A program made the position numbers and the translations under genes. Under the pieces are notes generated by a model. That model searched no databases. It saw only the letters and a list, made by a program, of their open reading frames with translations, and was not told the origin of the DNA. Positions 1 to 64,000 of a stretch of 64,000 bases of DNA are shown here, one piece after another (within the stretch, counting starts at the first letter, position 1; each line of letters starts with the position of its first letter). This DNA comes from Eledone cirrhosa (taxonomy: Eukaryota), in NCBI GenBank assembly GCA_964016885.1, contig OZ024741.1:131626001-131690000 (forward strand), given 5' to 3'.

Positions 1-332
1 AGGTCAGGCTTTTTCCCTATTATTCAGTATTTTGTTTTTGTTTGAATTTTACAGCTTTAATTGTTTTCGTTAACACGTCTTTACACGCCCTGTACCGTCC
101 GTGAGCTCCGTGTGGCTAATAAAAATACCAATATTATTACAGTTGTTATTATTATTCTCGATAAATGAGTTCAAATAACGGTGAGGTTAGTTTTGCTTTT
201 CATCCTTATGGGATTGATAAAATAAAGCACCAGTAATGTACTGGGGTCGATTTAATCGAGTCCCCCCCCCCAATTGCTGGCCTTGCGCCTATAGTAGGAA
301 TCTTTATTATTATTATTATTATTATTATTATT

Positions 333-1067
333 GTTCTTTAAGTCTCAGTCATTGATGTTAGTTAACTGGAAAGTTTGTTGAAATGAATATCAAGCCACTA
401 CCTGCAGCCTCAGATATTCAGGACGTATCGGAGGGTTCTTGCTGTTCCCTGCAAGCATGCATTTTGAAGCATTCCAAAAAGCGAGGCGGGGTCAATTTTC
501 TTTAACCATCCCTGGAAACTTTTTGAGATAGTACCTAGTGCGCCTATGACAATCGCGACCACTTTGACTTCATGGCAGTTCCAAATCCTTTTTACCTCCC
601 ACTTTCAGTCCTGGTATCGGTTAATTTTCTCCCTCTTCTTTTCTTGCACTCTCGTGTCGAATGGGCAGGCCACATCCACAATCAGGCACGATCTTTTTTC
701 CTTGTCCAAAACCACCAGGTCAGGTCTATTGTGTTCCAGTTTCTTGTCCGTCTGTATCCTAAAATCCCACAGCACCTTCACCTGATCGTTTTCTATCACC
801 GACTCTGGCTTATGCTCATACCACTTCTCAGAATGTGGTAAATTATTTACTTTGCATAGGTGCCAGTGGATCACCCTGCCCATCACATCATGTCTCCAGC
901 CCTTATAGTGAGTCTGGGCTAGGTGTTTACACTCCGATACAATGTGAGCCACAGTCTCCTCTCTCTCTCCACAGATCCTGCAGTGGGCTAACCTCCTCCT
1001 TGTAAATATGGTGTTTCAACCACTTCGTTTTGAGGGCCTGCTCTTGCGCAGCCATTAACATTCCTTC

Positions 1068-1070
<3 letters not shown>
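333..1070 (-). mobile_element. 5'-truncated R4/Dong-type non-LTR retrotransposon (CCHC + RLE domain), pseudogenised
   Basis: TEGMLMAAQEQAL...HIVSEC...RHD...LWDFRIQTD...NRPDLVV...DVACP (RLE motif), with a frameshift and a stop. (TAA)n flanks both sides (304-332, 1071-1148). Confidence 0.9.
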
Positions 1071-1144
<74 letters not shown>

Positions 1145-1779
1145 TATCATCAGTACAGCACAGGAAAAATGTGTCTCCAACGATATTTCTCTCATATTCC
1201 ATCCACAATTCAAAGCTCTCTCATATCCAAATTGTCTTTATCCTCTCGGAATCGACAGAATATTTGAGTCGATATAATTGACTGAACACCTCCCTCCCCC
1301 ATCGTATCTCCCAAATTATGCTGGAAAGAATTATTCCAATAGAAAATTAAAAAATAGAAATATTGTATGGAAATGCTGAAATAGCTTCAGGGTACATTAC
1401 ACACGGATAGAGATAAGCACTATCAATATCTGAATAGAAACGATCAGTGATAACAGGTTCACACAGGCATATAAAGGCTAATATGTATGTATGTATGTAT
1501 GTATGCATGTATAAACTTTCATGTAGATATTTTGGCTATACAGGGTGTCCCCAAAAAATGTATGCATACCTCGATTACCTGTACAGACAATATTTATTAG
1601 AATGTTGTTGAAGTGTGTATACATTTTGGGGTTTTCGATTCCTAGGCTGGGTTGCGTGTTGTGTTCTTCAGCAAAACACTTATTTGATATCATGCAAAGC
1701 ACATTGCAAACTGGCATATATCTTCCTAGGTATTCATCAGCCAATTTTCTTGAGCAACTGCTTCCTTTTTGTCCCTCAG

Positions 1780-1940
1780 CTGTCTTCTGTCTCTGCACTG
1801 CGGATTTCTTTCGTAAAAATCTGAAAGACAGTAGTCCGACTGAGGAACGAGCTCGTGAGGTGGGGTGGCTGTTGAAATGGTTGTCGCTGATCATTCTCCG
1901 AGGCAATACCTTTGTCATATTATCCACGAGGCGCAGCTGA
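1780..1940 (+). pseudogene. Possible CRE-type RLE retrotransposon C-terminal fragment
   Basis: EVGWLLKWLSLIILRGNTFVILST resembles the terminal LS..I.RGNA..IL motif of CRE/HERO-like ORFs. The match is short and judged by eye only. Confidence 0.35.
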
Positions 1941-2659
1941 AACACCACACAGACTGGGGTGTAGACTCTGTAGCGTCCTCACCCACTCTCTTTCTTTCGT
2001 AGCATAATTCTATTTCTTTTACTCTTATTCTTATATTTTGTACAGCTTTCTTTACTACTGGGCAATTTGCATTGCAATAAATTGTGAACATTGATAATAA
2101 TTATAATCCAGACTTTCTGTTTGTGGGAGCAGAAGATTTATTAGATACAAAGAAATTGCTCAGCTTGCTGTCTATCAGTGTACAGTTATAATAAATGTTA
2201 TTTTTGTTGAAATGTCTAATTCTAGAACAATCAAGACTGCAACTATGCTTTACATAAAAATAAAACAGTAGAAGGTAAGGGAATGATTTGAACCTGGGAC
2301 TTCTGAAATTAACAGTTAACCGCTCTGTTATTGCTGCTCAGAGAAATGTAAATTAAATTTAAACTTTAATTGACTGACTATATTTCAGATTGACAGTTTA
2401 ACATTCTCCTTTATCTGTGGAGGTGCGTAGTGTAAGGGAGTTGAACTGACGAGCATAATGTCGTGAGCTGGGTTCTGTATTGTATTTTTGAGCAAAACAC
2501 TTCATTTCACGTTGTTCCAGTATACTCAGCTGAAAGTGAATATCAGCAAATAGCTGGATGTTTAACCCTGCGATGGACTGTCGTCCAGTCCAGGGGGGAG
2601 TCTTGTAGCTATTGTATTGTAATAAATTGTATTTGTTAAAGTTTAAAAAAAATGGAATG

Positions 2660-3280
2660 TGTACACGAACAAGGCGTGGGGTCAGAGTCCACAAACACTC
2701 CTTCCTGCGGACCCTGCCAGAGTCCACAAACACTCCTTCCTGTGGGCCCTGCCAGAAGAAACCGTCTCCCAATTGATCCGACTGAATTACCAAGCGAGAT
2801 CAGACGAGCTCATGGATATTATCCAACCATGTTGCTCGGGGTCTACCCCTGGGTCTCATGCTGGTTGGTTTTGCTTGTAAAATCTGTCCAGCGATTCATT
2901 CCGGAGATATTCTGACCACATGCCCGTAATATCAGACCTGTGATGCCTCAGCTTGGAGAAGTAGCGGCTCTACTTGGAGTACTCTCTGGTCTCCGAGCTA
3001 CGCATTCTATCAAGTAACGTTGTTCCAAAATCCTTTCGGAAGAACCTCATTTCGGCCTTTTGTATTCGCAATTGTATTCTTTCGGTCAGTACCCAATATT
3101 CATGACTATATGTAGGGGTTGGCACAAATACCGAATTGAAGATAGCGAGTTTGGCTTTTACGCATACCTCCCTTCTTCCAATGACCGAATGCTGAAGCTG
3201 GCGCATTACTGTACCAGCTCCTGCAATTCATTCAGTTAATTCAGCCTCCTGCCTTCCATCACTAGTGAACAAGGAATAAG
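2660..3280 (-). mobile_element. RTE-clade LINE 3' fragment
   Basis: KAKLAIFNSVFVPTPTYSHEYWVLTERIQLRIQKAEMRFFRK and R.RGRPRATWLDNI are typical RTE C-terminal motifs. Confidence 0.85.
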
Positions 3281-3349
3281 TGAGAGAAGAAGAAGAAGAA
3301 GAAGAAGAAGAAGAAGAAGAAGAAGAAGAAGAAGAAGAAGAAGAAGAAG

Positions 3350-3383
<34 letters not shown>

Positions 3384-3414
3384 TGCACTCATCCACAAGG
3401 AAGAACATGATATA

Positions 3415-3830
3415 TTTCTTCTTCTTCGCCGCCCACTTATTCGTGAGAGGGTCGTGAGGGCAGTCCTCAAATATTCTTCCCAGCGTGTCCAGTCAGAAGC
3501 AACCGACTCAAACTGATTCGGCTGGATCCCCAAGCGTAACCGACCAAGCTCATCGATGTTATCCAACGATCTTACTCGGGGTCTACCCCTGGTTCTCTTG
3601 CCAGTTGGATTTGCCCGTAAGATCTGTTCAGCGGTTCTTCCCTCTAGACATTCTAACAACATGTCCATAGTATCGGAGCTGTGACCTCTCAATTCAGAGA
3701 AGTAGCGGCTCTACCTGGAGTGACTCTTTGATCTCCGAGTTACGCACTTTATCGAGTAACGTTACTTCAGACTCTTCGGAGGAACCCCATTTCGACGTTT
3801 GTATCCATTTCAGCCGCTTGTATCGCGATC
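3415..3830 (-). mobile_element. RTE-clade LINE 3' fragment (second copy)
   Basis: Homologous to 2750-3060; encodes PTGKRTRGRPRVRSLDNI; has a short (GAA)n tail. Confidence 0.8.
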
Positions 3831-3865
3831 GTATTCTATATCTTGTAAATAACATATTTCTACAC

Positions 3866-3866
<1 letters not shown>

Positions 3867-3956
<90 letters not shown>

Positions 3957-3983
3957 CATGTGTGTGTGTGTGTATATGTGTGT

Positions 3984-4080
<97 letters not shown>

Positions 4081-4140
4081 TGTGTGTGTGCGTGCGTGTG
4101 CCTGTGCGCGCGTGTGTGGGTGTGTATATATATAGAGAGA
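3867..4140. repeat. Compound (TA)n(TG)n microsatellite, representative of dozens in the window
   Basis: Read directly. Other large arrays: 3284-3378 (GAA), 15160-15430, 40203-40310 (GA), 41660-42050 (TA), 61185-61390 (TA). Confidence 0.98.
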
Positions 4141-4614
4141 TATATAGATATCGATACATAGGGTTGCTCACAGACAGTGTTACCGTGGCACCGTCAAGTT
4201 AACTACTGCAACTCACATGTGTGCAGCAAATCAGGCTTACAAATGTATTCGATATGTGCACAATTACCATATAGCATCATCCGATTTCATTAAAGTGACA
4301 CGTTAGCAGGAAAATCTCTATTTCTATCGTAATATATATATGTTCGGTAAGCGAATGAGGACTGGATCTTATCGATCAGTATATCGGTAGAGCGTCAGAT
4401 ACTATGCTTTGCAGCATAGTTATGGCCCTTTTCATTCTGATTTCAAATCCGCCGAGGTTAACTTTGCCTTTCATCCTTACGAGGTCGATAAAATAAAGTA
4501 TCAGTGGTGCATTGGCGTAATCGCTGGCCTTGTGCCAAAAATAGAAACTCTACAAGGGCGGTGCGACAGCTTGGCCTCAGCCGGATGGCTGGAACAGGTA
4601 AAAGAGTAAAAGAG

Positions 4615-4666
<52 letters not shown>

Positions 4667-4839
4667 CTGAGATCAGAGCAAACATCACGGACGCTCTATC
4701 TCAAAATTATTTTTGAAAAGCATTAGAAACGCGCAACCGGTAAAACTTAAAACCAAAACTTAATACTAACCAATACTATTACTAATTATCACTTATTCCT
4801 AATGAAACTATTTTTCACTGTGAACAATTTGTATATATA

Positions 4840-4870
<31 letters not shown>

Positions 4871-4979
4871 CATATTAACAAACTATGCAAATAAAATGCA
4901 AAAAAATATTGTAGACAATATGTTATAATCTTCTCAACAATACATATTACATTAAACATACTTCAAAAAGGAAAAACCT

Positions 4980-5083
<104 letters not shown>

Positions 5084-5097
5084 GAGGGAGAGAGAGA

Positions 5098-5141
<44 letters not shown>

Positions 5142-5187
5142 AAGAAAAAGAGAGTTTTGTGCTCATGCGCGGAGATGTTATAAAATA

Positions 5188-6659
5188 TCTATCTATATAA
5201 AACGGAAGATGTCTGTCTGTGTGTGTGTATGATATTTATGCATTTCCACATTTCTCTACCGATTTTGATGATTTTTCTTTCAATGTGCTCCAAATTTACC
5301 AATGATGGTCAACGCGTAATAAACTTTGCCAAAAATGTCCAGCTTCTATGAAAAGAATCGATAAAACTAAATACATGCTGTAATCCTCTCTCTTACACGC
5401 TTAATCCCTCTCTCTACTACGCTCAACAATCTATGCAACTACATACATGTTGCAACTCTCTTTAAAAGGTTCGTCCCTCCTTCTACTCCTCTCTCAATCT
5501 CCTCTGCAACTCTCTTTAGAAGGTTCATCCCTCCCTCTACTACCCTATCACTATTACAGTTTACAACAGCGACAAAACTTTATTCAGGAACGCGACATAA
5601 ACATTGAAAACTAAGCAACACATCAATTTATACAACAAACATAGCTTTACTCTCACCGTCGCGCTTCCCTCTCTCTATAATAGATCATTCCCCCTCTCTA
5701 TAATTTAACTGCTTTACTCTATCTGTCGCTCTTCACTCTCTATATGACAACACTGTTTTACACACTTCCCTGTAGTTTCTTTGCTTTACCCTCTCCGTCG
5801 CTCTTCCCTCTCTCTATAATAGATTATTCCCCCTCTCTATAATTTAACTGCTGGGGAAGTCATTGGAGTCCCGTATTGACATACGGCTTTTCTGGGGCAT
5901 TTTAAATCGACTTATTGCAAATAACAACCCGCAAAATAACACTTCATATAACAGATTAATGCTATAGACATATGAATCGGAATGTTTAAATTATTTATTT
6001 TTTACGACTTTAATTGGTTAAATATTAATATGACAACACCCATAGTGTTGTACTTCTGGCAATTCTGCCGAATGCACTGCCAAGGATGAACCTTTTCCCC
6101 CTCGGCGTCAGATATCCCGTTCGATTTCCGGCGATCCCAATTCCCGGTGAGACCATGTTTTGCCATGTCCATTAACAAGTCACAAGGGCAAACATTGACG
6201 GTGGCGGGCATCCATTTGGGGGAGCCATGCTTCTCCCATGGCCAACTTTATGTTGCCTGTTCCCGCGTAGGGAGCAGGAATGAACTTTTTGCTTACACTC
6301 CTCAAGGGATGACACGAAATATCGTCTACAAAGAGGTGCTATAGATGTTGGTGCAGGTGTTGGAAGTGTTGGAGCTATGCCGCCTGGAAAACTATTTCCT
6401 GGTAGGGTCACCTATGGCGGAGAGATGTGACACCCAGCGGCATCAGGGCCACCATCTTGCAACTTTGGTCTGCTAAATTCGCTATTGGAAGATTATTAAC
6501 CCATCATTGGTTGTCCAAAATGCTAATTGGTTCGTAACTTTTAATAACCGGTTCAATTGCTTTAATTGATAAGCTTATTCGCTTTCAAGCCACGTTTACC
6601 TGTATGTAACTTTTCATAGCAAATGAACAAACCCGAGCAACGCCGGGCTAAACTGCTAG
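5188..6659 (+). mobile_element. Non-autonomous Helitron retaining the helicase C-terminus
   Basis: 5' A|TCtatctatataaa start; 3' hairpin cccgagcaacgccggg followed by CTAG|T, i.e. an A-T target with no TSD. Internal ~70-bp duplication (5643-5713 and 5783-5852). Confidence 0.9.
6065..6344 (+). pseudogene. Pif1-like (RepHel) helicase C-terminal fragment
   Basis: QFPVRPCFAMSINKSQGQTL...PCFSHGQLYVACSRV...TRNIVYKEVL* covers helicase motifs V/VI and the Helitron-type C-terminus. Confidence 0.92.
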
Positions 6660-7251
6660 TATCTTATAAAATAAGATGAACTCTCTTAAAGACAGAAAAA
6701 GAACTTGCCATCCCCCATATATATATATATATATATATAATAAACTCATATGTACTTTGTAAAGTATCACATAGATGTTGCTTCACCGACCCGTGGGAGA
6801 TAATGCTGAATGTCGATCGGAATCGTGGAGTCTCGTTCTTTCGTATAGCCGTCTCCATCCGGATCGCAAGAAGTAGGGAGGTAGATCATCGACCCTCCAA
6901 ACCCGCGCCGAATATCAATCCAGCCTTTCTATATGCCCTGCTCTAATGGTAGATAATAATTGACTCTATGCTCCACCCTAGATATTGTGTATTCCTACTG
7001 AGTTTCCAGCAACATTATCTGTCAGGTTAGCAGAGTGGGAATGCCGCTTTAGTCGCCACCCTTGTAACATCTGGTAGAAGTGTTCATGTTGTCAGAACAA
7101 ACAGTGTGTGATATCATACGCACAAACTCTATATATATGCCTGTCATCCAAAAATAAAGCACTAGTAATGCAGAGATTCATCGACTTTCCCCTCCCACCA
7201 AATTGCTGGCCTTGTGCGTATAGTAGAAATCATTATACAAATATGTATATA

Positions 7252-7734
7252 CTATCCGAATTACCCGCGCTTTGCTGCGTTTCACACATTTTTTTTTTTT
7301 TTGTAAAAAAATGATGATTTATTTTAAATCAGTGATATAATTTATGAAGAAAAACTCTGCATTTCAATATTACTCAATGAAAAATGTCATGCATGAAAAA
7401 TTGAAAAACATTTTTTGTAATATATCAAATAAAAATTACATTATTAAATTTTGTTTCTTGTAAATAATTTTTTTTCAAAATATCAATTCAAAACTTTTGT
7501 GAATAGGCATCATATCTTGTCATTTACCTATGGTTTAAATTTCATATAAATCGAAGGGTAAAACGTTTCAGCGGGGGTTTGTGGCTCCGGGAAACACTTT
7601 GATTAAAATGAAATACACAATGTAGTTTCAGAATATATATGATTATGTGGGTCTATCTCCAAAACCATAGGAGTAGTTCGTGAACAAACAAACAAACTAA
7701 CAAACAGACAGGAATACAACTTTACATAGAGCGA
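7252..7734 (-). mobile_element. Short non-autonomous Helitron (degenerate)
   Basis: Minus strand starts tc..tctatgtaaagttgtattcctgtctgtttgtt and ends with a GC-rich imperfect hairpin plus ATAG (mutated CTAG). Confidence 0.55.
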
Positions 7735-7755
7735 TATATGTCTGTGTGTATTATA

Positions 7756-7802
<47 letters not shown>

Positions 7803-8072
7803 CTGTGTATAATATATAAATGCATATATATGTGTGTATATATTTGTAGATGTATGTATAGTTGTATAAGACCCTCTACATGTTATGCAGTATAATATAC
7901 AATATGCACCAATATAAAATAACAAGAGTCATCATACACAACAAAATGGCCGCTGGTTCAAAATACTTCCGTTCAACGTCGTTCTGCGTTCTGACTAGCG
8001 AAACTATGATAGGTTGATATAACGCCATCTTTGGTTTGTTGCTCATAACTATAACTATATGATCATACAATT

Positions 8073-8139
<67 letters not shown>

Positions 8140-8528
8140 TCACTCTCTCTCTCTGTCACTCTCTCTGTCACTCTCTCTCTCTCGCTCTTACTCTCTTTGA
8201 TATATTTGATATATCACCATTTTTAGTTTGCTGCTCATAACTATATGATCAAACGATTTAGTCTCTTCCTGTTTCTCCCATCCTCTCACATGCGTTCTCT
8301 CTCTGCCTTTCTTCCCCCCCCCCCCCCTCTCTGCTTCTCGATCACTCTCTCCTTCTTAGTCTTTTAACATACCTCTGTAAATTTCTGTCTCTTAGTCTCC
8401 CTCCCTCTTTCTTTCTTTAAATATACATCTATGTTTCTTACACTCTATATCTCCTACACGAACGTCTCTGCCTTTCACTCTCTATGCCTTTTTTCCTCCC
8501 TCTTCCTATGCCCCCCATCTCTATCTCT

Positions 8529-8613
<85 letters not shown>

Positions 8614-8620
<7 letters not shown>

Positions 8621-8699
8621 GAGATTCTACAGGACTAGAAGTGTTTCATTCATTAGAAATCATCAGGAATCATCATAGTCCTGTAGAATCTCTTCTATA
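8614..8699. repeat. Small inverted repeat (24-bp arms) in (TA)n
   Basis: tatagaagagattctacaggacta...tagtcctgtagaatctcttctata. Confidence 0.85.
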
Positions 8700-8773
8700 T
8701 TAAAACTGTTATACTCTGCTATGTATTGAGTACCTTACTTACTGTGGTTACCTCCGATTCAACCCGGAATAAC

Positions 8774-8840
<67 letters not shown>

Positions 8841-9365
8841 CAGTATATATATATATATATCTTTCCCTTCTTTCTCTCACTTTCTATATTTCTCTGTCTC
8901 GCCCCCTTTTTATTACTTATGTCTCGCTCGTACTATGTATAAATCTGTCCTCCATCATTTCTCCCTATTTCTCTCTGTCCTTTTTCTCTTTTCTTTCAAG
9001 CTTTGTTTCTCCTACACTTACTCATGACCTCTCTCTAATACTCTCTCTATCCACTCCTGTCTCTATCCACCCCTCATGTCTATGTCATTCTTTATGGACC
9101 CCCCCCCCCTACCACCACCACCACTCCCCCACACATATTTGCTATCGTGTTATTTTTTCAAGCTTAACATCCACCCTTTCGCCACATTTTTCTCTAGACC
9201 GTTACAAGTGCACACAAACACACATATCCACACACACACACACATACACACACACACACACACACCCATAAGCGCACACATATATTTATACCCACACATT
9301 CACACACATTCGCATATGTGCTCATATATGTTCGCACAGGCATGCCCTGAATCAGAAACATGAAA

Positions 9366-9436
<71 letters not shown>

Positions 9437-9752
9437 AACAATACGTATATACTCACAAACATGTACTCATACATACAAAGACGCATATATATGTTCACAT
9501 ATGCATACACTTATACAAATACACATATACACTACACATACGCTCACAACTTTACGCATATACTGACACATACATACACACACACGCGCGCACATATATG
9601 TGCACAGCCATATTTACTCACGAATACACATATGCGCGCGCGTGCCTACACCCACTCATATACTTACGTATACGCCTAAACACACTTACACATACATACT
9701 CATACAATTCATATTGCTGGTCTGTTAAAAAAAGATAGCAACAAATAAAATA

Positions 9753-10338
9753 ATTGCTTCTACTTTTGGCACAAGGCCGGAAATTATCCCAGTGCATTAC
9801 TGGATTACTGGTACTTTATTTTATCTACCCCGTAAGGATGAAAGGCAAAGTTAACCTCGGTGGGATTTGAACTCAGATCGTAAAGGGCCGTAACTCTATG
9901 CTGCAAAGCATGGCGTCCAACCCTCTACCAATTCTGCCAATAATGATTGTTTCTACTTTTGGCACAAGGCCAGCAATTGCCCAGTGTATTACTGGTACTT
10001 TATTTTATCGACCCCGTAAGGATGAAAGGCAAAGTTAACCTCGGCGGGATTTGAACTCAGAATGGCAAGGGCCGTAACTCTATGCGTCAAAGCATGGCGT
10101 CCGACCCACTACCGATTCTGCCAATAATAATTTTGATGTTAGGCACAAGGCCAACAATTTTGTGGGGAGTGGAAAGTCGAATAAATCGACTCCAGTATAT
10201 TACTGGTGCTTTATTTTATCGACCCCGTAGGGATGAAAGGCAAAACTATCCTCGGCGGGATTTGGACTCAGAACGTGAAAAGCCGCACCTCTATGTCACA
10301 AAGCATGCTGGCCGACGCTTTATCGATATTGCCAATTC
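9753..10338 (-). mobile_element. Three tandem copies of tRNA-derived SINE family A
   Basis: Each has a B box (gagttcaaatcc on the minus strand) and the central gcctttcatccttacggggtcgataaaataaagtaccag domain, which from recall resembles the MetaSINE domain. Confidence 0.85.
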
Positions 10339-10339
10339 A

Positions 10340-10870
10340 ACAAATATATTAACGCTACAGTACCAACTGCAGCAACACATTAACAGCAACCATGCAATAA
10401 TTAACAACAGCAAGAGTACCAAGTGCCCTGCAGCAACATATTAACAGTAAAAGTTCAATAACAAACAACTACAAAAGTACGAACCACAGCAACATATGCA
10501 TAAAAACAACAATAATAATAATATTAACTACACGATGGACAGCTGTAACAACAAAATGCAACTATATTAGCAAGCATAACCGTAATATCGTTATCATAAC
10601 CAGCACTATCAACAGCAGCAATACGACTAAAAATAAATAGCAGCAATAACAATAACAACCGCAGCAACAACAATAACAACCGCAGCTGCAACAATAACAA
10701 CTACAATTTCAACAATAACATCCGCAATAGCAATAATAACGGCAACAACTACTATAACAACTACAGCAGCAATATTAACAGCTGTTGCAGCAACAATATC
10801 AACTGCAGCAACAACAATAGCAACTGCAGCAATAATAACTTCAGTAGCAACATTAAGAGTTGCACCACTA
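10340..10870. repeat. Cryptic AAC/AGC/AAT trinucleotide low-complexity tract
   Basis: Degenerate caa/cag/taa repeats with frequent stop codons. Confidence 0.8.
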
Positions 10871-11552
10871 CCACTATTTCGGGTTTGCTAATATGTTTCT
10901 ACCACTTTCGTAACCATATTTCTAAGGAAAGACACTACTTATGATTTCAAATAATTTTGAAAATAATCAAGAATTTGGATGGATATAGTAATATAAATAT
11001 CTCTCAAACTATTAAGTTGGTGTTTGGAAGAAATATAACTTAGCAAAAGTTCTTACATAAAATTATGATGGAAAGGTTTTAGATGAATATTAGCACATTA
11101 AAATAAACGGGTTAATTTCAAACAGTTTAGTATAAAAAATGTTATGAGGTTTTTTAAAAAATAAAAGCGACCTGATGATCATAGTTGAAAGGTCCTTTCA
11201 TTATAAGCTAACTAGACTAATGCTGATTTGGGGTTAAGCAATAAAATTAAAATACATCTGTATTCAGTCAAAACGCTCCTATAACACAATATTTAGCTCA
11301 TATTGCTCTACTAATAGAAACCTAATTGTATTATAGTATGCGGTATGTTCCCCTGAGACATTCCCCCACCTTGTCATATTATTAATAGACACACATGCAA
11401 ATCCTGAATTAAGTCTCCACGCCGCTCTCCCACCCCTCCCAAAATTTCTGAAATAATTTCAACGCTACACTGGTTAGGAAGTGCAACAGTCCATGCAAGG
11501 TGAACTCACATTTGGAATTTTCTGCTTGACTCCACAACAATGCTGCTAACAC

Positions 11553-11790
<238 letters not shown>

Positions 11791-13395
11791 CTTCTACCTG
11801 GAGTTGCGACCGATAGATAGTATTAGCAATTCGAAAGACCAACGGAAACATTGTTCCCTCGGTCCGATTTGACGAAAGTCGATCGGTAGAGAATATATAT
11901 ATGCTTGTGCGTCGGTGTTTATAATCAGTACTCTAGTGGTTCGACAAACAAGTACCAAACTTGAACAAAATAACTATTGGTGTCGACATGGTCGATTAAA
12001 TAAAGGTGATGCCTCGGTATGGCCGCTGTCTAATGACTGAAATCGGTAAGACAGTAACATGATGTCTCAATAAAAGATAGGATAGTGGGGTCTGTCGCAA
12101 CATTAGGGAGACTGTGGCATCTCAGATTAATCACTAATCCTGGATTTCACATATTGTGAAACTTTCTCTAGTACTATCGTTATCGTATTGGCTACAAATC
12201 CCGGCACCGCCACTTCTATTGCTTTTCAACTTTTATTTAATTATTTATATATGCACTTATATATTGGTTCTCGCCGTCTTTGTCTCTTTTTCTGTTTGTA
12301 AATATATACAACTGAACATAAAATCCTGACTTAATAAAACACATTACCATTTATGTGAATATCATATAACTAATCTATGCATATTGAATAGAAGCACTAG
12401 ATTAAGTGAAATTGAAAAGAGTAGAAATTTATTGGAAACTATTCTTGAATATAATGCACGAATCTTTCATTCCTAAAATTCTTTAAGTCTAAAAGTAACT
12501 TTAAGAGTGAATGTTGGGAAGTAAGCTATCCATATAAATAAAATTGTTCAGAACGGTATTTCCTTTTTTCCTCCTCTCTCTTTCCATTTACGATTGTCAC
12601 CATCAACGTCAATGGTGCCGCCAACAACGCTACAGTGACTTATTCTGATTTACTTCCCTTAGTGTTACAGACTCATTACGTGTTTATATGTAAACGCTTA
12701 TGTACATGTGTGCGTGTGTGTGTAATTATTGGTTTCTAATTTAGGCACAAGACCAACAAATTTGGAGTCAGCGGAATGTCGATTATACTGAAGCAGTATT
12801 TGATTGGTACTTTATTTCATCGACCCGGGAGGATGAAAGGCAATTTTGATATGGGCTTTTAAATGTTAGTCTTCTTTGTGTGTATCAATTTCTCTTGGCA
12901 GGAAAAGACAGACAGGCAAGGTCAGAAATTTGAGGAGAGGAGAATATTAGATTATTTTGACCTCCGTATTTGATTGATACTTTATTTATCGGACCTGAAA
13001 GGAAGGAAATTAAATTTGACCTCCGTGGGATATGGAAACAAGGCGTAAAGAGTTGGAACCAATAAAACAAGGGAATTTTTTCTGATGTTCAAACGATTCT
13101 GCTAATACACTTCTATTTTAAGGTAAAAAGTCCGTCACGCTAAGGAAAGTAACTCAGGGTAAGTCATAGTAGTGGCGTTAGCGACGGTGGAGACATTGAT
13201 GATATTCCATTTCGTGAGCATTATTGACCTTCTTTAACAAACTGGTTACCTGGAGGTCAAATACGTGGCTAATGTTTTTGTATAAAGTAAGCTGTCAAAG
13301 CTAACTTCGCGGCGTTCGTGCGTAATAAAGCTAATGGATAGTAAAGAGAAAACAGGAATGAAAGTGTCAGATAGACAGACAGACTTATATGTATA

Positions 13396-14089
<694 letters not shown>

Positions 14090-15181
14090 TAAAATTAGAA
14101 CAAGAAGACAGGACTGTCCGTCATCAGTGATCTTCCAGCCAACATTGGTATTTCTTCGCATTAAAGACCATATACCTCAGGCTGGTGCGAGCAATAACTA
14201 AAAAAAGTTATTGGGACAGGTAGAATTGGGTGTAGAAAGCGAGACATGTAAACAAACAGAGATGGTAATATCAACGGAAAGAGGGGAAAAAGAGAAGCCT
14301 GTCTTCTAATTTTATTCATATGTATCCCTTTTATTCATATGTATCCCATCTGCAACAACGCAGCACGCCATTTTTCATATATATATATATATATATATAT
14401 AATATGAGAGAGAGAATGAGTGGGGTTGAGAAAGAGGGAGATGTAGAACGGAACACGTCCTTCCTGCTAAGGGAAGTAACTCAGATAGGATAGTGAGGAA
14501 CATTCATAATGTCCTACAGTTACTTTGACCTCCAGCATTATATTTTTTTCATGATATTTCTCCTATATTGTTTATTCGTAAAGATAGCTCATTGCCGTTG
14601 AACATAACTTTGAAATATAAGCATTAACATTCGTTGAGTGATAGGAAGTATGAGTTTGAAAGAAGCATAAATATTGTTTCACTATGAAAAATAGTCTTAT
14701 AAGTTGGGCATATAAACCATGAAGATGAGAAAAAGTTTTACAGCATGGTCAGTGTTGTCCAAAGTTTTTCCGTCTTCTGGATTTATATGCCCATCTTTCA
14801 AATTGATGAGCATTTAAATATATGTAGTATATCAATAAATGTTTGGTATTCCACACTCAACGTTCCTCTCCCATACCTGCTTGAGTCGTAGGTGTGCCGT
14901 AGTCACGGGCATTTAAACTTGGCGAAGCTAATCCCTTTTCAGGTCTGAACGCAGCCGATTTCTGTCCTAAGCGACAAAGGGAAGAAAAGAAATTGAGAGA
15001 CAGAGAGAGTGTGTGTGGGGGGGGGGGGGGTCGGCTCAGTACTGGAGCGGTACTTTATTTTCCGATCTCAAAATATAAAGTTGACAACAGGAACAATGTT
15101 TGGAAACGTCATCAAAATTTCAGCGAATCATGTGTCTTAAACTCTTTTTCTTTCTTTATCGTACACACACACACACACACA

Positions 15182-15313
<132 letters not shown>

Positions 15314-15945
15314 GTGTGTGCGTGTGTGCGCGTGTGTGTGTGTGTGCGTGTGTGTGTGTGTGTGTGCGCGTGTGTGTGTGTGGGGGGGGGGTATGTGTGT
15401 GTGTGTGTGAGTCACACACACACACACACGCTGCAAGCATTCGATTTAATGATTTATATAAAGAGTTGAAAATGAACGAACAAAACACAGGAAGCAATTG
15501 TACGCAGTTGTATTATGTGTTTGTATATAAACAACAACAAAAAGACGAAAATAGAATGATGTATGGCATGTGTATTTAAGGTAAACAAAGGGTGTAGAAA
15601 AGAAAACATGTTAATAAAATGGCAAAAGATATGTGTACAATGAAAATATTTTCTTCGAAAGAAAAGAAAAGAATTTGACGTTTCAAATCAAACGCTGTGT
15701 AAAAGGTGACTAAAACCAGAAAAAAAGGATAAGAATACACACACACACGCGCGCGCGACACACACACACACGCGCACACACACACACGCACGCACACACA
15801 CACATACATACACACACACATATATAACATGTGTGTATATACCTGTGTATGTGTGTGTGTGTATATGTGTGTGTGTGTATATAATGTGTGTATATACCTG
15901 TATATATATATGTATAATGTGTGTATATATATATATATATGTATA

Positions 15946-15997
<52 letters not shown>

Positions 15998-16580
15998 GGG
16001 TAGTGAGTGAGAGAGAGAGAGAAAAAGCGAGAAAACAGATCTATTGACATGGGTCAGGGGTTTGTATTATTGTTTATTTGACCTCAGGTGACAAGAATCT
16101 CTTGCATTCCAAGCATTATAACGAGAGTTTATTCTTCTTCACAGGAGGGCAGGACATTTTATTGTATGTCATGAACTTTATAGACCTTCTATTCGTTACT
16201 GGTTACCTCGGGGTGAAATATGTGGCTAAAGGGTTTCTATAAAACTCGTGTACAGTAAAGAGAAACATGAGTGAAAAAGAAAAGGAAGAGAGATCTAGCG
16301 GTAGATGATAAAAATAGCAGTTAAGAGAGAGGGTAACATTGAGAAAGGTGAGAGATAGTGTGTATTATTGGTGATGACTGTAAATAGTTCGATTTATCTT
16401 AGTGGCTTTGAAGGTGATTTCCAGAAACAGTTCGGATCTAGCTGTCGAAACAGCCGGAACTCAGCCGTCGGGGTCCTGACTCTTTTCCTATTACCCACTC
16501 TACCACCCTAAGTATTAAGTACTCTGGTGCGTTATGGCCCACCTAGTATCTTACCACACCCTGTTTGTTATATATATATA

Positions 16581-16900
16581 CTAGCAGCAGGACCCGGCGT
16601 TTCACAGGATAGGACACGTGAAATAAAAACACGCATATGCAAAGATTGAGGAATGTAGCTGTGTACTTTTTGAATTCCCTTATTCTCAGGGAATGATTGT
16701 TTATCTACTGGATACGTAGAACACCAGCAGGCCCGAATCGGGAAACAACTGCATGCATGTGCAAAATCTGAAGAAAATCAGCTGGATACTCTTTAAGCGT
16801 ACTAAATCTTAGAGTATGATTTTTCTTCCATTTGGAGAAAATCGGTTAGGTACTTTTCGAGTTTTATAGATTCGCACCCAGGATATATATAAATAATGTA
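16581..16900 (-). mobile_element. Helitron-like fragment
   Basis: ctagcagcaggacccggcg terminus similar to 18319; the body shares aaaatcggttaggtacttttcgagttt with that family. Confidence 0.55.
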
Positions 16901-16925
16901 GGAGGTGAGTTTTATTGTAGCACAA

Positions 16926-17349
16926 TAAAGCAATGCAAATATCGGATAGGTAGCACTCTACAGCTTACAGGACTGGAGTATAAATAATATAAGATCAAAA
17001 GATGGTTAAAAGAGTTCCAAGTATTTTATTATGCACATTTCAAAAACAAATATCATCATGGGATGATATCTTTTTTCCCAATGATTATTTTTCCCAATCT
17101 CATATATCCATCTTATTTTATTTTTCATATGTTGATTTAAAACTTCACTGCTCACAAGTGTTTTTTAAGCTTCATATCATGTCTCCCTATTTTATCTGAT
17201 GAGAGCGCAGATATCATCCCATGATGATATTTGTTTTTGAAATGCGCATAATAAAATACTTGGAACTCTTTTAACCATCTTTTGATCTTATATTATTTAT
17301 ACTCCAGTCTTATAAGCTGTAGAGTGCTACTTATCCGATATTTGCATTG

Positions 17350-17354
<5 letters not shown>
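16926..17354 (+). mobile_element. Foldback element with ~145-bp inverted arms, hammerhead-bearing, next to (TA)n
   Basis: 16926-17070 is the reverse complement of 17210-17354 with few mismatches. The right end runs directly into (TA)n. Confidence 0.85.
17188..17258 (+). ncRNA. Type I hammerhead ribozyme motif with palindromic stem III
   Basis: tattttat-CTGATGA-[16-nt arm, ccat loop, 16-nt arm; 15 pairs counting G-U]-GAAA-tgcgca-TA-ataaaata. Stem I is a perfect 8 bp and the core is intact. Confidence 0.8.
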
Positions 17355-17441
<87 letters not shown>

Positions 17442-17879
17442 ACCCATCCGTGGAGCCTTAACACACGATAGCGTCGTTGTGGCGCTACGCACAAATATAT
17501 ATATATATATATATATAAACTGTCAAGATTGACACCAGATAATTTTTCAGATTCAGAGGAGTAGTTAAGTACCTGTGTAGTTAGGTATACGTAGTAAACA
17601 CCACACTCACCCACACACGGACTCCCGCATGTTTACTTTATATAAACATAAAGCATATGCGGTCATATATGCTCTGCTATGCTTAACATTATCTTAATGT
17701 TACTGTCAATCAATTATAAGCAGCCAAGTTCAAACTATATGCAAATGAATATTTCCATCCGATGTTTTCTATATACAAATGAGTATCTCCAGAAAATGTT
17801 CTGGAGATGTTCTGGAGACTGTAGTCTATATGTACATATATATATATGTGTGTATGTGTGTGTGTTTTGCAAAGTTTTT

Positions 17880-18040
17880 GATATGAAATCGTGTGTTGAA
17901 ACAAATATTGTTATATTTGGGGAGGGCCATATTTTTATAATAATGCCAGAAACCAACCCAAACCAAACAGTGAATGTGTTCTATTATTATTTCTGGCAAT
18001 ATTATAACAATATGACCCTCCCCAAATATAACAATATATA
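17880..18040. mobile_element. Inverted pair of Penelope 3'-region fragments
   Basis: The reverse complement of 17880-17930 matches 63725-63772. Arms of ~48 bp at 17904-17951 and 17991-18037, followed by (TA)n. Confidence 0.7.
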
Positions 18041-18318
18041 TATATATATATGAGCATGAGTTATAAATTCGAAAGAATGAGCTCTCGATTAGTAAACATA
18101 GAAGTAATATATATTAAAACATGGTCAGTAAGGCATGCATTTTCGTAAAATACACAAGTTTCATGTTGCTAGACTTTCAGTTGATATTCAGAGGTCCCTT
18201 TGCTCAATGGATAGAGTGCTCAACCGGTATCGGAGAGATACTAGGCTTGACATTTCGTAGCGGCCACTGACAACTTCTTTTTCTCTCTCTACGTTTCTTT
18301 ACTCTATTTTATTAGTTA

Positions 18319-19457
18319 CTAGCAGTGGTACCCGGCGTGCACGGGATAAGGTATTGTAATATGTAAAGAAAATAAACCGAATACTCTGATGGCTGGATAA
18401 TCTTTAAGATTTTCCTCGATGAAGCAGAAAAATGCAGGGCCCTAGGGGATCAAGAAAATAATTTTTTTTTATGTGCATAATATGCCTTGAAATATCGGGA
18501 AAATGGGCTAGACGTAAGGCCTCCAAAAAGCCCTAAAAAGCTGAAAAAAGTTGGATTTTCTTTGCTCACGGTATGAAGAAAAGACTGACTAATACATAGT
18601 TACAATTTCAAGGAAATCGGTCTGACGTAACGCCTCACAAAACCCCTAAAAAGCTTAAAAACGCAGTTTTTCACCTAATGCGGGCCCCAGGAGATCAAAA
18701 AGTTGATTTTTTTATGTGCATAACATTCCCTCAAACATAAGTAATACACATGTAAAGTTTGAAAAAGATCGGTTGGGTACTTCTCGAGTTTTAGGGATTC
18801 AAACTCACAGACACACACACAGACAGATATCCTAAGGGAAGTGACATATGCAGACAGCCAGACATACAGACAGATATTATAAGAGCGCGACGTTATATGT
18901 ATGTATCTATCTAAAAAGAGAAAAACTAAGAATTATAGAGAGAGATCGCTAAATCGCCTAATGCGGTCCCTAGGTCATTGAAAACTTGAAATTTCTTTTG
19001 CTCGGAACACTCCCTGAGTAAAGTGTAAAGTTTGAAAACATGTGTAAAGTTTGAAAACAGTCAGTTGCGTGCTTCTCGAGCTTTAGGGGTTCAAACTCAC
19101 ACACCACACAGACAGACATCCTCAGTTTTATATATATAGACTAGCAGAAAACCGCCCACGAGTGGTTTTCTGCTAGTCTATATTTATATATTACACACAC
19201 AGAAATGTATATATATTTCTGTTTGTGTATATATATATATATATATTACACACACACAGAAATGTATATATGTTTCTGTAGCACTCCTCAATTCCTCCCT
19301 CTCTCCCTCCCGCTATCCCCCTCTTGTAGTCTGTCTCTTTCTTTCACTCTCACTCTCTCTCTACGCGTGCGCCAAAAACATTCGCACGCGCGCACGTGTT
19401 CCCACTGTCGGACAGACAGACAAACAGAGAAATTGCTGGTTATATATTATAAGGAGA
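18319..19457 (-). mobile_element. Composite non-autonomous Helitron (modules 18319-19140 and 19141-19457)
   Basis: CTAG plus cccggcgtgcacggg hairpin at the left end; TC-type 5' ends on the minus strand at 19140 and 19457; internal subrepeats. Homologous to 52573-54103. Confidence 0.8.
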
Positions 19458-19572
19458 TTTTATAACAAGTGACTATACTTACATCTATTTTCAGCGCCTG
19501 ACCATGCTGCTGCATTTTCTATATACTTTATTCTCTCAGCGTTTCGTAAGTTCGAGCTTCACATGCGATGTT

Positions 19573-19625
<53 letters not shown>

Positions 19626-20449
19626 ATGTGTATGTGTGTGTGTATGTGTGTGTGTGTGTAATTTCTAACTATAATTTACACATCTTCCTATTTATTATAT
19701 TTTTCACTTCAATCAAGGTTTTAACTTTTAATTTCTAATTTTCAATCTTATTACCAATTTTAATTTCCATCGTGAAACCATAATATCTAGACCCTAGAAT
19801 TAGGTTTACATTCTCTTCGGGGGTGATGGTCAAATCTATTGTCCAAGCATAATTTAGGGGTAGTATCGAAACCTATTGAAACTTATACTCCACCACTACC
19901 ACTAAGATTCGGTTGGCTGACCCTGGAAGAGCGACTAGCAGTAAACTGCAGCTTAGTGGCTGGTACGAACTCTATGACTCTCTGACCGTGTCACCTTACC
20001 GGCCTGGATGGGGGTGATTGATTGCTGTGTGGGGGGGGGGGGGGGGTACTTGCCTAGGCTAGTTTCGTTGTGTTTTGGGGTAGTAGTTAGATGGTCAACT
20101 TCTTTCCCAATTGCGCCTGCGCATAGCTGTGGAGGTGGATTGGGGCTCACAAGGGAACGGGCGAAGGCTTCAAGAACACCCTCTTTGTCCGTTCCTTTGT
20201 CGTTTCAATTTGGATTGTCTCGGGAACGTAACTTTATTATGTAAGAAGCAGTCTGATTAGATCATGGCATTGGGTACGCGGAATCGCGTGGCCACTGTCG
20301 TCATTGAAATATGTATCACACCATTATCAATAAAGAACTTTAACATCTGAAATTACTTACCACTTTCTTATTCTAAATATGCTTCGTCATTCCTATCTGG
20401 AAAAAGTACGTAGAGTTCTTAAATTGAATTGCATCAATATTTGCCGTAA

Positions 20450-20513
<64 letters not shown>

Positions 20514-20517
<4 letters not shown>

Positions 20518-21118
20518 AAAAAGTTCAAGGACCCGACGGCAGAGCTCAAGCCGTTTCGACGGTTATTTCTGGACTAAATTAGATTTTTAGCGTGGTAATA
20601 AATAGCCGAACTTTTCAAGGGGTGATTCCTTATATGGGCAGATTGTAGTTGTCAAAAGGATTGGTCAAAATTTGTGGTAAGCACAATCAAATCGTTCATG
20701 GCGTTTTTTTTTTCGCCTGCTTTCTAGCTAGCCTAATTTCTTTCACACTCCTTAGAATTTGCTGTATAGAATTCACTTTCAACGCTTGACCGGCTCCAGC
20801 CACTCCATCATTGTTCTACAGGCAAGTTCAGTCACCCCCACCCCACACCCACCGCCATGAAAGATTTGATTATGCTCACAAGAAGTTTTGACCAATCCTT
20901 TTGACAACTACAATCTTCCCATATAAGGAATTACCCCTTGAAAAGTTTGGCTATTTATTACCACGCTAAAAATCCTATTTAGTCTAGAACAGCCGTCGAA
21001 ACAACTTGAGCTCTGCCGTCAGGGTCTTGAACTTTTTCCTATTACCCACTCTACTACCCTAAGTATTGAGTACTCTGGTGCGTTATGGTCCACCCGATTC
21101 CTTACCACACTTCCTTCG

Positions 21119-21120
<2 letters not shown>
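20514..21120. mobile_element. Asymmetric foldback element between (TA)n arrays
   Basis: 20514-20704 is inverted at 20853-21040. The right side has about 80 bp extra that recurs at 16430-16570, 42781-42858 and 52344-52482. Confidence 0.8.
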
Positions 21121-21169
<49 letters not shown>

Positions 21170-21187
21170 TATATATAGATATATCTA

Positions 21188-21225
<38 letters not shown>

Positions 21226-22187
21226 ATATATATATATATATATAATTGTATGGCTGGGCTTTGCCTGCCGTAATTTTCAATTTGTCAAGCTATCTAAACG
21301 TAATGTTATTACTCTCAGGTCCTACCCTTATTGAGCGCTTTGCTACTCATTCTTAATTGGAGGTCGATTTTGCTTGGCTGTAACCAAAGCTTCGATTTTA
21401 CTAAGCTTCCACTTGTATATTTATATATATATGTTTCCAATCTCACATTTGACATAGTTTGCTCGTTTCAGGCACTTCAATGTGTAGTGCAAATGCAGGA
21501 TTGGGAACTAAAGGTATCAACGAAACTGTGTTAAAGATCACTATATCATAATATTCCCGTTCTGTATATAGCATATCGCGATCTCTTTCCTTTATTTGTT
21601 GCTGCTGATAGCTGTGGTGTAGGTGGTGAGAGTGGCATTGTATAGTTTCTGTGGTATTGTTAATTGTGATGTTGGTGATGATGGTAATGATAATTATTGT
21701 CAGGTGATGGTCTCAGTGGTGATATTGTGGTGTTAGTGATGGTGGGGCAATGGTTATGTTGGTGATGAGGGTGCCGGTATGTAATAAGGGTGCTGTTTAC
21801 AGTGGTAATATTGGTTGTGACTGTTGTGCCAATGGTGATGTTGGTAGTGACGTTTGTCGTCATGTTGGTTGTGACACTTGTGTCGATGGTGGTATTTGTT
21901 CTGATAGTGATGGGCATGATGGTAGTAATAACATTGCGGAATTGTGAGAATGTTGCTGCTGTTTTTTGTTGGTGGCGGTGTTGTGTTTTGTTACACTGCA
22001 TCAAACGAGATTATGAGTGGGTTGAGGGTATGGAGTAGAATGTAAAATGTATACGTCTCGGGGGCATAGACAGTACTAGGTACAGATATCATGTACCTCC
22101 TCCTCTGTCACTCTTCCTCCCCCTTTCTCATGGTCTCTCTCTGTCTCCATCGCTGACACACTCTCGCTCTTCCTCTCTTTCCCTCTC

Positions 22188-22242
<55 letters not shown>

Positions 22243-22245
22243 CTC

Positions 22246-22321
<76 letters not shown>

Positions 22322-22439
22322 ACGCTGTCACCGTCTGTGCATTCTGCATATTTATGTGTCTGTCTTTCTTGCGCCTTCCCACTCACTTTCCTGTCTCGAC
22401 ATACGAACATACACATACACACAACCAACCACATACACA

Positions 22440-22497
<58 letters not shown>

Positions 22498-22818
22498 TAT
22501 CAAACTTTTATATACAATTGTACAAGAAGTCAAAGATTAATTGAAAAAAAACACTCAATACATTTAAGTACGTTATATAATATAAATAAATATATTACAC
22601 ACACATACACACACACAAACACACACACACACATAGTTTAAGGGCACGACAAAACAGATTCATAAGTCTTATTAGTTTCGTGCTTTATATATGGAAAAAG
22701 GGAAATACAGTTTGACATGGCGGGCTTTATATATATATATATATATATATAGTGAAAAATTGAACGGGAACAAAATAGAGAGGCAGTACGAACAAAGGTT
22801 TATATATGTATGTGTGTG

Positions 22819-22920
<102 letters not shown>

Positions 22921-23468
22921 CTGTTTCTATATTCTTTATCTTCTGTTTTCTTTCATAGCCTCATTCCCTTCTTCCACCCAACCCTTCTTCTCTTAACCCC
23001 CGCCTCTCTGTATGACACTACATCCTTTCCAGCTCTGTGTGTGGCCCTATCAAGTTCATGTGTATGTGTGTGTCTATTTGTGTACATATATGTATCTGTT
23101 TCTGCAGTTTTTGCGTGTCTGTGTCTGTGTGCTTTGTATAAAATTGAAAACAAACTTCAAGAGATGAGGATGATGATGTATATATATATATATATATGAA
23201 AAAATGGGGTGAGGAATACTGCATGGTTGCACATGGATAACATGTTATAAAATGAGTCCCTCATCAGTGATTTACCAACGGTCATAGGTATTTCATTGCA
23301 TTAAAAATCATATACCTCACGTTGGCGCAATAATAACTAAAATAAGTTATTAGGACAATTAAAACGCGTAAAGCGAGTGAGACAAGTAAACAACACAGAG
23401 GAAAGCTAACCGAAGATAGGAAGAGATACAAGCTACATATATATATATATAGAAGTAGTAACACAATA

Positions 23469-23572
23469 GTTAGTTCACCATACTGAGAACAATTGTTTCA
23501 CCTTATGCGGATCCTCAGTCCGAGCTGAGGATCCGCATAAGGCGAAACAATTGTTCTCAGTATGAACTAACT
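23469..23572. repeat. Near-perfect palindrome containing a hammerhead-like motif
   Basis: catactgagaacaattgtttcaccttatgcggatcctcag pairs with ctgaggatccgcataaggcgaaacaattgttctcagtatg across a 6-nt spacer. Confidence 0.9.
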
Positions 23573-23651
23573 GGTGTGTTACTACTTCGACCAAACTCGT
23601 CCCATGGACTGAGTGCTCTACTACTACGGATATTACCTTCCAGTGTTGTAC

Positions 23652-23695
<44 letters not shown>

Positions 23696-23803
23696 ACGTC
23701 TTTTTTCCGTCTTTTAGGGTCTGCATCCTATTTTATAAGCTATTTTATAACATCTCTGTGCATGAACATTACATTCTTTATAATAAATATGTTCATACAC
23801 ACA

Positions 23804-23883
<80 letters not shown>

Positions 23884-24122
23884 CAAGATCTGAGCTTATT
23901 CGCTTAACGAGTGGGATGGAGCTCGTCAAACCGAACTGAGGAAACAATGTTTTCATTGGCCTTTCCAATTGCTAATACTATCTGTCGGTCACAAATCCAA
24001 GCAGAAGGAGCAACGTGAAATAAAGTGTCTTGCTCAAGGACATAGTGCATCGCCCGACCCGGGAATCGAAATCACAACCACACGATTGTGAATGCAATGT
24101 TCTAAGCACTCAGTCCCGCGCC

Positions 24123-24171
<49 letters not shown>

Positions 24172-24189
24172 ACAAATACCCACACCCAG

Positions 24190-24255
<66 letters not shown>

Positions 24256-24263
24256 GCAAACAC

Positions 24264-24583
24264 TTTAAAAATCACGTGGAACAAATACAGGAAACAGAAA
24301 ACTCGGAGGTGACAAGCGCATGGACAACACTTGATCATCGGCTGTCTTCTAGGAATCATTATACTTTCGGATGCTTCTAAAGATTGGACTATTCACCATC
24401 AGTGCATTAATAGTATCTACAGATAGCTATTCGTGATGAGAACACAACAGACACTATTGATTCACTGTCTATGGAAGCATTCGAAACTAATGATTCCCTG
24501 AAGACTGCCGATGAGCGAGAATTGTCTATATGCTTATCTCTTACGAATATTCTATTTCCTGTTTTTGTCCTACGTGTTTTTTA
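24264..24583. repeat. Old degenerate foldback (~115-bp arms)
   Basis: 24264-24378 aligns with the reverse complement of 24473-24583 with scattered mismatches. Confidence 0.7.
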
Positions 24584-24633
24584 ATGATATTGTCCTTGTA
24601 ACCTACCAGCCTAATTTTGGAATCAAAACTATA

Positions 24634-24696
<63 letters not shown>

Positions 24697-26494
24697 ATAT
24701 ACATACATAGTTGTTGATTTCTAATTTCCACACAACACAAATAACCTTCATATTTACAAATAAATAAACCTCTTTTTGACGCACACATTCTTTCACCACA
24801 TGAATAAATTATAAAAGTTTCCTAATTTAAGCACAAGGCCAGCAATTTGAGGGGCGAGGAATGTCGATTATATCAAACCCAACTTTTGCTGGTACTATAT
24901 TTTATCGACCTCGGAAAGCTCGAAAGATAAGTTGACATCGGTGGGATTTGAACAAACACTGATGCTTTAAGCATTATGCCAATCCATCATCATCAGTAAT
25001 CCCCCAAAATATATATGATATTGAAGGTAGATGCAAGATATTATAGTTTACCTAGCAAAGTAATATCCATACCTAAGAGTAAAAAATTACAAAAGAAATG
25101 TCTAAGTAGACTCTCCAATCTTAAGCGGTGAACCCAGCGAAGGGCTATTAGGAAAGGTGCCCTAAGTTCAAAATAAATATAAAATGCATCAATCTAAAAA
25201 TATTACAAGAGACAAGATTAATTCAATTGCATACTGTCATATCGGTTATCGACTATTAAAACAAGAAGTGTCGTACGAATTCACTCAATAGCACGTAGAC
25301 CTCTATTCGTATTGTTCGACTTAAATGTCGTACATTTTATTCTATGCGCATTTGTCCTCGCCATATAATTTCACCTAACTTTTGTTTAGTTTTCATCATG
25401 TTAAATACACCAAGGACAGTGTTGAAATATTTTATCAGACACTGATACTGTGATTCCGGATGTGCCTGCACTACCGTAGGTAGTAGTCGAAACTGTGTAC
25501 GCCCATTTCGACGGCCGATGACCCTGGAGTTCTGTGTCCTTTGTTTGTATGTTTGTTTTTTTTAAATAATTTTTAATGTTTCCCCTTATAAAATTGATTT
25601 GCGTTTTGTCTTGTTTCCGCTCGTTGTTTTGTTCTCTCGTTGTTAATTTTTTAAAGTCTCTTTCTATATATATATATGTATTTGAAAGGTAAAAAGAAAT
25701 AACAACACAGTTGGTACAGTATATGGAAGGCATATATTAGGTTAACGCTTGAAATAGCAGGAAGAGGGTTTTAACGTTTCGGACGCTAGTCCTTCATCAG
25801 AAGAAAGAATAAGAAATTAGATAGATTGAAGGGATGGGTGGGGTGGAATTGGAAAAAAATGTCTTTAGATAAAAATAACAAGAGAGAGAGAGTGTGGGGG
25901 GGGGGGGGAGATGTACATGTAGTGAAGTCATATGGTTTAGAGAATAGAAAGTTCAGTTCATGATCGTAAAGTCATGAGTTCGATTCGTGGACCGGGCGGC
26001 GCGTTCTGTCCATTCAGCTGGAAAAAGTATGTTGTACCAGTTATTCATGTGTCCAGCTTTGTCGCACATTTTGTCACGCTGAATCTCCCTGAGAACTATG
26101 TTAATAGTGCACGTGTCTGTTCCACTGACTGAATCTTATATGGTATTTTCACTCAGCCCTAATATAGATCTTCATAAACAGCGTCTCTATTTTCCCTATA
26201 TCTAACATGGTTCGTTGAGGGTGTCCAATAACACTAAAGCATTCATTACATTCACCAATTTTCTTCCAATAATAAAAATGTCTAAAATAGGCCCAAGGCC
26301 AGCAATTTTCGGAGAGGGCAAAGTCGATTAAATCGGCCCTAGTGCATTATTGATATTTTATTTTATCGACTCCGTAACGATGAAACGCAAAGCTAACCTC
26401 GGCTGGATTTGAACTCAGAACGTAAAGGGCCGCAACTCTATGCTGCATAGCATGGTGTCCGACGCTCTACCGATAATAGTAGTAGTAGTAGTGT

Positions 26495-26842
26495 GAAGGA
26501 TAAAGAGCATGAAAAGATGGAGTAGTATGGCGCACTGAAGGAGGAAGTTCGGAGGTTGTGAGAGGATGAAAGTTTTAATGAGTCCAGTGGTGATTATAGC
26601 ATTGGGGTGCATATCTTGAAGTTTTGAGGACTGTGTAAATAGAATTGGAATTGATGCATGGTTACAGGTAATGCAGAAGACAGCACCTCTTGGTACGGCA
26701 AGGATTTTAAGGAGTGTTTTGTCTATGTAAGGCACAGGAAAGGATACAGTGAGATACATTTGTCAACTTGTTGATGAATGCTCCTTAACTATGCAGATCG
26801 TTTAGTATCTAAGAGTCTGAGATTCACAAAAGGTGAACCATA
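26495..26842 (+). mobile_element. R4/Dong-type LINE extreme 3' fragment
   Basis: PVVIIALG...LQVMQKTAPLGTARILRSVL* matches the R4/Dong C-terminus. It is preceded by (TAG)n and followed by ataataat. Confidence 0.75.
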
Positions 26843-26844
26843 AT

Positions 26845-27466
26845 AATTGTTTCTACTTTAGGCACAAGGCCAGCAATACCCAGTGCATTACTGGTACTTT
26901 ATTTTATTGACCCCGTAAGGATGAAAGGCAAAGTCAACCTCGGCGGGATTTGAACTCAGATCGTAAAGGGACGTAACTATGCTGGAAAGCATGGCATCCG
27001 ACCCTCCACCGATACTGCCAATCCACATAATAATGGTTTCTGATTTAGGCTCAAGGCCAACAAGTTTGGGGGGAGGGTAAGTCGATTAAATCGACTTCCA
27101 GTGAATTACTGGTGCTTTATTTTAACGACCCCATAACGTTGAAAGGCAAAGCTACCACTGGGCGGGATTTGAGCTCAGAAAAAAAAAAAAATCATAAAAA
27201 TATATTCCTATCTTCATGGTGGATTGGTAGTATCGGTAGAGGGTCGGACGCCATGCTTTCTAGCATAGTTACGTCCCTTTACGATCTGAGTTCAAATCCC
27301 GCCGAGGTTGACTTTGCCTTTCATCCTTACGGGGTCGATAAAATAAAGTACCAGTGAGGCACTGGGTAGTTGCTGGCCTTGTGCCTAAAGTAGAAACAAT
27401 TATTTAAAAAAATACCAGTAATGCACTGAAATAATTGCTGGCCCTGTGCCAAAAGTAGAAACAATT
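26845..27466. mobile_element. Cluster of family A SINEs including an inverted pair
   Basis: 26845-27026 (-), 27030-27180 (-), 27219-27402 (+), 27410-27466 (+, partial). Confidence 0.88.
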
Positions 27467-27985
27467 ATTTTAAAAAATTCAATCAACTGATCCTATTAGA
27501 ATTAACTCTCTTTAATATCGTTTATAGATTTTAAACAAAACTAGGGAGTTTTTCTCTTCTAACTGCAAGGCTAATTTCAATTAATCAAACTCTCTGAACT
27601 CACTCTATAACATATGTTTATTTACACGTGTGTGGTGTGTGAGTGTGAATATGATAATATATATTTATGTGTATGCGTGTGTGTGCTTCTACTTGTATAT
27701 AATATACATATATGCATAAATAAATGCCCATATAACCATAATCACACACATCCACAACCCAACAAAGAGCGCGCTCACACTACACAAATATATATATAAG
27801 GGGTGGGGGTTAGGTGCCGTCTAAATGTGTGCGCGCGTTCTGTCACAAGCAATACACACACACACACACATAGAGAGACACAGACACAAACACACACGCA
27901 CACGCACATATACTCACACACACATATATACATATAAATATAAATATATATATATATGTATCTATATAAATATGTGTGTACACAT

Positions 27986-28023
<38 letters not shown>

Positions 28024-28521
28024 ACACCTCCTACATATGTGTGCATGAGTGTGTATATATTGAGAGGAAGAGGGGGGAATGTGAGTGAAAGTAGAGAGAG
28101 AGAAAGTAGGGAAGAGGTGGCAAATATACATAGGTTGGAGGAGGAGGAGGAGAGATTGAGAAGTAAGACTGATGAAACACGGAAAGTATGGGGAAGAGGT
28201 GGGAGGAGGGGAGGGGCATGTCGTGCAGCGAATCAGAAGTCACGGTGGGAGAGGCCGAAAGTGGAGAGTAAGAAGATTGAGAGAGAGGTGAGGAGGATAG
28301 GGCGTGGAGAGAGAGAGAGGGGGGGGAGAGAGGGAGAGAGAGAGAGAGAAGGAGAATGAGAAAGAGGGAAGCGTGTGGTGTTAGTGATGTTTGAGGAGGG
28401 AGGTTTATTAGTAGCAGTAGGAGAACGGCGTGAGAGAGAGAGAGAGAGGGGGGGGTGCATGAGAGGGTGATAGTAAGAGTGAGAGGGAGGAAGTAGTTTT
28501 TGTGGTAGTAGAAGAGGAGTA

Positions 28522-28556
<35 letters not shown>

Positions 28557-29197
28557 ATTTATGTATATGTATGTATATGTGTGTGTACGTGATTGTAAGT
28601 GTGAATTTATATATGTATAGTAATGTGTCAGTATTTGTAGTTATTGATGTATATGTATGTATAGTTAAACGACTGTTATGTTATATAAGTATGCATGTAT
28701 GAATGCATGTATGGTTATAAATATATATATATATATATATTTATGCTTAGATATAAGTATGTTATGTATGCAGCTATGTATGAATGTATGTATGGTCATA
28801 AGTATGTTATGTATGTATGATTGAATGTATGTATGTATGTATATGTATGTTTGCGTCCGCGTATGTGTAAGTGTCAGAAATAATTGCTTTGCATGTATGT
28901 TTTCATGATTGTGTATATGTGTGCATATATGTTTGTGTTTATGTGTAGCTATAATCATCCGTGTATGTGTATGTCTGAAGATAGGTATACATGTAAGTAT
29001 GCATGTTTTGTATGTATGTTTGCCTGTATATATATGTATGCATCTATGTATGTATGCATAGATAGACATAAGTATTACGGTTATAAGTATTATGGTTATA
29101 AGTATGTTATGTATGCATGCTTTATATGTGTTTATATATATCTAATAAATAATTTCTTTCTATGTTTTCATGTCTCTCTCTCTATATATATATCTCT

Positions 29198-29300
<103 letters not shown>

Positions 29301-30048
29301 TATATAATGTGCGTATGTGGTATGTGTGTTTATATATGTATGTAGGTATGTCAATTTCTATATTTTGTAATATATATAGGGATGTATGTTTGCATATATG
29401 TATGTTTGCGTGTATGTAAATCATCAGACGTATGTGAATACATGCACGTGACTGTGTGTGTGCATACATGAGTTTATGATTACCATCTGCGTGTGTCTGA
29501 GCACCTGCATATATGTGTGTCTGAGAAAGATTGAGTGTGCGTGTGAGGGTACGACAATGTTTCTATGTGTGTAAATACACCAGCCATTGTATGCGTGTGC
29601 GTTGCATTTATTTGTGAATGTGTGAAACCGTGTAGCCTGGTGGTTTGGTTGCTCGGCTCACGAACGTAACCACTTGAATTCGATTCCCGGTGGGGCCTTG
29701 TGTCCTTCAGCAAGACACAATATTTCCTATTGCACAATTCAACTGGATAACATGAGTTGAATCTTCTATTCTAGGGGCCAGTTTTGTCGCACTATGTCAC
29801 GCTGAATCTCCATGATGACTATGTTAAATGTGCACGGTCTGTTGAATGCTCAGCCAAATAGAAGTTAATTTCACGTACAAGCTGTTCCATTTATTCAACA
29901 ACCGGATCACTCATCACCAACGGAAGCCAAACAACAATACAATATGTGTTATGCGTGTAAATACGTTTCCTTTTGTATTTATCGATATACGCGCGTAAGT
30001 GTTATGTATGTATGTATGTATGTATGTATGTATGTATGTATGTATTAT

Positions 30049-30656
30049 GTCAGGTCACCAGTTGGTGCTACTGGTAACATGTATCCCAGTACAACCTGTC
30101 TCATGGTCGGGTCGTTGGCGACTAAACTGGCAACCCCACCAAGGTTTCTTGGTGAGGAGGGTGACTTTGGACATCCTGCAGGACTAAAAACAAAACCTGT
30201 CAAAGGGCAAAGGAGCTCTTAAGAGTCAATGGCCATCCAAAATCACTGGGAGAGATGACCCCTTAGCCTTTGTCAAGGCAGAATTCTAGGAGAAGGAAAA
30301 CTCTGATATAACACCTGCAACCCTGATGGTATCCAATGATGTTGACTTGTTCTTCTTTTTGGTAAATATCATCTTGGTTAAGAGAGTGGGACTGGCTTTG
30401 TGCAGTGCCTTTGCTCACTATAAAAGCTTCACGGCACAGGCATTGCTTTATATCTGGAGATCTCTCTGCACTTGTCGTCACATGGTACCATGGGCCCAGC
30501 ACTATGTGTCAGTAATTGTCACAAGTGTAGTGTTTGTACCAGAGTTTTCAAGTCGCTGGCTGGACTAAAAAGTCACACGCGTTCAGCGCATCGGTAGGGG
30601 TTCTCCTACATGGATATAAAGTAGTGGCCGTACTCGAAAACGAGTTGGCAGCTACC
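30049..30656 (+). mobile_element. 608-bp bipartite non-autonomous RTE derivative in (TATG)n
   Basis: RTE-like 5' UTR motif ctaggagaaggaaaactctg joined to a C2H2 finger CSVCTRVFKSLAGLKSHTRSAHR*, then a 3' hairpin actcg-aaaa-cgagt and an (ATGT)n tail. Three more copies lie at 57.4-58.9 kb. Confidence 0.8.
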
Positions 30657-30692
30657 ATGTATGTATGTATGTATGTATGTATGTATGTATGT

Positions 30693-31712
30693 TATCTCTT
30701 TCTCTTAATTTCGAGTATATTTTTTTTGACCGGCCACCTTCCTGGTGGCAAGGTTGTAAAAGAAAATAAATTGTCATCCTTTGAATCGCAAGAATGTTTT
30801 GCAAATTTTGAAGGTGCCAGCTATCGCAGTCATTTGTAGACTATGAATTAGGGAGCTGCGCTTTTTGTCCGCAAATCCAAGTTCAGTCATACTTTGGTCC
30901 AAGCGGGTTGGTATATAACCCGTAGCTCCAATAATGATGGGTATGAAGCTAAAGGTGTATCTTGGATACTGGATTTGTAAACTCCTCATCAATGGTCCGT
31001 AGATGTCCTCCTTCTCCTGTATTTTTCTGACAACGTTTACACAAGTGGGCAGCTGATCTCCACAACAGAACACGTTTTCAATGTGTGGTCCCAAACAACA
31101 ATATCAGGCCGGTTGTGCTTTAATTTGGTGGCAGTTTTTATTTTCAGGTTCCACCAGTATTCCTTAGTGCCATCTGTCTCAATATATTCTTCCTCGTGTG
31201 TTGTTAATTTTGTTTTCCGAAGTGCGTTCCAGATGGTTCTAGCTATCCCATCGTGTCTCATGGGGAGGTAGTAGCGAGATGACATTCTTTCGCAGCTGGC
31301 AACAATGTGGCTTACATCCTCGATCTTTGTTTTACATAGCCTACATTTATTGTCAGCTGCTGGCCCTCCTCTTTTGTGCAGCAGATATTTGGTAGGGAGT
31401 TCTTGTTCCTGTATTGCATAGAGATATCCCTCAAGGTGTGATGTCATAAACTTGTCGGAACTCCATGCCAGGTTTTTGAGTGGTTTATCCCTCTATGGTC
31501 TGTGTTTTACGCCTCAAGTATCCATGCACAACTTTTTCTGTAAATTGGTCAATGTTTTTATCTTGTTTGAACATTGAATAGGATCTTCCGATTTCTCTGG
31601 GTGAAAGATTTATATCAGGCTTTATTCCATATCTCTCCTCCAGATCAGTGGCTATTCTAATGATATTTTTTTTTCATGCTCATAAACCTGGGCAAGATGG
31701 TTGCCAACCTTT
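30693..31712 (-). mobile_element. 5'-truncated R4/Dong-type RLE retrotransposon in (CATA)n
   Basis: EGYLYAIQEQEL...CRLC...HIVASC...RHD...NRPDIVVWD...VEISCP, then a frameshift and FIPIIIGATG. (TATG)n flanks both sides. Confidence 0.9.
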
Positions 31713-31969
31713 TTGTATGTATGTATGTATGTATGTATGTATGTATGTATGTATGTATGTATGTATGCATGCATGTATGTATGCTTGTATACATGCATAT
31801 GTACGTACATATGAGTGTTTGTGCGGGGGCGTGCGTTTGTGGACGAATGTGACACATACATAAACATGCAGACACAAATATACATGCAAGTGCATAGATT
31901 ACACACACACTTACATACACATACACACACGCATACACACACACACACACGCACACACACACACACACA

Positions 31970-32033
<64 letters not shown>

Positions 32034-32757
32034 ATCATATTCGTGTAGTAGTCGATCTCATGTGAAAGTCGACACTAGTATATCACGGATATCAGATCAA
32101 CATTTGGGGCCAAGTTATTATCTTGTACCTAGAAACAACAGATACAAAACTGTCGAGAATAACAGGCAAATTTATACTATAGCAAAAACGTCTGAAACTG
32201 AAAATGTACCCATACTAATATACTGCACCATAATAGACTGTTGATGAGTGTGACTTTAACCGTGAGTATGGAAATAATGTGATTGGAGCGTTGTGATGAG
32301 AAACATGCCAAGCAGGTATCGGCCATGTGTACAATATTAAGGTAAGTAGAGGCATACCGGTAGATATATTACCCAGGGCAGTATACAGTAATTATGAGAT
32401 ATAAATTGATTGCACTAAGCCCGTCTGTTAAGTTTGATGGATACCAGTAAAAGAGGAAGTGTAAGTATTTATAAGAGCTACACAGCCTTGTTTATGGATT
32501 TTGTTATTTTCTAGGGCGTATGTTTTGATACATAGAATCGGTAATAGAATTTTAATTCATTGTGGTTTTGTTTTTATTCTTTTAGAAATCAGTTGGGCTT
32601 CTGCTACTGATACGGTAGTTTGGATTCTAGCTTGAATTTCAAGCCCGTCAAAAGTCGACCTCCATAAATTTAACTTTAAAAAATGGTCTAAATAATTCAA
32701 CTTTTACATGAGTATAAGCGTTGTATATATATATATATATATATATATTCGAAATCA

Positions 32758-32795
<38 letters not shown>

Positions 32796-33051
32796 CCTAA
32801 ATCACACTACCACAAGCTGCATTGTGTACCCATGTTAGTGTAGTACCGTGCCACACACTATCTTATTCAATGACAGTCTGGATAACAATACGCCTGGCAC
32901 TAAAATAATGTTTCATTAAATCAATCTTATTCTGTTCTGAAGCAATAGTAAAGAACATTATGTCCAGTATTGAAATAGGGTACTTTCAAATAATGTCACA
33001 TCACTTTCAATAAGACATATAATATAGATGTTTTATATTCTCAGGTGCATC

Positions 33052-33193
33052 GACTGGACTTTTAAGTCATTTCTAAATTTAATATATACATATACACACT
33101 TACGCACACACCCCATGTATATATATCGAGGGGGGAGGGGCGTGTGTGTGTATATGTATATATTACATTTAGAAATGACTTAAAAGTCAAGTC
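33052..33193. repeat. Inverted repeat with ~47-bp arms next to (TA)n
   Basis: gactggacttttaagtcatttctaaatttaatatatacatatacacac and its reverse complement differ at 2 positions. Confidence 0.8.
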
Positions 33194-34359
33194 CATATAT
33201 ATATATATAGCAACCATTTTTGATACAAAATCGAGAGAGTGTTACTGTGAGGGTCGAAAGACTCAAAGAACTTTGTACACCATCTGATGACATGTTTAGC
33301 AGCTGAAATGATGGTCGTACAAAAATTATGTTGTTGAGAATAAATAGTCCTGTTTGTAAGGGTAGATGATTTTTCTCTACGTGTAGTATGTACGCCATGT
33401 TTTCAGATAAAACTGTTACACGATAGTATATAGGACATTTGTGTATGCAGTCAACAAGGTGCCGTTATAACATAAAAGAATGACCGGTGGGAAACACCCA
33501 AGGACGTTTGGTGTTTGAAAATTTAAGTGTAATGTGAACGCTATCATTTCGATGTAGTAAGCAAATATTCTTTTTTATTAATGCGAAATGTAGTAAGGTG
33601 TGGGTCTGGACTTCAGTACTAGGGATGAAAACTCATCATATGTTACGGTCTTATTAGGCCACGTCTTTCAAGCAATGTCAAACAGTTATATATGCTTGAT
33701 GAATAACATAAAAAAATAGGATTTATTAAACATTAGTTGAGCGGTGTCAGTTTTCTCGAATAAAGATGAGCTGATGTAGGACATCCTGAAACTAATTTAT
33801 AAACACACACACGCGCGTGCGCGCACACACACACTACACACACACGTGTGCATACTTTATTAATATAGAAAGCGCGTAATATGACGGCTGCATGCTGATG
33901 ACATCCGTGACTCCTGTACCCTTAACTACATAACGGTTTAGTTGTTATTATGAAAGGATGGTGGATTGGCAATATCGATAGAGCGTTGGACAACTTGGTT
34001 TATGGCATATAGTTACACCCATTTACGTTCTGAGTCTCACCGAGGTTAGCTTTGCCTTTCATCCTTACGGGAATGATGAAATAAAATATCGATAATGCAG
34101 TGGGATCGATTTAACCGACTTTTCCCTCTCCCAAAAAGTTGTTGGCCTTGTGTTTAAATCAAAAACCATTATGAATGAGAGCGTCTTTTGGAATACATTT
34201 ATAAAGGACATGATTAGTTTTTTTTCGCCCATAATTTATATCTCTATGACAAGTATATTAGAGGTTAGATCGGATGTAGATCTATGGCCGGTATATATTT
34301 ACGTTAGTGCATAGCGTTGGATTGGAGTCACTTTGCGCTTAAGATAAGACGTTTAAAAG

Positions 34360-34398
<39 letters not shown>

Positions 34399-34526
34399 AA
34401 ATAGTAGTATAACTATTTATAATAAATACATCCTACTTTTTCCAAGTATCAAGTACTTAGCTCAACATGCTACTCTTTCTAATCTTAACTGGTAACTCCC
34501 AATATAAAGGTGTTGATTCTTTGGTG

Positions 34527-34567
<41 letters not shown>

Positions 34568-35001
34568 AACAATGAAAATAAAACAAAAGTCGAAGATTGT
34601 TTCTTAATTAGTTCATTGATACATTGATATGCGATCGTTTCAGAGGGCTGATTGATCATGTTAAATCGATATAGTGACAAATATGAAGTGGTTATGTTAC
34701 CACCAATTTCTAGTCTCGATTTCCTAGATCCTTCTCACCGTCTTCGTCAGAAATAATGCATATATATGTGTTATGTGTGTGTGTGTGTGTGTGTCTGTGT
34801 GTGTGTGTACCCGTTTGTTTACAACTCATTAAGACTTCGGAGCCCGATCCAGTTACTCTTTAGCTGGAATTCCTCCACGGACTTTATCCGCACTACATCC
34901 CACACCTTCCAGTTATGGACATTTTCATGGATTTTCTCATGTATGTGTATGTTTATATATATATAATATATATATATGTATATACACATATATATATATG
35001 T

Positions 35002-35032
<31 letters not shown>

Positions 35033-35035
35033 TGA

Positions 35036-35111
<76 letters not shown>

Positions 35112-35117
35112 GAGAGA

Positions 35118-37000
35118 GCCAGCATTGATGCCTTGTGAGTTTTTGTACATCTGCTGTCAACCGAATCCATTGTGAAGGTCGTCAATCCATGCCATGCTGA
35201 GATTTTCTTTTTTTTTCTGTAGTTTTCGTTTATGGCTTTATTGATTAGCAACTGGTCGTTACAGTCATATGAAACTTTGCAGCATCCTTTCTGTCTTTCT
35301 AGAAGCAAGTTTGTTTGTTTTTGAGGTGTTTGGTCAGTTAAAGTTTTGTATGCAATAGGAAGGCCTGTTATGGAGTGTAGCTTTGGGAGCTTATCGTGTC
35401 ATTATTCTTGGTGATCAGGGTGGTTTTCCCCTTAGTGAGCCAGTCAGATGTTTTCCTGGCTCTCTCAGCATCTCATTAAACATGTTTGCAAGTATACCAG
35501 GTGACCCTGTTAAATATTTCAATCAAAAGTCATGTCATGTTCCAGTGCCATCCTGTTGCTTGATTTTTTTTCAGTGTGCTAAACACATCATTGTTGTAAT
35601 ATAGCTCCCACAGTTGTTCAGGTACTGTTCTCTTTGTTTTTACTAGTTCTGTACATAGCAATTTCCCTTCTCTTTCTGCTCATAATTTTCTCCAGAACTC
35701 TTCTACTTTTGGTAGTACATTGACCTCTTTTTGGATTCTATTGCGTTCTTGTAGAGTTGTTTGGAGTTGAAATAGTTGGTTTGTTAAATGGCTAGTTTTG
35801 TTAAATGGTTGGTTTTGTTAAAAGAACCTTTTGGTGCTTTTCATATCCCCGGATTATTTGTGCTTTTGCTAGTATTTGTTGTTTTAGGTATTCCTTTGTC
35901 TCTGAGATTCCCTTTTCTTTTATATAATATTTCTCAAGTCTTTTGATTTTCTTTCTTATTCCAAGTTTTGCTGTTTTCTTTCCTATTTCATTTAAGATTG
36001 TGAAGTCTTTCCTATTATTTTCTATCTTTTTCTGTATTTTTGATTTCATTTCCATGTTTGTGTGGGTTTTGTTATTCTTGCTTGTGTAGATCTAAGGGAG
36101 TACCCACTTTATTTCGCAACAGAAATGGCTGCTGCATATATTATGTTATTTAGTCTTGTGATACTAATATTTCTGTTCAGGTTTATTAAGTCTATGGTGG
36201 CTAGATTAGCGTTTTTCTATCATTGTTGCTATTTGATATTAATTCCTATCTTTGTGAAGTGTATTCTTTGTCGGTAGGGAGATCTTTTGTTTGAAGTTCT
36301 TTGATGAATTCCAGCTTAATCCTCTTCTGGTCTTGAATTTCGTCTTTAGGGTTTTTTTCTCCTACATCTTTCTTCTATTTTTTTTCATTTGTGCTTTTGC
36401 TTGTATTGTCCTGAATTGACTTTTATTGGTCAGTACTCTGTATATCTTTTAGGGTTGGAGATTGTTGCGTTTTGTTGTTTACTTTATCTCTTTTGGATAT
36501 GTTGTTTTTTTCTTCATGTTTTAAATTCTCAATATGTTTATGTTAGTTAGTTGTTTTGTTCGATATTTGTGTTTTCCGATCGTATTTGTTATTTTAACTG
36601 TTCTATTTCCATGCCTCATATATTTTTTGTTTGTTTTTAATATGTATCTGGTTAAATTAGTTAGTTTGTTGGGGTCGAGCTTTAAATCAGATTGCTGGTT
36701 ATTTTTTGACCAGATGTTGTGTATGTCAATGTGTTTTCATTTTTTACGTATAGTGTTACCATAGAATATGCGTGTAGAATCAAAGCATATTTCTCTCATG
36801 TCCATTTATGTCTGTTTTTGCATGCATCAGTCTTCGTGCAATTTCTTTTTAAGTTCAAAGAACGAACCTCCGTAAATTCTATGTGATTTTTTGTATACAT
36901 CTTTCGCTAGTTTTATAATATGAACACTTGTAATAAAATCATTAAACTTACATGCATCAGTATCCCTTTTTTCTTTTTACCTTGTTTCGGTTTATTGTTG
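35118..37000 (-). pseudogene. Decayed R4/Dong-type LINE, N-terminal region and start of RT
   Basis: ERQKGCCKVSYDCNDQLLINKAINEN resembles the R4 EQKGC...KDQLLI motif; upstream KEYLKQQILAKAQIIRGYEK. Many stops; the upstream boundary is uncertain. Confidence 0.75.
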
Positions 37001-37164
37001 TTTTAGTCGTTATTTTTCTCACATAGTTACATTGTTAACAAAGGAATTTATATGAAAGGTATAATCCATATATAAGGTATATTTTGGTAGTGTTCGTTAT
37101 TTCTTGTCTAGCATATTCTACTTCGTTTACAGGCTACATTTATTATAATTTTGCCGACGATGTC

Positions 37165-37290
37165 TATGCCTACGTGGAACGGCAAGGACCCTCCGATAAG
37201 TCCTGAATATCTGAGGCTGTAAGTAGCGGCTTGATATTCATTAGGGCAATTATTTCGGTTGATTAACATCAAAGACTGAGGCATCAAGTA
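37165..37290 (+). mobile_element. Short 3' end of the same family as 333-1070
   Basis: accctccgataagtcctgaatatctgaggctg...aacatcaaagactgag matches the reverse complement of 340-450; TAA-rich flanks. Confidence 0.8.
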
Positions 37291-37475
37291 AAAAAAAAAA
37301 ATGATAATAATTATAAAAATAATAATTATTATTATAGATCATAGTATTATGGACCATATGGACATTAAGCCAATCATCTGCGAAACGAATGTAACGGTCG
37401 ATAATCAATAAAAAACATTTAAGTGAAACTTCATCCTGTTAAACTTAATGAATACACACACATATAATACATAGT

Positions 37476-37523
<48 letters not shown>

Positions 37524-37537
37524 TATACATACATAGT

Positions 37538-37575
<38 letters not shown>

Positions 37576-37602
37576 ACTATGTATGTATAAACATATATAT
37601 AT

Positions 37603-37634
<32 letters not shown>

Positions 37635-37904
37635 CTCTTCCGAATGTGTGAGATGAAGACTGACGATGGAGAAGGAGGAGAATGAGGAGGCAGAAGAGCT
37701 CTCAATGTTAACAATGAATGGCTGAGAGGGGGGGGGGGGGTGAGCAGTGACAGAAAAATGAATGAGAGAATAACATTCCGTGGAGTTCGATGACATGGGT
37801 GTGAAGAGGAGAAAGAGTAGGAAAAGTGTGATATAGTGTGTGGTGGGGGGGGGGTCTTAAGAAATATCACAGTGGTAGGGTCGGGGTGGAATTGATGGTG
37901 GTGG

Positions 37905-38200
37905 GTTGTGGTGGTGGTTTGTTAATGGTGGTGGTAGTAGTGTTGGTAGTAGTGATGGTAGTAGCGTTAGTGGTGGCAATGGTTGTGGTGGTGGTGGTGG
38001 TTTGTTAATGGTGGTGGTAGTAGTGATGGTAGTAGCGTTAGTGGTGGCAATGGTTGTGGTGGTGGTGGTGGTTTGTTAATGGTGGTGGTAGTAGTGATGG
38101 TAGTAGCGTTAGTGGTGGCAATGGTTGTGGTGGTGGTGGTGGTTTGTTAATGGTGGTGGTAGTAGTGATGGTAGTAGCGTTAGTGGTGGCAATGGTTGTG
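37905..38200. repeat. 71-bp GT-rich minisatellite
   Basis: Three identical-looking units (37981-38051, 38052-38122, 38123-38193) plus a diverged upstream unit. Confidence 0.9.
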
Positions 38201-38328
38201 GTGGGGATGATGATGGTGGTGGTGATGGTGGTGTTGGTGGTGTTGAGTAGTGAAATGAGACTGAAGCAGACTGGAATGTGATGAGTGATTGAAAGAAAGA
38301 CTGACAGATAGAGTGAGTGAGTGAGAGA

Positions 38329-38372
<44 letters not shown>

Positions 38373-38562
38373 TGGAAGAGATTTAAAAGAGAGTGTGTGT
38401 GGTAATGATAAACAGATAATATAAAGAGAGAGAAAAAGCCGTGTATAAGTTAGAAGGTGGGAGAAGGTAGAAGTGAGTGAGAAATTGAGCAGACGATAAG
38501 TGAGGAAGGGGGTCAAGTATAAAGTGGATTGGGAGGGAGGGGAATATGACATGATGGATATA

Positions 38563-38755
38563 ATTATTTCTACTTTTGGCACAAGGCCAGCAATTATCCC
38601 AGTGCATTACTGGTACTTTATTTTATCGACCCCGTAAGGATGAAAGGCAAAGTTAACCTCGGCGGGGTTTGAACTCAGAATGGCAAGGGCCGTAACTCTA
38701 TGCGTCAAAGCATGGCGTCCGACCCTCTACCGATACTGCCAATCCACCGCCCTTC
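38563..38755 (-). mobile_element. SINE family A, apparently full length (representative copy)
   Basis: A box tggcagtatcgg, B box gagttcaaaccc, tail gtagaaataattat. Other copies lie near 165, 4355, 7150, 12730, 12920, 24820, 26278, 33958, 46982, 48375, 50190, 50950, 55365, 55595 and 56846. Confidence 0.9.
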
Positions 38756-38823
38756 AATATGATGGATATAATGAAAGAGTAAGTGAACGAGAGGGAGGAG
38801 GAGGAGAGAGTTAAAGTGAGAGT

Positions 38824-38892
<69 letters not shown>

Positions 38893-39698
38893 GATAGAAA
38901 AGTTATTGCAGTGATAGTATAATGTAGAGAAAGAGAGAGAGAGAAAGAAAAGGAAGGGATGGGTGAATAAAAACTAACGAAAAAGGAAAGCAAATGATTA
39001 TGAATGTGAAGGCGGGTAGGAGGTAGACATTATGGGAGAAGATGGTGGTGGAGGAGAAGGAAGAGAAGAACATTGCAATGAAGATAATAAATGGAAAGAA
39101 AAAGCGAGAGGATGCGAGAAAGTGGAAGTAAGAGGAAGAGAGAAAGAAGGGGGACGAAAGAGGGTGAATATGAGAGAAGAGTAGTGGTGGTGGTGGTGGT
39201 GGTGGTGGTGGTGGTGGTGGTGGTGGATGTTGGATCCTGGAAAGTGAGTGACAAAGAGAGCAGGCGACAGGAGTGGTAGGCGGAGGATGGGGAGGAAAAA
39301 CAATACTAATCTTAAGTTAATAAATCAAAGAAAGTGAAAGAGAAAAAGTTTGAATAAGGGGATGAAAGAGAGAGAGAGAGAGAGAGAGAAGTTATACACA
39401 CACACACACACACACATACAGATACACATATATATATCTGTGTATACACAAATACACACTGATACACACATATATATAAATATATGTAGAGGTTATATTT
39501 AATTTGTTGGGATACAACAAGCAAAATATTTTTATAACTGATATAAAGCACTCAACAAATTATTGGAGTAAATATACAATATATTAACAAATGGAAACTA
39601 TATTTATAAAACCATATTTATTTCATTATACATATTTCAAGGGCCACCAAGGCAAATTATGGTGCGCTTTCATCAGATAAAATATAATATAGGTTATA

Positions 39699-39731
<33 letters not shown>

Positions 39732-39743
39732 ATATATATGTAT

Positions 39744-39776
<33 letters not shown>

Positions 39777-40202
39777 TAGATATATATATGTATGTATCTA
39801 TGTATGTATGTATGTATTTACAGAGAGAGATGTATATATAAAGATATAAAGATAGACAGACAGAGAGAGATTAAAAGTATAGTAGTGTGAAATGAAAAAC
39901 TGGAATGTAGCAGACGACATGTGTAAAGAGGGATAGGGAGAGTAGATGAAGGATGTGGGTCAGCATGACAATGAGAGAAGGAGAAAGGGGGCCGGGGATT
40001 TGAAGTTGAGTAGAGGTAGAGTAAGAGTAGGAGTATATTCTAAGTGAAGTGACGCTTGCGCAGAAGTGAGATATTAGAGGTGTGGTTTCAGTGAGACAAA
40101 ATAGACAGTTGAGTGACGGACTGTAGCAGACGTCGGTTCAGCGTTCTTACCCTCCTTGGATTAACAGATTCATCACATGTGAGTGCGGAGTTAGAATGAC
40201 AT

Positions 40203-40312
<110 letters not shown>

Positions 40313-41052
40313 ACATATCTCTGTGTTTGTATCTATGTATGTATGTGTATGTTTGTATGTATGTGTGTGTATGTAAATATGTATGTATGTGTGTATGTAT
40401 GTAATGTTGTCATGATACAGCCCCAGCTCAGACCTGATCGAACAAAACCTTCCCCGCTATAACCATCTATGTATGAATATATGATGTATGTATATGCGTA
40501 TCTATGCATGTATGTATGTGTGTATGTGTGTATGTATGTGTGTATGCATGTATGTATGTTGTGATATAGCCCCAGCTTAGCCCTGATCGAGCAAAACCTT
40601 CTCGCTATAACCATCTCGTGTTTTTTGTAGTTTATCTAGGACTACTATGTCGCCGAACGTACCTATCTTTCTGCATTTTAGACAGCAATGTTTGATATTT
40701 ATGAAGGTTTGGTTGTTACTTCTAGCAGATCGAAGCCCCGTCGATGGTTAGAATATATGTATGTGTGTGGAATTGTGTAGACTGAAACTTTGTGGAAGCC
40801 CTTCAGGTGGATTGCATTAATAATTCAAACGGGTCCAGGCATGTTATGCCCTGTTCATTCTACTCGAAAATTTCGTTGTAGGTACAAGTATCGGTGGAAT
40901 ACTCAACCACATACTCTATAATACAAATTGAATTGTACCTGTAATTCAAAGGGTCAGCTTGTCACACACTGTGTCACAGTAGTTCTACTTGAAAATTACG
41001 TTGATTGTTTGTGTGAGAGTATATATCCCCAAATATACATGCGTACTATATA

Positions 41053-41151
<99 letters not shown>

Positions 41152-41722
41152 ATGTATGTGTGTGTGCGTGTATGTGTATTTATGACGATGTGACCGTATG
41201 CACATACGTATGTGTTGGTGTTTGCGTGCGTTGTATACAACAACCAGCAAGCAGACAACCTGTTGACAATCATTCACACCTCATATATGTGTGTATGTAT
41301 GTAGTGTCTGTGTGCGTGTGTATGCGCACGCGTGTATATTTATTTTGCACGTATGTATAATCACACAAGTATAACACGAAGAAGAAAAACGAAGTATTAC
41401 CATAACAAAACAAAAAAAAACAACTACTACTAATACTACTACTAGTACTACTTATTACAAAAGCAGGAAATAAGATGTTACCAGCACCAGCACCAGCACA
41501 TAATCCTCATCAGCCTCACCATCATCATCATCATTTCTATTGTTACAAAGTTACAAAGAACATAAGAACAATAACATGAACAGCAACACTACAAGATATT
41601 TAACATACTGGAACATATTAATACGCACTTATACTTGTCTATATAAATACACACACACACATGTATATATATATATATATACATTTATATATATATATAT
41701 ATATATACATTTATATATATAC

Positions 41723-41772
<50 letters not shown>

Positions 41773-41815
41773 GAAAGGTATAGAAAGTATTGTAGTAAGA
41801 AGCCAACAGTATTCC

Positions 41816-42053
<238 letters not shown>

Positions 42054-42566
42054 CATATATACATAATATATATATATACTTACATACATATACTAACAGT
42101 CGCATTACAGTTATGTGTGTATGTATGTAGACACATACACACACACATATACATGTTTATAAATTTGTTGATATGCATATGACATTCACGACAGCAGTTA
42201 TACATGTTTTTTTGCAAGAAATAGCAGTAAAGTCTCCCTCAATTAACACTGACCATTATAAACTATTGAGATACACCTGAAATGACAAAATCTCACATAT
42301 CCTAACATAAAGGCACGATGGTCACGTGTTGATCTATGTTTGCTGGATCTGGGCTGACCAGCGGCTAAACACCAATAGCAGCAGCTTCATATATACATAC
42401 ATACAGGTGCACAGAACGCAACATATGTTTCAGTATACAAACATATGCTCATATCTACATATATTTACACCATGGATGCATGTATGTACGCATACATGCG
42501 TGTGCATGAGCGAATGCATGCAAGTGCATGCATGAATGCACAATCGTCTATGCGTGTACGCGTGTA

Positions 42567-42642
<76 letters not shown>

Positions 42643-42732
42643 CATATATATACATAATATATATATATTATATATTATATATTAATATTTTCTATACCTT
42701 TCATTTATGTATATATTATATATATATATATT

Positions 42733-42785
<53 letters not shown>

Positions 42786-43003
42786 TAGGGTGTGGTAAAC
42801 ACCAGCTGGACAGTAGCCCACCAGAGTACTCAATACTTGAGGTAGCAGAGAGGGTAGTATATATATATATATACACAAAAATTCACACTTCAAACTAGGT
42901 GTAGGTATAGCTGTAAAAGCCCCAACTTGAGTCAGTCTATCGTCACCATCTGTGAGTGCGTGGCGCTTGTGTGTGTGACGGATTGTGTGTCTGTGTATGT
43001 GCA

Positions 43004-43061
<58 letters not shown>

Positions 43062-43289
43062 CGTGTATGTATGTGTGTGCCTTTCTGTATCTGTGTATAT
43101 CTGTTTGTTTATAGATGTGAGGAAGATTTCATTATATTAACTAGAGAACTATACAGTAGACGACATGGTACATGTTTTGACAAGAAACATTGACATGAAT
43201 GTACGTTCTAACACACATATATATATACATACATACATGTGTACACACACACACATATATATATCTATATATGTGTATGTGTATGTATG

Positions 43290-43351
<62 letters not shown>

Positions 43352-43831
43352 CATACACATACACATATCTATATATGTGTGTGTGTGTGTGTGTTTATGC
43401 TAGTTTAGGAGTCAGTGAGTGAAGGCGTTTGTGTGATCTATACGTGTCTTTGTACTAAGTTGACTGACAGCTGTCGGGATGTAATATACTGAGGCTGAAC
43501 TGTATGTGACATTAGATAATGTATGCGTATACGTACATATAGTAGACCTATCTATGCATATGTGATTGCATGTGTACGTAAGTGTGTATGTATGTTTGAA
43601 CGTAGAAATGTGTGTATATCTATATATAGTTGGTACTGTATTGCAGAGTCTTTCGACTGTCGCTTGAATGTGTTTTAGTGCAGAAACGTGGCCGTAATAC
43701 GGGTGCTGGATATACCGACGATATAGGTAAAATAATAGGTGTGAAGTTGGGTAGATGGATATAGTGACAAATACGTGAATAGCTAGATATATGGATGGAG
43801 GGTGGGATAGACATATAGATTTATATATAAG

Positions 43832-43925
<94 letters not shown>

Positions 43926-44019
43926 CATTTAGGTTTTTTGGTTCACCACTGAATAGAACTGGTCATTCCGTATGGTCAACCTCGATGTAACATTAGAGAG
44001 AGCACTCGATGTATGGCAA

Positions 44020-44092
<73 letters not shown>

Positions 44093-44437
44093 ATACAATG
44101 GCAGCATGACAACCCCAAAATATAGTATAATATATATAGATATAGATATATATATATATATATAGATAGACATGTAAATAGATATATATATAGAGATAGA
44201 TATATAAATATAAACACAAATTGACGCTACATACCACACGCACACACTCACTACACACACACATACACTACACTACACACACAGAGACACACACCAATAT
44301 ATATATATATATTTACATTTATCTGTGTATATGTATGCATGCATGTGCGCGTAAATTCCTTCATAAAAATTCACGCACAGATATATAAAACGATTTGTAC
44401 CTAATCACTAATATATTCTTTCTCTTTCTTTTGACAG

Positions 44438-45602
44438 GGTGAATTTCAATCGGATACCTAAATCAAAAACCCTAGCCTGATATCTGAACCTTTGCAAAAC
44501 AGTTCTATTGGGACGGAGAAATTTTACCTGTCCACCTGCTGCTACTGCTGTTTCTGCCGTCGTGCAACAGAAACTGCTGCTTCAGCTGCTGCTGCTACTA
44601 CTGCACATACAACCATTAGTTTACACCTGAGCAGAACCTGTCTGTCTATATATATGAATATATAAAGTGACCTGTGTGAAAAAAAAAAATCAAGCACATA
44701 CCTATATTTATATACCATATATACGCGTCCTCAGGATTTTATAAACAGGAATCCAGCTAGCTGTATCTATCTATCTATCTATTTATATCGAAAGAGTGCG
44801 AGAGTTATATAGTTATAGATATAGATATATATATATAAATCTATCCATATATATATGTATAACTACATACATACATATACGTGAGTTTGCCTAACGGAAG
44901 GCACTACACAGTAATATATACATACATATATATTTATATATATACGTATATGTATGTATACATATAAAACGGAACCTAACAAGGATTTATACCACTGGAA
45001 CTTCGGATCTTACCATTTATCTCAACCTACCACTCGTCTTGTAACTTTGACATATCTGTATACACACATTTGAATATCCATTCTATCCAGTCATACATTC
45101 ATCCGTACATATCCACATTCACCTGTCCATCTGTTGATTCATAAGAATATTAATAATAAAAACAACAAAGCACATATTCATGCACGCACTTCTACGCACG
45201 CATTAACACACACATTCATATATACATGTATATATAGTCTCATATGAAAATATCCATATACTTACGTTGCTAGCTACATATTCATAAATACATATACATA
45301 CACATACAAACATATATATATGTTTTTATATATATATGTATGAATGTATGCATATAAATATAGACTAATGCATATATAATATCTAACCTTAGACACACAC
45401 CAATTATATATATATTTATATATATATATACATATATATATATAAACATATCTATATATAAACACACATACATATATACACCCATTCACTCATTTGTTTA
45501 TATACACATATATTTATTTAACCAAGTACAAAGATCTATATTCACGACTGGAATAATCCTATTTCTGTGATTTTGTATTGAAAATACTTGAATTTTCCCG
45601 CC
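44438..45602 (+). other. Putative 5' UTR portion of the transporter transcript
   Basis: Branch-like ctaat followed by a polypyrimidine tract and acceptor (ttctttctctttcttttgacag, AG at 44436-44437). No strong acceptor lies just before the ATG. An internal GTGAGT at 44881 could be an alternative donor. Confidence 0.45.
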
Positions 45603-46141
45603 ATGGAGAACGAATCTGGAAATTCAGGAAAGGTGAACACTCATGTCTTTGTTAGTGTTCCCGACGAAGACATGGGGCGTGCTGGACACCTGAAAAAATT
45701 CGGCAAGCGCTTCGGGAAACGATGCTTGTCGGCAGGCAAAGAAAATCTTTTGTTGATCTTGCTGTTAGGGTCCGTTATTTTCGGTTGTGCCGTCGGGTTC
45801 CTTGTTCGAGCCGTACGGCCATCAATGATGTCAAACAAACGTGAAGTTATGTACCTCATGTTCCCCGGTGAAATGCTTATGAGGATGTTGCGTATGTTGA
45901 TTTTACCCCTCATCATGTCCAGTCTCATCTCAGGAATTGCTGGTCTCGATGCCAAAACATGTGGTAAAATGGGCCTCAGAACCATCGGGTATTTTGCTTC
46001 TACAACAATAATCTCTGTGGTGACAGGAATTATTATGTGTGTAACAATTCAACCTGGAAGTGGAAAAAGTGCCGAAAAACTGAAACGATATGGTTCAACC
46101 AAGAGAGTTAACTCCGTTGATACGTTTCTGGATTTAATCAG
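45603..46141 (+). CDS. First coding exon of an excitatory amino acid transporter (SLC1A/EAAT, dicarboxylate/amino acid:cation symporter family)
   Basis: Translation MENESG...KENLLLILLLGSVIFG...FPGEMLMRMLRMLILPLIMSSLISGIAGLDAKTCGKMGLRTIGYF...TIQPG...VDTFLDLIR matches EAAT TM1-3 motifs. The ATG is in a ccgccATGG Kozak context and the exon ends at a phase-2 AG|GTGAGT donor (46142). The paralog cannot be assigned from this exon. Confidence 0.95.
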
Positions 46142-46398
46142 GTGAGTTACCCCAATATTACACTCTGTCATACATATTTGTCCAGCTGACATGAAATATC
46201 ACGTTATATATATATATATATAACATCTCTAGTGTTTATGCATCTCACTGTTTCAGTGTCTGTCTCAATGTTGTTGCGTGTGTATATGTGTCTCCGTATG
46301 TATATGCACATGTAATTGTATATCTTTATATATATATATATATGCACATGTAATTGTATATCTTTATATATATATATGCACATGTAATTGTATATCTT

Positions 46399-46430
<32 letters not shown>

Positions 46431-46538
46431 TGTAAACGTGTTTTTTATGTATATTCAACGGTATATGTATCTATCTATCTATCTTTGTATTGTCCCCTTT
46501 TCTTGTGCGCCCTTGTGGCAAATAAAGAAATCTATTTA

Positions 46539-46622
<84 letters not shown>

Positions 46623-48059
46623 TGTACGTGTGTGTGTCTGCATATATGCATATATATGCGTATGTTTCTGTATCTATATGAACATGTATATGTGCGTATG
46701 TACGTTTGTCTATGAATGTGTCTATCTTTATGTATGAATAGTCACGTGTCTGTGTGTTTGTGTGAACTTGAGTAGTAAAATGGTAGGGAGGTGAGTGGAT
46801 AAGTAATATTTGTTTTGTTGTTTTTAATGTTTATATAAACAGACGCCTCCACATGCACACAGATACATGAGTGCGCGCGCGTGTGTGTGTGTGTGTGTGT
46901 ATGCCTCACAGCCTACACACACGCTTCTCTACATGCCAACATACAAATATGTAGTAAAACTGGTGTATTATATACAGTAAAAGGCGGAAAATTGGTAGAG
47001 TCGTAGAACGCCGGTAAGAATGCTTTACGGTATTCGCTCCGACCCTGTGTTCTAAGTTCAAAACCACGTGTGGTGGTCAACTTTCATTTTCATCATTTCT
47101 ACGTCGATAATAAAGTACAGGGGGCGCTTCTTCCTCTATACCTCTTTGTCATTCTTCCCTCTGTCAATGTTCAGATCTGGAGAAGGGGTGAGCACTGCTA
47201 TGTTCAAAGTACCCAAGCGACCCCCTCCTTAACACCACACATACATCTACAGTAGAACTGGTATACAATTTGTAAGGCTGCCACTCTCTCACTCTTTCAT
47301 ATCTTTCTATTTTTCTTAGTCAGCCTCATACTTACACTTACAAATATGTATGTTTATGCATATCTATATGTTTATGCATATCTATATGTTTATGTATATC
47401 TATATACATGAGTGGGTGCATGTTTGTATTTATACGATGCCATCAACTTATGGGAACATATATCACGTTGTGTTCTTGAGCAAGAAACTTTATTTCACGT
47501 TGATCCAGTCAACTTAGCTACCAAAATTAGATATATCTGTAATTCAAATGACCAGCCTTATTATACTCGTATCACACTGAATCGTCCTGAGAACAAGTTC
47601 ATGGTATACGTGTATGTGGAATGCTTAGCCACTTGTACGTTTTCACGATGGGGCTGTTCCTTTAAGACAATCGACGGTGATCCAACACAATATCTATCTA
47701 TTTGTCTGTCTGACTGCTTATTTTTCGACCAATTCATCTAATGATCAAGAATATGCACACTAATGAGGGCACGTGCTTGTGTGCGTAATCGGAAATGTGT
47801 TATGCATATGCACGTATTTCTGCATGTAAACATGCATGTGTGTAAAACACATATGTGTATGTGTAACACGTAAATCCCTAGAGGTGTGTACTTACATATG
47901 CATGGTCATATATGTGTGCACCCAAGTATTTATATTTATGCGTATACAAGCAATGGAAAGGCAGTCGGATAGAAGGTGTTGCAGCATTTGTTCAAGTATT
48001 GTGTACTCAGAGTTCAAATCCCGCTGTCAATTTGTCTCTCAACAAAGAACGTGCCAGCT

Positions 48060-48370
48060 CGGTGCTGGTGCATCCTTCTCTACCCCCAGGCGTTAAATCC
48101 CGGACGTTTCACTGGATCAAAAGTGGGAATGTCAAGACACTTTCTTTTTCTTCTCGTGAGGTTCCAAATCCCTGTAGCGGAAGCATGATAAACGCAAATA
48201 CCAAGCCATCCTCGATTGTGAGTGAGGGCCTTATTTTATAGCTTACATTATCAATAAATCTGTACGCAACGTTCTGAGATTGGCAATGATCCTTGCTTGG
48301 TTCTTACCCTTAGGTGAATAAGATCCCCTAATGTCCGAAGTCAGAATATCAGTGCGTGTCATAAAGGATA
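48060..48370 (-). pseudogene. Possible APE endonuclease N-terminal remnant of an L1/Tx1-like LINE
   Basis: DIRGSYSPKGKNQARIIANLRTLRTDLLIM loosely resembles the NVRGL...R.L..LR....DI..LQE motif. Confidence 0.3.
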
Positions 48371-48954
48371 TCTGAGGCGGCGAATTGGTAGAGTCGTTAG
48401 AACGATGGATAAAATGCTTTGCAGTATTTGCCCCGGCCCTCTGCTCTCTGTATTCAAATTCCACTGAAGTCAACTTTTCCTTTCACCCATTCGAGGTCGA
48501 TAAAAAGTACCAGTCTAGTACTGGGGTCAATTCTTCCTCTATATCTCCTTCTCTCACTTTCTCTATCCATCTCTGGAAGAAATCTACTGTACTCAGGCCT
48601 GGAGAGGTGATGGGCCCCGCCAGACTTTAAAATACCCTACGAAACGTTATATGTCAATATGGCGTCCCTACGTCTTCTCCCGGAGTTACGGATCCATACC
48701 AAAGTATATTTGCACCATATATACATAACTTAACACTTTGCATTATCATATTCAACTCATTCTATTATCATCATTATAATATTTATTAGTGTTTTGTGTA
48801 ATTAGACGATATATAGGAACATTTATGGAAGAGTCTCCTACTTCGGCGTGAGAGAGAAGGAGTGAGAGAACGAAGGTAGCGGAGAAAGAAAGGCGAGAGA
48901 GTGAGAGGAAGGGGAGGAAAAAGTGGGCGTGACAGAGACATAGAGAGAGAGAGA

Positions 48955-49034
<80 letters not shown>

Positions 49035-49110
49035 ATTGAAATATTATCATCATGGTCGTAAGATTTCGAAATGAGCTTAGAATTAAGTTTGAGAGCAAAT
49101 AATTTAATTA

Positions 49111-49157
<47 letters not shown>

Positions 49158-52091
49158 ATAGTAGTAGTAGTAGTTGTAATAGTAGTAGTGATGGTGATGG
49201 TGGTGGTGGTAGTTGATGTTGCTGATTCGCTTGGGTCCGACTCATGGTTGAACTATTGGCGATACGGGACTGAGATTTGGACCAGTGAAGCGATGATAAA
49301 ACCCAGTTTTATCATTGCAACTTCATAATGTTTCTTCTGTTACTTTATCTAGTTTCTATGGTGGTCTTCGGCTCCATGCCAGTACGCGTATTATCAAATT
49401 CAATTTCACTCTAGCCGTAATTGTCCAGTCATTATTCCGATATTGTATACTCCGATCTACAATATCTAAAGACTTCTTCCTTTTAAAGAGAGTAGGGTGT
49501 GGTTTGTGAGAAGAGTTGGAGACTATTTCTAGCTGGTCGAACGATCACACAGCCAGCCACTCTCATTGACTCGTAATATAGTTCCCATTTGATCCCCCAT
49601 TAAAGGTTGGCGACTGTGTCGACAGAAATCTAGAATATATAATTTCTTTCGATTTTCTTTTTGTTTTTATGTTCCTTATTCAAAGAAAAAAGTGCAGAGC
49701 GCCCATGGCATTTTTCGGGGCTTCATTGACGGATGGGTTGCAAGGAGTGAGTTATTCTCAGGTGCAAGATTACACCCGAATTCTTATCTCAGGGTAGACT
49801 TCAGAGTAGACTTCGCTAAATTCTCCTAAGTGACAGTTACTAAACCAAACAAACTGTCGGCCAAAATGTACAAATTTGTAGAATTTCTGTCGTTTGCGTT
49901 ACAGGATTTTGTCAAATATTGCTTTTAAATTTGTTTGGTTATTTTGGAGTAAGACGGGAGAATTGTTCATGCATTTTTCCATTCACACTACAAACGGAAA
50001 GATAATGATTTTGTAGATCGGACCGAAAAAACTTTCCATTGGTGATACTATCAGTCAATCACAAAAATAAGCGTCACCTATTTTCTGGTGATAAAAGATG
50101 TAGTTTGTAATCAGAACGTGCAGTGCTGGAACAACTACTGAAAGGCAACCCTTTCGAAGCTTTAACAATTCCACCAATCAACTGAATTTTGCTAGGTACT
50201 TTATTTAACATTTCCGAAATGATGAAAGGCAACATTTACATCGGCGAGATTTGAACTCAGAACGCAAAGAGTCGAAATAAAAAAAAACATAAAGCATTTT
50301 CCCATCGCTCTAATGATTCTGCCAATTCGTCGCTTTACAATTCGAACAAAAGAAATGGTGTTACTTCTACATGACTTTTCTTATTTATTATTATCATCAT
50401 CATCATCATTGCCATCATTAGCATCATCATCACCATCATTAGCATCATCATCACCATCATCATTATCCTCATCATCAACATCATTGTTCGTTTAACATGC
50501 TAGCAAGTTTTCAATTTCATAAATTCTTAATTTATTTATTCTTTATAATTTCTCTCGATATATATCTATCACGATTATCTTGTTGCATTTTTTACTGCAT
50601 GAGAACAAATTAGAGAATCCATATGTGGTCATTCGACCAGTTAAAATAGCAGCCAAATCCCCAACAGATGACACTCTACTGGTTTGGACGGCAATATTTT
50701 CCTATATGCAATACCCAAAAGAAAACATAGAATAAACTAATCGACTAGAACATCAATAAATATATGTCCTTATGCTCAGACCTTCATTGATCCAGTAAAT
50801 TTATGGTCCAAGCTGTTCCAGCTGTGACAATATTAAGACATTTTCCGTTATATCTGTTTAAGATAGTATCATATTTTATAGGATGAGCAATAAAATCAAA
50901 ATATTTCCAAAGTTCATTCATCTCTGCAATTCCCACCAGCATTATAATTTTACGATCCGAGTTCAAATCCCACCGAGGTTGACTTTGCCTTTCATCCTTA
51001 CGGGGTCGATAAAATAAAGTACCAGTAATGAACTGGGTAATTGCTGGCCTTGTGCCTAAAGTAGACAATTATAATTTTACTTGCCATTTATCACCTATGG
51101 TCTATACGCTTATATCTCTAGATGTAACTATCAGCCATGAGCTATGCAAGCTGTGGATTATGTGTTATATCATCTCTAGTTTTAAATATAAACTATGACC
51201 CTTATGTTGTACTTTCATCCCTGGTTTTAACTATAGTGTATGCACTATGGTCCCCTTTAGAGGTTCCAAATACAAGCTCTGTGCTATGTGTAAGCTATGA
51301 ACTAAGATCTTTTTAGATCTACATATGAGTCTAAAAATAGTAATGGCCTATGAGCTGTGCCTTTTTAGATCTGAGTTTGACTATAAGTTATGAGCTATAA
51401 ACAATGGGTATGATACTTCGTATTCAAAGGGAAGAATCATTAGTCTTTAAACGTCAGTAAATGCGAAGGTGTGCTGTTCCTTAAAGGAATACTGTGACCG
51501 TTGATGCTTACATCTTCTTCCGCCCATAAACCTCAAGCTACACTATGAAGGTTTGTTTGGGATTCTCAACTGTCTCTCTTGCCTCGAAAACGCCTGGAAG
51601 ACTCCTGTGTGTATTGATTACATTAACCTCTCCAATATATGACTGGTACTTCATTTTATCGATCTAGGATGGATTTAAACTCCCAACATAAACAATTAAT
51701 GAAATCAACAAAGGCAAAATAAAAGCAACTAAACACAAATATTTAATTAAATACGACTGACGGGATCATGTGACAATTGTGCTAAAGTATTCATGCATAT
51801 ATTTGTTTTAATTAACGTACATTAATTAGAAAGCAATAACAACAAAAGAAAGGTAAAATGATGCGGAAGAAAGGGAAAAAGAAGTTGATAAGAGGTATGA
51901 GAAAAGAGGAAAATTAAGAGAAGGAGGGGTGAGGAGAAGAAAGAGGTAGAGAGGAGGAGATGTCAGCTGACTCAAAATTTCTATTACAGGAATATCATTT
52001 TAAACTGTTGCTTCATTTCTCTTCCTCTCTTTCTAGCTTTCTGTTATTCCCTCCTTTTTATTTTCTGTTTCCCTCGCTATTTCTTTCAACG

Positions 52092-52164
<73 letters not shown>

Positions 52165-52252
52165 CGCACAAATAGATATATCAAGAATACAAGAAATAAA
52201 CAGGAGGATGCATTAACATAAAGTCTTATTAGTTTCAAGCTTAAAAGAGAGT

Positions 52253-52283
<31 letters not shown>

Positions 52284-52498
52284 CTGTGTATGTGTGTGTG
52301 TGTATAAATGTATTTATTTTATATATATATATATATATATATATCAGAAAGAGTGTGGTAAAATACCAGGTGGGCCATAACCCATTAAAGTATTCGATAC
52401 TTGAGGTAGTAGAGTGGGTAACGTGAAAAGATTCATTACCCCGACGCTGAGTTCCGGCCGTTTCGACAGCTAGATCCGAACATATATATATATAAATA

Positions 52499-52558
<60 letters not shown>

Positions 52559-52572
52559 TATATATATATGTA

Positions 52573-54103
52573 ATAGCAGTGGTACCCTGCATTGCGCGGG
52601 ATAAGGTATTTAGGAACGCGGGCCGCCAACAGACCTAATCGTGGAAAAACTGCATGCCTGGACAATATGTAAAGAAAATAAACCGAATACTCTGATGGCT
52701 GGATAATCTTTAAGATTTTCCTCGATGAGGCAGGAAAAATGCAGGTTTTCACCTAATGCGCGCCCTAGAGGATCAAGAAAATGAATTTTTTTTATGTGCA
52801 TAATATGCCTTGAAATTTCGGGAAAATCAGCTAGACGTAACGCCTCAAAAAAGCCCTAAAAAGCTGAGAAAATGAAGTTTTTCACCTAATGCAGGCCCTA
52901 GGCCATAAACAGTTGGATTTTCTTTGCTCACCGTATGAAGAAAAGACTGACTAATACATAGTTACAATTTTAAGGAAATCGGTTTGAAGTAACGACTAAA
53001 AAAAAACAAAAAACCTGAAAAAAACGCAGTTTTTCACCTAATGTGGGCCCTAAGGGATCAAAAAGTTGAATTTTGTTATGTGCGTAACACTCCCTGAAAC
53101 ATAAGTAATACACATGTAAAGTTTGAAAAAAGTCAGCTAAGTACTTCTCGAGTTTTAGGGATTCAAACTCACAGACATACACACACACACACACAGTGAC
53201 GTAATGCAGACAGTCATACATACAGACAGATATTATAAGGGCCTTGTGCCTAAAGTAGAAACAATTATAAGGGCGCGACGTTATATGTATGTATCTAAAA
53301 AGAGAAAGACTAAGAATTATAGAGAGAGATCGCTAAATCGCCTAATGCGGTCCCGAGAGCATTGAAAATTTGAAATTTATTTTGCTCAGAACACTCCCTG
53401 AAACATAAGTGTTACATGTGTAAAGTTTGAAAAGAGTCCGTTGCGTGGTTCTCGAGTTTTAGAGATTCAAACTCACACACACACACACAGACATCCTCAG
53501 TTTTATATATATAGACTAGCAGAAAACCGCCCACGGATGGTTTTCTGCTAGTATATATATATTACACACAGAAATGTATATATATTTCTGTGTGTGTATA
53601 TATATATATATATTACACACACAGAAATGTATATATATTTCTGTGTGTATATATATATATTTCTGTGTGTGTATATATATATATATATTACACACACAGA
53701 AATGTATATATATTTCTGCGTGTGTATATATATATATTTCTGTGTGTGTATATATATATATATTACACACACACAGAAATGTATATATGTTTCTGTAGCA
53801 CTCCTCAATTCCCCCCTCTCTCCCTCCCGCTATCCCCCTCTTGTAGTCTGTCTCTTTCTTTCACTCTCACTCTCTCTCTACGCGTGCGCAAAAAACATTC
53901 GCACGCGCGCACGTGTTTTAGCGTCTATTCACTCTCTCTCTCTCTCTCCCTCTCTCCCTCCCGCTATCCCCCTCTCGTAGTCTGTCTCTTTCTTTCACTC
54001 TCACTCTCTCTCTACGCGTGCGCAAAAAACATTCGCACGCGCGCACGTGTTTCCACTGTCGGACAGACAGACAGAGAAATGCTGGTTATATATTATAAGG
54101 AGA
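52573..54103 (-). mobile_element. Composite non-autonomous Helitron, second copy
   Basis: Collinear with 18319-19457, with an expanded internal minisatellite (53550-53790) and a ~125-bp tandem duplication (53815-54050). Confidence 0.8.
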
Positions 54104-54240
54104 TTATATATATGTATATATATTCAAGCCCGCGAACATATGCACATGTTAATTTTCTCTCAGTACTATTCTCTCTTCAACCCCTTCCTTCGCTTTAGTA
54201 ACTCTCCATCTCCTAACTCTGACTCTGAAACTCTTCCTCG

Positions 54241-54301
<61 letters not shown>

Positions 54302-54645
54302 CATTTACATCAGTCTTTCTACTCCTCTTTCACACTCCATATTTTTACTTGAAACTCACTATTTAGGGTGGCGCTATGATCAATTCTATCTTAACTTTCG
54401 TAGATTACTGGTACTCGATTATATCGACTAAGAAAGACAGTCTTTTTCGCGAAGATTTGAGCTCAAATTACATTTTGCTCGGCGCTCTATTGATTCTCTC
54501 TAAATTTTCAGGCAGTGGATTCTAGTAAATTATATTGATATAAGTATGACTGGTGCTTTATTTCATCTCCTCAACCCCAAGCTATTTGGTAGATTCCAAA
54601 GATTCAAGAGTACTTTGTTCTGTGCTCTACAAATTCTCCAAACCC

Positions 54646-55120
54646 TTCTTCTTCTTCTTCTTCTTCTTCTTCTTCTTCTTCTTCTTCTTCTTCTTCTTCT
54701 TCTTCTTCTTCTTCTTCTTCTTCTTCTTCTTCTTCTTCGAGGGTCATGGAGGCAGAGTCCTCGGACATGTCTTCCCGAGGGTACTATCAGAAGCAACCGT
54801 CTCCAATTGATCCAGCTGGATCCACAAGCAAGACCAGCCGGGCTCATGTTATCCAACCATCTCGTTTGTGGTCTGGTTCTCGCCGGTTGGTTTTTGTCTG
54901 TAAAATCTACCCAAAGATTTTTTCCTGAGACATTATAACAACATGTCCGTAGTACCAGAGCTATGATCTCTCAATTCGGAAAAGTAGTAGCTCTACATGG
55001 AACGACTTCCTTATCTCCGAACTACGAACCGTATCGTGTAAAGTTACTACTGACACTCTTCGGCCGATTGTATTCACGATCATATTCTTTTGGTCATTAT
55101 CCAAGATTCATAACCATGAC
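54646..55120 (-). mobile_element. RTE-clade LINE 3' fragment with long (GAA)n tail
   Basis: Homologous to the 2.7-3.8 kb copies (cagaagcaaccgtctccaattgatcc...gctcatgttatccaacca). (TTC)n at 54646-54738 is the tail. Confidence 0.8.
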
Positions 55121-56271
55121 GATCGAATTGAGGGTAGTTATGATAATCAATTCTCACATTGATACAATACCCAGTATTGAGGGGTAAAGTGTACACTCGA
55201 TTATATTGACCCCTCCATGTCCATAACTGGTACTAACTTCCTCGTATGACTGGTACTTTATTTTATCGACTGTTGGAAGAATGAAATACTGAGTAGAACG
55301 AAATGCATTTAAACCCAAACACACCACTGATTCTACTTCATAACTGTACTTGTCAGGGTGGATTATGGATTCTGATTTAGTCACAAGTCCGACTATTTTG
55401 GGAGAGGGGTAAGTCGATTAACTCGACCCCATAGCGTCAATAGTACTTTATTTTATCGACCCCCGTAAGGATGAAAGATAAATCTAATCTCAGCGGGATT
55501 TGAACTCGGAATATAAAGAACCTTAACTAAATACGGAAAGGTATTTTGTCAGATCTACCGATTCTGTCAATCCATCGTCCTTATTCTTATCTTATGTGTC
55601 AAAAGACCGACATTTTGGCAGAAGTGATAGTCGATCCCAGTACTTGACTATCACTTTATTTTATCGTCTCTGGGAGCCGGGGATGAAAAGCAAATATTAA
55701 CATTGTTGAAGTTTAAACTTAGAGGACAGAGCGCCACAACACATGCAACGAAGCATTTTGTCTGACGCTCGAACGGTTCTGTCAACCCAGCGCCCTATTT
55801 CGAGTATCAAAGAAAAATGCTGATTTCTGTCGTAATGACAAGACGTTGGCGGATATTATCATTTTATGATTTTAATCGTTAAACTGCAACCATGCTGGGG
55901 CACCGCGTTAATTTAGTTGATAATATGAACGCCAGTATTTTTTTTTTTTTTTTTGCCTGGTACTTATTTTATTGGACTTATTTATTTTTTGTCAAACCGT
56001 TATGTTAAGGAACGTAAACACAGGAACAAAGGTACATGGACTCGAGGTCAGACACACACATATGCACACACACATAAACACACACACACATACACACACA
56101 CAAATAAACAAAAACGAAGTACACACACATATACATATATACAAGTAGAGAAAGACATACAAATAGAGATACAGAGAAGTTGAGAAAGAGATAATGAGAG
56201 ACATAAAGAGATAAATAGAGCAGCATAGAGGGAGATAGATAGACATTAACTGAGAAAGAGAAAAATAGAGT

Positions 56272-56375
<104 letters not shown>

Positions 56376-56564
56376 AAGGAATTACGTGAATTTATAAACC
56401 ACTAAAAGTACCTCCCACAGAGTCACTGTGCTAGAAAGAGCAGTAAAATCCACCCACCTCGCCCCTATTCCGTTTTAGGAGAAAAAGTTGATGGCGAGCA
56501 TATAGCGGTCAACTTGCAAACAGACTCCCTTTATATATATAAATGTGTGCGTTTGTGCATTCAG

Positions 56565-56700
56565 CACACAAAAACAAGATGGTGTGGGACAGAACAAAAT
56601 AACAAAATAGTCGCTGGAAATTTGTAATAAATTGAAGTGAAAACCATCAGGTGCGGGTGTTATTATTGGCAGCATCACCCTCCCAAAGTATAACTATATA
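56565..56700 (+). mobile_element. Deleted derivative of the Penelope 3' region
   Basis: Two blocks match 63484-63515 and 63677-63748; ends in (TA)n. Confidence 0.7.
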
Positions 56701-57404
56701 TATATATGAAGTATTTCCGTGGTAACAGAGAGAGGGAGTGAGGGAGAGAGAGTGGGGGCAGAGATAGAGAGAGAGGGGGAGAGAGGGAGAGAGAGACCAA
56801 TACAAAAGAATAACTTTAATAAAGAGGATTCTACTAAACAACTGAATAATTGTTTCTACTTTTGGCACAAGGCCAGCAATTACCCAGTGTATTACTAGTG
56901 CTTTATTTTATCGACCCCGTAAGGATGAAAGGCAAAGTTAAACTCGGCGGGATTTGAACTCAGAATGGCAAGGGCCGTAACTCTATGCGCCAAAGCATGG
57001 CATCCGACACTCTACCAAAATAATGAAAGTATCACAACAGCAGCAATATTAACAGCAGTACTAGTTGCAGCAGTAGTAATAGCAACCGCCCCAGCAACAG
57101 AGATCGAAAAGTGTGTTATGTTATGGAACAGTTTCAAATCTCTCTAATCTATCAACAACACATTGCTTACTGCATTGATCTCTCTGGGTGTCATAATAAC
57201 ACGCACGCATGCACATACACACATGCATACATACACACATACATACACACATACATACATACATACATACATACATACACACATACATACATACATAGAT
57301 ACATACATACATTCATACATGCATACATACATATATTCATACATACATACATGCATACATACATACATGCATACATACATACATGCATACATACATACAT
57401 ACAT

Positions 57405-57513
57405 GGTGGCTACCAACTCGTTTTCGAGTACGGCCACTACTTTATATCCATGTAGGAGAACCCCTTCTCCTAGAATTCTGCCTTGACAAAGGCTAAGGGG
57501 TCATCTCTCCCGG
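57405..57513 (-). mobile_element. Truncated, internally deleted copy of the 608-bp element
   Basis: The element's 3' 60 bp is fused to an internal 50-bp piece; (CATA)n on both sides. Confidence 0.8.
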
Positions 57514-57542
57514 ATACATACATACATACATACATACATACA

Positions 57543-57576
<34 letters not shown>

Positions 57577-57579
57577 CAT

Positions 57580-58187
57580 GGCGGCTGCCAACTCGATTTC
57601 GAGTACGGCCACCACCTTATATCCATGTAGGAGAACCCCCACCGATGTGCTGAACGAGTGTGACTTTTTAGTCCAGCCAGCGACTTGAAAACTCTGGTAC
57701 AAACACTATACCTGTGATAATTATTGACACATAGTGCTGGGCCCATGGTACCATGTAACGACAAGTGCAGAGAGATCTCCAGATACAAAGCAATGCCTGT
57801 GCCGTGAAGCATTTATAGTGAGCAAAGGCACTGCACAAAGCCAGTCCCACTCTCTTAACCAAGATGATATTTACCAAAAAGAATAACAAGTTAACATCAT
57901 TGGATACCATCATGGTTGCAGGTGTTATATCAGAGTTTTCCTTCTCCTAGAATTCTGCCTTGACAAAGGCTAAGGGGTCATCTCTCCCGGTGATTTTGGA
58001 TGGCCATTGACTCTTAAGAGCTCCTTTGCCCTTTGACAGGTTTTGTTTTTAGTCCTGCAGGATGTCCAAAGTCACCCTTCTCACGAAGAAACCTTGGTGG
58101 GGTTGCTAGTTTAGTCGCCAGCGACCCAACCATGAGACAGGTTGTACTGGGATACATGTTACCAGTAGCACCAACCGGTGACCTTAC
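57580..58187 (-). mobile_element. 608-bp RTE derivative, full copy
   Basis: Reverse-complement match to 30049-30656 with the same length. Confidence 0.85.
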
Positions 58188-58305
58188 ATATATACATGCA
58201 TACATACATGCTAACATACACACATACATACATACATGCATACATACATACATACATACATACATACATACATACATACATACATACATACATACATACA
58301 CACAT

Positions 58306-58913
58306 GGTGGCTGCCAACTCGTTTTCGAGTACGGCCACTACTTCATATCCATGTAGGAGAACCCCTACTGATACGCTGAACGAGTGTGACTTTTTAGTCC
58401 AGCCAGCAACTTGAAAACTCTGGTACAAACATTGCACTTGTGACAATTATTGACACATAGTGCTGGGCCCATGGTACCATGTGAGGACAAGTGCAGAGAG
58501 ATCTCCAGATACAAATCAATGCCTGTGCCGTGAAGCTTTTATAGTGAGCAAAAGCACTGCACAAAGCCAGTCCCACTCTCTTAACCAAGATGATATTTAC
58601 CAAAAAGAAGAACAAGTCAACATCATTGGATAACATCATGGTTGCAGGTGTTATATCAGAGTTTTCCTTCTCCTAGAATTCTGCCTTGACAAAGGCTAAG
58701 GGGTCATCTCTCCCGGTGATTTTGGATGGCCATCGACTCTTAAGAGCTCCTTTGCCCTTTGACAGGTTTTGTTTTTAGTCCTGCAGGATGTCCAAAGTCA
58801 CCCTCCTCACCAAGAAACCTTGGTGGGGTTGCCAGTTTAGTCGCCAACGACCCGACCATGAGACAGGTTGTACTGGGATTCATGTTACCAGTAGCACCAA
58901 CTGGTGACTTGAC
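58306..58913 (-). mobile_element. 608-bp RTE derivative, full copy
   Basis: Reverse-complement match to 30049-30656 with the same length. Confidence 0.85.
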
Positions 58914-58974
58914 ATACATACATGCACACATACACACATACATACATGGATACATACATACATACATACATACA

Positions 58975-59088
<114 letters not shown>

Positions 59089-61182
59089 AATATATACTGT
59101 TGCACCTTTGTCGGTACCGACGACGACTGGTGTAGGTGCTTGAACAATGGTACAGTATAATTGTGAATTTAACCTGTAATTGATTGAGCAATCTATAGAC
59201 ACGTGCATTCTTAGAGTAGATTAACGAAGATTTATCGTGATACAGTGTAAGATGATGATGGTCCTTCGAGTAAAGGATGATGGTCCTTTGAGTAAAGCTC
59301 ATTTTTGCCTGCTAAATGGACTGAAGCAAAGTAAAATAATATACCTTGTTCAAGGACATAATGCTCCACACACCTTTCGATGCATAACAAAAAAACAAAA
59401 ACAAACAGAGTCGCTACCTTCATTGCACCAGGTAAAACAGATTTGGTTTTTCATGAATCAGAAACTTTATGATCTACAGCAAACAACGGATGATAAAAGG
59501 GATGTATCCGTGTTTTCCACTGTCTGTCCATGTCCTATGTGCTCAGGTTTTTGCTTATTATATAAATGTATACATCTTCCTACTTAAATATATATATACA
59601 TATATATATATAGTTAAAACAGAAAAAAAATATAATAACGAAGAGTGCAATACAAAGTGGTAGTATTAGGTTCAGGCTTATATAGTATATGTAGTGGATC
59701 TCTCAGGCGTTTACGAAACGCCATAACAATAGGGTGAAAACACTTAAAAACAGAAAAAAATTAGGCCATCGGCCAATGGCAACTTCTTTTTCCATCATTA
59801 GGGGGTCTTCACGCTATTTTTAAAGTCTTTTATAGCATGAGCTTTTTTGCGCATGATCAAGCCACTCTTTATATACGTTGTGCGTGTGTGTAAACAGTTT
59901 AACCCCAAATCGCTCTAGTTAAATTTCATAAAAGAAAACATTTTTGATCCATTGGATGCGCGATTCTGAATGAAAAGTTTCTCTCAGCTTCTACATATGG
60001 CTGGTTGTCATTGAAGCTCATCCTCATCAGCTGGTTGAGATTACGTGATTACATCAGTGGTTCTTGACTGCTGCTGACTGCTGCTAGGTAGGATTGCTAC
60101 TTACTGATGATTGCTGCAAGTTATATTGATAGATACCGATCTCTATGAAGTAAAAAGCGGATTTAAACCCCACTTGTTCTAGTTAGGAATTCAGTTATTA
60201 TTAAGAATTTCAATTGATATTAGGAAGATTTAATAAATGTTATCGAATTATAGCTAATGACTTACAGTTAGCGTCGTTGGTGGAGAATGGAGAGGAGTTG
60301 ACAGTTCAGTTTTCATGTTAAGGGGCAATATTGAAAGTTAACAGTCAGCAGATAGCTCCGCTTGTGACATAAGAAGAACTGTTCAATTTCCTGTATACTA
60401 TTGTTTTTTGTTTGATTTTTGTAGTTTTTTTTTTTAGATGAGCTATACTTTAAAACACCTTGTGGATATTTGGATGTCTTTAACGAAGTTCACTTTGTTG
60501 CAATATTTCTGACGTCTCTTTACGTACACATTTTCATGAAGATATTGGTCTAATGTTATTCGGGGTAGATTATTGACTATGTAAAGCTCCCCAGCCTGGG
60601 AGTATTGTGGTCCGCCTCATCTCTTCTAACTAATAAAAAATACATCTCCCTTATAATATTCAAACACTACTTTGAAATAGATAAGTTTAAACCTGGCTCC
60701 CATATGACTCACTTATGGCTTGCAGGGTGGCATTAAAATCTCAGCAGTTAATTCATAAGATCACTTTTGTTGCTATTGTTGTATTGAAAGGAAAAGTTAA
60801 CTACGGTGGGATTTGAACCCAGAATGGAAAGGAACATAACTAAATGCTTTTTGTAGTGATATAATGAAAGATTTATTTAAAGAAAAATGTGTTCCTTCCT
60901 CTCCTCTATATTTGATTCTATTGGTATTTCATGTTTCGTTACACATATAACCCTTCCCCATTAACTATGTTCCGATGTAATTCGGAGTCGTCAAACACTG
61001 TTGTGTGGGCTAGGAAAAGTTTTCATGAATAACAAAACATTTTGAATAAACTTTATTCAAAATATTTTTGTTTTTTTTAATGTGGGAGAACACACTGAAT
61101 CTCTGTTGGTGTAACAATAGTTGGTGGATAGTTTTGGGGCAACACACGTTTAGCTTGAAATGTCAAATTGCAAATGTCATTA

Positions 61183-61384
<202 letters not shown>

Positions 61385-61509
61385 TATATATACTGTATAT
61401 ATGCGCACGCACGCACCTAACCACATATATAAACAGGAGTGTGTGTATAACTGTGTAAATGTGTGTAAATATGCACAAGCTGCATTATATATATATATAT
61501 ATATATATT

Positions 61510-61577
<68 letters not shown>

Positions 61578-61941
61578 GATATGTGTGTGTGTGTGTGTGT
61601 GTGGATATGTGTGTGTGTGTGTGTGGATATATGTGTGTGTGCGGGTATATATATATATAAATATATAATAATAATAATAAATCCAAAAGTTTAAAAGGAC
61701 TTATAGTCCATTTAAACTGGTTTTACGTGCGTTTCAACAAATGAAATGTGAAGACTGCAGTTAATTGAAAATGTTCATGTGGTTAAGCAACATTTCTGTA
61801 CATGGATGTACATCTATATGCCAAGATCCAAGTATGAAACCAAAAACTTGTCTGAACATATATTTTCTATATGTCAGATATCTTCAGAAACATTTAAAAA
61901 TACTGCACATTATATGAATCGGTTCAGATAGATGGAACGGG

Positions 61942-63339
61942 TTGACCAGAGCCATACGGACACCCGAAAACCACGATGAACTGAAGAAAATGATTGCACA
62001 TGCGGTAGGGGCCAGCATAAAATTAACCCTTAAGGAACATATGTTCAAATTTAATGGAAAAACATATGCCAAAGAGGAAGGAGCAGCCATTGGTGTTAGC
62101 ATTGCAGGCGACATAGCTAACTTGTTCATGGTATGGTGGGACAGTAGACTTAAACTTAAACTTAAAGAACAATTAGAAGACAGCTTAACCCTGATAATGT
62201 ACTCCCGCTACGTAGATGATATAAACATCGTAGTTAAGACACCCCCACTAGAGAACAGTCAGGAACTAGAGAAAAACACAATGGAAAGCATCCAGCAAAT
62301 AGCAAACTCCATCCACCAGAGCATTAGAGTTACTATAGACTACCCAAGTAGACACCCCAACCATCGATTACCTGTACTAGACACAGAGCTCTGGTTAGAT
62401 ACCATTAACAACCAAAAACAAATCCTCCATTCCCATTATGCCAAACCCATGACTTCCAAACATCTGATCCACCGAAACTCGGCCATTTCGGACCATACCA
62501 AAATCAACATACTGATTGCGGATTTGGTACGGGTGATGAGAAATGTGTCCCGCATGTGCAACCCGGAAGAACTAGAGAGACACATACAACACTTCATCCA
62601 CCGTATGCAGTTCTCTGGCTACAATCAGAGAGATAGAATCAGAGTGTATAGAGGAGCCAGAACCAAATGGGAAAAAATGGTAAATAAGGACATAAATGGG
62701 ACCTGCCCCTTGTATAGGAGCAAATTTTGGAATAGAATAGAAAGAACTAGGAACAAGGCTAATAGAATAAACTCATGGTATGATAGCAATAAATACCAGA
62801 GTGTTATGTTCATCGATACAACCCCTAGAGGCGAACTAGCCTACAAATTTAGAAGGGCCCTAAATAAACATAAACTCAATATTAAGATAGTAGAAAGACC
62901 AGGTACCTCCGTAAAAACACTTATTAGCAAGACATACCCGTTTCAAAGACCCTCATGTATAGATAAGAAATGTATAACCTGTAAAATAAGCCCCCATATT
63001 AACTGTATAACTAGAAATGTAGTGTATAGCATAAGATGTACTGAAGGACAATGTAGAAACAAAAATATAGTGTACATAGGTGAGACAGCTCGTAGTATAG
63101 GGGAACGGATAAATGAACACTGGCGAGACCTTCAAGATAATAAAGAATCATCTGTACTCTACCAACATGCTAAGATAGAACACAAGGGTAAATTAGAGAA
63201 CATAGAAATAAAAATAGAATCTACACACAGAAAAGATGCAATGTTTAGACAAATTACAGAGGCAATAAACATAAAAGAATTACAACCAAAATTAAATAGA
63301 AAATATGAGTGGAACAGCAACATCACAACTTACAATTAA
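61942..63339 (+). CDS. Penelope-like element ORF, 5'-truncated: RT C-terminal half, Cys-rich linker and GIY-YIG endonuclease
   Basis: 465 open codons. RT motifs GAAIGVSIAGDIANLFM, YSRYVDDI and LPVLD; linker CIDKKCITC; GIY-YIG motifs NVVYSIRC...VYIGETARSIGERINEH...EAINIKELQPKLN. Confidence 0.93.
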   Translation: MTRAIRTPENHDELKKMIAHAVGASIKLTLKEHMFKFNGKTYAKEEGAAIGVSIAGDIANLFMVWWDSRLKLKLKEQLEDSLTLIMYSRYVDDINIVVKTPPLENSQELEKNTMESIQQIANSIHQSIRVTIDYPSRHPNHRLPVLDTELWLDTINNQKQILHSHYAKPMTSKHLIHRNSAISDHTKINILIADLVRVMRNVSRMCNPEELERHIQHFIHRMQFSGYNQRDRIRVYRGARTKWEKMVNKDINGTCPLYRSKFWNRIERTRNKANRINSWYDSNKYQSVMFIDTTPRGELAYKFRRALNKHKLNIKIVERPGTSVKTLISKTYPFQRPSCIDKKCITCKISPHINCITRNVVYSIRCTEGQCRNKNIVYIGETARSIGERINEHWRDLQDNKESSVLYQHAKIEHKGKLENIEIKIESTHRKDAMFRQITEAINIKELQPKLNRKYEWNSNITTYN

Positions 63340-63547
63340 GGACAAAATGAAAACTCACACATAGAACAAACAACCAACCAATAACATGTAAATAAATAAA
63401 TAAATAAACAAATAGATAAATGAACATAAACACACACAGACACCCGGATGTGGCGCATGCGCAAACTGAGCACACAACACACACACAGAAACAAAATGGC
63501 GTAGGACAGAAGAAAGAAAAGGCACAGAAACAAAGAAAGGAATCCCC

Positions 63548-63592
63548 AGTCACTGAAGAGGTCACAGAGTGTGTGACGAAAGGACTATGACT
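63548..63592 (+). ncRNA. Minimal type I hammerhead ribozyme motif
   Basis: agtca-CTGAAGA-g-gtcaca(gagtg)tgtgac-GAAA-ggac-TA-tgact: 5-bp stem I, 6-bp stem II, 1-bp stem III, with one extra G after A9. Confidence 0.75.
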
Positions 63593-63803
63593 ATATATAA
63601 ACAACTATCTGGTTGTGGAACCAACCAACCAACCAGAAATTTATAAATTTGTAAATTTGTAAATTTATAAATATATAATAAATTGAAGTGAAAGCAACTG
63701 GTGCGTGTGTTTCTTATTGGCAACATGACCCTCCCAAAGTATAACAATATCGGTTTCAACACACGATTTCAGATAAAGAATCTTGCTAAACAAATTCAGA
63801 AAG

Positions 63804-63908
<105 letters not shown>

Positions 63909-64000
63909 TAACCGATCTCTCGGTCTTTTACAAAGTGTTGAAGGGATACATTTAATATGAAGTGGTGTGCTCATGTGTGGAGATGCTACAAAATAGCTTA

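Follow-up and report, generated by a model that had tools for sequence, protein, structure and literature searches.

A hammerhead-bearing foldback in Eledone cirrhosa as a probable head-to-head pair of truncated Penelope-like element ends

Introduction

Penelope-like elements (PLEs) of the Hydra clade encode a reverse transcriptase (RT) together with a GIY-YIG endonuclease at the C terminus in a single frame, with RW and DKT motifs, a CxCx5C linker and CxxC/CxH residues around E and N. Their pLTRs carry a hammerhead, they insert into (TA)n, and an insertion comprises an inverted 5′-truncated copy and a tail at one end. These features, taken from the accessible part of Craig et al. 2021 (PMC8557442), are shared by the family of Eledone cirrhosa described here. 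Differences from the same text concern the tail, 81 nt here and 30–40 bp in the PLEs described there, and the unit, which measures about 3.6 kb, more than 1 kb of it 3′ UTR, and not generally below 3 kb. The E. cirrhosa family also has RWI or RWT instead of RWK, a very high copy number and a fixed 5′ stop, which the accessible part of that source does not mention. The formation of inverted PLE insertions and the role of PLE hammerheads are listed there as open questions.

Biochemical evidence exists for a PLE of another clade, the Poseidon element PAc of the green anole. According to the accessible part of Frangieh 2024 (PMC11167929), PAc has two internal RT starts in vitro which define a tail, an AT-rich target is cut on both strands, and uncleaved RNA is the main template. 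The genomic evidence from E. cirrhosa points to a similar system. Unlike PAc, which starts inside the ORF, both ends are located upstream of the first ATG.

PLE hammerheads are of type I and located in the pLTR, with a helix III of 1–2 bp and a palindromic loop, and dual motifs occur on opposite strands 100–700 bp apart (Cervera and de la Pena 2014, PMC4209133, accessible part). The E. cirrhosa motif resembles them. It differs from the Schistosoma min-HHRs of that study, with a helix II of about 16 bp (7–8 bp there) and a helix I of 8 bp (4–5 bp there). Animal non-LTR retrozymes are also short PLE-derived sequences with a type I hammerhead, but are organised as head-to-tail tandem units (bioRxiv 10.64898/2026.07.22.740005, accessible part). 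The locus described here has no head-to-tail units each carrying a hammerhead; it is a head-to-head pair with one complete motif, continuous with its parent element. Hammerheads in pLTRs, truncated copies in inverted orientation, tails and a preference for TA targets are already known. Among the titles, openings of abstracts and accessible parts of papers covered, no account was found of an 81-nt tail, of run-off at a fixed stop or of PLE foldbacks resembling MITEs.

Structure of the foldback

The window is a stretch of 64,000 nt on contig OZ024741.1 (131,626,001–131,690,000). It contains a foldback with inverted arms at 16925–17071 and 17209–17355, which are 147 nt long and 97% complementary with four mismatches, bearing out the 145-bp arms of the original prediction. 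The locus is very probably a head-to-head pair of 5′-truncated pLTRs of an autonomous Hydra-clade PLE in a TA repeat, likely formed in one insertion by two RTs on opposite strands of the cut target with the same uncleaved RNA as template. Coordinates are given in Table 1.

Table 1. Features of the foldback and its surroundings in the window.
Feature	Position	Strand	Remark
Left arm	16898..17071	-	5′-truncated PLE pLTR copy with the family's long 3′ end; broken off inside hammerhead stem II
Terminal 27 nt of the element	16898..16924	-	On the left arm only; missed by the boundary of the original prediction
Junction insert, 16 nt	17072..17087	+	Read directly from the sequence
Right arm	17088..17355	+	5′-truncated pLTR copy with complete hammerhead; stops 27 nt before the long end
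5′-end pile-up position, inferred transcription start	17127	+	Window copy reads through
Type I hammerhead motif, palindromic stem III	17188..17258	+	Cleavage predicted between 17250 and 17251
Short 3′ end of the family, second putative RT start	17301	+	81 nt before the long end; window copy reads through
(TA)n target microsatellite	17356..17439	.	Sequence

Both the left arm (16898–17069) and the right arm are 97% identical to a natural copy of the family, L033. The left arm lacks CUGAUGA, in agreement with the original prediction. The left boundary had been placed wrongly at 16926. The terminal 27 nt, which are the true 3′ end of the family, are found downstream of the right-arm equivalent in other matched loci of the genome. 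Their presence on the left arm and absence from the right arm mean that the ends are not symmetric. The right end had been taken for a fixed, ribozyme-side end. Position 17355 is a rare end with three exact matches genome-wide and corresponds to neither the long nor the short family end; the canonical end is on the left arm. The first 11 nt of the junction insert repeat the start of the right arm, and the insert may be an abortive copy or an end-joining insert. A variant common to both arms is present in 4 of 106 family copies. Beside the left end, a short TA run is located near 16882–16897.

The left flank (16579–16890) belongs to a dispersed repeat family (D8, D19 and D20) with copies at 18317–19147, and the PLE pair sits in its terminal TA run. 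An imperfect foldback of 135 nt adjoins the pair at 17905–18037; in L009 and L030, a similar sequence is found next to other pieces of PLEs.

The parent element

A search of the 3.0-Gb genome yielded 2,798 candidates, 40 of which were scored. Most scored matches cover only the right 267 nt of the foldback and run on for 27 nt; there they stop at a fixed position, and a TA-type repeat comes next. In the upstream direction, pLTR copies lead across the 3′ UTR to a frame that carries RT and endonuclease motifs. L033 has the order pLTR, ORF, 3′ UTR, pLTR and TA repeat, and the arrangement pLTR–ORF–pLTR was also seen in L228–L247. Adjacency to a PLE ORF, a check proposed in the original prediction, was thus found in relatives, which run from the pLTR into an RT and GIY-YIG frame. 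The combination of a telomerase-like RT with a GIY-YIG domain at the C terminus in one ORF is present in these relatives and absent from the window copy. The partial tandem pLTR–ORF–pLTR with an inverted 5′-truncated copy and the tail at one end, here with two ends 81 nt apart, are also features of PLEs.

The translated ORF contains RW followed by I or T, DKT, YRDD, CxCx5C and CxxC..E..N..CxH. These motifs match the Hydra clade features listed in the accessible part of Craig et al. 2021 (PMC8557442), but with RWI or RWT in place of RWK, and suggest a placement in the Hydra clade. Insertion into (TA)n is a further Hydra character: of 121 long ends sampled, 111 border directly on a microsatellite and nine continue to the ORF. 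A structure model of the ORF based on 35 sequences had a mean pLDDT of 83.5, and its top three fold matches were telomerase RTs. Pfam gave no credible match for the whole ORF or pieces of it and matched GIY-YIG in only 2 of 35 aligned homologues; a PDB sequence search with the ORF had no match.

Frames of a sister subfamily are open for 821 codons. This young sister subfamily (L228–L239 and L245–L247) has near-identical frames open for 818–823 codons, which suggests recent activity. More distant Hydra-like ORFs were observed near family copies (L043:5340–6794 and L046:3399–4493).

The long inverted arms and the TA flanks could also be read as a DNA MITE moved by a transposase, with a hammerhead present by chance. 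A MITE is expected to have fixed symmetric terminal inverted repeats and a uniform length. Here, the ends are asymmetric, the arm lengths vary from less than 30 nt to more than 3 kb, and copies are continuous with the RT–endonuclease frame. A MITE origin is exceedingly improbable, and the view of the original prediction that the sequence is Penelope-related and retrotransposed is upheld.

The hammerhead motif

The anatomy of the hammerhead was confirmed as originally predicted. Stem I is formed by TATTTTAT and ATAAAATA, followed in the core by CTGATGA at 17196–17202, GAAA and an AUA triplet with a predicted cut after A17250. Stem II has 16 bp with one C-U mismatch, and the palindromic stem III is ATGCGCAT. 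The conserved core and three helices are those of a type I hammerhead. An Rfam scan returned no hammerhead at E ≤ 1, so the call rests on sequence and family comparison.

Comparison within the family supported the motif. The core is intact by pattern in 213 of 244 copies. Among the 244 copies, none of the 12 core positions is polymorphic, compared with 17 of 88 flanking positions; loss of core conservation had been named beforehand as grounds for rejecting the original prediction. Lineage-level changes in the stems are Watson–Crick or G-U swaps which still pair on the sense strand in all eight cases and in none of the eight on the other strand. A count by exact pattern put the family's intact motifs at no fewer than 19,127 across the genome. 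Judged from these patterns, the hammerhead is characteristic of the family and selected at the RNA level, with cleavage itself predicted. At the window locus, it is likely a passenger.

Folding predictions depended on the context. Minimum-energy folding did not return the hammerhead. The centroid fold of the 71-nt stretch contained stems I and II, and the probability of stem I was low in longer sequence contexts. Helix III was unfavourable in the monomer; an intermolecular duplex was predicted at −10.5 kcal/mol. In a read-through RNA of the window foldback, stems I and II are predicted to be buried in the long duplex.

Two 3′ ends and paired arms

The family has two sharp 3′ ends. Exact matches to the long end with a TA-type repeat behind it number 10,640 genome-wide; for the short end, 81 nt upstream and likewise with a TA repeat behind it, there are 5,433. 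Both ends, loose and with TA tails, were also found in contigs of other sequencing runs, including two other organisms; the runs are of unstated kind, and one may be the source of the assembly itself.

The arms of a pair usually have different ends. Among 88 long-end copies, an adjoining inverted arm could be followed to its end in 49; it was short-ended in 47 and long-ended in two, proportions biased by a sampling anchored on end patterns and mostly on one contig. In 17 of the 88 copies, the long arm is shorter than 81 nt and has no sequence in common with a short-end partner. Such arms cannot be produced by one cDNA copying itself. Non-overlapping paired arms are the geometry of twin priming as in LINE-1. 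Paired arms belonged to the same subfamily in all 30 classed pairs (5 of 35 were unclassed). In 33 of the 35 pairs, one arm resembled the other more closely than the subfamily median. The head-to-head junctions carry microhomology or short inserts.

A fixed 5′ stop

Many arms also share their 5′ end. Of 88 long arms, 20 end within a few nucleotides of the equivalent of 17127, as do 28 of the 47 short partners. Junctions with both arms at this position number 2,003 genome-wide, compared with 62 at a control site. Ends with a non-templated letter next at 17127 number 5,009, of which a few percent are point mutants. Divergent subfamilies with different downstream sequence (L174, L193 and L197) were seen to stop at the same ATATGTTGA position.

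The stop sits at a pyrimidine–purine step, and 17127 may represent a capped transcription start. An RT that copies a cap is expected to leave a C after the stop. By hand count, C was next in 45 of the first 100 ends listed, a number confounded by the templated base and the CATATG palindrome. The letters among junction inserts in the loci sampled were C 11, G 10, A 5 and T 5 (script count). The cap signature at 17127 is only suggestive.

Hammerhead cleavage was considered as the main source of 5′ ends and rejected. The ribozyme cut site had 54 forward junction matches, mostly on the stem III palindrome and comparable to the control. True truncations at this site amount to about 80 genome-wide, compared with about 5,000 ends at 17127; the value of 80 is extrapolated from a hand count, without a matched single-arm control, of about 31 true truncations among the first 100 of 265 single-arm matches. 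Stops at the cut site are scarce, which indicates that the RNA usually serves as template in uncleaved form. One full-length copy, L245, begins at this site, and a minor use of cleaved RNA as template may occur. A hammerhead cutting at the UUC before 17127 was dropped as a candidate: on inspection of the sequence, the flanks are unable to form stems I and III.

Several full-length copies (L230, L232, L238 and L242) have a 5′ pLTR which reaches well upstream of 17127. They require multimeric, read-through or circular templates. That the ribozyme acts on longer or circular templates is speculation.

Foldbacks of about 430 bp with nearly the same ends might be copies of a non-autonomous, retrozyme-like element copied as a unit in trans by a PLE protein. 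The 2,003 foldbacks would agree with this, as would the identical junction in 24 of the first 50 listed and the non-autonomous PLE derivatives reported in the literature. However, the other 26 of these 50 junctions differ from the commonest one. Four copies with the identical junction have four different stem II variants, which are present on both arms in the three with both arms listed; this points to independent origins. Tandem monomer arrays are absent from the loci mapped, the predicted burial of stems I and II speaks against such a unit, and the junction of the window copy is shared by none of the other 39 scored matches. Copying as a unit in trans is unlikely. The original prediction of a separate non-coding element mobilised in trans found no support, as all 430 bp belong to the pLTR end of an element with an ORF.

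A single cDNA could alternatively snap back on a palindrome, or an antisense RNA could prime itself, after which the endonuclease would trim one of the arms at the AT-rich short end. Arkhipova 2013 suggested self-priming and Craig 2021 (PMC8557442) an endonuclease-mediated resolution, both cited from their accessible parts. The commonest junction is located on the CATATG palindrome, and the palindrome of stem III harbours a further class; near-identical arms would fit too. Against this, many pairs have arms which share no sequence or have sequence unique to each. Junctions on the longer palindrome of stem III number only in the tens, and a TTAA palindrome accounts for 3 of the first 50 control places listed, hence the pile-up at 17127 is not explained by palindromes. 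It is also where single arms with unrelated partners end. Snap-back formation appears slightly less probable still than copying of a unit in trans. Priming of two cDNAs on one RNA is the preferred reading.

Proposed formation of the paired insertions

The transcript would start in the upstream pLTR and contain, in this order, the hammerhead, the short site, the long site and the ORF. A transcription start in the upstream pLTR was reported for Penelope in Drosophila (PMC2377424, accessible part). The GIY-YIG domain may cut both strands of (TA)n. RT would begin internally at the two fixed sites, with one cDNA primed from each cut strand. The cDNAs would extend towards the 5′ end of the RNA, many of them running off at the probably capped start. 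End-joining of the two cDNA 3′ ends would create the head-to-head arrangement, and a double run-off would yield a product of about 430 bp which mimics a MITE. The full sequence of events, an RT dimer starting 81 nt apart on one capped, uncleaved RNA, with run-off, head-to-head joining and mass production of such mimics, is given a little better than an even chance.

The window copy is an atypical one-off compared with the family pattern, with its rare right end and its read-through of 17127. Its size of about 430 bp matches the common foldback products by coincidence, since 17127 was passed. The template would likely have been a downstream pLTR copy, and an unusual TA-like position may be where the right arm started or was trimmed. 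Taken alone, the locus is an ordinary fragment in decay. The importance lies in the family, which is young and has intact frames: its two sharp 3′ ends and its single sharp 5′ stop provide exact coordinates for the presumed starts of transcription and reverse transcription and for any use of cleaved RNA. If true, programmed twin priming would account for the inverted structure of PLE insertions, long without an explanation, and some annotated MITEs would be retroposed PLE strong-stop products. Repeat annotation requires caution, as PLE head-to-head products resemble MITEs.

Other elements in the window

A second foldback of a different family is located at 23452–23588. It is TA-flanked, contains a palindromic CAATTG and two outward-facing cores of hammerhead type (23518 minus, 23525 plus; hammerhead-like), and is probably another PLE head-to-head pair. 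A hammerhead-like motif at 39676 (minus) near a TA-rich repeat has a similar stem I and a different stem II; it likely belongs to a related PLE family. Putative CUGAUGA...GAAA cores were seen at 11172 (plus) and 25800 (minus). A frame of 473 codons at 61918–63336 (plus) with YVDD and a GIY-YIG-like end resembles a PLE of another clade, and related pieces are present in L009, L018 and L030.
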